Below, piece after piece: positions 1 to 31,456 of a stretch of 31,456 nucleotides of DNA. How positions within the stretch are numbered: the stretch's first letter is position 1; each line of letters opens with the position of its first letter. The position numbers and the translations under genes were made by a program. Origin of the DNA: a virus; IMG/VR virus record IMGVR_UViG_3300045988_128093, positions 1 through 31,456 of that record. One strand, 5' to 3'. The notes beneath the pieces were generated by a model. It worked only from the letters and a program-made list of their open reading frames with translations, did no database searches and was not told the origin of the DNA.

Positions 1-55
1 AAAAATATTAATAAAACTATTGACATATACGGCAATGCGTGTTAATATAATTACA
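1..55. repeat. Terminal direct repeat, copy 1 (identical to 31402..31456); most likely a circular-assembly overlap
   Basis: Compared base by base: the 55 nt aaaaatattaataaaactattgacatatacggcaatgcgtgttaatataattaca are identical at both window ends. Confidence 0.95.
21..49 (+). promoter_or_regulatory. Sigma-A type promoter driving the micro-peptide/HTH cassette
   Basis: TTGACA (21-26), 17-nt spacer, TG at 41-42, then TAATAT (44-49), an extended -10. An RBS (GAAAGGAGG) and the ATG at 72 follow. Confidence 0.6.
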
Positions 56-71
56 GAAAGGAGGTAGAAAG

Positions 72-182
72 ATGAGAAAGAAAAAAAGCAGCAACAAGGC
101 TGAAATGCTTAACCTCATCACTGCAACTATCAATTTGATAGCGTCCATAGCTACATTGATTATAGCAATAAGATATGGTTAA
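72..182 (+). CDS. 36-aa membrane micro-peptide (MRKKKSSNKAEMLNLITATINLIASIATLIIAIRYG); type I toxin / holin-like toxin architecture
   Basis: Manual translation; below the 60-aa cutoff of the ORF track. GGAGG lies 7 nt upstream of the ATG. Basic N-terminus followed by one predicted TM helix. Confidence 0.55.
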   Translation: MRKKKSSNKAEMLNLITATINLIASIATLIIAIRYG

Positions 183-187
183 GGCAA

Positions 188-207
188 GGGGGATAACACA
201 ATCCCCC
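188..207 (+). other. Intercistronic GC-rich hairpin (GGGGGAT / ATCCCCC, 6-nt loop)
   Basis: Perfect 7-bp stem between the two micro-ORFs. No U-tract, so it is not a canonical terminator. Confidence 0.4.
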
Positions 208-228
208 GCTCATCTAAAAAAAGATAAA

Positions 229-312
229 ATGAAGATATTAGCAATAACATTAAGTAGCATAGCGATTGTATTATCAATCTGTTCTATCATTGTTACTTTA
301 AAAAGGAGATAG
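229..312 (+). CDS. 27-aa membrane micro-peptide (MKILAITLSSIAIVLSICSIIVTLKRR); type I toxin-like
   Basis: Manual translation: a single TM helix ending in KRR, the layout seen in Fst/PepA1-type toxins. The RBS is weak, so this is less certain than the first peptide. Confidence 0.4.
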   Translation: MKILAITLSSIAIVLSICSIIVTLKRR

Positions 313-317
313 CTATA

Positions 318-497
318 ATGGAACTAAAGGAAATGCGAAAGCTTCTTGGATTATCACAATCAGCATTTGGCAAAAGATACAACATACCTGTAAGGACAAT
401 TCAAGATTGGGAGAGTGGTCGTAGAAAAGCCCCCATATATGTTCTTGAATTATTAGAAAGAGCAGTCGTTGAAGACTCAAAAGCTGAAACATATTAA
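318..497 (+). CDS. 59-aa XRE-family helix-turn-helix protein
   Basis: Manual translation: MELKEMRKLLGLSQSAFGKRYNIPVRTIQDWESGRRKAPIYVLELLERAVVEDSKAETY. Typical HTH_3 motif (LGLSQ..FG....TIQDWE.G). RBS AAAGGAG upstream. Confidence 0.75.
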   Translation: MELKEMRKLLGLSQSAFGKRYNIPVRTIQDWESGRRKAPIYVLELLERAVVEDSKAETY

Positions 498-513
498 TTA
501 TGTATTTACGATG

Positions 514-546
514 AAAAGAGAGACGATTAAGTCTCTCTTTTTTATT
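514..546 (+). terminator. Rho-independent terminator of the micro-peptide/HTH cassette
   Basis: Stem AAGAGAGAC (516-524) / GTCTCTCTT (531-539), 6-nt loop, then a T-run. Confidence 0.8.
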
Positions 547-581
547 GCAAAATTGACCTCCTATTGTGATAATAGTGAAGA

Positions 582-613
582 AGAGCGAGCCAGTCGCAGG
601 CCCGCTCTTTTTT
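582..613. terminator. Second terminator hairpin, possibly bidirectional, between convergent units
   Basis: AGAGCG-a-GCC (582-591) pairs with GGC-c-CGCTCT (599-608), followed by T6 on the plus strand. An A-run precedes it as read on the minus strand, directly after the RHH stop codon. Confidence 0.65.
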
Positions 614-764
614 ATTTCTTTAACTCTTCAACCTTTTCGCTCACTAGCAACTCTATGTAGTTACTGAGCGACCTATTTTCGCTAGAGGCTAGCTCTGTTA
701 CTGCCTCCTTGAGTGACGGTGTAAGTCTTACCGCCACTCTTTCTGTTCTCTTCTCTTCTCCCAT
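612..764 (-). CDS. 50-aa ribbon-helix-helix (CopG/Arc/MetJ-type) DNA-binding protein
   Basis: Manual translation of the minus strand: MGEEKRTERVAVRLTPSLKEAVTELASSENRSLSNYIELLVSEKVEELKK. Classic RHH pattern (beta strand RVAVRL, then two helices). RBS AAAGAGAGGG. Not in the ORF track (<60 aa). Confidence 0.8.
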   Translation of the reverse strand: MGEEKRTERVAVRLTPSLKEAVTELASSENRSLSNYIELLVSEKVEELKK

Positions 765-778
765 AATATTCCCTCTCT

Positions 779-1387
779 TTAAATAAAATCGACGATATCG
801 TCAAAATCAATTAATTCAATGCGTGTAGCTTTTGAATAATCTAAATCTTCAATGATCGTATCATTATCAACGTCATAATATGCCTTATACACACCGTCAG
901 AGGTCACAACGTACTGATAAAAATCATTACCATCAAAGCATTCGTCCCAACCGAACATATCACCGATTATATAATCGCCATTTTCAGCCGTAACCGTCAT
1001 ATGTTCAGGTATTCCGTACTTGTTGCGGAACTTATCACAGTGATATTGTTCTAGTGAATATTTGTCAAGTGGTGCAAACTCGCCAATCTCATTAGTATTA
1101 GATATAAAATCTCCGTCCTCATCTACAACTTGTGATTGTAAATAAATCTCCTCAATTTCCAAGTTTTCACCGACATAACCATAATTAGAATGATATTCAG
1201 CAAAAGCCTTTTTTGCATCGTCTAAATTCTCAAACTGTGCCAAAAGTTCAGCGCCATCTTCACAGCCTATTATACTTCCCGGTATATAATTCTTTATTTC
1301 GTCCCTTTTAAATCTTCTGCTCAATTCCTTGTCGTATCTGTATATTGCGTATATAGTTCTTTCCATCGTTTTATCCTCCTTGAGCAT
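779..1387 (-). CDS. Highly acidic protein of unknown function (195-202 aa)
   Basis: ORF track. Two plausible starts, each with a good RBS: 1387 (GAGGAG) and 1366 (AAGGAGGA). Very rich in D/E. I recognise no motif. Confidence 0.7.
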   Translation of the reverse strand: MLKEDKTMERTIYAIYRYDKELSRRFKRDEIKNYIPGSIIGCEDGAELLAQFENLDDAKKAFAEYHSNYGYVGENLEIEEIYLQSQVVDEDGDFISNTNEIGEFAPLDKYSLEQYHCDKFRNKYGIPEHMTVTAENGDYIIGDMFGWDECFDGNDFYQYVVTSDGVYKAYYDVDNDTIIEDLDYSKATRIELIDFDDIVDFI

Positions 1388-1412
1388 TTCGCTCTCCTCT
1401 TAACTTGTCTAC

Positions 1413-1441
1413 AGTATACACCTATTGTCGAACATTGTCAA
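1413..1441 (-). promoter_or_regulatory. Sigma-A type promoter for the acidic-protein/RHH operon
   Basis: Minus strand reads TTGACA (1441-1436), exactly 17 nt, then TATACT (1418-1413). The spacer holds a tandem TTGACAAT / TTCGACAAT. Confidence 0.6.
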
Positions 1442-1474
1442 CATATTTTTTAAAACTTTCTGAAAGTGTCTCAA

Positions 1475-1534
1475 ACAATTGCGTACAATTGGTGCAACAT
1501 TAGGTGCAACACCAATATCGGCAAATATCGGCAA
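1475..1534. repeat. Array of three phased direct-repeat pairs (candidate attP arm-type binding sites)
   Basis: ACAATTG at 1475 and 1485. GGTGCAACA at 1491 and 1503. ATATCGGCAA at 1515 and 1525. A further AGTGCAACACC lies at 1683..1693, on the other side of the tRNA fragment. Confidence 0.55.
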
Positions 1535-1597
1535 TAACACGAGTTAGACAAGCAAAAGAAAAACACCGCAACTCGTTAGAATTGCAGTGTTTTGAGG

Positions 1598-1642
1598 TGG
1601 TGTCCCGAAGAGGATTCGAACCTCCGACACCCGCTTTAGGAG
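1598..1642 (-). other. attP core candidate: 3' 45 nt of a tRNA-Arg(CCU) (anticodon loop to CCA), not a complete tRNA
   Basis: Minus strand reads CTCCTAA-AGCGG-GTGTC-GGAGG-TTCGAAT-CCTCT-TCGGGAC-A-CCA. These are the anticodon loop with CCT, anticodon-stem 3' strand, variable loop, T arm, acceptor 3' strand, discriminator and CCA. The matching 5' strands (GTCCCGA, CCGCT) are absent upstream. Confidence 0.7.
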
Positions 1643-1698
1643 TACAACAGAGATTATTGATATTTCAACGCGCTGAAGAGGAAGTGCAACACCAGAAA

Positions 1699-2715
1699 TC
1701 ACATCAATGCAGCAGCTTGATTTATTAGCTCGAAATCAACGTGTGTATATATGTTGGCAGTCATAGCTATATCGGCATGGCCCATTAGATATTGAGCTGT
1801 TCGGATATCAACACCGCGCTTCTGTAAGTTGGTGCAGAATGTATGGCGCAAAGAGTATGCAGATATATCAGTTGCGAGAGGATAAGGCGGCAAGAGTTCA
1901 TTGCGATATACCTTGCACCCCATATCTATATTCATTAGCCTAGATAAGTGCGCCCAGGCTCTCCGCTTATTATCCTTGTTCAGTTCTTTGCCTTGCTGAT
2001 TTTTGCAAAGCAATTCGAACGGAGATAATTTGCGCGGTAACAATTTAGCGAGGCCATCAACGATAGGCACATATCTATCTGCTGCCTTTGTTTTAGTTCC
2101 GCGAATATGTAAATATCGCTCACCATCTCGCATGACTATATCACGAAATTCAACTGCAGAGGCTTCGGAAGGGCGGCATCCCGCATAATACATCAATGCG
2201 AAATATACGGGCACATAATGTTGATTAAGTACATTCAAGAAGTGCTGTTCTTCTGATGTAGTTAATGAGCGTCTAGGATTGTAATAGCCAGAAGGCTTTA
2301 CAAGATTTTCAGTAGGATCTATATTGATTAGCTTGTTGATTTTCGCATATTTGAAAATAAAACGCAGCATCTGATATGTATCATTGATAGTTGCTTTTGA
2401 TTTAGAGCCTTTTAAATTCAAAACGCGCTGACACATGATAGGAGTTACATCCTTAATCAATAAAGCACCAATCTCATTGAGCACATATGATTTTAGCTTC
2501 TGCAAATACTTCTCGCGTGTTATTTCGCTCTGATTTACCTTGTAGGTATCAACGCATTCAAGCGCCCATGATGCAACAGTGCGCCTTGCTGGATTCAGCA
2601 CCTCATCGCGCTCAAGCGCCTGTTTCTTCAAAATGAGCTTTTCGATAGCAGCACGCTCGGTTTTTCCGCGCACAAAATAGCGCTTGCCATTGTATGTAAA
2701 TGTTTTAGTAATCAT
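1699..2715 (-). CDS. int: Tyrosine recombinase / phage integrase
   Basis: 338 aa. The C-terminal catalytic region carries RPSE...R, SLRHTFCTNL and LMGHADIAMTANIYTHV (the R-H-R-Y signature). Confidence 0.95.
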   Translation of the reverse strand: MITKTFTYNGKRYFVRGKTERAAIEKLILKKQALERDEVLNPARRTVASWALECVDTYKVNQSEITREKYLQKLKSYVLNEIGALLIKDVTPIMCQRVLNLKGSKSKATINDTYQMLRFIFKYAKINKLINIDPTENLVKPSGYYNPRRSLTTSEEQHFLNVLNQHYVPVYFALMYYAGCRPSEASAVEFRDIVMRDGERYLHIRGTKTKAADRYVPIVDGLAKLLPRKLSPFELLCKNQQGKELNKDNKRRAWAHLSRLMNIDMGCKVYRNELLPPYPLATDISAYSLRHTFCTNLQKRGVDIRTAQYLMGHADIAMTANIYTHVDFELINQAAALM

Positions 2716-2747
2716 TAAGGACCTCGATTAAATAAAAAGTTGTTTTT

Positions 2748-3533
2748 TTATTCTTCGATTTCGTCGTCTTCTGTTACTTCAGATTTCTTTTCCGCTGACA
2801 GGCTTTCATTCTTTTTCACATTATTCTTTACCCAACATGTTTGAACTCCATCAATATGTTCTTTTAAAGAATCGGCAATACTTGACATGCCCATTGGATC
2901 AAGTATAACATCAATGCCTTCGCGACGAGCAACCTTTGCCGCTGGAACAAAATCACTATCTCCTGCAATTAAAATTATTTGGTCAACTTGTCTTCTGTAT
3001 GCAAGAGATGCTATGTCAATTCCTAATTTCATATCTACACCTTTTTGCCTCCAGCTAGGAGAAAAATCCATCTCTGTTAAATCATCTAGTGTGATTTGGT
3101 TATGTAATAAAGCTTTCATTCTGTCTGGCTTAATTGCGAAGGTCGCACCGGAATCAAGCAGATAACCTTTACGAAGACACATTTTTCGCTGCTCCTTGAG
3201 GTAACTAAAGAATTCCAGTGTCCATTTATATGTATCTGTTTTCTCAAAATCTATATTTTTCTTTAAATAAGGATGATAGACAACCTTGGATAATGGATTA
3301 CAGTCATAATAGAATATTCTATAAAGTTGTCTATCAGAACCAACGCAGTCCTTTGGATGAAGTTGTTTATTATCAGAATAAATATAAACATCATTTGTTC
3401 TAACCTTTTGTATATGCGACATACAATAGGCGTATAATTCGTTGGCTCTTGATTTAGGTTCTTTATGTCCCCAACGAGTTGCGGCTCTTTTTCTATAAAA
3501 ACCACCATCAACAAATATAGCTGTTTTGTTCAT
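2748..3533 (-). CDS. NYN-domain (LabA/PIN-like) putative ribonuclease with an acidic C-terminal tail
   Basis: N-terminal AIFVDGGF and KGVDMKLGIDIASLA...IILIAGDSDFVPAAKVARREGIDV match the NYN (PF01936) acidic-residue pattern. RBS AGGAGG. Confidence 0.75.
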   Translation of the reverse strand: MNKTAIFVDGGFYRKRAATRWGHKEPKSRANELYAYCMSHIQKVRTNDVYIYSDNKQLHPKDCVGSDRQLYRIFYYDCNPLSKVVYHPYLKKNIDFEKTDTYKWTLEFFSYLKEQRKMCLRKGYLLDSGATFAIKPDRMKALLHNQITLDDLTEMDFSPSWRQKGVDMKLGIDIASLAYRRQVDQIILIAGDSDFVPAAKVARREGIDVILDPMGMSSIADSLKEHIDGVQTCWVKNNVKKNESLSAEKKSEVTEDDEIEE

Positions 3534-3544
3534 TAATACCTCCT

Positions 3545-3605
3545 AAAATTAAAAGCTCTAGACCTCAGCCACACCCATATCCGCGGGTTGCCTACTATCT
3601 AGAGC
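3545..3605 (-). promoter_or_regulatory. Terminator-like structured leader upstream of the NYN gene
   Basis: On the minus strand, GCTCTAGA ... TCTAGAGC (8-bp closing stem) encloses an imperfect inner hairpin (GGCAACCC / GGGUGU). It is followed by CUUUUAAUUUU and then the NYN RBS. Confidence 0.45.
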
Positions 3606-3626
3606 AAAATAAACTTTATTATTAAT

Positions 3627-3663
3627 GTACACGAAGTGTACCACTCCAGACACAAAAAGTCAA
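3627..3663 (-). promoter_or_regulatory. Candidate promoter (TTGACT-17-TACACT) overlapped by the perfect palindrome GTACAC-GAA-GTGTAC
   Basis: -35 at 3663-3658 and a weak -10 at 3640-3635. The 15-bp palindrome at 3627..3641 overlaps the -10, like an operator. Confidence 0.35.
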
Positions 3664-3684
3664 TATATAAATATGTTTTTTTAT

Positions 3685-4104
3685 TTACTTTTTCACCTTT
3701 TCAAGCTTTATTGTCTTTTCTACACCCATTGCAGAGGCTTTGTATTTGATATATTTGCCGTCGTAAGTAAATTCTTTTGTATCGTCTTGAGATGCCAATA
3801 AAGAGCTTTCATGCTTTTCTTTATTAGCTGTTGAAGTCCATTTATAAACCTTCGTATGTTTTGTTGGCTTTTCATACGTTCCAGACCAATATAGAGCCTT
3901 CGTGTCATCGCTCATCCAATAGATCTCAATAGTATCATCTGTAACGGTCGCTTGCTGCCATCCATCTTCGTCTCCGTTGACTTGCTTCCACTCGCCAGTT
4001 AGGTTATATGGCTTCTTTGGCTTGGATGCTTTCTGCTTGCTATTGCAAGCTGTCGTTCCAAATACAACGGCTAGAATTACTAATAGAGTGATTAATTTCT
4101 TCAT
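3685..4104 (-). CDS. Prophage lipoprotein (candidate superinfection-exclusion protein)
   Basis: Start moved to MKKLITLLVILAVVFGTTAC (signal peptide plus lipobox Cys), with RBS AAAGGATGAG. It sits between the immunity genes and int. Confidence 0.75.
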   Translation of the reverse strand: MKKLITLLVILAVVFGTTACNSKQKASKPKKPYNLTGEWKQVNGDEDGWQQATVTDDTIEIYWMSDDTKALYWSGTYEKPTKHTKVYKWTSTANKEKHESSLLASQDDTKEFTYDGKYIKYKASAMGVEKTIKLEKVKK

Positions 4105-4168
4105 AATATTCTCATCCTTTCTTAAACACAGAGCAGGTCCCAACACTCTATAAACGACAATCAATTAC

Positions 4169-4420
4169 CTAAACGCACAGTGGTGATGCTGTTGTGTGAT
4201 GCCTTAATCCCTCAAGCTCATCAATAGACATCATAGAAGAGAAATCACAGTTGCTGATATGCTCCAGCTCGTGTGCATAAGATGAGCGGTGCCGCTCTGC
4301 GGTATCTCTGGCATTTAAAATAATAGTGTAAAAAATCTCACCATTCGCATCTATGCAATAAGTTGTAACACCATGCACACGATGCGGAAGGTCAATGAAT
4401 TTAACTTGAATGCAGTTCAT
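4169..4420 (-). CDS. immA: Short ImmA/IrrE-like zinc metallopeptidase (anti-repressor protease)
   Basis: HEXXH motif (YAHELEHI). Its start overlaps the upstream XRE repressor stop by 1 nt (TAATG). The repressor lacks an S24 domain. Confidence 0.6.
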   Translation of the reverse strand: MNCIQVKFIDLPHRVHGVTTYCIDANGEIFYTIILNARDTAERHRSSYAHELEHISNCDFSSMMSIDELEGLRHHTTASPLCV

Positions 4421-4791
4421 TAATCTTCATCTCCGAATTGGTCTTTTTTTAACTTTTCAAGAATAGAAGCAACGCTCAATATATCTTCTTTAGTCACATT
4501 GCGCGAAGCATCAAATAGCACCTTTAATTCTGGGCGCTCGTACATCTCTTTAGCGGCTTCTGCTGCATCTGGATCTAAATAATACGTTGATTTATTTTCT
4601 CTACCGAGCAAATAATCAATAGATACATTGAAAAAATCAGCAATCTCTTCTTGGCTCTCAAAACTTGGCTTGCGATCACCTGTTTCATATGCACCAATTA
4701 ACGATTTTGAAACTCCGAGCGCCTTTGCAAGAGAAACTTGCGAATAACCGCGCTTTATTCTTAATTCTTTTAAAACATCTTTAAATTCCAT
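4420..4791 (-). CDS. XRE-family CI-like repressor (ImmR-type)
   Basis: Start moved to MEFKDVLKELRIKRGYSQVSLAKALGVSKSLIGAYETGDRKPS (HTH_3). Divergent from the Cro-like gene. Confidence 0.85.
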   Translation of the reverse strand: MEFKDVLKELRIKRGYSQVSLAKALGVSKSLIGAYETGDRKPSFESQEEIADFFNVSIDYLLGRENKSTYYLDPDAAEAAKEMYERPELKVLFDASRNVTKEDILSVASILEKLKKDQFGDED

Positions 4792-4829
4792 TTTGCAATT
4801 TCCCTTCCTTATATACCCACATATAAAGT

Positions 4830-4912
4830 ACACCTAAAGTGGAATAAAAGCAATAAAAAATCACTAAAAGTGGAAAAAAGTACTTGACACCCACTATGAA
4901 TGGACTTATACT
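4830..4912. promoter_or_regulatory. Immunity switch region: PR promoter plus three related 13-bp operators
   Basis: PR is TTGACA (4884-4889), 17 nt, TATACT (4907-4912). The operators resemble CCACTAAAAGTGG and lie at 4830-4842, 4861-4873 and 4891-4903, the last inside the PR spacer. Confidence 0.65.
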
Positions 4913-4940
4913 TGTTATTGAGAAAGAGAGGGAAAACAAC

Positions 4941-5132
4941 ATGTATAGCAATAAACTAAAAGAGTTAAGAAAAAATAAAGGTGTAACACAAGTTGAAGTT
5001 GCGAATAGTGTTAGAATCTCAAAGAGTTCATATAATGCATATGAGTTAGGTGTGCGAAATCCACGCGATGATGTAAAAACTGCAATTGCCAATTATTTTG
5101 GTGTAACAGTGCAATATATTTTTTTTGATTAA
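4941..5132 (+). CDS. Cro-like XRE-family HTH protein (63 aa)
   Basis: Start moved to MYSNKLKELRKNKGVTQVEVANSVRISKSSYNAYELG. Divergent from the repressor. Confidence 0.8.
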   Translation: MYSNKLKELRKNKGVTQVEVANSVRISKSSYNAYELGVRNPRDDVKTAIANYFGVTVQYIFFD

Positions 5133-5137
5133 AACAC

Positions 5138-5150
5138 CCACTAAAAGTGG
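5138..5150. promoter_or_regulatory. Fourth, perfectly palindromic operator copy, CCACT-AAA-AGTGG
   Basis: An exact inverted repeat located 6 nt after the cro stop codon. Confidence 0.5.
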
Positions 5151-5170
5151 TCAGATGAAGAGGCTGAAAG

Positions 5171-5377
5171 ATGGATAAGCAGACAATTACGAAAGATATA
5201 AAGAGGGAAATAGGCAATTGGCCTTGTCTATCAGATATAGCCAAGTATCTTGGCAAGTCGCGAGATTATGCTAATAACCTCATGCAAGGCTGCGAATTCA
5301 TCTTTGATGGAAAGAAGAAACAATACCTTGCTTCAGATGTAGCAGAGCAGCTTATGAACAAGAGGCGGTGTGTGTAA
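5171..5377 (+). CDS. Hypothetical small protein, possibly DNA-binding (excisionase-like position)
   Basis: ORF track. The function is guessed from size and position only. Confidence 0.5.
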   Translation: MDKQTITKDIKREIGNWPCLSDIAKYLGKSRDYANNLMQGCEFIFDGKKKQYLASDVAEQLMNKRRCV

Positions 5378-5584
5378 TTGTCAAAATACGATGTAGCAGA
5401 GTATGCATATCAGAACTACAAGGCGAATAAGAAGATAACAATCAAGTGCTTATCGCAAGAGAGGCACATCACAAGAGAAGATGAATCACTTATCAGAGCT
5501 GCATATTGCATAGGATATCGCAATGCGATAGAGCAAGCCTGTGAGGCATTAGAAGAAAAGGAGTCTGAAAATGAAAGAATTTAA
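5378..5584 (+). CDS. Hypothetical protein (TTG start directly after the preceding stop)
   Basis: ORF track. There is no in-frame ATG, so translational coupling is likely. Confidence 0.45.
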   Translation: MSKYDVAEYAYQNYKANKKITIKCLSQERHITREDESLIRAAYCIGYRNAIEQACEALEEKESENERI

Positions 5585-5714
5585 AGAAGCATTAAAATGC
5601 ATGTGCTCTGATGAGCAAGGCGAATTCCAAATCACAGAAGTAATTGCTGGGGGGGGAATTGCTCTTCTAATACCTATGTTGTGGGTGTTTTTATATGCAA
5701 TTGGCTGCAATTAG
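5571..5714 (+). CDS. 47-aa small membrane protein containing a G8 tract
   Basis: Manual translation: MKEFKEALKCMCSDEQGEFQITEVIAGGGIALLIPMLWVFLYAIGCN. Strong RBS AAGGAG 8 nt upstream. G8 run at 5649..5656. Confidence 0.5.
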   Translation: MKEFKEALKCMCSDEQGEFQITEVIAGGGIALLIPMLWVFLYAIGCN

Positions 5715-5731
5715 AAGAAGGGAGGCAAATC

Positions 5732-5971
5732 ATGGGGAAATATAGAAGTACAGCATTTAGAGGGTTTCTTGATAAAGAGGTTGCGCAAGAGATAGCAGAT
5801 TTTATAGGAGCAGTAACTGAACGAGAAGCGATAGTGATCGTGTCTTGTCCTCGTGGGAAATCCCACATACATATTTTAGCGACGAATGAATCTGTAAGTG
5901 ATAAAGATAAAACAGAGATTAATAATTGGATAAAAAAAGAGGGTGGAGTTGTATATAGGTCAAGAAAATAG
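5732..5971 (+). CDS. Hypothetical protein (79 aa)
   Basis: Start moved to MGKYRS, with RBS GGGAGG. Confidence 0.55.
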   Translation: MGKYRSTAFRGFLDKEVAQEIADFIGAVTEREAIVIVSCPRGKSHIHILATNESVSDKDKTEINNWIKKEGGVVYRSRK

Positions 5972-5989
5972 GAGGGCTGTTTGCCCTCC
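5971..5989. terminator. Hairpin between convergent genes (GGAGGGC / GCCCTCC)
   Basis: 7-bp GC-rich stem with a 5-nt loop. A U-tract follows only on the minus-strand reading, where it terminates the 6000..6227 gene. Confidence 0.55.
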
Positions 5990-5999
5990 AGAGATAAAA

Positions 6000-6227
6000 C
6001 TAAGATTCTTGATTATAAGGAACTGTGCAAGGTGGGAATCTTTCGCACAACACAGCATCACCGTAATCAAATGCTGAAAAAGCACCCTCTGAACTTAATT
6101 GAAGAAGAATGGAGCGAAGTTCATCGAAACTGATTCCCAAAGAATCTGCACATTCAGAATCAAGTTCAAAATGGTGGTTATCATCAGTTAGATGATTAAG
6201 AACATATTTTCTTATCTTTGACTTCAT
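6000..6227 (-). CDS. Hypothetical 75-aa protein, reverse-oriented inside the early operon
   Basis: ORF track. An upstream minus-strand TG-extended TATAAT (TGATATAAT) is present, and the terminator hairpin lies downstream. Confidence 0.55.
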   Translation of the reverse strand: MKSKIRKYVLNHLTDDNHHFELDSECADSLGISFDELRSILLQLSSEGAFSAFDYGDAVLCERFPPCTVPYNQES

Positions 6228-6301
6228 AAAACACCTCGAATAACAAACAAAATAAGAATTTTAATTGATTATATCACAACGTATATAGAGAGGAGTACAA
6301 C

Positions 6302-6655
6302 ATGGAAGGATTTTGCAGAGATTGTGGGCAACTACATTTAGTTGCAGCAGAAACACAAGAGGAAGCAGATGAAATCGCAACAGCAAGATGTGATTGTGAG
6401 AATGAAGAGAAGTGGCACAGGCTCATGAATGCAAATGTTGAAATGTTATGTGGTGAGCAATCGAGGGAGATGCAACTACAGCCATTGTGCAATTCTGGCA
6501 TCGAACTTGTGAAGAAAACATGCGAGCTCATAAGAGCTAATGTGATCGATAAATCGAAAATCAATATCGCAAACAGCGAAATAACGATAACGAGAAAGAA
6601 TGACAAAATCGACATCAAGCGAGTGAAGAAGCAAACAAATCAAATGATGATTTAA
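6302..6655 (+). CDS. Hypothetical protein with a Cys-rich N-terminus
   Basis: ORF track. RBS GAGAGGAG. CxxC...CxC pattern. Confidence 0.6.
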   Translation: MEGFCRDCGQLHLVAAETQEEADEIATARCDCENEEKWHRLMNANVEMLCGEQSREMQLQPLCNSGIELVKKTCELIRANVIDKSKINIANSEITITRKNDKIDIKRVKKQTNQMMI

Positions 6656-6670
6656 GACAGGAGGGGCACG

Positions 6671-6889
6671 ATGGAACAGCTACGAATTTTGCATTATGCG
6701 AAAGCGCATATCGAAACGCAAATTGAGGTAATTGACGAGAAAGCCGAAGAGGCGCGCGAAGATTATCAGACGGGAACAGCAAGTCTCTTGTATTCGACGA
6801 TTGAAGATTTAAAGAGAGAACGCGAGGACCTCAACAAGATGATTGAGGAAGTAGAGTGGAAAGAGAAACACCAGGAGGAAATGAAATGA
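6671..6889 (+). CDS. Hypothetical coiled-coil protein
   Basis: ORF track. RBS AGGAGGGG. Confidence 0.6.
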   Translation: MEQLRILHYAKAHIETQIEVIDEKAEEAREDYQTGTASLLYSTIEDLKREREDLNKMIEEVEWKEKHQEEMK

Positions 6890-7044
6890 TGATAGCAATG
6901 TTAATGCTGATTATATCGCTGATACTTGGCATCGCAGCCATGTGGATGCACTACCGCCAGCGATACGAAATATCGAACATATTATTCTTGATGTTCGATA
7001 TCGGAGTGATCGCAACAATCCTTCTTCCTGTGGTGTGTGTGTAA
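6886..7044 (+). CDS. 52-aa small membrane protein (2 predicted TM helices)
   Basis: Start moved to the ATG at 6886, 6 nt after AGGAGGA. Overlaps the preceding stop codon. Confidence 0.5.
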   Translation: MMIAMLMLIISLILGIAAMWMHYRQRYEISNILFLMFDIGVIATILLPVVCV

Positions 7045-7416
7045 ATGAAGGGGAACTATTACGATAACTGCGCCTATCCAAAGCCTAAAAGCACGAAAAA
7101 GAAAAAGAAGTCGAATGGCTGGAAAGACAAGGCGAACAGATTTTGTGCATACTGTGGAAAACCATACGCAGAGCGACATGAGGTATTTGGCGGCTCAAAT
7201 CGTCAAATTAGTATCGACAATGAGTTTCAAGTTGATGTGTGCAGAGCACACCATGAAGAGCTACACAGCAACTCGACAGAGTGGGCGAAGGCTGAAAATG
7301 AAAGGCTGAAAAAACACTATCAACAGCAGTATGAATCGCAATTAATTGATGAAGGTTATACAAAAGAACAAGCGAGAAGAGCATGGATGTTGCTCATCGG
7401 TCGCAACTACTTATAA
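7045..7416 (+). CDS. HNH/NinG-like zinc-binding nuclease-like protein
   Basis: CAYCG...HEVFGG.N......VCRAHHEELH pattern (CxxC ... H ... N ... CxxHH..H). Confidence 0.45.
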   Translation: MKGNYYDNCAYPKPKSTKKKKKSNGWKDKANRFCAYCGKPYAERHEVFGGSNRQISIDNEFQVDVCRAHHEELHSNSTEWAKAENERLKKHYQQQYESQLIDEGYTKEQARRAWMLLIGRNYL

Positions 7417-7428
7417 GGAGGAAACAAT

Positions 7429-7509
7429 ATGAATTGGACAGCAGTTGTTATCACAACACTAATTTGCGTAACAATCGCATTTTTGGCAGCGATTGGAAGC
7501 GATAAATAA
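7429..7509 (+). CDS. 26-aa membrane micro-peptide (MNWTAVVITTLICVTIAFLAAIGSDK)
   Basis: Manual translation. RBS AGGAGGA 6 nt upstream. Its stop overlaps the next ATG. Confidence 0.5.
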   Translation: MNWTAVVITTLICVTIAFLAAIGSDK

Positions 7510-7895
7510 TGAAGGGCAAAGCTGAATGCGATGCATGCGGCTGGGAACACGGAACACCGGGCGAAAATCGAGCATTTAGATGGTGCAGACGAATCAGAGG
7601 CGATGTGTGCGATAAGTGTTGCAAGGCATGTGAGCATAACGATGATTGGCATTGCAACTATGACAAAATGGGGCGATTAAAAATGAGGGAGCTTATTTTT
7701 AAAAATCGCATGGAAGAAATCAAGCTAGAGCGTTACAAGTCGCAATTAAAGCATGTGAAATCGCCAATAATTGCGGAGCATATCAGAGGCATTATATCAA
7801 TCATCGAATCACAGATTGAAGAGCGCGAAGCTTTGGAAGAAAAGATATGGAGTGGCGAAATCAATTATCTGGAGAAAGAAAATGAACGAGAATGA
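7509..7895 (+). CDS. Hypothetical Cys-rich protein
   Basis: ORF track. Ten cysteines in the first 50 residues. Confidence 0.6.
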   Translation: MKGKAECDACGWEHGTPGENRAFRWCRRIRGDVCDKCCKACEHNDDWHCNYDKMGRLKMRELIFKNRMEEIKLERYKSQLKHVKSPIIAEHIRGIISIIESQIEEREALEEKIWSGEINYLEKENERE

Positions 7896-8070
7896 AGTTA
7901 TATATGAAGCTGACGAATACGACAGAGCATCAGTTGAATTTTTAGCCAGCGAATTCATGCTTGAAAACAGAAGACAGCCAACAATTGAAGAGTTGCATGT
8001 GCTGCAAACAGGCTTCACGGCTGGAATTAAATTTATGAACAAGCTAATCGAGGAGAGCTGCAATGAATGA
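7882..8070 (+). CDS. Hypothetical protein (62 aa)
   Basis: Start moved to MNENEV, with RBS GGAG. Confidence 0.5.
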   Translation: MNENEVIYEADEYDRASVEFLASEFMLENRRQPTIEELHVLQTGFTAGIKFMNKLIEESCNE

Positions 8071-8314
8071 TATCAAATGGAAGGTGTTGCGCGAAGATTA
8101 TTTAGAAAATCTCGGTTTGAAAGTAACACTATATGCGCCAACGGGGTGCGCAAGCATGATCCGCATTGAATCAGAGGAAAAAGCAATCAGAACTATCGGT
8201 GGTAGTCGCTATGAAACAAAGGGCATTTATATTTTAAAAGATGGAAAGAGAACAAAACATAAGTATTCAAGTTTCGCAGAGGCAAAAGCGGCAGCGGAAA
8301 GGATGATTAGATGA
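8063..8314 (+). CDS. Hypothetical protein
   Basis: ORF track. RBS GAGGAGAG. Confidence 0.6.
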   Translation: MNDIKWKVLREDYLENLGLKVTLYAPTGCASMIRIESEEKAIRTIGGSRYETKGIYILKDGKRTKHKYSSFAEAKAAAERMIR

Positions 8315-8886
8315 TAACGAGCAAAGAATATATCGAGGCAAGGAATGAAGAGATGGCAAGATTTATGCTCGCCCATTATGGGCTAAAAGCACAGAAGATG
8401 AAGATGATTGAAGAATTATCAGAACTGATCCAAGCACTTGCGAAAGATGATATCAACGCAATCAAAGAAGAAGTTGCAGATGTTGAAGTTATGCTGATGC
8501 AAATAAAGGATGGCATGCGCATCGAAACTGCGGAAATAATGAATTACAAGCTGTTGGGCAGAAAGCGAGAATCGAGAATGCCAAAAGAAAATGACAGTGT
8601 GAAAACACCAGCACATTATGATTTAAATCTAAACGGAGTTGAGAGCATAGATGTAGTTAGGGCGGTGCTAGGTGATGAGGGATTCAGAAAACATTGCCGA
8701 GGCTGCGCCCTCAAGTATCTAATGAGAGCCGACAAAAAGAACGGACTAGAAGATTTAAAAAAAGCGCAGCAGTATCTGGAATGGGAAATCAAACTGCGAG
8801 AACGTGCGGAGAATAAGAGTGCCCATGAAGAAAAATGGGAACAGAAGAACGCAATCAACATAGATGGAGTTGCGCTCCATCCTTAA
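8311..8886 (+). CDS. MazG-like NTP pyrophosphohydrolase fused to a DUF3310-like domain
   Basis: N-terminus EELSELIQALAK...EEVADVEVMLMQI (MazG EExxE...ExxD). C-terminus PAHY...GVESIDVV...ALKYLMRADKKNGLEDLKKAQQYL (DUF3310 pattern). Confidence 0.6.
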   Translation: MITSKEYIEARNEEMARFMLAHYGLKAQKMKMIEELSELIQALAKDDINAIKEEVADVEVMLMQIKDGMRIETAEIMNYKLLGRKRESRMPKENDSVKTPAHYDLNLNGVESIDVVRAVLGDEGFRKHCRGCALKYLMRADKKNGLEDLKKAQQYLEWEIKLRERAENKSAHEEKWEQKNAINIDGVALHP

Positions 8887-9003
8887 AAAGCTATAAGGGC
8901 GGTAGCAAATATTTACCTCTATAATAAGCAAATCAAACTTGTATCGGTCATGAAGAAACTCCAATCAGCTGCCGCCTTTATATATGAAAGGGAAAATATA
9001 TAT

Positions 9004-10233
9004 ATGAAATTTATTGACTTCTTCTCTGGAGTGGGGGGGTTCACAAGAGGTTTGGAACTAGCAAATCATGAATGCATAGGGCACTGCGAATTCGACAAAT
9101 TCGCAGAAGCAAGCTACAGATCTATGCACACCATAACGGAAGAGCAACGAGCTCGCCTTGGTGAACAAGATAAAAAGAAAAGACAGAAGGAGATTTTGAA
9201 AAGTGAATACCTCAATGGAGAATGGTATGCAAATGATGTTCGAGCAGTTAGAGCTGCCAATATGCCAGTTGCAGACTGCTGGACCTTCGGAGCACCTTGT
9301 CAAGATTTCAGCATCGCTGGAAGAAGAGCAGGACTTGACGGAGAGCGAAGCAGTCTTGTGCGAGAAATTTTTAGAATCTTGGAAGAAACAGAAGAAACAA
9401 ATAAGCCCGAATGGCTTATATATGAAAACGTTAAAGGAATGCTGTCTGCTGGCAGAGGACTCGACTTCTTGTCAATCCTCGCTGAAATGGACCGACTCGG
9501 GTACGATGCAGAATGGCAGATTATCAATTCTAGATGGTATGTTCCGCAAAATCGGGAGCGCGTATACGTTATCGGACATAATCGAAGAAGACGCAGAGCC
9601 ACGATATTTCCTATCACGGGAAATGGCGGAGAAAATAGTACAAGGCAATTAATTGGCGGAGCACAGGCGCACCAAGTATATGATAGCAACGGAATCGCTT
9701 GCACGCAGAACGCACAAGCTGGCGGAGTTGGCGCGAAAACAGGGCTATATGCATTTGGTATAGACAAATCATCCAACAAACCACAGGAGCTACAAGTTGC
9801 GAACTGCCTTATGACAAAAGATTACGGAGTATCGAAGAGAAGAAGCGATGATACAGCCATTGCAATTCCTGTTTTAACACCAGCTAGAACAGAAAAGCGC
9901 CAAAATGGAAGAAGATGCAAGGAAGCTGGGGAAGATATGTTTACTCTAACAGCTCAAGACCAACACGGAATCGCAATCAAGGTCAAAGAAGCAACAAAAG
10001 GTGTGAAAGACATCTGGGCAGTGTGGAGCGAAAAGTATAATTGCTATTTAGCAATTAGAAAGCTGACACCTAAAGAGTGCTTTAGATTACAAGGGTGGAC
10101 AGATGATTATTTCGAAAAAGCAGAATTCGTAAACAGTAACAGCCAATTATACAAGCAAGCTGGAAACGGAGTCACAGTGAATGTTGTTAAAGCGATCGGC
10201 GAAAAGATAAAGGAGTGTGAACATGATAATTAA
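9004..10233 (+). CDS. DNA (cytosine-5) methyltransferase
   Basis: Motif I FFSGVGGF, IV GAPCQDFSIAG, VI ENVKGM, VIII QNRERVYVIG, X GNGVTVNV. Start moved to MKFIDFFSG. Confidence 0.95.
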   Translation: MKFIDFFSGVGGFTRGLELANHECIGHCEFDKFAEASYRSMHTITEEQRARLGEQDKKKRQKEILKSEYLNGEWYANDVRAVRAANMPVADCWTFGAPCQDFSIAGRRAGLDGERSSLVREIFRILEETEETNKPEWLIYENVKGMLSAGRGLDFLSILAEMDRLGYDAEWQIINSRWYVPQNRERVYVIGHNRRRRRATIFPITGNGGENSTRQLIGGAQAHQVYDSNGIACTQNAQAGGVGAKTGLYAFGIDKSSNKPQELQVANCLMTKDYGVSKRRSDDTAIAIPVLTPARTEKRQNGRRCKEAGEDMFTLTAQDQHGIAIKVKEATKGVKDIWAVWSEKYNCYLAIRKLTPKECFRLQGWTDDYFEKAEFVNSNSQLYKQAGNGVTVNVVKAIGEKIKECEHDN

Positions 10234-10317
10234 ACTAATAGGCATGATATACGGAAGACACAGCACTATATATAGAAGAATGATAGATGAGAAGGAAAGA
10301 AAGAAAAGAGGTTAAAC

Positions 10318-10560
10318 ATGTTAATAACACCAATAATAACACTGCTAATTATAGTAGTAGGTGCCGCAACACATGACTATTTTCAACGAAACGAAGAAGA
10401 AAAGAAAGCAAAAGTTGTGATGGCTGCAATAGTAGTGGGAGTAGCTTATATAGGTGTGCTCCCAGTATTTATTGAAATGTTTGGGCACATAAAAGAACAG
10501 ATATTAACTATGACAGCGCTTTTATCAACAGCATCTTTGATGTTTATTGCGGACCTCTAA
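10318..10560 (+). CDS. Hypothetical membrane protein (3 predicted TM helices)
   Basis: ORF track. Hydrophobic segments. Confidence 0.55.
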   Translation: MLITPIITLLIIVVGAATHDYFQRNEEEKKAKVVMAAIVVGVAYIGVLPVFIEMFGHIKEQILTMTALLSTASLMFIADL

Positions 10561-10572
10561 AGGAGAAAAGAA

Positions 10573-10998
10573 ATGAATTCAGTAATACTGATTGGCAGAT
10601 TAACAAGAGATCCAGAACTTGTGTATACACCAGGCAATCAAACTGCAGTAACACATTTTAGCATTGCAGTTGATAGACCAACATCACAAGGGAAAGAGAG
10701 GCAAGCTGACTTCATCCGAATAACAACATTCGGAAAGCAAGCAGAAAACTGCGACAGATATTTACATAAGGGGAAACAAGTAGCTGTTAACGGTAGAATC
10801 CAAACAGGCAGCTACAAGAACAAAGAGGGGCAAACAGTATATACAACAGATGTAATTGCCAACAATGTTGAGTTCCTGGGCAGCAGCCAGCAAGGAACTC
10901 CAAGGCAGCCAGATGAAGCATATACAGATACAGCACCGCAGTTCGGTGAAGAGATGCCTGATGCATTCGAGGCAACTGAAGAGGACATACCATTTTAG
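10573..10998 (+). CDS. ssb: Single-stranded DNA-binding protein
   Basis: OB-fold N-terminus NSVILIGRLTRDPEL and an acidic C-terminal tip EEDIPF. Confidence 0.95.
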   Translation: MNSVILIGRLTRDPELVYTPGNQTAVTHFSIAVDRPTSQGKERQADFIRITTFGKQAENCDRYLHKGKQVAVNGRIQTGSYKNKEGQTVYTTDVIANNVEFLGSSQQGTPRQPDEAYTDTAPQFGEEMPDAFEATEEDIPF

Positions 10999-11010
10999 GA
11001 GAGAAATAAA

Positions 11011-11346
11011 ATGACATATGAAGAGGCAATAAAGCATTCAGAAGAAATTGCAGCAACAAATTGCGATGGATACAGAGAAGAGCATGAGCAGATAGCTGCA
11101 TGGCTTAAAGAGCTAAAGGCGATAAAAAAAGAATCAATCATAATTCCCAACGATGGAACTCCGTGGGAGATAGCGCAGCTCATCATAAATGCAAAGCGGA
11201 CAGTTCGAGATACAAGATATATTGGAATATATATGGAAGGAAAAATAAAAACATTTAGCAAGAAAGAGATTAAAGCTATCGGAAAGCATCTTCTAGGATA
11301 TGCGGAAACAGAGCAAGAACTAGAGCAAGCAAAAAGCTGCAAATAA
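11011..11346 (+). CDS. Hypothetical protein
   Basis: ORF track. RBS AGGAGAG. Confidence 0.6.
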   Translation: MTYEEAIKHSEEIAATNCDGYREEHEQIAAWLKELKAIKKESIIIPNDGTPWEIAQLIINAKRTVRDTRYIGIYMEGKIKTFSKKEIKAIGKHLLGYAETEQELEQAKSCK

Positions 11347-11358
11347 AGAGGGCAAAAG

Positions 11359-11718
11359 ATGAACCGTGAAGAACTTTTCGAAAACATAAAAACTCTCGCA
11401 AGTGAAGAAAGAGACGAGCGAAGAAAAGAAAACAAAGAGATTTTAAGAGAGCTTAAAGAAATTAAAGAGCTTTTAAAAGAAAAAAACAACAGTAATAACA
11501 GAGTGATAACAAGATGGAAGGTGAGAGTCGCATTTCTTGATATGGATAATCGAATTTATCTCCAAGAAGAAAAAAACGTAATCGCAAAAACAAAGAGCGA
11601 GGCTTTGGAAAAAGCGAAGGAAAGATGCGAAGAGCGGAGCTGGGGGAAGAAAGCAACGATTATCACAGCTGAAGACATCATCATAAATGAAAGCGAGAAA
11701 CTAAATGGCAATAATTAA
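11359..11718 (+). CDS. Hypothetical protein
   Basis: ORF track. Confidence 0.6.
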   Translation: MNREELFENIKTLASEERDERRKENKEILRELKEIKELLKEKNNSNNRVITRWKVRVAFLDMDNRIYLQEEKNVIAKTKSEALEKAKERCEERSWGKKATIITAEDIIINESEKLNGNN

Positions 11719-11890
11719 GAAAACAGTATCTGTTGATAAGACATATGTTGAGTTAGTGAATGGAAGCAAACTAGAAAAGCTTGCTCCATACATTTTACAA
11801 ATTGAAACAGATAAACAGTACAGCAACGGATCATACGGAGTATATATCTGTGAACTCACTGAAGAGGGACACAGGCTAAATAAGTGGTGA
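11705..11890 (+). CDS. Hypothetical protein
   Basis: ORF track. Weak RBS. Confidence 0.45.
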   Translation: MAIIKKTVSVDKTYVELVNGSKLEKLAPYILQIETDKQYSNGSYGVYICELTEEGHRLNKW

Positions 11891-11895
11891 TATGA

Positions 11896-11991
11896 ATCTG
11901 CGGTTACAATTTAATACCAATAATAAAAAGAGCACACAAAACAAATAAACCGCAGAGCATATAGATTCGCAGATGGCTAAATGCCATCTGC
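11896..11991. repeat. Iteron/hairpin cluster upstream of the Rep-like gene (candidate origin and/or early-operon terminator)
   Basis: ATCTGCG at 11896-11902 and its reverse complement CGCAGAT at 11968-11974. The 9-bp inverted repeat TCTGCGGTT (11897-11905) / AACCGCAGA (11948-11956). A perfect 9-bp hairpin GCAGATGGC-taaat-GCCATCTGC at 11969..11991. Confidence 0.45.
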
Positions 11992-12100
11992 AATTTAAAC
12001 AAAAAATTACATTATATATAGAAGAAAAAAAGAGGCGGTGAGAATCCGCCATGAAGGTTCATCAGAGTATTAACAGTAGGGCTATTAAGAGGAGCACAAA

Positions 12101-12946
12101 ATGTTAGAAAGAGTTATTCGAGAAACATGCATAGCGGGAGCAGTCATAGATAGATGTATCAAAGCTAGCTTTCCACACAAGGGCAAAAGAAAAAGAAAAG
12201 AAAAAGCCACACCAGATGCGGTTAAAAAGAATAATGATATGCTCGCAACAAAAATGCTCACAAGATTGTTGAACCTAAACTTTTTTCCAGGTGATTATCA
12301 CACAACGCTAACATACGCAGAAATTGTTAGCGTTGAAGAGGCTAATCGACAACTTGACAATTGGATCAAGAGAATGAGAAGGGAGTATCAGAAACTAGAT
12401 AAAGAATTTTATTATATCGCAGTAACAGAATATAAGAATCACAGAGTGCACCACCATGTTGTGATGAACTATATCGACAGCAGAATAATTGATAAGCAGT
12501 GGAAGTGCGGTCACATCTGGCTATCAACATTGGATAAGTCACGCAACTACAGGAAGCTTGCGGAGTATTTAATAAAAGAAACACAAAAGACTTTCAGAGA
12601 ACCTGGCAACTCTACAAAGAGAAGATGGAAACCAAGCCGCAATTTGAAGAGACCAGTCGTTAAGAGAGAATGGGTGTCGATATCACAGTTATTTCAAAAT
12701 CTTGATGAGCTAAAGCCAATCAAGGGGTATGAGATAGATAGAGAGTCTGTGCGCAAATATACCAATCCTGTAACAGGGCTTGAGCACATCGAATATCAAA
12801 TGATATCAACGGAAGCTGTTCCAAGATTGAAGGTATGGCGCAAGGGAAGAAAGCTGAAGCGAAACGAAACATATATTCGCATGCAAGATATAAGGCAGCT
12901 TGATATGGAGCTGCAAGATAATACAGCAATCTGGGATGTGCTGTAG
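12101..12946 (+). CDS. HUH-superfamily rolling-circle Rep-like protein
   Basis: Three ordered motifs: YHTTLTY (motif I-like), RVHHHVVMN (HUH-like), KLAEYLIKE (YxxK catalytic Tyr-like), with spacing as in RCR initiators. Confidence 0.5.
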   Translation: MLERVIRETCIAGAVIDRCIKASFPHKGKRKRKEKATPDAVKKNNDMLATKMLTRLLNLNFFPGDYHTTLTYAEIVSVEEANRQLDNWIKRMRREYQKLDKEFYYIAVTEYKNHRVHHHVVMNYIDSRIIDKQWKCGHIWLSTLDKSRNYRKLAEYLIKETQKTFREPGNSTKRRWKPSRNLKRPVVKREWVSISQLFQNLDELKPIKGYEIDRESVRKYTNPVTGLEHIEYQMISTEAVPRLKVWRKGRKLKRNETYIRMQDIRQLDMELQDNTAIWDVL

Positions 12947-12974
12947 GCACTTGAAGTGCGGAAAGGAAGGAAGC

Positions 12975-13400
12975 ATGATAGCGAGAGAATTTCTTGAAGG
13001 CTACAAAAGAATCATTACGAGGATAAGGCAGCTTGAGAGGCAGATTCAAGACATCGAAGAAACACTAGGTGTGAAAGCAGTTAGCTATGATTCACAGCCA
13101 CATGGCTCTGGAATAAGTAAGGTCACCGAGAACACCGCAGTAAAGTTGGCAGCAATTCGAGATCAGAAAGAATTATTGATTGCAGAGCTCTGGAAGCAGA
13201 GGTTAAGAATCGAAAATGAAATTTACAAAATGAGTGATGCAACATATGCAGAAATTCTGCGCAGAAGATACATTGAAGGTGAGAGATGGGATGATATCGC
13301 AAAAGCCATAAATGCAGCAAAAAGATGGACTTTGACATTGCACGGAAGAGCGCTGAAAGAACTCGATAACCAACTAAAAGAACAGAGCAAGGAAGATTAA
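12975..13400 (+). CDS. Sigma-70 region-4-like late transcriptional activator (RinA/ArpU/DUF1492-like)
   Basis: Start moved to MIAREF, with RBS AAGGAAGGA. The C-terminus YAEILRRRYIEGERWDDIAKAIN...RWTLTLHGRALKEL is a region-4 type HTH. It lies upstream of the packaging genes. Confidence 0.6.
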   Translation: MIAREFLEGYKRIITRIRQLERQIQDIEETLGVKAVSYDSQPHGSGISKVTENTAVKLAAIRDQKELLIAELWKQRLRIENEIYKMSDATYAEILRRRYIEGERWDDIAKAINAAKRWTLTLHGRALKELDNQLKEQSKED

Positions 13401-13596
13401 CCATACTTACCCCTTAAAATAGCTAGGGCGAAAAAAACAAAATAAATCACTAAAAATCATTTAAATGCACATATCCGACTTGATATAGTATAAGTGCAAT
13501 AATAAGGATTCAGGGGAGAGCGAAGGTGTTGAAAATTCAGCATCGTCGCTTTTTTCTTGCGTTAATACAAATATAAAAACTGCTGAAGAGGCTAGA

Positions 13597-14733
13597 ATGA
13601 AAATAGAGAAAATCGCTATCAAAGAAATAAAACCGAATGAGAATAATGCAAAGCTCCATCCACAGTGGCAGCTCGACCAGATAAAAGAAAGTATAGTTCA
13701 ATTCGGTAATAATGATCCTATCGCCATTGATGAAAATAATGTTGTGATAGAAGGTCACGGAAGATTGATGGCACTGGAGCAATTAGGCTATGAAGAGGCT
13801 GAAATTATAAGGCTCGAACACCTAACGGAAGAGCAGAAGAGCGCATACATTCTGGCACACAACAAGCTCACCATGAACACTGATTTTGATTTAGAAATCC
13901 TAGAAGAAGAACTGGGCAAAATTAAATCAATTGATATGCAAGATTTTGGCTTCGAACTCACACTTGATTTAGAAGAGATAGAAGCTGAAGAGGATGAATA
14001 CCTCGGAACATCACCAGCAGAACCACGCACGAAGTATGGTGATATATTTCAACTTGGACGACACAGATTGATGTGTGGTGATGCAACAAACATTGATGAT
14101 GTAAATTTGCTGCTGGATGATTGCAAAATAGATGTTGTGTTGACAGACCCGCCATATGGAATCAACGTTGTAACAGACAGTGGGAAGGTGGGAGCAAAAT
14201 TCAAAGTAACAGTTGCAAAAAAAGGAGATTATGAAAAGATAATCGCTGATGAAACAACAGATACCGCGCAAGAGGCGTGCGATATACTGCTAACAATATG
14301 TGATAGATGCATTATATGGGGGGGCAACTACTTCACAGAGTTTTTGCCGTTTAGCGATAGCTATCTTGTATGGGATAAAAGAGTTGATAGTGGTATCAGA
14401 AATACATTCGCTGATGGTGAGCTTGCGTGGTGTAGCTTTAAAACACCAGTACGAATCTATCATCAGTTATGGAATGGCATGATAAGAGAGGGCGAACAGG
14501 AGAAGAGAGTGCATCCAACTCAAAAGCCTGTAAGAATGCTTGGCGATATTTTGAAAGACTTTTCAGATGAAGACGACAATATTTTAGATGTATTTGGTGG
14601 AAGCGGTTCAACACTTATTGCATGTGAGCAGTTAGGTAGAAATTGCTTTGTAATGGAGATGAGTCCAAAGTATTGTGATGTAATAATTGATAGATGGGAA
14701 AAGTACACAGGCGAAATTGCAAAGCGAATATAA
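13597..14733 (+). CDS. ParB-like nuclease domain fused to an N6-adenine/N4-cytosine DNA methyltransferase (beta class)
   Basis: N-terminal ParBc-like region (IKPNENNAKLHP...GHGRL). Motif IV VLTDPPYG precedes the SAM-binding motif I LDVFGGSGSTLIACEQLGR. Confidence 0.9.
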   Translation: MKIEKIAIKEIKPNENNAKLHPQWQLDQIKESIVQFGNNDPIAIDENNVVIEGHGRLMALEQLGYEEAEIIRLEHLTEEQKSAYILAHNKLTMNTDFDLEILEEELGKIKSIDMQDFGFELTLDLEEIEAEEDEYLGTSPAEPRTKYGDIFQLGRHRLMCGDATNIDDVNLLLDDCKIDVVLTDPPYGINVVTDSGKVGAKFKVTVAKKGDYEKIIADETTDTAQEACDILLTICDRCIIWGGNYFTEFLPFSDSYLVWDKRVDSGIRNTFADGELAWCSFKTPVRIYHQLWNGMIREGEQEKRVHPTQKPVRMLGDILKDFSDEDDNILDVFGGSGSTLIACEQLGRNCFVMEMSPKYCDVIIDRWEKYTGEIAKRI

Positions 14734-14748
14734 CTAGGAGTAGATAGT

Positions 14749-15216
14749 GTGGCTAATGGCAAGTATAAAGAATGGCTGAATAAAGATAAGTTGAAGCAAC
14801 TAGAGCACATGGCTCGCAATGGTGCGCGCGACATCGACATAGCCAAGAAGATTGGAATAAGTAAGGTCACATTGTACGAATGGAAGAAGAGATTTCCAGA
14901 GTTCGCAGAAGCTCTCAAAAAGGGCAAGGACGAATATGATGATGAGGTTGAAGAGGCTTTATATAACCTCACTAAAGGTTATTACGTTGAAGAAGAAACT
15001 GTGAAGATAGAAGAGGACGAAGAGGGCAACAGAACGATTGTTCGCAAGAAAACAAAACGATATATCACTCCGAGTGTAACAGCTATAATTTACTGGCTAC
15101 AGAACAGGAGAGGCGATAGATGGAAGACGAAAGCAACAGAGTTCCAGAATAATCAAACGCAGATTAATAAAGAACGTTTGAAGCTCGAAAAAGAAAAGCA
15201 AGAGGATAAGTGGTAA
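14749..15216 (+). CDS. HTH-type terminase small subunit-like protein (GTG start)
   Basis: DIDIAKKIGISKVTLYEWKKRFPEFAEALKKGK and TAIIYWLQNRRGDRWK, as in HTH-type TerS proteins of Firmicutes phages. Confidence 0.55.
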   Translation: MANGKYKEWLNKDKLKQLEHMARNGARDIDIAKKIGISKVTLYEWKKRFPEFAEALKKGKDEYDDEVEEALYNLTKGYYVEEETVKIEEDEEGNRTIVRKKTKRYITPSVTAIIYWLQNRRGDRWKTKATEFQNNQTQINKERLKLEKEKQEDKW

Positions 15217-15231
15217 TAGTAGGAGAAGAAC

Positions 15232-15891
15232 ATGCCAGCACATTGCAAGGAGATTGATGCATTCTATCACTCGAAAGCATGGAGAGATTTATCATACTTG
15301 TTAAGGCTAAATAGTGGCAAGTGCCAGCGGTGTGGGCGCGTTGCTGATATGAAGCAGCTACATGCGCATCATAAGGTGCTTCTAACACCATCAAATGTTA
15401 ATGATGCGAGCATATCATTAAATCCAGATAACATTGAGATTCTATGCAATAGTTGCCACGATGAAGAACATAATCGCTTCGGCTACACAGAGCATCACAT
15501 ATATATAATCTATGGTGCGCCTTGTAGTGGCAAGACAACATATGCATTAGAGCGAATGAGCACGAATGATATCATTGTTGATTTAGATATGATATATGAA
15601 ATGCTTACAGGACAAGACGGACACGAGCACAGTGATGGGCTGCGCTTTATTGCATTTAAGATACGCGATACATTATATGACATAATCAAAACGAGATACG
15701 GAAGATTTAATGATGCATACATTGTGGCTGGCTTGCCGCATCGAGGTGAGCGCGAGGCACTTGCTCGCAGACTAGGAGCAGAGCTAGTACACATAGACAC
15801 GAGCGAGGGTGAATGCATCAAGAGAGCAGAGGGGAGACCAACACATACTACACAAATAATAAAAAATTATTTTGTAAATTTTGAAGAGTGA
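15232..15891 (+). CDS. HNH endonuclease fused to a P-loop (polynucleotide-kinase-like) domain
   Basis: N-terminus CQRCG...HAHHKV...NIEILCNSCHDEEH (HNH). C-terminus IYIIYGAPCSGKTTYA (Walker A) with a Pnk/AAA_33-like layout. Confidence 0.8.
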   Translation: MPAHCKEIDAFYHSKAWRDLSYLLRLNSGKCQRCGRVADMKQLHAHHKVLLTPSNVNDASISLNPDNIEILCNSCHDEEHNRFGYTEHHIYIIYGAPCSGKTTYALERMSTNDIIVDLDMIYEMLTGQDGHEHSDGLRFIAFKIRDTLYDIIKTRYGRFNDAYIVAGLPHRGEREALARRLGAELVHIDTSEGECIKRAEGRPTHTTQIIKNYFVNFEE

Positions 15892-15994
15892 CCCCCCATC
15901 ATTGATGATTGAGAGAGGTCCTATAGAACCGAGCCCCCTCACCAAAAACATCCGCATCGAAATTTTGACTTTTTGATTTTGAAATTTTGAGAAA
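15892..15994. other. Candidate cos / terminase recognition region
   Basis: C6 run (15892-15897). Palindrome ATCAT-TG-ATGAT (15898-15909). Near-palindrome GGTCCTATAGAACC (15917-15930). GC-rich GAGCCCCCTCACC. Four TTTTGA repeats (15963-15990). It lies between HNH and the P27-type terS. Confidence 0.4.
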
Positions 15995-16369
15995 GTGAAA
16001 AATCTAATGACAGAAAAAGAGATAAAGCAAGAAGAGCAGAAAATCGCGAAACTAAATGAATATTATCTTGAATTATTTTGCCCGCCAGACGAAGATAACG
16101 AAGGGTGCAAAGAATTCGACAAGATGAAGGGATTGATTTTAAACCTTGCAAGATGTGAAGCTGGGCTTGAACAGTTGCATGAGGCACTGCAAGAGAGTGG
16201 CGGCATAGTGTTGAGACACCCTCGCAATCCTCAACTCCTGAAAGCTAATCCGCTCAATGCTGAAATCTTAAAGCAAAGAGCACAGATGGTGAACATCATG
16301 CAGATGCTTGAGCGCCATCTAGGCAGTAATGCTGATTATGAAGAGGACGAATTGAATGAATTTATGTAA
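15995..16369 (+). CDS. terS: Terminase small subunit, P27 family
   Basis: RHPRNPQLLKANPLNAEILKQRAQMVNIMQMLERHLG resembles the conserved core of P27-family TerS. The start is ambiguous (GTG 15995 or ATG 16007). Confidence 0.65.
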   Translation: MKNLMTEKEIKQEEQKIAKLNEYYLELFCPPDEDNEGCKEFDKMKGLILNLARCEAGLEQLHEALQESGGIVLRHPRNPQLLKANPLNAEILKQRAQMVNIMQMLERHLGSNADYEEDELNEFM

Positions 16370-18065
16370 AAAGAGTGGCACACACTCTTTTTTAATTGAA
16401 TACGCAAATAAGATACAGAGTGGCGAAATCCCTGCGTGTTGGTGGATTAAGCTGCAATACAAGTTGCTGCTTGAAGATATTGAAAAGCCAGATGAAATCT
16501 TTGATGTTGAAGAGGCTCACAAGCGAATTAGATTCATTGAGGCAAAGTGCAAGCATACGAAATCGCCATTCGCCGGGAAGCCTGTTTATTTAGAACTCTG
16601 GGAAAAAGCTATTATTGAAGCTGCATATGGCTTCTATGTGCTTAATGAAAATGGCGAGCGCATACGGAAATACACATATGTACTTCTTTTCATTCCGAGA
16701 AAAAATGGCAAATCAACATTGGCCGCAGCTCTAGGCAATGCAGAATTCTTTTGCGGCAACTGGGGAACTGTGATATTTTGCGCCAGCAATGACTATGAGC
16801 AAGCTGATATCGTATTCACCGAAATTGATTCGATGCGTGATTTATCGGCATCACTTGAAAGAGTGACAAGACGAAATAACACAGGCATCTATTTTGGCAA
16901 CAGGAAACAGAGACGAAAAACAGGAAAATTCAGCAAACAAAATAAAGCTGAAATCAAGAAGATATCCGCGCGAAAAAAAGGCAAGGAAGGGCGCAACATT
17001 GACTTGGCGATTGTTGATGAATCACACGAAATGGAAGATGAAACACTTATCGAACCGCTAGTGCAATCAATGAGCACCAAGGATGAATGCTTGATGATTG
17101 AAATAACCACGGAAGGCACGGTTGACGATGGGCATCTTGACAAGAAGATTCAAGAGGCAAAAGCTGTGCTAAAAGGTGAGCGCGAGCGAGGCCAATCGCT
17201 ATATTTTCTGTACACGATGGATAATGAAGAGGAAGTCTGGACGAATCCTGATAGCTGGGTGAAAGCTAATCCGAATCTTGGTGTATCAAAGAAGATGCGC
17301 TATTTAACTAGAGAAGTTGAAGAGGCTAGAGGCAGCTCGACAAAGAGAAGCTGGACACTGTGCAAGGATTTTAACATCAAGCAATCAAACGCGAATGCCT
17401 GGCTAGATCCAGAAATCATCAGAAATGAAAAAACATTCGACATGGAAGATGTGCGAGGGCGCATGTATCTGGGCGGAGTTGATTTAGCTGTTACAACAGA
17501 CCTTATGTGTCTAACAATGCTATTTCAGCCAGAATCAGAATTTCTGGCGCATCAACATTTCTGGATGCCGAAGAGCAAGCTTGAATATCGCAATGATGAA
17601 AAAGCTGGCGCTAACTATGAGCAATGGGCGCGCGATGGATGGATAACAATTGTTGATGATGTTGATATCGATACAGCAATTGTTGCTGATTATGAATATC
17701 AGATGTATAAGGAGTTCGGAGTGCTGCCATTTAAGGGCGGTTATGATAATAGATTTGCTAAATCGTACATCAAGCGACACAAAGAATTATTCGGTGATGG
17801 CATACTTGAAAATGTGCCTCAAGATGCAAAAGGGCTTTCAAATCCAATGAACAACACCGAAGAGAACTTGAGGCAAAAGAAAATCAATTATCAGAACAAC
17901 CCTGTGACATATTGGTGCTTCAAAAATTGCAGTTATAAACAAGATAATATAGGGCGCATCATGCCGAAGCGAATCAAGCGCGAAATGAAAATAGACGGAG
18001 CAGCATCCTACCTTGATGCTGTTTTTGTTTATCAAAGTTACAGAAATGAATATTCAATGATTTAG
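16356..18065 (+). CDS. terL: Terminase large subunit
   Basis: Walker A PRKNGKST, Walker B LAIVDESHE; size and position fit. Confidence 0.9.
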   Translation: MNLCKKSGTHSFLIEYANKIQSGEIPACWWIKLQYKLLLEDIEKPDEIFDVEEAHKRIRFIEAKCKHTKSPFAGKPVYLELWEKAIIEAAYGFYVLNENGERIRKYTYVLLFIPRKNGKSTLAAALGNAEFFCGNWGTVIFCASNDYEQADIVFTEIDSMRDLSASLERVTRRNNTGIYFGNRKQRRKTGKFSKQNKAEIKKISARKKGKEGRNIDLAIVDESHEMEDETLIEPLVQSMSTKDECLMIEITTEGTVDDGHLDKKIQEAKAVLKGERERGQSLYFLYTMDNEEEVWTNPDSWVKANPNLGVSKKMRYLTREVEEARGSSTKRSWTLCKDFNIKQSNANAWLDPEIIRNEKTFDMEDVRGRMYLGGVDLAVTTDLMCLTMLFQPESEFLAHQHFWMPKSKLEYRNDEKAGANYEQWARDGWITIVDDVDIDTAIVADYEYQMYKEFGVLPFKGGYDNRFAKSYIKRHKELFGDGILENVPQDAKGLSNPMNNTEENLRQKKINYQNNPVTYWCFKNCSYKQDNIGRIMPKRIKREMKIDGAASYLDAVFVYQSYRNEYSMI

Positions 18066-18073
18066 GAGCGAAG

Positions 18074-19306
18074 ATGAAATTAAAAGAATGGCTAGCCGAC
18101 AAGCTCGGCATATCGCAAATAAACGGAAGCGGCTCTAGTTATCCGCTTGGCAGTCCAACAATTTTACAAGGGATAGGCGGTAACGATATCTATCTATCTG
18201 ATTTTATCAATAACTGCATAGATAGAACTGCCAGTGAGATTTCTAAAATCAAAATTAAATCAGTTGTTGTTGGTGAGGGCACAGCAGTTGCGAATGATGA
18301 TATCACAAGGCTATTCAGATATAAGCCTAACGAGTATCAGACAACAAGTGACTTTTTGGCAGCGATTGAATGGACCAGAAGAAAGCACATGAATTGCTGG
18401 ATATATCCAAAATACGAATGGCGAAGAACCGCTAGCGGAAATTTAATCAAGTGGTACAAAGCATTTTATGTATTATCACCCAAAACTGTTGATGTTGGCA
18501 TTGGTGATGATTACATCGAAATCAAAATGACCTTCGCAGATGGTTCAACATTCACTCTCCCGGAGAGCGAGCTAATCAACATCAAGTGGCGAAGAGGAAC
18601 TAACATGGTGCTGGGCGGTAATGATTACGGAAGGCCAGATGATGCGAATGTGATGCACAGTGTAGATGCTTTGCATAAGACAATTGAAGGGCTGCCGAAA
18701 TCAATCGAGGCAAGTTTACAAATTAAAGGTGTATATGCTGTAAAGTCAATTGTTGATGGCGAAAAGCTCAATTCAACTCGTGATAGTTTTGAATCACACA
18801 TAATGAAGAGTAAGACGGGCATTATCGCAACGGATCTTGCTGGCGATTTTACACCAATAAAAATTGATTTCGCACAGGTTGACAGCGGCACACTTAAATT
18901 TCTAAAAGAAAATGTGTGCGAGCGATACGGAGTATCATTGGCTATTCTGTCTGGCGAATACGATTCAGAAGACTATACAAGTTTTTATCAGAGCTGTATC
19001 GAGCCATTTATTAAGCAGTTTGAAGAGGCATTCACCGCACATTGTTTTACTGAACGCGAAAAAGACGTGGGACATCAAGTGCGATGCTATTTTCTTATGC
19101 TGCAGAGACTGACACCACAAGACAGCATCAGCCTTGCGACACTCGCAACAAACACAGGGCTAATGTATCTTGACGAAATCAGAACAGAGCTATTTGGACT
19201 TGAGCCGTTGCCAGATGGTGAAGGCCACACAAGAATGCAATCACTTAATTTTGTTAATACTGATAATGCAGCAGATTATCAAGTGGGGAAAGGAACTAAA
19301 GAATAA
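18074..19306 (+). CDS. Portal protein (HK97 family)
   Basis: 410 aa, directly after terL and before the prohead protease. Confidence 0.8.
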   Translation: MKLKEWLADKLGISQINGSGSSYPLGSPTILQGIGGNDIYLSDFINNCIDRTASEISKIKIKSVVVGEGTAVANDDITRLFRYKPNEYQTTSDFLAAIEWTRRKHMNCWIYPKYEWRRTASGNLIKWYKAFYVLSPKTVDVGIGDDYIEIKMTFADGSTFTLPESELINIKWRRGTNMVLGGNDYGRPDDANVMHSVDALHKTIEGLPKSIEASLQIKGVYAVKSIVDGEKLNSTRDSFESHIMKSKTGIIATDLAGDFTPIKIDFAQVDSGTLKFLKENVCERYGVSLAILSGEYDSEDYTSFYQSCIEPFIKQFEEAFTAHCFTEREKDVGHQVRCYFLMLQRLTPQDSISLATLATNTGLMYLDEIRTELFGLEPLPDGEGHTRMQSLNFVNTDNAADYQVGKGTKE

Positions 19307-19923
19307 TGAGCAAGCCGAAATTTGAAAGAAGAATGATGGAGATTAGAGCGACCGATGAAGAGGGAATGAATATTGAGGGACGCGCCATCGTATTTAATTC
19401 ACCACAGACATATCAGTTTGGAGATGAAGAGTATACAGAAATAATTGCACCGGGCGCACTAGACAACACGGATATGCGTGATGTGCCGCTTAGATACAAT
19501 CACCATGATGAATTCCTTATCATGGCAAGAACGAGAAACAAGAGCCTTGAGCTCATCAAGAGCCATGAGGGGCTAGATATCGTTTCAGAGTTAATTGATA
19601 CATCATCTAACAGAGATGTATATACATCAATTAAGAGTGGGCTGCTAGACAAAATGAGCTTCGCTTTTACTACTCGCAAAGGAACAGACAAATGGGAGTA
19701 TGTTGAAGAGGGCGACAAGCTCAAAATAACCAGAACTATCACGGACATCGAAAAGCTCTATGATGTGAGCGTTGTAGATGTGCCATTTTATGATAGCACC
19801 TCAATTTATGCGAGGAGCTTTGAATTGCTGGATAGCGAGAAGAAGAGCCGCATGGATGATGCGAATGATTTTGAATTGAGGAAAAAGAAGTTAGAACTTG
19901 AAGCAATGTATAAGATGATCTAA
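19306..19923 (+). CDS. Prohead serine protease (HK97 / S78 family)
   Basis: EGRAIVFNSPQ...IIAPGAL...VPLRYNHH pattern, and its position between portal and capsid genes. Confidence 0.8.
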   Translation: MSKPKFERRMMEIRATDEEGMNIEGRAIVFNSPQTYQFGDEEYTEIIAPGALDNTDMRDVPLRYNHHDEFLIMARTRNKSLELIKSHEGLDIVSELIDTSSNRDVYTSIKSGLLDKMSFAFTTRKGTDKWEYVEEGDKLKITRTITDIEKLYDVSVVDVPFYDSTSIYARSFELLDSEKKSRMDDANDFELRKKKLELEAMYKMI

Positions 19924-19938
19924 TTAAGGAGAAAAGCA

Positions 19939-21147
19939 ATGAAGACATTAAAAGAACTACTAGAGATGAGAGCTGCGAAGATTGCAGAAATCGCAGAGGC
20001 TAAAAGCGAAGAAGCGCTGAACGAAATCAAGCTAGAGCTAAAGAAGCTTGATGCGCAGATTGAAGAGGCTAGAAAGCTTGAAGAGAAGACACCAGAGGAG
20101 AAAGCAGCAGAAGAGAGATCTAGTGCACAGCCAGAAATCGTGAAGACAAATCACGATGCAGAGAAGGTGGAGCAGAAGGGCATTGACCTCGATAAGCTAG
20201 CTGCTGAAATCAGAAGCGGAAAGACAACTGTAATTTCAGCAGAAGCACAGAGAGAGATACAGAAGAGAGCAATCGCATCTTCTTCCACACAGAAGCCGAC
20301 AGCATACAAGGAAACACTAGAGGAAGCACCGAACCAGGTCGCACAGGCAATTGACCTTGTTGCACACGTTCCAATGAAGGGCGCTGCAAGATATGAAGTA
20401 GCATTCGAAGTTGATGTTGCTGATGCAGATTACACTGCAGAGGCTGGAGCATACACAACAGCAGAAGGCACATTCAACACCAACGATACTGTTGCAACAA
20501 AGCTGACAGCAAAGGCTATTGTTAATGAAGAGGTGAAGGAGCTCAATACAATTGATTACCTCGATGCAATCATTAACAATGTGAAGAAGTCACTACGCAA
20601 GAAGGCGTCAAAAGAGATTGTTGCTGGCGATGGAACAACTGGGCATCTTCGCGGAATCGCAAACGCACCAGCAAAAGTTATGCCAGCAGATTATAAGTTA
20701 GATGTTAGGGCATTCGACAAGAACACACTCCGCAACATCATCATGGCATATGGTGGCGATGAGGATGTAACATCTCCACTTACACTCTTTCTAAACAAGA
20801 ACACACTTAATGAGTTTCTTGCTGTTGAGCTCAAGAGTGGAGACCCAGCGTATAATGTGAAGTTTGAAGGAACAGGCGGCACAATCTCCGAGGCGAAGGG
20901 CGGACTAGAAGTGCCATTCTCAATCAATAGCGGTTTCAAGGCATTCTCTGCAGAGGTAGCGGGCAAGACATTCGCTGTATACGGAGATCCGCAGAAGTAT
21001 GAGCTTCCAGAGTTCTCCGACATGATAGTTGTAGAAAATGACGCAATCTACCAGGACAAAGGACAGATTGCATTCTTCGGACATCAGCATCTAGGCGGAG
21101 TCGTTGCTGGCTACAAAGCATTCTTGCCAATTAAGAAGCTCGCATAG
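19939..21147 (+). CDS. Major capsid protein (HK97 fold) with an N-terminal coiled-coil delta domain
   Basis: 402 aa. Charged helical N-terminus of about 100 aa. Position. Confidence 0.85.
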   Translation: MKTLKELLEMRAAKIAEIAEAKSEEALNEIKLELKKLDAQIEEARKLEEKTPEEKAAEERSSAQPEIVKTNHDAEKVEQKGIDLDKLAAEIRSGKTTVISAEAQREIQKRAIASSSTQKPTAYKETLEEAPNQVAQAIDLVAHVPMKGAARYEVAFEVDVADADYTAEAGAYTTAEGTFNTNDTVATKLTAKAIVNEEVKELNTIDYLDAIINNVKKSLRKKASKEIVAGDGTTGHLRGIANAPAKVMPADYKLDVRAFDKNTLRNIIMAYGGDEDVTSPLTLFLNKNTLNEFLAVELKSGDPAYNVKFEGTGGTISEAKGGLEVPFSINSGFKAFSAEVAGKTFAVYGDPQKYELPEFSDMIVVENDAIYQDKGQIAFFGHQHLGGVVAGYKAFLPIKKLA

Positions 21148-21164
21148 TTCGAGAGGTGGAGCAG

Positions 21165-21452
21165 ATGAATGCAAAACTAACAAGCAAAATCAAAATGCGT
21201 GTGGGCATCGTCTATTCCACACCAGAACAAGATGAGATGATTAACAGCATGATTGAGGCGGCCCAAGCCGCCTTGATTAATGCTGGATGGCGCAGAAGTG
21301 ATTTTGAAGAGGATGCGCAAAAAGGCATCAAGAATGAACAGGCGATTGAGGCAATTGCCAAAATCGTAAAAAGAAATCTGAATACAGAGGCGGACCATTC
21401 TGCAATAGATCCAATGCTGATATTTGATATCGGACAGAATCGAGGTGTATAA
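21165..21452 (+). CDS. Head-tail connector (gp6-like)
   Basis: Start moved to the ATG after AGGTGG. DEMINSMIEAAQAALINAG resembles the gp6-like connector motif. Confidence 0.55.
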   Translation: MNAKLTSKIKMRVGIVYSTPEQDEMINSMIEAAQAALINAGWRRSDFEEDAQKGIKNEQAIEAIAKIVKRNLNTEADHSAIDPMLIFDIGQNRGV

Positions 21453-21453
21453 G

Positions 21454-21843
21454 ATGCGAATTGATACACCACTAGAATTCTATATCGTAGATCAAGATGA
21501 ATATGTTGCTGGCGGATACAATCAAACAAGATGGAAGAAGGTCGCGGAAGACAACGGAGCAACAACATATTATGCAAGTTGGAGCGGTACATATGGAGCT
21601 GTTCAAGCTGCCGCTATGACAGCGGGAATTACAGAGAGTGTGAATGTGCGCATGCCGTTCGCACCAAATCTATATGAGGCCCTAGCACACAGGCGAGTTG
21701 TTGTTGCAAAGAATGGTGCTGATATTCTCAAGGACGGACAGCCAGACAGATTGAATCCGAACTGTTATGAATTGTATTCAGGAGTAAATGAAAAGCAAAA
21801 TCGCATGATGAATTTCATGCTGAAGAGGTATGAAGGGAAATAG
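21454..21843 (+). CDS. Head closure / head-tail adaptor protein
   Basis: Start moved to MRIDTPLEF after GAGGTG. The call rests on position. Confidence 0.45.
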   Translation: MRIDTPLEFYIVDQDEYVAGGYNQTRWKKVAEDNGATTYYASWSGTYGAVQAAAMTAGITESVNVRMPFAPNLYEALAHRRVVVAKNGADILKDGQPDRLNPNCYELYSGVNEKQNRMMNFMLKRYEGK

Positions 21844-21845
21844 CT

Positions 21846-22226
21846 ATGTTCGCAGTTAATGGCGATTTAATTTTGAAGAAAGCGCTAGACGATGCGATCT
21901 ATCCGCAAGTGAAAACTTATGCGGGTAAATTGCCAGATCTAGAATCTGCACCAAGAGAATTTTGCGTGTATTCTGTGAGCTCAATGCCATCGCAGACATA
22001 TCAAGATGATGTGTTAGTTGCCGGGCAAGATAAATTAATCTTGAGATATTATCATGCGCGAAGCATGAACCTCAAAGAGGTTAGAGCTCGAGAAAGAGAA
22101 ATATTAAACGCGCTAATCAATGCGGAATTCACATGCCCTGGTGGCGCATTTGAACTAGGCGACATTGACGGAATAGGCTATGACACAACAGGCTACGAAC
22201 TGTTGTATTTTTCGTGGGGGTTGTAA
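21846..22226 (+). CDS. Neck/tail-completion protein (hypothetical)
   Basis: Position only. Confidence 0.4.
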   Translation: MFAVNGDLILKKALDDAIYPQVKTYAGKLPDLESAPREFCVYSVSSMPSQTYQDDVLVAGQDKLILRYYHARSMNLKEVRAREREILNALINAEFTCPGGAFELGDIDGIGYDTTGYELLYFSWGL

Positions 22227-22601
22227 ATGAAATGTACAATGGCCAACTTCGACATCCTTGTTGATGAAATTTTGGAAGAAGCGGGCATGCAAGTTGTTAA
22301 GCTAACAGATAAAGCTGTGGACGAAGCTGCGGACCTAGTTAAGGCGAAATTAGAAAATGCGTCACCTAGCGGAGCTGGTAGTGGCGGGCATCTTGCATCG
22401 AAGTGGAAAATCAAGAAGGGCGCGCATAAAAGAATTATAACCAACACAAAGAAAGTTAGAGGAAAGGGCGGCACATCTGTGCCGCTTGTGAATATTCTTG
22501 AATATTCAACTAAACATGGGCATCCATTTGTTGATTCAACGATATCTGGATGCGCTAATGATGTTCGAAGAATATTTGAAGAAAATATTGATTTAAAGTA
22601 A
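22227..22601 (+). CDS. HK97 gp10-like tail-completion protein
   Basis: Size and position; the GHLASKWKIKK segment resembles the gp10 family. Confidence 0.5.
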   Translation: MKCTMANFDILVDEILEEAGMQVVKLTDKAVDEAADLVKAKLENASPSGAGSGGHLASKWKIKKGAHKRIITNTKKVRGKGGTSVPLVNILEYSTKHGHPFVDSTISGCANDVRRIFEENIDLK

Positions 22602-22614
22602 AGGAGAAACGAAA

Positions 22615-23196
22615 ATGCCAGAACCAACAAAGCCAGAGGCTAAATATCATCTTGGACTTAAAAACGTGCACTACTATCCCGCAACATGGGATGAGAAGCT
22701 AAACAAGCTGACACTCGGAACGGGCAAGCCTTGGAGGGGAGCTGTTAGTTTAAGTGCAGATGTATCGGGCGATTCAAACTCTACATATGCAGATGATGGA
22801 ACGTGGGCTATTATTGAGGCGATCCAGAAAGAAGAACTCGAACTTGAAATGTTCCAGATTCCAGAAGATTTCCAGACATCGCATCTAGGGGCAAAACGGG
22901 ATACAGATGGAAATATCGTCAATGGCGATTCAGACAAGGGCAGTTATTTCGCGCTTGCGTTCGAATTCGACCAAGACACACAGGCAAGAAGATTCCTATA
23001 TTTCTACTGCAAAGCTGCGATGCCAAGCACCAGCTCTGAAACGAAGAAGGAATCGAATGAGCCAAAGCCAATAAAGATTAAAATTAAGGCGGCTGGACTT
23101 CCAGGAATCGGAAGACGAAAGGTATCATCTGTGCAGACAAAGCCAGAAGTATATGAAGCTTGGTACACCGCACCGAAAGTGCCAACTTTTGCTTAA
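22615..23196 (+). CDS. Major tail protein
   Basis: 193 aa, strong RBS, located just upstream of the chaperone/TMP genes and followed by a terminator-like attenuator. Confidence 0.7.
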   Translation: MPEPTKPEAKYHLGLKNVHYYPATWDEKLNKLTLGTGKPWRGAVSLSADVSGDSNSTYADDGTWAIIEAIQKEELELEMFQIPEDFQTSHLGAKRDTDGNIVNGDSDKGSYFALAFEFDQDTQARRFLYFYCKAAMPSTSSETKKESNEPKPIKIKIKAAGLPGIGRRKVSSVQTKPEVYEAWYTAPKVPTFA

Positions 23197-23220
23197 ACAA
23201 TTTAATAAAAAACTTTATTA

Positions 23221-23250
23221 CCTCGCCAGCAAAAGCATGGCGAGGTTTTT
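23221..23250 (+). terminator. Intrinsic terminator/attenuator after the major tail gene
   Basis: CCTCGCC (23221-23227) / GGCGAGG (23239-23245), followed by T5. Confidence 0.6.
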
Positions 23251-23275
23251 CGCGATTTAGCACAGGAGAAGAACA

Positions 23276-23677
23276 ATGGCTAAAAAGACAATTATCAAGA
23301 ATGGAAAAGAGCACCACTTCGCAGCAACGGCAGCAACACCGAGGAAGTTCAGAAATCATTTCAAGCGTGACATGCTAATGGAACTATCAAATATATGTAA
23401 AGATGTTGATGCGGAAACGATGAAAGCTCTTCAAAATGGCGATGTAGAGGCTGCCAATGTAGATATCGAGCAAGTTGACATGGGGCTAATGGAAGATATG
23501 GCATACATTATGTGTGTAGATAAAAAGCCAGCAACAGTTGAAGAGTGGCTAGAGCAGTTTGAGATGATGGATGGAATTGAACTTGTAACAGAGGCTTTCG
23601 AGCTATGGGAAGATAGTGAGAAAACACTTGTTGAAGCTGAAGAGGCAGGAGGCAGCGAAGGCAGCGAAAAAAAATAG
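23276..23677 (+). CDS. Tail assembly chaperone, short form (gpG-like)
   Basis: 133 aa, acidic, directly upstream of the tape measure gene. Ends in an A8 slippery run. Confidence 0.75.
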   Translation: MAKKTIIKNGKEHHFAATAATPRKFRNHFKRDMLMELSNICKDVDAETMKALQNGDVEAANVDIEQVDMGLMEDMAYIMCVDKKPATVEEWLEQFEMMDGIELVTEAFELWEDSEKTLVEAEEAGGSEGSEKK

Positions 23678-23874
23678 AGAGCAGTCGCAAATTCACGACT
23701 GCTCTTTTTTATTTGAGATGCACAGAAATAGGACTTAGCCAAAAAGACATTGAAGAAATGGATATAGGGCTAGTCTACGACATTATGACAGAAAAAATTA
23801 ATGATAACTATTACGAAGAAAACAAAGAGAAAGCACCTCCGCAAGAATTCTTTGATAGGTTCGCAGAAGGGTAA
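23276..23874 (+). CDS. Tail assembly chaperone, long form (gpGT-like) by -1 programmed frameshift at A_AAA_AAA (23668..23674)
   Basis: I translated the -1 frame by hand from 23674 (IESSRKFTTALFYLRCTEIGLSQKDIEEMDIGLVYDIMTEK...FAEG). It stays open for 66 codons to the TAA at 23872-23874, 5 nt before the TMP ATG. Confidence 0.7.
23678..23714 (+). promoter_or_regulatory. Perfect 10-bp hairpin plus T-run, 3 nt after the slippery site (frameshift stimulator and/or terminator)
   Basis: AGAGCAGTCG (23678-23687) / CGACTGCTCT (23696-23705), 8-nt loop, followed by TTTTTTATTT. Confidence 0.65.
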
Positions 23875-23879
23875 ATGAC

Positions 23880-26336
23880 ATGGCGAAAAAAGCATTAGAA
23901 ATTGAAATATCTGGGAAAAGTGTCAAATTTATCCAAGCGGTAAAAAAGGCACAGGCAGCAACACGAAGCATGCATAGCGAGATGAGCTCTGTCGATAAGC
24001 TAATGAAGAATGACCCACTCAATACTACACTCATGAAGCAAAAAGGGCAGATTCTGAATGAACAGCTAATCGGCACGAAAAAACATCTTGCGGATTTACG
24101 AGCAAATCAAGAGAAGGTGAAAGCTGCATTCGAGCGAGGCGATATCGGAGCGGATGAATATCGCAAGTTTCAGAGAGAAATAATTGCGACAGAACAGAAG
24201 ATTGCACAGCTCGAAAAAGCACAAGCTCGATATGTAGCTTCGCAAACAAGAATAGGTCAACTCGGAGCAAAATACACTCTGCTAGGGCAGAAGATTGAAG
24301 CTGTTGGGCAGAAAATGAAAGCGGTATCAATAGCAGCTGGAGTAGTAGCTGCGGCACTTGGCGGAGTTGCGTATAAGGCCGCAAGGCAAGCTGATGATTT
24401 AAATACTTTGTCAAAGCAATACGGAATCAGTACAAAAGATTTGCAAATGTACAAATCAGCTGCAGAGCTCGTTGATGTTCCAGTTGAAACACTGGCAAAA
24501 TCTCACAGCAAACTGAAGAAGAATATGCTGGCAGCATCACAGTCCGCAAGTGGCTCTGCGGCAAAGGCATTTAACGCACTCGGGATAAGCGTCACAGACA
24601 GTTCTGGGCATCTGCGAAATGGCAATGCGGTGTATGACGAAGCTATTTTGAAGCTTGGCAAAATGAAGAACGCAACAGAGCGAGATGCATATGCAATGGC
24701 TATCTTCGGTAAATCTGCAGCGGATCTCAATCCATTAATTCTTGATGGTGGTGAAACTTATAGGAAAGTTTCTGAAATATTTAGAAAAAACAAGCTAGAG
24801 CCAATCAGCCAGAGTGCACTTGATAGAGCCAACGCATTCAATGACCAAATAGACATCATTAAGATGGTAGCCGCTAGAGCTATTCAAATTATTGGAACTA
24901 AAATGGCTGGATATTTACTACCAGCTATTACAGCTGTTCAAGAAAAATTTTCTAGCCTTGCTGGTAAAATTGCGGGACTATCTGGCGGAGCACTATCAGC
25001 AATCCTGGGCATCGCTGGCGGACTAGCAATCTTTGCACCAGCCACAATATTTGTCGGAAAATTCGCGCAAGCATTTGGAAGCTCTCTTACAACTATATCA
25101 AGGATGTTGCCGTTATTATCGAGAGTATGGGGGTTGCTTGCAGCAAATCCTATAATTCTTGTTGTTGCGGGAATAGTAGCACTTGTTGCGATATTCGGGA
25201 AACTTGGTGCATCTGCTGAAAATGTGGGTGCGAAGGTTGCAGCATTCGCGACTGGTCTAGCGGATAAAATTTCATCAGTAGCAACGATGATAAGTGCGCA
25301 TGGTCCAGAAATAGCACAAGCTGGAATTCAAGTTCTAACTGCAGTTATTAATGGAATTGTGCAAGCAGCACCAGCATTGATTTCAGCAATAGGACAAATG
25401 GCGCTAGCTATAGGGCAAACACTCGTTGCGAGTGCGCCCGCGATACTATCATCGATAGGCTCAATCATTGGCAATATAGGCTCGATGATTCGTGCACACG
25501 CACCATCAATCTTCCAAGAAGGTGCTGAAATGCTCAAAAATCTCGTGCAAGGGTTTGCGAATTCACTTCCGAGTATAGTGGGACATATTGCCAACGCAAT
25601 AACAGGCATCGCTAATTTTGTAAAACAGAACTGGCCAACGATTATTCAGACGGGAACAGAGTTATTGATAACTCTCGGACAAGGCATAGTGCAAGCAATC
25701 CCATCTGTTGTTGCGCACATACCTCAAGTGCTGGCTGCAATCGTATCAGCGATCGTTGCGCTAGCGGGAGCATTGCTATCAGCTGGAGCACATATCATTG
25801 CAGCACTGGCGCGAGGCATCGCATCTGGATTCGGCCATGTGATATCAACTGTTGCATCTAAAGCAGCAAGAATCCCGAGCGCTATCAAAAGAGGTGTAGG
25901 CTCACTGCTCGGAATAGGTGCGCACCTTATCGAAGGTTTGAAACAAGGAATGATGAACAAGTTTAATCATCTGATTTCATGGATAGGCAACAAGGCAAGT
26001 GCGATAAAGAAGAAGATTACAAGTGTGCTAGATATTCATTCTCCGTCAAGATTCACAATCTGGGTGGGCGAGATGATGAATGCTGGACTTATGCAAGGTG
26101 GTGAGCGCACCTTCTCGAAAGTTTTGAATTCTTATGGCGCTAATATGGATGCGCTGAAAGAGCGCATGACAGTTGGAAGCTTCGATACAGGCACAATTGC
26201 AGCATCACCAATGGGCGCTGGCAATCAAACTGTGGTAACACAAGTTATCCACTTCCACGAGCCTGTACAAAGTCCAATTGATACAGAGAGAGCACTGAAG
26301 AGGCAAGCTGTAATCATGGGGCTTGCGGGAAGGTAG
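23880..26336 (+). CDS. Tail tape measure protein
   Basis: 818 aa. Coiled-coil N-terminus and long Gly/Ala/Ile-rich hydrophobic repeats. Position. Confidence 0.9.
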   Translation: MAKKALEIEISGKSVKFIQAVKKAQAATRSMHSEMSSVDKLMKNDPLNTTLMKQKGQILNEQLIGTKKHLADLRANQEKVKAAFERGDIGADEYRKFQREIIATEQKIAQLEKAQARYVASQTRIGQLGAKYTLLGQKIEAVGQKMKAVSIAAGVVAAALGGVAYKAARQADDLNTLSKQYGISTKDLQMYKSAAELVDVPVETLAKSHSKLKKNMLAASQSASGSAAKAFNALGISVTDSSGHLRNGNAVYDEAILKLGKMKNATERDAYAMAIFGKSAADLNPLILDGGETYRKVSEIFRKNKLEPISQSALDRANAFNDQIDIIKMVAARAIQIIGTKMAGYLLPAITAVQEKFSSLAGKIAGLSGGALSAILGIAGGLAIFAPATIFVGKFAQAFGSSLTTISRMLPLLSRVWGLLAANPIILVVAGIVALVAIFGKLGASAENVGAKVAAFATGLADKISSVATMISAHGPEIAQAGIQVLTAVINGIVQAAPALISAIGQMALAIGQTLVASAPAILSSIGSIIGNIGSMIRAHAPSIFQEGAEMLKNLVQGFANSLPSIVGHIANAITGIANFVKQNWPTIIQTGTELLITLGQGIVQAIPSVVAHIPQVLAAIVSAIVALAGALLSAGAHIIAALARGIASGFGHVISTVASKAARIPSAIKRGVGSLLGIGAHLIEGLKQGMMNKFNHLISWIGNKASAIKKKITSVLDIHSPSRFTIWVGEMMNAGLMQGGERTFSKVLNSYGANMDALKERMTVGSFDTGTIAASPMGAGNQTVVTQVIHFHEPVQSPIDTERALKRQAVIMGLAGR

Positions 26337-26340
26337 GAAA

Positions 26341-27198
26341 ATGAAACACATTGCTTCACTAAAAGCTATCCGCTCTGATGGTGAGGTTTTCAATTATCAA
26401 TCAGATAGTTGGGAGCTTCGCGCCCTTGAAGGTTTTGATTTTCCAGAAATTGAAACATCAAAGCAAGCAAGGGGAGTTGGTGATGGCGACATAATAACTG
26501 GGCAACGAAGGGTATCGCGTGACATGAAAATTGTTGCGCGCCCCCTAGATGCAGAAAATTACAATCTGCAAAGAATGCAAGCGATAGCTTTCCATAATAG
26601 CCGTATGAAATATGATTTACATATCAATTATTTAGGAACAGAGCGAATCGCAAAAGATTGCCAGATAACAGCAAGCAACTTTCCGCTTGGAAATGTGTAC
26701 AAGATGAAAGATTTAACAATTAGATTCTTATCAACATATGCAGATTTATTTGCTGTTGAAAGCGAACAAACGAATTTTAGCAAAAAGCAAGCCTTGTGGG
26801 TGTGGCCTCATGCGTATGGGCAAGGCATCATGCTGCCATTTTCCGCAGAAGAGCATACGACTGAAAAAGTAATCAACTACATCGGATCATCACCAGCACA
26901 TCCAATCATAGAAATAACATCAACTGGATATGCTAAAAATATTGAAGTTACGGTGAATAAAAAAACGGCAATTCTGAATGTTGAGATGCGCAAAGGCGAT
27001 AGAATCGAGATTGATACATCAAAATCATACGCAATACATAATAACAAAATTATTTCTCTAGGCGCAGACAATGATCCGTACGACTTTAGAAAATTCATTC
27101 TTGATTTTGGAGATAACTTTATCAAAGTTGATGCCGAAGTTGGTGGCTCTGCGTTACGTACAGAAATTGAGTATATAGGAAGGTATGATGGGTTATGA
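26341..27198 (+). CDS. Distal tail protein (Dit-like)
   Basis: Start moved to MKHIAS. Position immediately after the TMP gene. Confidence 0.6.
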   Translation: MKHIASLKAIRSDGEVFNYQSDSWELRALEGFDFPEIETSKQARGVGDGDIITGQRRVSRDMKIVARPLDAENYNLQRMQAIAFHNSRMKYDLHINYLGTERIAKDCQITASNFPLGNVYKMKDLTIRFLSTYADLFAVESEQTNFSKKQALWVWPHAYGQGIMLPFSAEEHTTEKVINYIGSSPAHPIIEITSTGYAKNIEVTVNKKTAILNVEMRKGDRIEIDTSKSYAIHNNKIISLGADNDPYDFRKFILDFGDNFIKVDAEVGGSALRTEIEYIGRYDGL

Positions 27199-28382
27199 TT
27201 CAGTTTTTTGATAAATTTATGAATCGCCTTGAAGATCTCGATTTTATCGAGGTGGCATGGAATCGAAAATGGACCGAAGCTGGAGATTTCTCTGTGAGGC
27301 TTGCAGCACAAGATTGGAATCAGCATGTGAAATTTGTTAAGAATACAGGACGTCCAGAAACAGGCATAGTGCAGAAAACTGTATATGAAGTTACCTCACA
27401 AGGCACTTTTGCAACAATATCTGGATTCTTTGCAGAAAAGGCTCTTGACGGAGTAGCACTTCATTCGGATGAAAATGTGAATGAAAAAGATGGCACAGTT
27501 ATTTTCGGCTTATTCGCAAACATTAACACAAGTGCGCTCGGGCAGTATTCGCGAACTGGAGGAAGTCACGAAATACCCCCATCAATAGTTGGTCAAGTAT
27601 GGGGCGATTATGATGCGAAGTGGATGCCAGAACTTGTGTATTCGTTCAAAGCTGGAACGGGTGCCGCAACAACTCTATATGATGCATGCGCCTTGTATGG
27701 AATGAGCTTCAACATTGAACTTGCACCGCCTTACAAAAACAATGTTGATTGGGTGGAAGAGTGGATGCGAAAGATAGAAGAGCCACATTTTCTGTATAAG
27801 GTAAAACCAACTAGCGGGCGAGACTTGCGCGCAAATGTATTCTTTGGAACAGGGTGGGGCGATGTATCGAAAATCGAATATGTATATGATGATAGCGCTG
27901 TAATTCCGATTATTGAAATTCGCCAGACTATGGACGAAACTGGTTTCAAAAATGAAGAATATATCACGGATGAGCAAGGCAACACGAAAAGCATGATCCG
28001 CGAATTTTACATTGACGAAAACAATAGACCAAAAGATTTAGACCTCTATCCGAAGAAAATAATTCAAGGGAGCGTTTCTGGAATTGAGCTAAAAGTAGCT
28101 AATGAATCTGTTATCAGAGAGCAGATGCGAAATCAAGGCAAGCTCGAAATGCTTAATCACTGGAAGCAAGAAACCATCAATGTAGATGTGTTGCAAAACA
28201 CATTTTACTATCTTGAAAATTACAATTTAGGTGATATATGCACGATTGTGCTAGATGATATTGAACAGATGTTTGCAGCAAGAATTGTTGAAGTTAAAGA
28301 GGTGCATAGGAAGAATGCGATTGAAGTACAGCTGGTGATGGGAACACCATATAAACAAAAATATGTTGCACTTAACATTTAA
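27195..28382 (+). CDS. Baseplate/tail-tip protein (Tal position; siphovirus Gp37-like)
   Basis: Position after Dit, size 395 aa, ATGA overlap with the upstream gene. Confidence 0.5.
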   Translation: MIQFFDKFMNRLEDLDFIEVAWNRKWTEAGDFSVRLAAQDWNQHVKFVKNTGRPETGIVQKTVYEVTSQGTFATISGFFAEKALDGVALHSDENVNEKDGTVIFGLFANINTSALGQYSRTGGSHEIPPSIVGQVWGDYDAKWMPELVYSFKAGTGAATTLYDACALYGMSFNIELAPPYKNNVDWVEEWMRKIEEPHFLYKVKPTSGRDLRANVFFGTGWGDVSKIEYVYDDSAVIPIIEIRQTMDETGFKNEEYITDEQGNTKSMIREFYIDENNRPKDLDLYPKKIIQGSVSGIELKVANESVIREQMRNQGKLEMLNHWKQETINVDVLQNTFYYLENYNLGDICTIVLDDIEQMFAARIVEVKEVHRKNAIEVQLVMGTPYKQKYVALNI

Positions 28383-28393
28383 GGAGGTAATTT

Positions 28394-29131
28394 ATGATAT
28401 CAATACCATTTCAATCAAAATTTGATGTAAATCCTAAAGGGGATAGAGCTGTTGATGATGTGACCGTGCGAAATATCGTGAAAGCGGTATGGAGCAATGG
28501 TGTGTGTTTAATCAGTGGCGATGGCTCTGATTTACAAGTGCAGCCCGCTGGCGGAATGAAGGTGAAAATCATGCCAGGGGGCTGCATAGTTGAAGGCGGC
28601 ATAGGACGTGAAGAATCAGCGCGCACTATCGCGATTAGTGCAGCTCATGCATCTCTTAAGAGGATAGATAGAATCGTTGCTAGATTAGATACATCTGATA
28701 GTTTCCGTAACATTGAGCTTTATAAAAAAGAGGGAACGCCCTCTACAACACCCGTTGCACCAACATTGATTAGAGAAAGCAATTATTTTGAAATTGCACT
28801 TGCGGATATATATATCAATGCTGGAGCATCCGAAATCAGTACAGCGAACATTCTCGACCAGAGGCCGAACAGCGAGCTGTGCGGATTCGTAGCACCAGCT
28901 TTCCCGGTTAACTTTGGACTTGAAGCAATGACATCGAGATGGCAGAGCATACTAGAGGGGGCAATTGATGGCACTGCAGCTGGGAAATTGCAGAACAGCA
29001 TCAACGAACTTCAAAAAGAACTACAGAAAGAACTGCAGAAACTAAATACATCAACAGATGATGTTAAGATTGATAACGCTAATGCAGAGAATGAGCTTGC
29101 TTCATTCTTTGGAACATCAATAAGAGCATAA
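28394..29131 (+). CDS. Tail fibre / receptor-binding candidate with a C-terminal coiled coil
   Basis: Position. LQKELQKELQKL is encoded by three 12-nt tandem repeats (29006..29041). Confidence 0.4.
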   Translation: MISIPFQSKFDVNPKGDRAVDDVTVRNIVKAVWSNGVCLISGDGSDLQVQPAGGMKVKIMPGGCIVEGGIGREESARTIAISAAHASLKRIDRIVARLDTSDSFRNIELYKKEGTPSTTPVAPTLIRESNYFEIALADIYINAGASEISTANILDQRPNSELCGFVAPAFPVNFGLEAMTSRWQSILEGAIDGTAAGKLQNSINELQKELQKELQKLNTSTDDVKIDNANAENELASFFGTSIRA

Positions 29132-29147
29132 GGGGGGGTGAAATAAT

Positions 29148-29567
29148 ATGATAAGTGTTCTCAAAACATTGATAGAAATCAAGAAGATGTTAGCGACTGT
29201 CGAAACAAAAAAACTTCTCTGGTCAAATGCAAGACCAAATTCAGAATTTTCGTCACAATCGCTAACGATTGATGGGAGCTATGATGAGTACATCATAGAG
29301 TGGAGTGACTACGTGGGCGAAAATGCTCGTTCTAGTTTAAGCTTAAAAAAAGGTGAGTCGGTCAAATATTGCGCACCATCGATTGGTGGCGGTGGAACAA
29401 ATTTCTGGACGAACGGAAGGACAGTTGCAAGCTCTGGGAGTGGTAGCTCTCATAGAATAACTTTTGGAGCTGGAACATATAAATCACAAGGCAACACATC
29501 TGTATCAACAACAAATGCCGCAATGATCCCCGTGAGGATATATGGCATCAAGAAGCTTGGCAATTAA
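29148..29567 (+). CDS. Hypothetical tail-associated protein
   Basis: Position. Gly/Ser-rich. A G7 tract lies in its RBS region (29132..29138). Confidence 0.4.
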   Translation: MISVLKTLIEIKKMLATVETKKLLWSNARPNSEFSSQSLTIDGSYDEYIIEWSDYVGENARSSLSLKKGESVKYCAPSIGGGGTNFWTNGRTVASSGSGSSHRITFGAGTYKSQGNTSVSTTNAAMIPVRIYGIKKLGN

Positions 29568-29573
29568 CTTTAG

Positions 29574-29598
29574 CACCGCATCTGCGGTGTATTTTATT
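29574..29598 (+). terminator. Rho-independent terminator after the tail genes
   Basis: CACCGC-atct-GCGGTG, followed by TATTTTATT. Confidence 0.7.
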
Positions 29599-29612
29599 GA
29601 AAGGAAAAAACA

Positions 29613-29915
29613 ATGAAGCCAGAATTCATAGGAAGCTTGATTATTGGACTAACAATGTTAATTGGATTAATTTCTGCGTTAAATAATTATGTGGGAAAGC
29701 CCGTTAATGAGCTGAACGCATCAATCAAGGCTCTCAATGTGAGAATTGAGAATCTTGCAGCAGATGTAACAAGTGTTGAATGTGCAGTAAAAGAGCAAGA
29801 GGCCCATGATAGAGAGTCGCATTCTAGGATGTGGGACAAGCATAACCAACATGATGATCGTTTAAACGACCATGAAAAGAGAATCACGCATTTAGAACAT
29901 AGGAAGGAGAATTAA
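29613..29915 (+). CDS. xhlA: XhlA-like membrane protein (lysis accessory)
   Basis: N-terminal TM helix followed by a coiled coil (NELNASIKALNVRIENLAADVTSVE...HEKRITHLEH). Immediately upstream of the holin. Confidence 0.55.
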   Translation: MKPEFIGSLIIGLTMLIGLISALNNYVGKPVNELNASIKALNVRIENLAADVTSVECAVKEQEAHDRESHSRMWDKHNQHDDRLNDHEKRITHLEHRKEN

Positions 29916-30314
29916 ATGATGAGTGTTGAAGTTATTTCAAAGATGTATATTCCGTTAGTGCTAGTATTTTGTCTTTGTATAGGATATATATTGAAAAAGT
30001 TTATGCCGACTGATAACAAAATAATCCCAACGGTACTTTTTGTTATCGGAATGGTGTGCGGCGTTATTTGTCTAGGCGTTAGCTTCGAAGCAATCGTGAA
30101 GGGCGGTGTTACAGGACTAGCAGCAACGGGCTTCCATCAGATGTTTAAGCAACTAATCGAAGGCTCAAAAAAAGACGATACAAAAGAATTTAAGATGCCA
30201 GCGCCAGCAGACGAAAATAAAAATATAAATGAAGAGGCTATTGCGGAGAATTTAAAAAGAGCAGAGGTGTTAAGCGATGGGGAAGAGGGAACAAATAATC
30301 AACACCGCCATTAG
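29916..30314 (+). CDS. Holin
   Basis: Predicted TM helices plus a charged C-terminal tail. It lies directly upstream of the endolysin and overlaps it. Confidence 0.65.
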   Translation: MMSVEVISKMYIPLVLVFCLCIGYILKKFMPTDNKIIPTVLFVIGMVCGVICLGVSFEAIVKGGVTGLAATGFHQMFKQLIEGSKKDDTKEFKMPAPADENKNINEEAIAENLKRAEVLSDGEEGTNNQHRH

Positions 30315-31248
30315 ATATAATGGCATGGCATTCAAGGGCGGGTCACACCGCACCTTGATTGATGTTTTCAACAAATATAAACCAGATGGCGCACCAATGA
30401 CATACACCGCCAATTTTTGCGCTGCATGCGCATCTGCAGTAGCATACATATGCGGCCTTGGCGATGCATATCCGTGTTCATACAATGTTGGAACGATTGT
30501 GCGGAAAGCGCAGCAAATGGGCATCTGGGTTGAAAACGACAATTTCACACCATCACCAGGAGACTGGATCATCTATGATTGGAATGATGATGGAAGAGGC
30601 GACAACACCAGAGGTGCTAGCCACGTTGGAATTGTCGTATCAGTTAGCTCTGGGATGATTAATGTGTTCGAATTCAACATCGGAAATCGCCACACGACAG
30701 GATATAGAAGAGTAGCCATCAATGGGCGATTTATTCGAGGTTTTGTGCATCCAAATTTTCAAACAACAGGCTGGATACAAGACAACGTCGGGTGGTGGTA
30801 TAGAAAATCTGATGGCAGTTATCCCAAGAGTACATGGCAACAATTCGATGGCGAATGGTATTATTTCAACGAACATGGATACGCAGTAACAGGCTGGCAG
30901 CAGATTGATGGCAAGTGGTACTATTTCGGAATAAATTGCAAGATGCAGATAGGTTGGCAATCAATCAATGATAAATGGTACTTCCTAGATCCAACAGAAG
31001 GCAGCATGTACGGAAATGGTGTGCATATGATTGAGGGGAAGAATTATTTCTTCAATTCTAGCGGGGCTATGCAGACAGGCTGGCAAATGATTGATGGCGA
31101 ATGGCAGCATTTTGAATCTGATGGCGCTCGTACAGAGAAGGGCATCGTGAAGGGCGATAAAATTTACATCATCAAAGATGGAAAGCTAGTCACAAATGAT
31201 GATGTTGAAGTACGAGCGAATGAGCAAGGGGAAATCTCTGTGAAGTAA
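30277..31248 (+). CDS. Endolysin: N-terminal CHAP/NlpC-P60-like amidase plus C-terminal cell-wall-binding (CW_binding_1) repeats
   Basis: Catalytic Cys context FCAACASAV and His context GASHVGIV. About six repeats of the GW..(I/F)DG(K/E)WYYF type. Confidence 0.85.
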   Translation: MGKREQIINTAIRYNGMAFKGGSHRTLIDVFNKYKPDGAPMTYTANFCAACASAVAYICGLGDAYPCSYNVGTIVRKAQQMGIWVENDNFTPSPGDWIIYDWNDDGRGDNTRGASHVGIVVSVSSGMINVFEFNIGNRHTTGYRRVAINGRFIRGFVHPNFQTTGWIQDNVGWWYRKSDGSYPKSTWQQFDGEWYYFNEHGYAVTGWQQIDGKWYYFGINCKMQIGWQSINDKWYFLDPTEGSMYGNGVHMIEGKNYFFNSSGAMQTGWQMIDGEWQHFESDGARTEKGIVKGDKIYIIKDGKLVTNDDVEVRANEQGEISVK

Positions 31249-31259
31249 AAGAGGGTAAA

Positions 31260-31349
31260 ATGAACAAGCTAATTGATGGCATAAACTTCATCTTGATTAA
31301 TGCACAAGTAGGCATTGAGCTAGGTGCAACAGGATGGAGCTTTTTCTAA
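31260..31349 (+). CDS. 29-aa peptide (MNKLIDGINFILINAQVGIELGATGWSFF)
   Basis: Manual translation. RBS AAGAGGG 5 nt upstream. Followed by a strong terminator. Function unknown. Confidence 0.4.
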   Translation: MNKLIDGINFILINAQVGIELGATGWSFF

Positions 31350-31356
31350 ACAAGAC

Positions 31357-31390
31357 AAAAGAGAAGCCGCGTGCTTCTCTTTTTTTATTG
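31357..31390 (+). terminator. Rho-independent terminator of the late/lysis operon
   Basis: AAAAGAGAAGC-cgcgt-GCTTCTCTTTT, followed by TTTTATT. Confidence 0.85.
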
Positions 31391-31401
31391 CAAATTTTTT
31401 T

Positions 31402-31456
31402 AAAAATATTAATAAAACTATTGACATATACGGCAATGCGTGTTAATATAATTACA
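31402..31456. repeat. Terminal direct repeat, copy 2 (identical to 1..55)
   Basis: Exact 55/55 identity with the window start. Confidence 0.95.

Follow-up and report, generated by a model that had tools for sequence, protein, structure and literature searches.

A proposed repressor-gated cassette of two membrane micro-proteins at the lysis-side end of a temperate Mogibacterium phage

Described systems and the layout of the cassette

Morons, such as HK97 gp15 and rexAB and sieB of lambda, are promoter–gene–terminator cassettes that are expressed from the prophage. The three-component toxin–antitoxin systems omega-epsilon-zeta and paaR2-paaA2-parE2 begin with the gene of a small, separate RHH or HTH repressor, which autoregulates the operon; the genes of a toxin and of the partner that neutralises it follow. 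Different DNA-binding modules can take the place of the regulator, and the toxins, soluble enzymes, are countered by protein antitoxins. Toxin–antitoxin operons typically exchange one DNA-binding partner for another. The SdpC/SdpI/SdpR system of Bacillus subtilis combines a hydrophobic peptide toxin, cut from a 203-aa secreted precursor, with an immunity protein located in the membrane and an ArsR-type autorepressor that is sequestered by SdpI. The type I toxins of C. difficile prophages (CD0977.1/RCd11 and relatives) are peptides of 34–53 aa with a hydrophobic helix, a Lys/Arg-rich end and an AGGAGG Shine-Dalgarno sequence; they are monocistronic and controlled by antisense RNA, occur in temperate Clostridia phages and have been proposed to stabilise prophages (PMC7699646).

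The locus described here resembles each of these systems in part. It occupies positions 20–547 of the window, by which we mean the whole stretch of 31,456 nt that was analysed, a circular temperate phage of 31.4 kb whose host is Mogibacterium/[Eubacterium] sulci (oral Mogibacterium-type bacteria), and it consists of a promoter, ORF1, a hairpin, ORF2, an XRE-type HTH gene and an intrinsic terminator. With the C. difficile toxins it shares peptide size, a helix with a charged end, the AGGAGG sequence and a temperate Clostridia phage as carrier, but it combines two peptides with a protein repressor, has no conserved antisense unit and shows no sequence similarity to them. As in the three-component systems, a small and separate RHH or HTH repressor, exchangeable between lineages, would be part of the same operon, whereas the regulator comes last, the other products are membrane helices of 27–36 aa and toxicity is only putative. 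The type II modules HigBA and MqsRA, in which the toxin gene leads and the antitoxin is an XRE protein, likewise have the effector gene (here putative) before the HTH gene, overlapping or coupled genes and an operator (here predicted) in the promoter, but the HTH protein of the cassette, at 59 aa, lacks a toxin-binding domain and its companions are membrane peptides rather than RNases. The hydrophobic peptide and putative autorepressor, together with a host SdpI-family gene 3′ of ORF1-like sequence, recall SdpC/SdpI/SdpR; export and sequestration are nevertheless features of the Sdp system. Like morons, finally, it has an autonomous promoter and terminator, lies at the end of a genome arm and may be present or absent between related phages (it is absent from the otherwise related L019), but its content sets it apart, with two micro-proteins, a repressor of their own and, between the cistrons, a conserved hairpin. 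A literature search did not find a description of such an arrangement.

Since bases 1–55 recur at 31402–31456 the contig is circular, and the cassette thus lies directly 3′ of the lysis genes. It is insulated from the late/lysis operon by a plus-strand intrinsic terminator (31350–31395; dG −14.2 kcal/mol, z −3.4, followed by a T-run) that stands 3′ of the endolysin gene and a 29-aa ORF and has a counterpart in all relatives. With a strong promoter of its own and its own plus-strand terminator (509–547; dG −18.7 kcal/mol, z −5.9), just past which homology among relatives stops, the cassette would form an independent transcription unit, as a sequence-only reading of this DNA had proposed. That reading had closed the cassette with two tandem terminators, of which only the first belongs to it: the second (575–615), which folds on both strands (dG −21.3 and −19.9 kcal/mol), is common to the cassette and a convergent operon of a 202-aa gene and an RHH gene, occurs only in relatives with the RHH neighbour, is missing from copies lacking that neighbour and lies outside the mobile cassette. 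Similarly, the claimed location at a lysis/attP junction holds for the lysis side, but the attP, whose core is a tRNA 3′ fragment (about 1597–1645) and which adjoins the integrase, is about 1 kb away, with the convergent operon in between. The cassette does occupy the lysis-side prophage end, where accessory and defence genes accumulate, and in L114 a Panacea toxin–antitoxin pair is inserted at the same site.

The micro-proteins, the hairpin and the regulator

All elements that had been read from the sequence were found in place. ORF1 (72–182, plus strand) encodes a single-pass protein of 36 aa, with MRKKKSSNKAEM, a TM helix at residues 15–33 and RYG, and is preceded 7 nt upstream by an AGGAGG Shine-Dalgarno sequence (59–64). 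ORF2 (229–312, plus strand) encodes a single-pass protein of 27 aa with a TM helix at residues 3–21 and a C-terminal KRR. Mean Kyte–Doolittle hydropathy over 19 aa is 2.30 for ORF1 and 2.59 for ORF2, with net charges of +5 and +4, and hydropathy is of TM grade in all peptides. ORF2 has no Shine-Dalgarno sequence in any of the four lineages carrying this layout; its last codons form that of the HTH gene, and it overlaps the Shine-Dalgarno sequence or start of the regulator gene. pN/pS of ORF1 is 0.23 among close alleles and 0.35 against the divergent phage L129 (off frame 0.67–2.6), that of ORF2 is 0.15 among alleles and 0.31 against L129, and the variable sites of ORF2 are distributed 6/1/15 over the three codon positions. 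Judged from these substitution patterns (0.15–0.35 in frame for both micro-ORFs as against mostly 0.55–10 off frame), ORF1 and ORF2 evolve as proteins, with purifying selection only in their own frame, so that the two hydrophobic micro-peptides of the earlier reading are present and selected at the protein level. An alternative 45-aa frame for ORF2, starting from the ATG at 175, is broken by A-run indels in relatives. Annotation routinely overlooks micro-proteins of less than 40 aa, and ORF2 was absent from the gene calls on every contig fetched; the cassette is in this respect a clean case of two selected micro-proteins.

A homologue of ORF1 (P0090, 69%) was recovered with phmmer. The peptides matched no family in Pfam, NCBIfam, PADLOC, PHROG or Rfam, and the earlier statement that the cassette could not be assigned to a described system stands. 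Profile searches of the peptides against toxin and holin families gave no significant match, membership in described type I toxin families (Fst, TxpA, Hok, Ldr and others) was not found, and the defence models of PADLOC-DB 2.0 did not match the peptides either. The only match at E ≤ 1 in Pfam, NCBIfam and PHROG was to the holin family phrog_35473 (E = 0.023). The description of the peptides as holin-like is therefore not backed by any family, and upstream of the endolysin gene the phage encodes candidate holins of its own, separate holin-type ORFs at 29613–30314. Holins are recognised by family membership and a place in a late lysis cassette; this cassette lies past a terminator and has its own promoter. 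A TPR-like peptide receptor, as in RRNPP/SHP systems, is absent as well, the regulator being a bare 59-aa HTH protein, and the version of ORF1 in L012 and L119 ends in a Lys-rich tail rather than in a hydrophobic C-terminus.

The GC-rich hairpin said to separate the two peptides was confirmed (183–210, plus strand, core 188–207; dG −14.1 kcal/mol, z −3.4). It starts at the stop codon of ORF1. A hairpin occupies this position in L114, L129, L012 and L119 too, with apical pairs and loops that differ. Pairing is possible between nucleotides 209–215 (CUCAUCU) and the region around the ORF1 start at 70–76 (AGAUGAG), and is seen in the MFE fold of the whole mRNA. An Rfam search (E ≤ 10) returned only chance or terminator-driven matches.

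The promoter (20–48, plus strand) is of the sigma-A/sigma-70 type, with TTGACA at 20–25, a 17-nt spacer and TGtTAATAT at 40–48; in a promoter scan it matched the consensus at 10 of 12 positions and had an extended −10 element (TG-n-TAATAT) in addition. A second copy at 31421–31449 is the overlap of the circular assembly. Promoter-like matches are common in this AT-rich DNA, where the scan gave 13 and 7.2 were expected, and what supports the promoter is therefore its conservation: the near-consensus element named in the earlier reading is kept in four lineages, with 11/12 matches in L012, 12/12 in L119 and TTGACA-17-TGgTAATAT in L129. It is deleted in the relative L104, which keeps the ORFs.

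Inside the promoter spacer lies a probable operator, TACGGCAATGCGTGT (28–42), and perfect palindromes occupy the same place in L012 (ACACGCAtTGCGTGT) and L119 (CACGCAaTGCGTG); the spacer of L129, the lineage with an RHH regulator, holds a different palindrome, GTATATAC. The HTH gene (318–497, plus strand; pN/pS 0.18) encodes 59 aa, and its XRE identity was upheld by PF01381 (41.4 bits, E 1.5e-10, gathering cut-off 23), residues 3–49 aligning to profile positions 1–47 of 55. The HTH motif IPVRTIQDWESGRR gave sub-threshold matches to MqsA-type antitoxins (TIGR03830, 27 bits against a cut-off of 61.8), and PADLOC-DB 2.0 gave generic HTH matches only (HTH_VI, E 7.6e-5). Type II antitoxins join a DNA-binding to a toxin-binding domain; here 47 of the 59 residues are HTH domain and the RHH counterpart has 52 aa in all, so that both are bare DNA-binding domains with no room to bind a toxin and are not classical antitoxins.

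Among 13 distinct haplotypes, three spacer alleles correspond without exception to three alleles of HTH helix 3 at residues 29–30: GGCAATGCGTG goes with QD, GCCAAyGAsTGG (form GCCAATGACTGG) with EQ, and GTCAATGTGTG with QE. This covariation could in principle reflect linkage, but the ORF1 and ORF2 markers lying between spacer and HTH gene have been shuffled by recombination among haplotypes, which argues otherwise. Because spacer and recognition helix covary despite the shuffled markers, the HTH protein, encoded by the last gene, is from these alleles most likely the autorepressor of the cassette promoter.

Distribution in phages and host chromosomes

The same order of terminator-bounded strong promoter, peptide, hairpin at the stop codon, peptide without Shine-Dalgarno sequence, tiny DNA-binding protein and terminator recurs in four divergent phage lineages, namely the Mogibacterium phages, L129, L012 and L119. 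The regulator is of the XRE type in three of them and of the RHH type in L129. BLASTP gave no alignment between peptides of different lineages, and in a Smith–Waterman shuffle test the cross-controls were equally 'significant'; kinship between the Mogibacterium-type and L012/L119-type peptides is argued from synteny alone. Upstream TM peptides were not found beside distant HTH relatives (L013–L016 and most of L022–L096), which confines the association of peptides and HTH protein to the phage cassettes. Searches with the cassette nucleotide sequence gave no match in INPHARED in near and distant modes and only a 57-nt AT-rich match in the plasmids of PLSDB, and tblastn matches of the HTH protein in INPHARED were all below 57% identity. 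The HTH motif in 103–105-aa proteins near the lysis genes of Streptococcus phages PH15 and Javan273 belongs to another cassette, one with no TM peptides, and two contigs of 518 and 562 nt with the HTH gene, considered as transcript assemblies, were rejected as metagenomic fragments.

Host chromosomes carry related sequence. In Mogibacterium, chromosomal ORF1 copies lacking ORF2 and the regulator were disabled in 16 of 16 cases, at the start codon or the A-run, by lesions of at least five different kinds found only at the 5′ end; ORF1 was intact in every one of the roughly 30 phage-type loci for which the 5′ end was recovered. The disabled copies may be the mere edge of a recombination or homology tract. 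In addition, Mogibacterium chromosomes have an HTH gene 83–88% identical to that of the cassette, without the peptides, and both the QD and the EQ allele are found among these host copies. The idea that ORF1 serves as an attP core drew on a single junction, that of the possibly chimeric contig L147; it was not general, since the window phage has a tRNA-type attP and L114–L117 integrate at tRNA-Lys.

Proposed function and rival explanations

We propose, with a probability of roughly 0.4, that the cassette is a repressor-gated module of a membrane toxin and its partner, expressed in the lysogen and acting in addiction or abortive infection. It would be an accessory 'moron' of a temperate phage, in which a strong housekeeping-type promoter drives ORF1, ORF2 and the HTH gene as one transcript unit. 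The HTH protein would bind the operator in the spacer of its own promoter, which would keep all three products low and self-limiting. ORF1 and ORF2 are predicted to lie in the cytoplasmic membrane as antiparallel helices, since the positive-inside rule would place both the basic N-terminal end of ORF1 and the C-terminal KRR of ORF2 on the cytoplasmic side. ORF1 would be well translated from its consensus Shine-Dalgarno sequence, whereas ORF2, having none and abutting or overlapping the regulator gene, is probably sparse and made in step with the repressor. The hairpin probably sets the ratio of ORF1 to the downstream genes by attenuation, processing or translation-dependent pairing. The whole could then serve, as a three-component, toxin–antitoxin-like module, in prophage retention and/or abortive infection once repression fails. 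With a repressor as the only control, post-segregational killing would require that the peptides or their mRNA persist longer than the repressor.

Counted in favour of this proposal were selection on the micro-ORFs, TM hydropathy, the layout shared by four lineages, the regulator swap, the covariation of spacer and helix, an intact copy in a prophage remnant, the Panacea pair at the L114 site, the disabled chromosomal ORF1 copies, the SdpI-family neighbour, and the size, charge and AGGAGG sequence shared with the C. difficile prophage toxins. Counted against it were the absence of any toxin, holin or defence family match for the peptides, the loss of the promoter in L104 with the ORFs retained, regulators that are bare DNA-binding domains, the lack of sequence evidence linking the Mogibacterium-type peptides to those of L012/L119, and the other readings of the disabled ORF1 copies (tract edge) and of the covariation (linkage).

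The main rival, which we consider unlikely, is superinfection exclusion or modulation of the host membrane, where non-toxic peptides would block phage DNA entry or tune a host membrane protein and the HTH protein would fix their dose. The promoter is of a constitutive type, the cassette lies at the prophage end beside the host junction in three lineages, both products are selected membrane peptides, and prophage accessory cassettes built in this way are an established class. However, the known exclusion proteins have roughly 80–170 aa, far more than these peptides, the PADLOC and PHROG searches were without a match, and tight autorepression, an ORF2 without Shine-Dalgarno sequence and disabled chromosomal ORF1 copies would better suit a dangerous than a harmless product.

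It could also be, with a distinctly smaller chance, that the peptides are a toxin and its immunity factor, as in cannibalism or bacteriocin systems: ORF1 would be released on lysis and ORF2 would protect, a role taken in the chromosome by an SdpI-family protein. In 16 host contigs, ORF1-like sequence lies directly 5′ of an SdpI/YfhL-family gene (PF13630, 53 bits), the SdpI family being named after an immunity protein, and ORF1 is disabled there, which resembles orphan-immunity loci; in contig L147 the SdpI-family gene follows an intact ORF1 with its promoter, and lysis genes adjoin the cassette. Nevertheless, L147 may be an assembly chimera across 125 shared nt, most members of the broad SdpI family are uncharacterised, a leader, an export gene and a processing gene are all absent, and ORF1, a plain TM helix, lacks the amphipathic character of a bacteriocin-like peptide.

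A reading in which the HTH protein is itself the effector, for instance by imitating a host regulator or by acting as a further immunity repressor, with ORF1 and ORF2 as leader ORFs that tune its translation, appears improbable. The host HTH genes without peptides, in QD and EQ forms, and the overlap of ORF2 with the Shine-Dalgarno sequence or start of the regulator gene are consistent with it. On the other hand, purifying selection acts on the peptide sequences themselves, an unrelated RHH fold replaces the regulator while the peptides stay, no operator-like site was found near the host chromosomal HTH paralogue, and the phage has only one partial operator copy elsewhere (CAATGCGTGT at 817–826).

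Control of the translation of one peptide by a cis-encoded antisense RNA, as in a type I system, we hold to be very improbable. Both peptides are built like type I toxins (less than 60 aa, hydrophobic, with a charged end), a minus-strand promoter-like TTGCCT-17-TGcTATAAT lies inside ORF1 (187–159), the hairpin scores as a minus-strand terminator in L012, L119 and L114, and the start codon of ORF1 is paired in the MFE fold. But the promoter-like site inside ORF1 occurs in one lineage only and is not kept in L012 or L119, where the distance from the promoter-like site to the hairpin (about 10–25 nt) is too short for an RNA, and a dedicated protein repressor already accounts for operon control. 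A type I mechanism is unlikely because a sequence-level promoter/terminator scan and Rfam did not find a conserved antisense RNA unit among the relatives.

A role as lysis accessory, with the peptides preventing lysis or setting its time as antiholin or holin modulator, is hardly credible, for although the cassette adjoins the endolysin gene in three lineages, in either orientation, and has the weak holin PHROG match, a terminator and its own promoter set it apart from the lysis genes, in L129 it lies mid-genome and away from them, and it persists intact in a 1.6-kb prophage remnant (L105/L109) that is bounded by host genes and has no holin.

A wider form of the toxin–partner proposal is doubtful, namely that these loci form a new family of repressor-gated two-peptide modules of prophage ends in oral and gut Clostridia, with an XRE/RHH-exchangeable regulator and a conserved inter-cistronic RNA element, in which ORF1 is toxic and the hosts keep a disarmed ORF1 before an SdpI-family immunity gene. 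If true, it would point to a contest between phage and host over a membrane peptide toxin, whether by addiction, by abortive infection or, on lysis, by killing akin to cannibalism. The natural specificity variants of the putative repressor/operator pair (QD, EQ, QE and the RHH swap) are a built-in genetic handle. Should the peptides have no measurable effect, the locus would be one more uncharacterised prophage accessory cassette; should they prove toxic or protective, it would be a compact, repressor-gated kill switch and would represent a new membrane-acting toxin–antitoxin or defence family, common in phages of little-studied oral anaerobes.

A selected micro-protein operon in a temperate phage

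Bases 1-55 of the window are an exact direct repeat of 31402-31456 (an assembly overlap), so that the circular phage genome is complete at 31,401 bp and the window shows the cassette promoter twice. The phage is temperate, with family matches for a tyrosine integrase (1699-2715, minus strand) and a CI-like repressor (4420-4833, minus strand), and its long structural block has holin-type ORFs at its 3′ end (29613-30314, plus strand) and is closed by an endolysin with cell-wall-binding repeats (30277-31248, plus strand). Read across the circle junction, the genome shows the endolysin, a 29-aa ORF (MNKLIDGINFILINAQVGIELGATGWSFF; 31261-31350), a terminator (31350-31395), the cassette (20-547), a convergent two-gene operon, attP and the integrase. 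The 29-aa ORF is kept in the related contigs L002 and L005, and analogues in L019 and L147 end in GWSCF and GWMML, respectively. The probable attP core is a tRNA 3′ part on the minus strand at 1597-1645, beside the integrase and just downstream of its gene, where the reverse complement reads as T-arm (GGTTCGAATCC), acceptor stem and CCA. ARAGORN called no full tRNA there; an intact tRNA-Lys(CTT) adjoins the relatives L114 and L115. Between integrase and immunity region lies a 261-aa NYN-domain protein (2748-3533, minus strand; PF01936, phrog_5783, E 5e-79), possibly a nuclease-type accessory or defence gene. By sequence similarity the host belongs to the oral Clostridia, being Mogibacterium or [Eubacterium] sulci: five Mogibacterium genomes have HTH genes that share 83-88% identity with that of the window, and a protein named for [Eubacterium] sulci is 93% identical to the window HTH protein.

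All cassette elements listed in the sequence-only reading (promoter, peptides, hairpin, HTH gene, terminators) were found in the window. The promoter, TTGACA-17-TGtTAATAT with a 17-nt spacer, is followed on the plus strand by ORF1 (72-182), with AGGAGG 7 nt upstream, by ORF2 (229-312), which has no Shine-Dalgarno (SD) sequence, and by the HTH gene (318-497), whose SD is formed by the last ORF2 codons, AAA AGG AGA (Lys-Arg-Arg), and whose product passes the Pfam HTH_3 cut-off. The hairpin and both downstream terminators fold far more stably than shuffled sequence, and a terminator scan overlooked the two terminators solely because an extended stem is predicted to take in some of each T-run. Both members of the proposed tandem pair exist, but the second is bidirectional and is shared with the operon next to it, and the homology of relatives ends right after the first. 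The region 545-615, where L001, L002 and L005 carry about 60 extra nt, contains a promoter-like sequence (TTGCAA-17-TGtGATAAT) with nothing after it but the bidirectional terminator hairpin; this may represent a very short RNA or chance.

Eighteen distinct cassette alleles were gathered from IMG/VR, ENA and Logan contigs. Pooled pN/pS in the proposed frames was 0.23 for ORF1, 0.15 for ORF2 and 0.18 for the HTH gene, against 0.67-10 in shifted frames, and codon positions 1, 2 and 3 hold 6, 1 and 15 of ORF2's variable sites. Comparison with the distant homologue L129, whose ORF1 is 69% identical to that of the window, gave 0.35 (ORF1) and 0.31 (ORF2) at a synonymous divergence of 0.6-0.8. Since indels in the A-run at 216-222 break a longer 45-aa frame, ORF2 is taken to start at 229. 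Each peptide has a mean hydropathy above 2.3 over a 19-residue window, and the ends are basic. From these data we conclude that ORF1 and ORF2 are selected peptides that appear to be translated and are predicted to cross the membrane once. Searches of Pfam, NCBIfam, PHROG and PADLOC assigned them to no family; the top match was to a holin PHROG (E=0.023). Among 1.84 billion representative proteins phmmer returned only their own family and the L129 homologue, and a literature search found no paper on such an arrangement.

Regulator alleles follow the promoter spacer

The 17-nt promoter spacer falls into three allele classes, and each goes with a particular pair of HTH residues: ...GGCAATGCGTG(T/G) always with Gln29-Asp30 (QD), ...GCCAA(T/C)GA(C/G)TGG always with Glu29-Gln30 (EQ), and ...GTCAATGTGTG with Gln29-Glu30. 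The pairing has no exception in 13 distinct haplotypes (about 40 loci), and markers in ORF1 and ORF2, which lie between promoter and HTH gene, were seen with more than one spacer class. Residues 29-30 are presumably base-contacting positions of the recognition helix, as aligned with 434-type repressors. Perfect palindromes occupy the equivalent spacer position in L012 (ACACGCAtTGCGTGT) and L119 (CACGCAaTGCGTG), and a different one (GTATATAC) the spacer of L129, where the regulator is a ribbon-helix-helix (RHH) protein. This is strong indirect evidence for a candidate operator inside the promoter to which the HTH protein would bind; the last gene is thus most likely the operon's repressor, and an operator so placed implies negative autoregulation.

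A copy of 10 nt of the putative operator (CAATGCGTGT, 817-826; about 0.06 expected by chance) falls within the 3′ end of a 202-aa gene, some 55 nt upstream of where the RHH gene starts, and could be a second HTH site or chance. That gene (779-1387, minus strand; no family match) and a 50-aa RHH gene (612-764, minus strand) form a convergent, autonomous second cassette (612-1441, minus strand) with its own promoter, TTGACA-17-TATACT (1441..1413). A chromosomal HTH paralogue without peptides, 83-88% identical and with both QD and EQ alleles, was seen in L017-L021 (match at 4001-4174) upstream of genes for a 641-aa membrane protein and rsmE; its upstream flank is variable, in L019 being a prophage lysis end, and no cassette-type operator was found near it.

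Four lineages and a mobile unit

The order of parts is shared by four lineages. The first, the Mogibacterium-phage type, stands behind three different endolysin architectures: cell-wall-binding repeats without a CHAP match (window, L106), CHAP plus choline-binding (L104, L107, L108) and Amidase_2 (L114-L117). The second (L129-L132; promoter TTGACA-17-TGgTAATAT, ORF1 37 aa, ORF2 29 aa) has as third gene not an XRE protein but a 52-aa RHH protein, 53% identical to the window's neighbouring 50-aa RHH protein. The third (L012) and fourth (L119, L120, L124-126) have longer peptides, of 48-49 aa with a Lys-rich tail and of 52-53 aa with two TM segments; these match the peptides of the window in position and hydropathy, although sequence statistics could not prove homology. 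ORF2 has no SD in any of the four, and its stop always abuts or overlaps the regulator start, as in TAGATG (L114), TAATG (L119) and ATGA (L129).

The GC hairpin also recurs throughout, starting at the ORF1 stop or a few nt from it, with apical pairs (GGGGGAU/AUCCCCC or GGGGAG/CUCCCC) and loops (AACACA, AACGA, CCUCAAAA, GAAA) that vary by lineage. The minimum-free-energy fold of the whole mRNA (z = -4.1) pairs AGAUGAG in the ORF1 start region (70-76) with CUCAUCU immediately 3′ of the hairpin (209-215), and L114 retains both segments. The window hairpin has no U-tract, and those of L114, L012 and L119 give weak terminator scores on one or both strands; the role of the hairpin may be attenuation, processing or translation-coupled remodelling.

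Terminators bound the unit. The terminator tail plus 8 nt, TCTCTTTTTT(T)ATTGCAAA, is found at both cassette borders in the window (31371-31394 and 533-549), and a single copy of the junction is present in the related cassette-less prophage end L019, which suggests that the cassette was gained or lost by recombination between terminator repeats. In three lineages the cassette, in one or the other orientation, lies between the endolysin and either the integrase or the host junction; that of L129 is mid-genome. L105 and L109 (about 2600-4200) carry what is left of a prophage, about 1.6 kb with two 75-aa ORFs, an endolysin of which only the choline-binding part remains, and the intact cassette, with its -35 changed to CTGACA. 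Host acetate-kinase/serine-dehydratase and glyoxalase/MerR genes flank this remnant, and a tRNA-Ser is adjacent. In L114 (1281-2589) an insertion between endolysin and cassette encodes a SocA/Panacea antitoxin (151 aa) and a membrane protein of 299 aa whose TM segments are C-terminal. The two probably make up a toxin-antitoxin pair of the PanA type, so the site gathers toxin-antitoxin or defence cargo.

Disabled chromosomal copies and possible function

A metagenome scan with the ORF1 core yielded 16 chromosomal copies on Mogibacterium contigs (among L145-L174, e.g. L160 1195-1330, L156 and L169). These stretches of about 125 nt share 92% identity with window 75-199 and immediately precede a 105-aa SdpI/YfhL-family gene (PF13630, 53 bits); they run from ORF1 codon 2 to the hairpin 5′ arm, which serves as the SD of the SdpI gene, the fusion lying at the hairpin loop. 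Full-length ORF1 is disabled in 16/16, at the 5′ end only, by at least five combinations of ATG to ACG, A7 to A6 or A5, and SD loss. Codons 8-36 stay open (pN/pS 0.14), with chromosomal-phage divergence not above that between phages, and ORF1 is intact in every phage-type copy with its 5′ end recovered (about 30 loci). The pattern would fit an ORF1 product that is harmful without its partners; the 5′ lesions could also be edges of recombination tracts near a prophage integration hot spot. The locus (PBP5, HTH79, 234-aa gene, 106-aa gene, ORF1-like/SdpI, FNT transporter) adjoins a prophage integration site (L175). One low-coverage contig (L147 6118-7350) runs from a phage lysis end through the cassette promoter and an intact ORF1 straight into the SdpI gene and host DNA; this may be a genuine recombinant or integration junction, or else a chimera that the assembly made across the shared 125 nt.

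We tentatively favour, at a probability of about 0.4, a repressor-gated toxin/partner module with three components, which would help to retain the prophage or act in abortive infection. Its strong promoter would be active in the lysogen and throttled by HTH protein from the same transcript; ORF1, with its good SD, and ORF2, without SD and coupled to the regulator, would enter the membrane, likely as an antiparallel pair, and would damage it if repression were lost or the peptide balance upset. Superinfection exclusion or modulation of the host membrane by non-toxic peptides seems rather unlikely; it would share the predicted membrane location but not the harm that the disabled copies would fit. 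That the peptides form a cannibalism-like toxin/immunity pair released upon lysis is improbable. A function centred on the HTH protein, the peptides being leader ORFs, is quite improbable, since the peptide sequences are under selection and the regulator can be swapped. There is still less to recommend a type I toxin-antitoxin system: a promoter-like site lies on the minus strand inside ORF1 (TTGCCT-17-TGcTATAAT, 187..159), but it is not kept in the other lineages and an Rfam search gave no match, so that an antisense mechanism is judged unlikely. An accessory role in lysis, suggested by the place behind the endolysin, is the faintest prospect.

The cassette is thus a real, conserved and mobile micro-protein operon, better founded than the sequence-only reading could know. 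It is probably autoregulated, with what appear to be natural variants of operator/repressor specificity. Replacement of an XRE by an RHH regulator while the partners stay constant is a pattern seen in toxin-antitoxin operons, and the cassette is kin to prophage accessory cassettes and toxin-antitoxin-like operons rather than a categorically new system.

Follow-up and report, generated by a model that had tools for sequence, protein, structure and literature searches.

A ribbon-helix-helix-anchored operon with exchangeable acidic cargo genes beside attP of a Mogibacterium diversum phage

Operon, promoter and borders

The window, i.e. the whole stretch of 31,456 nucleotides that was analyzed, derives from a temperate phage whose host is the oral bacterium Mogibacterium diversum. 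At one edge, beside attP, it carries on the minus strand an operon of two genes. The first gene (779..1366) codes for an acidic protein of 195 amino acid residues; the second (612..764), which starts 14 nt past the stop codon of the first, codes for a ribbon-helix-helix (RHH) protein of 50 aa.

The operon is preceded by a sigma-70-type promoter, TTGACA-17-TATACT (1413..1441, minus strand; -35 box 1441..1436, -10 box 1418..1413). With a score of 11/12 it was the top match within positions 1..1800, in agreement with the near-consensus promoter proposed in an initial annotation of this DNA. The promoter core showed no variation among nine copies from related phages; these copies include a duplicated pair, P1 and P2, each located ahead of a cargo gene (loci L017 and L019). 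A conserved 5' leader (1367..1412, minus strand) with an AAGGAGG ribosome-binding site follows and forms the upstream border of the cargo slot. A small hairpin in the leader (GAGC-N5-GCTC) was dismissed as not significant (z -1.5), and a search of positions 1..1800 against Rfam returned only sub-threshold terminator-like matches.

The -35 box and the spacer are covered by the 17-mer TTGACAATGTTCGACAA (1425..1441, minus strand), in which T(T/C)GACAA is present twice as a direct repeat with a distance of 10 bp. The 17-mer occurs a single time in the window. All 17 bases are invariant across the nine promoter copies, including spacer positions that are not needed by the polymerase; the flanking bases diverge. 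With one A/T change, the 17-mer adjoins the gene of a 35%-identical RHH protein (BLASTP, 3e-10) in Peptoniphilus prophages: in Peptoniphilus hominis prophages and metagenome relatives, the motif and this RHH gene are combined with other acidic cargo. The invariance in nine copies and the recurrence beside a related RHH gene in Peptoniphilus suggest that TTGACAATGTTCGACAA is probably the operator of the RHH protein. The 17-mer together with the -10 box is also found upstream of unrelated chromosomal genes, for example a phosphofructokinase-like gene in locus L059, so part of its conservation could reflect promoter strength alone. When genomes were scanned with an 18-mer of the promoter, most matches were due to chance: many fell on ParA codons that specify VLTMFDKR, a few others on chromosomal promoters of no relation to the locus. 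The Peptoniphilus locus was the sole informative match.

A third GACAA box (AGACAAG; 1405..1409, minus strand) lies just past the -10 box, 20 bp from the second repeat, and is the same in all nine promoter copies. The resulting three-box pattern is unique in the window, where 0.01 chance matches are expected. Since TATAGACAAGCTAAAGAG is also present just past the -10 box in an unrelated phage backbone whose RHH protein differs, the third box may lie outside the operator.

At its downstream end, 2 nt past the stop codon of the RHH gene, the operon is bordered by a GC-rich hairpin with an 11-bp stem (583..609), which is likely the operon terminator and could act both ways. On the minus strand its folding energy is -19.9 kcal/mol (z -3.8); the plus strand gives -22.3 kcal/mol (z -5.1) and is the only one with a good T-run. 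A simple terminator scan missed this hairpin due to one stem mismatch on the plus strand and the poor T-run on the minus strand. It had been described as shared with the oppositely oriented micro-peptide cassette, which holds only partly in view of the one-sided T-run and of a further hairpin, at ~520..545, that belongs to the plus-strand helix-turn-helix (HTH) gene.

The attP core is formed by the 3' 45 nt of a tRNA-Arg(CCT) (1598..1642, minus strand), followed by a terminator-like hairpin (1593..1560). In scaffolds of Mogibacterium diversum, integrated prophages (L070 and L076) have a complete tRNA-Arg(CCT) at their junction, and the homology of the window to this junction starts at 1642, within the tRNA. 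In the integrated state the operon takes the outermost position at this prophage end, by attR and the tRNA, which confirms the assignment of the operon to a prophage end adjoining attP. Elsewhere the window carries a gene for a CI-like repressor (4420..4833). The phage also carries two orphan DNA methyltransferases and hence invests in counter-defence.

The RHH protein and the acidic two-domain protein

The RHH protein matches the Pfam model RHH_1 with 20.7 bits against a cut-off of 20.5 (residues 9-46), the model RHH_5 with E = 9e-6 and the PHROG 'Arc-like repressor' family with 3e-8. The profile extends over the strand-helix-helix core and places the protein in the RHH superfamily (CopG/Arc/MetJ-type); the small downstream gene noticed in the initial annotation is thus confirmed. 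Its core occupies residues 8-48 of 50, leaving no room for a toxin-binding tail. Weak, sub-threshold matches were obtained with RelB-like, HicB and DUF6290 models. Identity to this protein is 82-100% in nine phage loci of IMG/VR and 66-96% in 25 protein clusters, and in the Mogibacterium phage loci its gene is the last before the hairpin. We regard it as the conserved anchor gene of the slot and as a presumed autorepressor. The earlier suggestion of an autoregulator is thereby supported at the sequence level, with repression itself being the presumed step.

The acidic gene had been described with a length of 195 to 202 aa. All 14 aligned homologues begin at M8, the AAGGAGG site is located 7 nt upstream of this codon, and the ATG of the longer ORF (779..1387, 202 aa) is out of frame in locus L023. 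The homologue starts and the frame in L023 identify 779..1366 as the true gene, and the 202-aa start codon was rejected. The protein has a pI of 4.13, with 45 D/E against 17 K/R and a net charge of -28, and it has the most negative charge per residue among the window ORFs of at least 100 aa. Acidic residues make up 23% and aromatic residues 15% of the sequence; the protein is therefore very acidic, and its former description as extremely D/E-rich was overstated. Pairs of homologues gave dN/dS values of 0.24-0.43, which characterizes the ORF as a real gene under purifying selection.

Seventeen close homologues of the acidic protein were found. In keeping with the initial annotation, which recognized no motif in it, Pfam (including the Ocr and ArdA models, E <= 1), PHROG, PADLOC and NCBIfam gave no match. 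Sequence and profile searches of the PDB with the full protein, both domains and the RHH protein returned nothing below E 0.07. Among 50,697 GenBank phages, megablast with positions 1..3600 of the window found no match, and tblastn against GenBank phages one weak, unannotated match. Relatives of the acidic protein were absent from a scan of one genome per species.

As judged from its homologues, the acidic protein is a fusion of two uncharacterized domains, an N-domain (1067..1366, minus strand; approximately residues 1-100) and a C-domain (782..1066, minus strand; approximately residues 101-195). Each of them also occurs as a stand-alone gene in phages and plasmids. An exhaustive profile search with the acidic protein yielded 79 hits, mostly proteins of 80-110 aa in which the C-terminal half alone was matched. 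Phages and plasmids thus contribute at least 79 cluster representatives in which the C-domain occurs. The family is characterized by the motif G-x-D-E-C-F-D ... F-Y-Q-Y ... Y-K-x-Y-Y ... D-Y and has a median pI of 4.1 (below 5 in 36 of 38 members). Many conserved positions are aromatic (F/Y), in addition to the fixed D-E-C-F-D motif, a pattern that fits a folded binding surface better than a periodic array of charges. Pfam and PHROG searches with 38 family members returned nothing useful. Where the C-domain stands alone, its gene is located in an accessory region of a mobile element: in L013 it neighbours a Dam methylase and is placed between the lysis genes and the integrase, and in L014 it is carried by a Rep3 plasmid, with a topoisomerase neighbour. 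Fusions of the C-domain to an XRE-type HTH (P0055) and to pentapeptide repeats (P0081) were also found.

With 15 close homologues, an AlphaFold2 model of the full-length acidic protein was too poor to use (pLDDT 45). The C-domain, modelled with 38 diverse homologues, reached a pLDDT of 89.5 and was predicted as a compact, barrel-like unit of one helix followed by five strands. A Foldseek search with this model, one of the checks foreseen in the initial annotation, gave no match at E < 0.27 (PDB) or E < 0.21 (BFVD). The top hits were Hfq chains with a probability of 0.6, a target-normalized TM of ~0.45-0.5 and E = 0.4, and the Pfam LSM model matched one of the 38 family members with E = 0.003. 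This weak Sm/Hfq-like resemblance is kept as a lead and not as an assignment of membership.

Conserved frame, exchangeable cargo and a second phage backbone

Sister phages match the window at 1720..1369/1370 and again at 766-786..300, with 84-99% nucleotide identity and no match between these stretches. In three of them (L018, L021 and L023) homology ends at 1369/1370, i.e. it extends up to the ATG of the acidic gene. Across about 20 related contigs, the promoter with its leader and the RHH gene are conserved, and the genes upstream of the RHH gene fall into eight BLASTP families unrelated to each other. The cargo proteins are soluble and acidic, with lengths of 73-195 aa; seven of the eight families are represented by an acidic protein (pI 4.1-4.9), and the pI is 6.3 for the remaining family. 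The other cargo families that were scanned had no match in Pfam or PHROG, and in the same scans the cargo proteins of these slots had no match to a known anti-defence family. Cargo genes vary in presence and absence and in allele among near-identical phages. Two independent sister-phage assemblies share a 148-nt out-of-frame deletion in the acidic gene, with an identical, intact RHH gene.

The acidic gene was also encountered without its RHH neighbour. In an unrelated phage backbone (L007), 97.5% nucleotide identity extends exactly over 1369..779, is cut at the ORF borders and is accompanied by no other homology. Acidic homologues in this second backbone are 74-84% identical in the protein alignment, with 94% for L007 by tblastn. 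They are encoded within a variable multi-gene operon that includes an RHH gene; this RHH protein has no homology to that of the window and is 35% identical over 43 aa (E = 3e-5) to Aca14, an experimentally validated regulator. The 12-kb loci examined in this backbone showed no integrase. With eight cargo families beside one conserved regulator, and with the acidic gene moving alone, the acidic gene and the RHH gene are, on comparative grounds, not a co-inherited two-gene system.

Aca14 is an RHH regulator of 67 aa from Pasteurella multocida, and RHH-type Aca proteins repress acr and other anti-defence operons (NAR 2026, PMC13551039; bioRxiv 10.64898/2026.07.27.740549). Its operator is an AT-rich inverted repeat overlapping the -10 box (PMC13551039). 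In the second backbone (L005, L006 and L007), the spacer and the -10 box of the consensus promoter are likewise covered by an AT-rich inverted repeat, and in L005 this repeat, TATATG-CGTA-CATATA, equals the core of the published Aca14 operator. Such an inverted repeat over the -10 box is absent from the promoter in the window, where the repeats are direct and cover the -35 box and the spacer. BLASTP gave no alignment between the RHH protein of the window and Aca14, and membership in the Aca14 family was therefore rejected.

Interpretation and comparison with known systems

We interpret the locus as an acr-aca-like operon, autoregulated by its RHH protein, with exchangeable cargo that is probably directed against host defence, and assign a probability of roughly 0.55 to this reading. 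Once the host polymerase first reads the phage DNA, the near-consensus promoter would give a burst of bicistronic mRNA. The second gene of this transcript would supply the minimal RHH protein, which, as it accumulates, would bind the direct repeats of TTGACAATGTTCGACAA over the -35 box and spacer and thereby shut its own promoter. The hairpin at 583..609 would end the transcript, so that the convergent HTH and lysis genes are not transcribed antisense. Exchangeable cargo is encoded by the first gene, in this phage the acidic two-domain fusion, which would most likely bind and block a host protein, probably a defence component. Binding of the 17-mer, autorepression and the activity of the cargo against any particular target are inferred steps of this scheme.

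An anti-defence role had already been considered in the initial annotation. By analogy, it is supported by the acr-aca-like build of the operon and by the association of acidic homologues with an Aca14-like RHH gene in one operon; this support is indirect. The slot shares with acr-aca operons a regulator conserved next to variable small cargo, with conserved borders and eight cargo families, and, by its sequence, a strong promoter with conserved repeats. Validated or homologous anti-defence cargo was not among its features in the Pfam and PHROG scans.

The most serious alternative, which we nevertheless consider unlikely, is a moron for lysogenic conversion or superinfection exclusion, in which variable acidic proteins expressed from the prophage protect the lysogen or alter host physiology and the RHH protein sets their level. 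The prophage edge between lysis genes and attP is a classic moron site in temperate Firmicutes phages, and morons can serve the host. The location of the operon at this site, its own promoter and terminator and its outermost position by attR and the tRNA agree with such a role, and the presence/absence and allele variation of the cargo would also fit a defence hotspot. However, the cargo proteins are small, soluble and acidic and lack a Pfam family, no PADLOC defence model matched the acidic protein, the RHH protein or the two neighbours tested, and elsewhere the acidic gene shares an operon with an Aca14-like RHH gene in loci in which no integrase was seen within the 12 kb examined. DNA mimicry of the Ocr/ArdA type, by which the acidic protein would block type I restriction or BREX, is improbable. 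The comparison, made in the initial annotation, was based on charge, and the net charge of -28 over 195 aa, the acidity throughout the C-domain family and the one relative fused to pentapeptide repeats, whose fold mimics DNA in Qnr and MfpA, are in line with it. The sequence and structure searches did not bear it out, with no Pfam match to Ocr or ArdA, no PDB sequence relative and no Foldseek match of the C-domain model at the thresholds given above, and the conserved aromatic residues and the D-E-C-F-D motif suggest a folded binding surface.

Two further readings assign the RHH protein a dedicated partner. In an antirepressor module similar to immI of phage P22 (Arc with Ant), the acidic protein would inactivate a phage repressor and the RHH protein would silence it in the lysogen. 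Pant-arc-ant follows formally the same logic of an Arc-type RHH protein and a larger protein under a repressed promoter, and the PHROG match to Arc-like repressors, the co-transcription with a larger gene and the strong, probably repressed promoter would suit it. We consider this highly improbable: the gene order is reversed, an ANT or KilAC-type domain is absent, the acidic gene is disrupted in two phage assemblies, and the slot holds unrelated cargo in sister phages whose integrase regions are 86-99% identical, which is hard to reconcile with an antirepressor that must match its cognate repressor. A type II toxin-antitoxin pair in reversed order, with the acidic protein as toxin and the RHH protein as antitoxin, deserves hardly any credence. 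RHH antitoxins are common, the sub-threshold RelB-like, HicB and DUF6290 matches point in this direction, and loss of a toxin with retention of the RHH gene would be the tolerated direction of decay. Yet the RHH gene has no conserved partner among the eight families in the slot, the acidic gene has moved alone (1369..779) into a backbone with a non-homologous RHH gene, the RHH protein consists of the DNA-binding fold only, without a neutralizing extension, and the acidic protein had no match in Pfam, NCBIfam and PADLOC, whose toxin families were covered by these searches. The comparative data thus largely refute this pair, and with it the two-gene defence or toxin-antitoxin system offered in the initial annotation.

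Returning to the acr-aca-like operon, a bolder version can be put forward tentatively, and we consider it possible without favouring it. In this version the slot defined by the RHH gene and the 17-bp operator would represent a catalogue of new anti-defence proteins in phages of oral and gut Clostridia, with at least eight unannotated families and more in the Peptoniphilus relatives. The C-domain would be a new widespread inhibitor module acting alone or fused to the N-domain, an HTH or pentapeptide repeats, and the RHH protein would found a second, Gram-positive RHH-type Aca family, one that uses direct instead of inverted repeats. If the acr-aca-like interpretation is right, the RHH gene and the 17-bp motif would provide a searchable handle for counter-defence genes in phages of Mogibacterium, Peptoniphilus and related oral and gut anaerobes, and a second RHH family would join the very recently described RHH-type Aca regulators. 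The two uncharacterized small domains would then be candidate inhibitors that move between temperate and other backbones as single-gene cassettes. If this interpretation is wrong, the locus would still be a clean moron slot with defined recombination borders.

Ocr (T7 gp0.3) and ArdA resemble the acidic protein in being small, strongly acidic and apparently produced early from a strong promoter; in contrast to them, the acidic protein shows neither sequence nor predicted-fold similarity and has conserved aromatic residues and the D-E-C-F-D motif. The immI region of P22 (Arc, Mnt, Ant) shares with the window a minimal Arc-like RHH protein, for which 'Arc-like repressor' was the best PHROG match, co-transcribed with a larger protein from a strong promoter that it probably represses; in the window the gene order is reversed, and the cargo has no relation to Ant and differs from one near-identical phage to another. 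Toxin-first RHH systems such as BrnTA and HicAB likewise place the larger gene first and the small RHH gene second under one promoter, but the window lacks their conserved partner, toxin domain and C-terminal neutralizing extension.

In architecture the operon resembles the acr-aca operons. Those controlled by Aca14 combine, as does the window, a strong promoter, small, variable and mostly unannotated cargo, a small RHH gene and promoter repeats, and reuse one motif at neighbouring cargo promoters, as do P1 and P2 in L017 and L019. They differ from the window in that its RHH protein has no detectable similarity to Aca14, the repeat proposed as its operator is direct and extends over the -35 box and spacer, and none of the cargo in its slot is a known Acr. 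Aca proteins generally are described as autorepressors of a strong promoter (PMC9410906). The HTH-type acr-aca loci (Aca1, Aca2 and others) and the acrIIA1-anchored locus of Listeria share with the window a conserved regulator that anchors a slot of variable small genes, which in those loci code for inhibitors. The Listeria locus likewise follows the logic of an autorepressed strong promoter. The fusion of an HTH to the C-domain (P0055) is reminiscent of Acr proteins with a built-in regulator domain. In contrast to these loci, the regulator in the window is an RHH protein, and the hosts are oral Clostridia (Mogibacterium and Peptoniphilus).

Genome context and layout of the acidic/RHH operon

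The window, 31.5 kb long with a GC content of 40.6%, looks like the complete genome of a temperate siphovirus-type phage. It encodes a tyrosine integrase (1699..2715), a CI-like HTH repressor (4420..4833), a large terminase (16356..18065) and a holin with a CHAP/choline-binding endolysin (29916..31248). The acidic/RHH operon, on the minus strand, has the lysis end of the genome on one side and attP on the other. Its promoter (TTGACA-17-TATACT, 1441..1413, 11/12) is the top promoter match of the region and is followed by a 46-nt leader with an AAGGAGG ribosome-binding site, the acidic ORF (779..1366) and, after 14 nt, a 50-aa ORF (612..764) with a GAGAGGG site. A GC-rich hairpin of 11 bp (583..609; -19.9 kcal/mol, z -3.8) lies 2 nt past the stop codon. 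The 50-aa ORF exceeds the Pfam RHH_1 threshold and has a PHROG match to 'Arc-like repressor' (3e-8); judged by sequence, it is a bona fide ribbon-helix-helix (RHH) protein. The operon proposed in the initial annotation, with its promoter, two ORFs, hairpin and neighbouring attP, was confirmed. The final codons of the acidic gene, directly ahead of the RHH gene, contain a 6-bp hairpin, TTGACGATATCGTCGA followed by TTTTATTT (789..804, minus strand); this terminator-like structure could attenuate read-through into RHH.

Positions 1598..1642 are identical to the 3' 45 nt of tRNA-Arg(CCT) and constitute attP (region 1560..1642, minus strand). Its assignment beside the operon was correct: integrated copies on metagenome scaffolds show the full tRNA with the operon immediately after. 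A 15-bp terminator-like hairpin (1593..1560) comes after the tRNA part on the minus strand and would restore the tRNA terminator upon integration. The genes flanking integrated copies, including those for PurA and FocA-like proteins (L070, L076), belong to Mogibacterium diversum, a human oral anaerobe, and thereby identify the host. On the 1.0-Mb scaffold ERZ28637125 scaffold_1, the RHH locus is present twice, 31,865 bp apart (L070, L071). One copy adjoins host genes and the other the integrase, which points to two prophages in tandem or to an assembly that fused integrated and circular forms.

A second, optional cassette (1..560, plus strand) is convergent with the operon. It consists of a promoter (20..48), two hydrophobic micro-peptides (72..182, 36 aa; about 229..312, 27 aa), an XRE-type HTH protein of 59 aa (318..497) and its own terminator hairpin (about 520..545). 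Among sister phages, the cassette is present in L018, L022, L023, L070-L073 and L076-L078 and absent from L017, L019-L021, L024, L074 and L075, in which the RHH gene abuts the endolysin gene. Two apparently orphan DNA methyltransferases on the plus strand, a C-5 cytosine enzyme (8950..10233; PF00145, 1.5e-55) and an N6/N4 enzyme (13597..14733; PF01555, 1.6e-21), are likely anti-restriction functions of this phage. Adjoining the integrase, a NYN-domain protein of 261 aa (2748..3533, minus strand; Pfam NYN 1.3e-12; PHROG 5783, 5e-79) is kept in the sister phages L010 and L071 and weakly matches the PADLOC NYN nuclease model (1e-6); it may represent a nuclease or defence function carried by the prophage.

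Exchange of cargo between promoter and RHH gene

About 20 related contigs carrying the RHH gene match the window from the integrase via attP, promoter and leader to the start codon (..1369/1370) and anew from RHH onward (766-786..300), with nucleotide identities of 84-99%. Between the start codon and RHH they are unrelated to the window. The genes in this slot comprise eight BLASTP protein families, seven with an acidic representative (pI 4.1-4.9) and one with a pI of 6.3, and those of the families that were scanned gave zero Pfam or PHROG matches. Two of the loci (L017, L019) contain two tandem promoter-cargo units each. The acidic gene also occurs in phages of an unrelated backbone. L007, a phage with this second backbone (Terminase_6 large subunit, two SSB genes and a dGTP-diphosphohydrolase-type gene), shares with the window solely the segment 1369..779 (97.5% nt identity), that is, the ORF, stop codon included, plus the 3 nt preceding its ATG; the RHH encoded two genes downstream is not homologous to that of the window. 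Moreover, two independent sister-phage assemblies, IMGVR_UViG_3300045988_144442 (L010/L016/L027) and ERZ773051 NODE-406 (L065), aligned to the window at about 1209..1369, share an out-of-frame deletion of 148 nt in the acidic gene. The deletion sits between short repeats, joins ATGGAAAGAA to GGCTTTTG and frameshifts the gene; the RHH is identical to that of the window.

The initial annotation had considered the two genes as a possible toxin-antitoxin or two-gene defence pair. An obligate pair of this kind is ruled out by the cargo variation across eight families, the transfer of the acidic gene alone and its loss with RHH retained. By these three comparisons, RHH is the constant element of the locus and the acidic gene a single allele of its cargo; the locus itself is very probably a cargo slot regulated by the RHH protein.

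A LAGLIDADG-type intein or homing endonuclease splits the large terminase of some second-backbone phages (L006 553..3012; L007 1666..4122), where it measures 818-819 aa vs 483 aa in the others.

The acidic cargo protein

With a pI of 4.1, a net charge of -28, 23% acidic residues and 15% aromatic ones, the acidic protein carries the most negative charge among the window ORFs of at least 100 aa. From the annotated range of 195-202 aa, the shorter length is retained, since every homologue begins at the second ATG and the upstream ATG in L023 is out of frame. Selection on the gene is purifying but fairly relaxed (dN/dS 0.24-0.43). A word-index search yielded only 17 close relatives, all unnamed and metagenomic. 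When 1.8 billion cluster representatives were searched exhaustively with a profile, 79 matched, most of them 80-110 aa long and aligned to the C-terminal half alone, which characterizes the protein as a two-domain fusion.

The N-domain (about residues 1-100; F-E/D-N-L-D/E-D/E-A ... E-E-Y-x-L ... V-D-E-D-G-D) also stands alone (P0018, P0080, P0086) and is weakly similar to a 103-aa cargo in the equivalent slot of sister phage L017 (BLASTP 1e-3). L008 has a second, partial paralogue of the acidic gene (7640..7918) that comprises the N-domain only and matches window 1381..1101 at 77.6% nt identity; the phage's full-length copy lies ~1 kb upstream of it. The C-domain (about residues 101-195) conserves G139, D141-E142-C143-F144-D145, F149-Y150-Q151-Y152, Y160, Y163-Y164 and D176-Y177, and its family is acidic throughout (median pI 4.1). 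Stand-alone C-domain genes are located between lysis genes and a serine integrase, with an orphan Dam methylase two genes away (L013), next to a topoisomerase on a Rep3 plasmid (L014), and among a run of small genes on an element bearing ParA/PemK (L015). In P0055 the domain is fused to an XRE-type HTH akin to the neighbouring 59-aa protein (BLASTP 2e-8), and in P0081 to pentapeptide repeats. In the deletion carriers, a 127-aa TTG-start or 73-aa ATG-start ORF spanning the C-domain stays open, so that a truncated C-domain-only product may be made. An AlphaFold2 model from 38 diverse sequences was confident (pLDDT 89.5), with one helix followed by five strands, and Foldseek searches of PDB and BFVD gave nothing significant. 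The best matches were weak ones to Hfq/Sm chains (probability 0.6, E 0.4), and one family member reaches Pfam LSM at 0.003; the likeness to Hfq/Sm is a lead only.

Candidate operator and relation to known systems

In nine promoter copies, both the sequence GTTGACAATGTTCGACAA and the AGACAAG behind the -10 box are invariant. Among the unchanged bases are eleven in the spacer that are dispensable for sigma-70 recognition, and the surrounding sequence diverges, strongly so between the duplicated promoters P1 and P2 of L017 and L019. Within GTTGACAATGTTCGACAA, T(T/C)GACAA occurs twice as a direct repeat at a spacing of one helical turn, and GACAA appears a third time 20 bp farther along; this three-box pattern is unique within the window (0.01 matches expected by chance). 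With one A/T change and the same promoter geometry, the 17-mer occurs twice in a Peptoniphilus hominis prophage and also in metagenome relatives. These copies are again located after lysis genes, among other acidic small genes and beside an RHH of only 35% identity (BLASTP 3e-10). As the motif is nearly fixed while the adjoining RHH has diverged this far, the 17-mer is best explained as a candidate operator of that RHH. The 17-mer with -10 box also precedes a few unrelated chromosomal genes, a number compatible with chance given the very many consensus promoters. By coincidence, the 18-mer GTTGACAATGTTCGACAA also lies within coding sequence of one kind in six unrelated bacterial genomes (L035-L038, L042, L043), which, read by eye, we take to be that of a putative ParA-type ATPase (codons for VLTMFDKR); motif searches need the -10 box for specificity. 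In the accessory-operon promoter of the unrelated backbone, whose RHH differs, AGACAAG likewise comes after the -10 box, and so may be a transcription-start feature instead of an operator part. Directly after the -10 box, TATAATATAGACAAGCTAAAGAG is common to this promoter (L007 5079..5125; equivalents in L005 and L006) and to P1 of L017 and L019; the promoters sharing it, from the unrelated backbone and from Mogibacterium temperate phages, differ in -35 box, spacer and RHH proteins.

The anti-defence function suggested initially is plausible; its form as a DNA mimic is unsupported, as charge is the only tested property in which the acidic protein resembles Ocr/ArdA. The P22 Arc/Ant analogy agrees with the regulatory logic of the locus and disagrees with its cargo variability. 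The locus is laid out like acr-aca operons: small cargo genes vary behind a strong promoter, a small regulator (here a presumed repressor) is conserved, and the promoter repeats recur on neighbouring cargo promoters; such promoters are repressed by HTH-type Aca regulators (PMC9410906). An RHH-type regulator, Aca14, was validated in 2026 (PMC13551039), and its sequence and operator were taken for comparison from the supplement of that paper. The window RHH is not a relative of Aca14, whereas the RHH of the second-backbone operon, which carries acidic-gene homologues, aligns with it (35% identity over 43 aa, E = 3e-5). That operon has a consensus promoter with an AT-rich inverted repeat over spacer and -10 box, and in L005 the repeat TATATG-N4-CATATA is the core of the published Aca14 operator. 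The acidic family thus appears as cargo in two RHH-governed operon types, one Aca14-like, which is the strongest, albeit indirect, argument for a counter-defence role. To the whole reading, an RHH-regulated slot with counter-defence cargo, we assign a probability of roughly 0.55. The locus is unsurprising in kind and, for a little-studied group of hosts, gives clean, searchable access to anti-defence candidates that are as yet unknown. Among known systems, it is best filed with the regulator-anchored anti-defence operons; its RHH belongs to a distinct family, its candidate operator consists of direct repeats, and its cargo is wholly uncharacterised.

What the first reader, a model, noticed from the sequence alone, without database searches (positions are those of the whole stretch)
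2748..3663. NYN-domain nuclease between the immunity genes and integrase, behind a terminator-like structured leader
The 261-aa protein carries the NYN/LabA PIN-like ribonuclease signature (AIFVDGGF ... IAGDSDFVP) plus a long acidic tail. It occupies the classic defence/moron slot between the repressor-ImmA-lipoprotein genes and int. By eye the gene looks more AT-rich than its neighbours. Upstream is a candidate promoter overlapped by a perfect palindrome (GTACAC-GAA-GTGTAC). Next is a long hairpin (8-bp closing stem, inner imperfect stem) followed by a U-tract immediately before the RBS. This resembles an attenuator or riboswitch-like leader, or a terminator insulating NYN and int from the immunity transcript. 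NYN proteins are poorly characterised in phage biology. It could be a stand-alone abortive-infection/defence RNase, or an RNase controlling int expression.
Basis: partly seen in the sequence, partly recalled or inferred. Interest (0 to 1): 0.65.

Follow-up and report, generated by a model that had tools for sequence, protein, structure and literature searches.

The report
Conserved small RNA guarding prophage nuclease
The prophage gene is a real NYN-type nuclease, and the hairpin in front of it is a structured small RNA that sits in front of this nuclease family in viruses and bacteria of at least six phyla, so the two probably work as an RNA-controlled toxin or anti-phage module that nobody has characterised.

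Summary
Window 2748..3533 (minus strand) encodes a 261-aa NYN/PIN-like nuclease. It lies between the repressor/ImmA/lipoprotein genes and the integrase, is mildly AT-rich, and is preceded by a promoter, a long hairpin and a U-tract.

The hairpin (3546..3610) is not a riboswitch or an ordinary terminator. It is a divergent member of Rfam TEG147 (RF03535), a 60-nt Staphylococcus aureus sRNA of unknown function. A covariance model built here finds exactly one copy, on the same strand, usually 15-33 nt before the start codon of most NYN homologues examined. These come from at least six phyla.

- 16 of 17 base pairs show compensatory changes.
- The internal loop (AGUA/GA) fits a sarcin-ricin motif, and an apical AU is also conserved.
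- A strong sigma-70 promoter lies upstream in 81% of loci.
- In S. aureus the true TEG147 lies 18 nt before the NYN gene.
- Leader plus gene (2739..3693) moves as one cassette between unrelated phages, usually next to repressors and integrases.

Best reading (inferred, about 0.4): a type-III-like RNA-antitoxin/nuclease-toxin module that a prophage carries for defence or addiction. No experiment supports this yet.

The parts
2739..3693 (-). Mobile cassette: promoter, TEG147-like RNA and NYN gene
   Evidence: This is the only stretch shared (955 nt, 96.8% identity) with IMG/VR contig L006, whose immunity genes and integrase are otherwise unrelated.
3635..3663 (-). Sigma-70-type promoter: -35 TTGACT 3663..3658, 17-nt spacer, TG 3643..3642, -10 TACACT 3640..3635. 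The predicted transcription start is near 3628.
   Evidence: Consensus scan. An equivalent strong promoter lies within 90 nt upstream of the motif in 81% of 52 homologous loci, against 6% of shuffles. The start site has not been mapped.
3627..3641 (.). Perfect palindrome GTACAC-N3-GTGTAC overlapping the -10 and +1 positions
   Evidence: Unique in the window. There are 12 such 6-N3-6 palindromes in the window. It is unlike the immunity operators. Other loci often carry a hairpin between the -10 and the motif, so it could be that hairpin if transcription starts further upstream.
3546..3610 (-). TEG147-family structured RNA. P1 stem 3605..3597 pairs with 3563..3555. The sarcin-ricin-like internal loop is A3596 G U A3593 opposite G3566 A3565. 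The inner stem is G3591 C3590 with G3569 C3568, then C3587 to C3585 with G3576 to G3574. The apical loop is 3584..3577, with the conserved AU at 3580..3579. The U-tract is 3554..3545.
   Evidence: Covariance model R1 scores 56.9 bits, E=8e-13. Rfam RF03535 scores 20.2 bits, E=0.088, below the gathering score of 56.1. Covariation; loop conservation.
3539..3544 (-). Shine-Dalgarno AGGAGG, 5 nt before the ATG
   Evidence: Read directly from the sequence. It is not paired within the conserved hairpin.
2748..3533 (-). NYN/PIN-like nuclease gene, 261 aa, with invariant acidic residues D9, D77, D167, D173, D192, D194, D208 and D212
1699..2715 (-). Tyrosine integrase (a neighbour, not part of the cassette)
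   Evidence: PF00589 at E=2.8e-23. There is no terminator between the NYN stop codon and the int ribosome-binding site.
3685..4794 (-). Immunity genes upstream (neighbours): XRE repressor 4420..4794, ImmA-like 4169..4420, lipoprotein 3685..4104
   Evidence: Pfam HTH_3 at E=3e-16, a weak Peptidase_M78 hit, and lipoprotein-signal hits.

Best explanation
The finding is one mobile two-part module carried in the lysogeny region of a temperate phage.

A strong constitutive-type promoter drives a transcript of about 65 nt. Its body is a conserved hairpin of the TEG147 family, with a sarcin-ricin-type internal loop and a conserved apical loop, ending in a U-tract. I infer that most transcripts stop there and accumulate as a small RNA, while a minority read through into the NYN nuclease gene, which starts about 20 nt later.

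I further infer that the RNA is the nuclease's own partner. It would bind the nuclease, and perhaps be cut by it, through the two conserved loops. That would keep the nuclease silent, both in cis by termination and in trans as an RNA antitoxin. This is the logic of type III toxin-antitoxin systems and of the RCd22/AbiF module.

When the supply of the short RNA fails, for example after shut-off by an infecting phage or loss of the element, the NYN RNase would be freed and would cut cellular or phage RNA. The result would be abortive infection or addiction.

Shown here: the anatomy, RNA structure by covariation, strict RNA-gene coupling, promoter conservation, cassette mobility, conserved catalytic residues, and identity with the expressed S. 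aureus sRNA. Inferred: RNA-protein binding, toxicity, the trigger and the phenotype.
For: 1. The RNA structure is real. 16 of 17 pairs show compensatory changes. Double-change cells number 130 against 37+-7 in shuffles, and 165 against 44+-7 in the second alignment, with 0 of 500 shuffles reaching either value. Slid-partner controls collapse.

2. The unpaired nucleotides are the most conserved ones. In the 5' strand of the loop, A is present in 52 of 52 sequences and U in 50 of 52. In the 3' strand, G is present in 50 of 52 and A in 51 of 52. The apical AU is present in 50 of 52. This suggests a recognition surface rather than a bare terminator. JAR3D independently rates the RF03535 loop as a strong sarcin-ricin match (PMC13085918).

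3. The coupling is strict. There is one model hit per locus, always on the NYN strand and just upstream of the gene, in most of the loci searched. No other significant hit appears in about 1.8 Mb of searched sequence. A protein-independent DNA pattern scan of IMG/VR gave 9 true motifs. All 9 are followed by a NYN gene, while none of the 111 chance matches has one.

4. The motif-bearing loci span Bacillota, Bacteroidota, alpha-, beta- and gamma-Proteobacteria, Zixibacteria, Spirochaetia and Planctomycetales, at 38-58% protein identity.

5. A near-consensus promoter sits upstream in 81% of loci. The tail after the stem is U-rich, with at least 5 U in 8 nt, in 39 of 52 loci. A strong promoter followed by a terminator and then a toxin gene is the layout I recall for ToxIN.

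6. In S. aureus the bona fide TEG147 (86.6 bits) lies 18 nt before the NYN start codon. It is reported as a discrete 60-nt 'bona fide sRNA' (PMC5826253). The short RNA therefore exists in vivo in at least one homologous locus.

7. The catalytic aspartates are invariant.

8. The cassette is mobile and sits in slots expressed in lysogens: repressor-NYN-int, cI-NYN-N, a P2-type locus beside a toxin-antitoxin pair, and the nuSa-alpha-like island beside GmrSD.

9. There is a precedent. The abiF RNA motif upstream of AbiF proved to be an RNA antitoxin that acts in cis and in trans (PMC12373285).
Against: - There is no experimental evidence for toxicity, RNA binding or phage resistance, for this locus or any homologue. 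Literature searches found nothing.
- The RNA is a single hairpin. By my recollection, ToxI, CptI and TenpI antitoxins are tandem repeat arrays, and this is not one.
- The NYN fold is unrelated to ToxN, AbiQ or AbiF toxins.
- PADLOC gives only weak partial hits (E=1e-6 and 1e-3).
- Some NYN homologues lack the motif or carry a diverged hairpin: the E. coli lambdoid phages, the icd-adjacent Rhodanobacteraceae loci, and L014, L015 and L027. The RNA is therefore not indispensable to every family member.
- In 13 of 52 loci the U-tract is weak.
- G-U pairs outnumber A-C mismatches only 35 to 21.
- All the data are equally compatible with a purely cis-acting autoregulatory leader.
Confidence: 0.4

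Rival explanations
1. A purely cis-acting autoregulatory leader. The NYN protein binds or cleaves the hairpin in its own mRNA, or stabilises the terminator, to hold its own level low. The short RNA has no role in trans. The nuclease serves the phage itself, for example in RNA turnover during lysogeny or induction, rather than in defence.
For: The same structural and syntenic evidence applies. Rfam files TEG147 as 'Cis-reg'. From memory, many RNases autoregulate through structured untranslated regions. There is a single hairpin and no repeats.
Against: A near-consensus promoter feeding a terminator is wasteful for simple negative feedback. The S. aureus element is scored as an independent sRNA. 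The module is horizontally mobile and sits in moron slots in unrelated phages and islands, which argues against a housekeeping phage role.
Confidence: 0.25
2. A factor-dependent attenuator unrelated to NYN binding. The hairpin is a terminator whose read-through is set by a host or phage protein, such as an antiterminator of a superinfecting phage or a ribosomal or other RNA-binding protein that recognises the sarcin-ricin loop. NYN would then be made only on a signal.
For: Terminator-like anatomy directly before the ribosome-binding site. From memory, sarcin-ricin motifs are common protein-binding sites. The motif recurs in hosts of very different phyla, so a universal host protein could be the ligand.
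Against: The motif is found only with NYN genes. A general host-factor element would be expected upstream of other genes too. No alternative antiterminator pairing is conserved.
Confidence: 0.15
3. A metabolite-sensing riboswitch, one of the first reader's suggestions.
For: Conserved unpaired nucleotides inside a terminator-proximal structure.
Against: The conserved unit is about 55 nt and is the terminator stem itself. There is no separate aptamer, no conserved competing structure, and sometimes no upstream RNA at all. No Rfam riboswitch matches. A nuclease moron has no obvious metabolite logic.
Confidence: 0.05
4. An ordinary intrinsic terminator that only insulates NYN and int from the immunity operon, conserved merely by common descent.
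For: No other terminator lies between the lipoprotein stop codon (3685) and the hairpin. The tail is U-rich.
Against: The promoter lies upstream of the hairpin, not downstream. The loops are conserved while the stems covary, at 38-58% protein identity and across phyla. The hairpin travels with NYN into unrelated contexts.
Confidence: 0.05

Closest known systems
Rfam RF03535 TEG147 (S. aureus sRNA Teg147, also called srn_0960 or sRNA85)
   Same: Same architecture and conserved nucleotides: an outer stem, an AGUA/GA internal loop, an inner hairpin and a U-tract. The position just upstream of a NYN gene is also the same. The S. aureus instance scores 86.6 bits with Rfam and 51.5 bits with my model, and the window scores 56.9 bits with my model.
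   Different: The Rfam model is narrow. The window scores only 20.2 bits against a gathering score of 56.1, and the ten other loci searched with Rfam score at most 52.6 bits (five match, at 32.6-52.6 bits). The papers found here give no function, and none of the passages retrieved on Teg147 mentions the NYN link.
Type III toxin-antitoxin / abortive-infection systems (ToxIN, CptIN, TenpIN)
   Same: The layout is promoter, structured non-coding RNA, terminator, then a ribonuclease gene on mobile elements. The expected excess of RNA over toxin mRNA is also shared.
   Different: The RNA is a single hairpin that is itself the terminator, not a tandem repeat array. The toxin is NYN/PIN-like, not of the ToxN/AbiQ fold. 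No binding or toxicity data exist.
RCd22 / AbiF(Cd) of a C. difficile prophage (abiF RNA motif), PMC12373285
   Same: It is prophage-encoded. A conserved RNA motif lies in the leader of a putative RNase toxin. That RNA is reported to lower transcription of the toxin gene and to neutralise the protein in cis and in trans by direct binding.
   Different: The protein family (Abi_2, HEPN-like) and the RNA motif are unrelated. Here nothing has been tested.
Lambda rexAB and other lysogeny-module morons
   Same: In ev099 the NYN gene lies directly after cI and before N. The 48 Stx2a-converting phage records match the NYN protein identically but are unannotated at that position and were not inspected. 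In Gram-positive phages it lies between the repressor and int. From memory, these are positions expressed in lysogens and known to hold exclusion genes.
   Different: There is no sequence or mechanistic similarity to RexAB. Expression here comes from the cassette's own promoter.
NYN/LabA-like (PF01936) and PIN-like RNases such as VapC
   Same: The fold and the acidic active site are shared. From memory, some VapC toxins (VapC20, VapC26) cut the sarcin-ricin loop of 23S rRNA, which makes a sarcin-ricin-like decoy RNA an attractive idea.
   Different: This family has a long family-specific N-terminal insert (about residues 20-110) containing the LYRIFYYDCPP block. The substrate is unknown.

Membership tests
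Pfam PF01936 NYN domain | Profile match above the curated cut-off | tested here: met
   48.9 bits against 24.2, E=1.3e-12, residues 111-224.
Pfam PF01936 NYN domain | PIN-like/NYN fold | tested here: met
   The AF2 model has pLDDT 83.8. The only PDB match at E<=0.001 is 2qip, VPA0982 (E=2.3e-5, TM-score on the target 0.61). By my recollection this is a LabA/DUF88-type protein.
Pfam PF01936 NYN domain | Conserved acidic catalytic residues | tested here: met
   D9, D77, D167, D173, D192 and D194 are invariant in two alignments, of 23 and 47 sequences. Activity was not assayed.
Rfam RF03535 TEG147 | Score at or above the gathering threshold (56.1 bits) | tested here: not met
   The window scores 20.2 bits, E=0.088. 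By Rfam's own criterion it is not a member.
Rfam RF03535 TEG147 | Shared secondary structure and conserved loop nucleotides with true members | tested here: met
   One covariance model (R1) captures the window (56.9 bits), Javan85 (62.3 bits) and the S. aureus TEG147 locus (51.5 bits).
Rfam RF03535 TEG147 | Same genomic position as true members | tested here: met
   The S. aureus TEG147 ends 18 nt before the NYN start codon. The window's conserved stem ends 21 nt before its start codon.
Type III toxin-antitoxin | Antitoxin is an array of tandem direct repeats | tested here: not met
   There is one motif copy per locus. The leader has no tandem repeats.
Type III toxin-antitoxin | Terminator between the RNA and the toxin gene | tested here: met
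   A hairpin plus a U-rich tail lies directly before the ribosome-binding site in the window and in 39 of 52 loci. Termination itself has not been measured here.
Type III toxin-antitoxin | Toxin of the ToxN/AbiQ/CptN/TenpN endoribonuclease families | tested here: not met
   The protein is NYN/PIN-like. PADLOC gives no hit to type III toxins.
Type III toxin-antitoxin | The RNA binds and neutralises the toxic protein | not testable with these tools
   This needs toxicity rescue and binding assays.
Riboswitch / classical attenuator | A conserved sensor domain plus mutually exclusive terminator and antiterminator folds | tested here: not met
   Only the terminator-like hairpin is conserved. The upstream RNA varies from about 0 to 50 nt with no conserved sequence. 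No Rfam riboswitch matches.
Known anti-phage defence systems (PADLOC-DB v2) | Full-length match to a defence protein model | tested here: inconclusive
   There are only partial weak hits: 'NYN' PDLC01154 at E=9.7e-7 over residues 158-210, and HEC-09 at E=1.2e-3.

The most novel reading that the evidence does not exclude
The TEG147-family hairpin and the NYN nuclease form a new, very widespread class of RNA-protein toxin-antitoxin or abortive-infection system. The family has roughly 7,000-8,000 or more protein clusters at 90% identity, more than 500 IMG/VR stretches that encode a relative, and members in at least six phyla. In this reading a single small RNA carrying a sarcin-ricin-type loop acts as antitoxin. 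It may do so as a decoy that mimics the nuclease's real target, for example the 23S rRNA sarcin-ricin loop, which I recall some PIN-domain VapC toxins cut. Loss of the RNA during phage infection would unleash the RNase.
Probability: 0.3. Interest if true: 0.85.

Novelty: new variant of a known kind. Interest (0 to 1): 0.68.

Why it matters
If the RNA does control the nuclease, this would add a large and phylogenetically broad family to the small set of RNA-antitoxin (type III-like) systems. It would give a function to an orphan S. aureus sRNA, Teg147. It would also give a function to a PHROG of unknown function that sits in the lysogeny modules of many temperate phages. These include Stx2a-converting phages of E. 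coli, although those loci carry a diverged hairpin.

The hypothesis is cheap to test. The module has one gene and one 65-nt RNA, with defined loop mutations to make. It also shows that Rfam's TEG147 model covers only a sliver of the real family.

Tried and rejected
- Near-identity DNA search of the phage database with the 3.8-kb region found no match.
- PDB sequence search with the protein found nothing meaningful.
- Full-window Rfam scans showed nothing at the leader. Only a scan restricted to the leader exposed the weak TEG147 hit.
- Palindrome as an operator: rejected as unsupported. It has a single copy, is unlike the CAC(T/C)(A/T)AAAGTGG operators, and 12 equivalent palindromes occur in the window.
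- Riboswitch or antiterminator: no conserved upstream element.
- An RNase dedicated to int control: the context is not conserved.
- Tandem-repeat antitoxin: absent.
- A small peptide in the leader (MGVAEV, starting at the AUG in the apical region): the AUG is absent from most of the 52 aligned homologues, so it was ignored.
- The strand test by G-U against A-C counts is only weakly informative, 35 to 21.
- Literature searches for NYN together with prophage, defence, abortive infection or type III TA gave nothing relevant.
- The E. coli lambdoid leader has no Rfam match and no model hit, only a plain long hairpin.
- The locus tag and expression level of the S. aureus NYN gene could not be retrieved.
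Full report
**1. What is there**

All genes of the lysogeny module lie on the minus strand:
- an XRE repressor, 4420..4794
- a small ImmA-like protein, 4169..4420
- a lipoprotein, 3685..4104
- the 261-aa ORF 2748..3533
- a tyrosine integrase, 1699..2715

The ORF is a NYN-domain protein. Pfam PF01936 matches at 48.9 bits against a cut-off of 24.2. PHROG phrog_5783, of unknown function, matches the full length at E=5e-79. An AlphaFold2 model built from 47 homologues has pLDDT 83.8, and its only convincing PDB neighbour is the NYN/LabA-like protein 2qip. Two alignments show invariant aspartates at D9, D77, D167, D173, D192 and D194, so an active nuclease is expected.

The acidic C-terminal tail exists but is disordered and clade-specific. 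The gene is mildly AT-rich: GC is 0.352 against 0.406 for the window, the 2.6th percentile.

**2. The leader**

Reading the minus strand, the leader contains in order:
- TTGACT, 17 nt, TGgTACACT (3663..3635)
- a perfect palindrome at 3627..3641
- an A-rich stretch
- a 51-nt interrupted hairpin, 3605..3555
- UUUUAAUUUU
- AGGAGG
- the ATG at 3533

The fold is better than shuffles, with a z-score of -3.7.

The palindrome alone is not remarkable. The window holds 12 perfect 6-N3-6 palindromes, there is no second copy of this one, and it does not resemble the three immunity operators.

**3. The hairpin is a conserved RNA coupled to NYN genes**

Upstream regions of NYN homologues from IMG/VR, GTDB genomes and GenBank phages show the same design. 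The outer stem varies in sequence. The 5' strand of the internal loop is (U/C)AGUA(A/G/C). The inner hairpin is short, with an apical ..AU.. The 3' strand is (C/U)GA(A). The stem then closes and a U-rich tail follows.

A 41-sequence alignment with a hand-assigned structure gives the following:
- 85% of cells are paired.
- 16 of 17 pairs show compensatory changes.
- 130 cells have a change on both sides, against 37+-7 in shuffles (0 of 500 shuffles reach this).
- Pairing drops sharply when the 3' partners are slid.

I chose the seed sequences partly by looking for a stem, so the percentage paired is biased upward. The compensatory changes are not affected by that choice.

- It finds exactly one hit per locus, always on the NYN strand and ending shortly before the gene, in most of the loci searched.
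- The window hit is 3546..3610 at 56.9 bits.
- Hits include loci outside the seed set: Planctomycetales, Spirochaetia, Acetobacteraceae and S. aureus.
- The 52-sequence alignment fitted to the model gives 165 double-change cells against 44+-7 in shuffles.

The best-conserved positions are unpaired ones:
- 5' strand of the loop: A in 52 of 52 and U in 50 of 52.
- 3' strand of the loop: G in 50 of 52 and A in 51 of 52.
- Apical loop: AU in 50 of 52.

I also ran a scan that did not use the protein. The DNA pattern AGTAAGC..GCYGAAYCC returned 120 stretches from IMG/VR. Nine are true motifs by the model, and all nine are followed directly by a NYN gene. None of the other 111 encodes one.

**4. Identity with a known RNA**

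A Rfam scan restricted to the leader gives a sub-threshold match to RF03535 TEG147 (20.2 bits, gathering score 56.1, E=0.088) with the same architecture. Javan85 scores 52.6 bits and four other loci score 32.6-36.2 bits.

Teg147 is a 60-nt S. aureus RNA. It is listed as a 'bona fide sRNA' without validation or function (PMC5826253), is located on a genomic island (PMC3053349), and was entered into Rfam during a course (PMC7779021).

I fetched a S. aureus contig that encodes a NYN homologue. The true TEG147 (86.6 bits) lies at L229 5923..5982, which is 18 nt before the NYN start codon and behind a TTGAAA-17-TGTGATAAT promoter. GmrSD lies upstream and the ssl genes lie downstream.

A 2026 survey of 3D motifs in Rfam lists the RF03535 loop as a strong sarcin-ricin match (PMC13085918). 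This agrees with the AGUA/GA conservation seen here.

The window's hairpin is therefore a divergent member of a family far broader than Rfam's model. None of the passages on Teg147 that I retrieved mentions its link to NYN genes, and the targeted literature searches found nothing on the protein family.

**5. Transcription signals**

A promoter scoring at least 10 on my scale lies within 90 nt upstream in 81% of 52 loci, against 6% of shuffles. Most carry TTGACA with a 17-nt spacer.

The -10 element ends 7-59 nt before the stem. In about ten loci it ends 14 nt or less before the stem. In those loci the conserved RNA is essentially the hairpin plus its tail, which matches the 60-nt size of Teg147. 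It also leaves no room for a riboswitch aptamer or an antiterminator.

A further hairpin between the -10 and the motif is enriched: at least 7 bp in 60% of loci, against 28% of shuffles. The window's palindrome could be the equivalent of this hairpin if transcription starts further upstream than predicted. This remains unresolved.

The tail has at least 5 U in 8 nt in 39 of 52 loci. The start codon usually follows 15-33 nt after the stem. The Shine-Dalgarno sequence is not sequestered by the conserved hairpin.

**6. Mobility and context**

IMG/VR contig L006 shares only window 3693..2739 with this window, at 96.8% identity. Its immunity genes and integrase are unrelated. Leader and gene therefore move as one cassette.

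Among 49 loci that are non-redundant at 90% identity:
- The downstream neighbour is a tyrosine recombinase in 18 of 42 cases and a serine recombinase in 4 of 42.
- The upstream neighbour often carries HTH_3 (11 of 47) or Peptidase_S24 (6 of 47).

Other contexts are as follows:
- In E. coli phage ev099 the gene lies directly after cI and before N.
- The 48 Stx2a-converting phage records match the NYN protein identically (39.8% identity to the window protein). They carry no annotation at that position, and I did not inspect their context.
- In P2-like phiE202 it lies beside a toxin-antitoxin pair and int.
- In Javan85 it lies between the repressor and int.

The family is large: 6,919 and 7,822 clusters at 90% identity were returned by two searches that are limited by their candidate lists, and 513 IMG/VR stretches encode a relative.

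The window's own protein occurs in human gut and oral viromes. Some contigs are circular-form phage, with int adjacent to the lysis genes.

**7. Exceptions**

- The model finds no motif in ev099 (L004), the only E. coli lambdoid locus fetched, in the icd-adjacent Rhodanobacteraceae loci, or in L014, L015 and L027.
- Of these, L004, L014, L015 and L027 still carry a long interrupted hairpin with a U-tract before the gene. L015 and L027 have CGAC in place of AGUA.
- The Rhodanobacteraceae locus that I folded (L018) shows only a plain hairpin after icd, with no U-tract.

**8. Interpretation**

The data establish a conserved RNA-gene pair. They do not establish its function.

The layout is a strong promoter, a stable structured RNA that ends in a terminator-like tail, and then a nuclease gene with intact catalytic residues, all on a mobile cassette placed in lysogen-expressed slots. 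This is the logic of type III toxin-antitoxin and abortive-infection systems. It is also the logic of the recently described RCd22/AbiF module, where a leader motif proved to be an RNA antitoxin acting in cis and in trans (PMC12373285).

I therefore favour an RNA-controlled NYN toxin that serves prophage-mediated defence or addiction, at a confidence of about 0.4. The main alternative is a purely cis-acting autoregulatory leader (0.25). The module is not a formal member of type III TA: it has no repeats and a different toxin fold.

The idea that the RNA mimics a sarcin-ricin-type target of the nuclease rests on my recollection of VapC20/26 biology. It is speculation.

**9. Verdict**

The 'riboswitch/attenuator' and 'int control' ideas are not supported. 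The interesting result is the broad and strict association of a TEG147-type sarcin-ricin hairpin with this NYN family.

Noticed in passing
window 1555..1650 (minus strand): The 3' part of a tRNA gene lies just downstream of int. It has a T-arm GGAGGTTCGAATCCTCT, an acceptor end with ..GGGACACCA, and an anticodon-loop-like CUCCUAA that suggests Arg-CCU. A strong terminator hairpin follows at 1593..1560. This is probably the attP core, which would rebuild the tRNA on integration. ARAGORN calls no full tRNA. IMG/VR L006, which has a different integrase, shares this stretch at 81% identity.
   Followed up: partly
window 4831..4842, 4862..4873, 5138..5149: Three copies of CAC(T/C)(A/T)AAAGTGG lie in and just beyond the divergent repressor/cro region. 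They are probably the immunity operators. They are unrelated to the palindrome at the NYN promoter.
   Followed up: partly
L005 and L007, about 5796..5928, corresponding to the window 2738/2739 junction: Close relatives carry an extra segment of about 133 nt between the NYN stop codon and int. The window lacks it, so here the NYN gene abuts the int ribosome-binding site with no terminator between them.
   Followed up: no
L008 3807..3872: A DUF3800-VIII RNA (Rfam RF03075, 41.1 bits, just above its gathering score of 40.2) lies about 1 kb upstream of the TEG147-like motif in an IMG/VR contig. It is a second orphan structured RNA in the same lysogeny region.
   Followed up: no
L229 4750..4850 (S. 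aureus): An azaaromatic (yjdF) riboswitch (98.9 bits) lies upstream of the DUF2992 and 2-thiouracil-desulfurase-like genes that precede Teg147 and the NYN gene. It is a known element, noted only for context.
   Followed up: no
window 510..619 (+): A weak sub-threshold Rfam hit to the L20 leader (28.7 bits against 58.7, E=0.074). It overlaps what look like terminator hairpins after the small HTH gene at 318..497, so it is probably a chance match.
   Followed up: no
window 779..1387 (-): A 202-aa ORF on the far side of attP has no hit in Pfam, PHROGs, NCBIfam or PADLOC. It is conserved at 99% in IMG/VR L005.
   Followed up: partly
L018-L024 (Rhodanobacteraceae and unclassified Proteobacteria): In these genomes the NYN gene lies directly downstream of isocitrate dehydrogenase (icd), which I recall as a classic prophage integration site. 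The TEG147-like motif is absent.
   Followed up: no
P1 stem, alignment A5 columns 12-13 paired with 84-85: Many Firmicute-type motifs carry one or two U-U or U-C mismatches at the same place in the middle of the outer stem (CCCCUGG/CCUGGGG, CCCUUGG/CCUUGGG), where others have Watson-Crick pairs. This may be a second non-canonical feature of the RNA.
   Followed up: no
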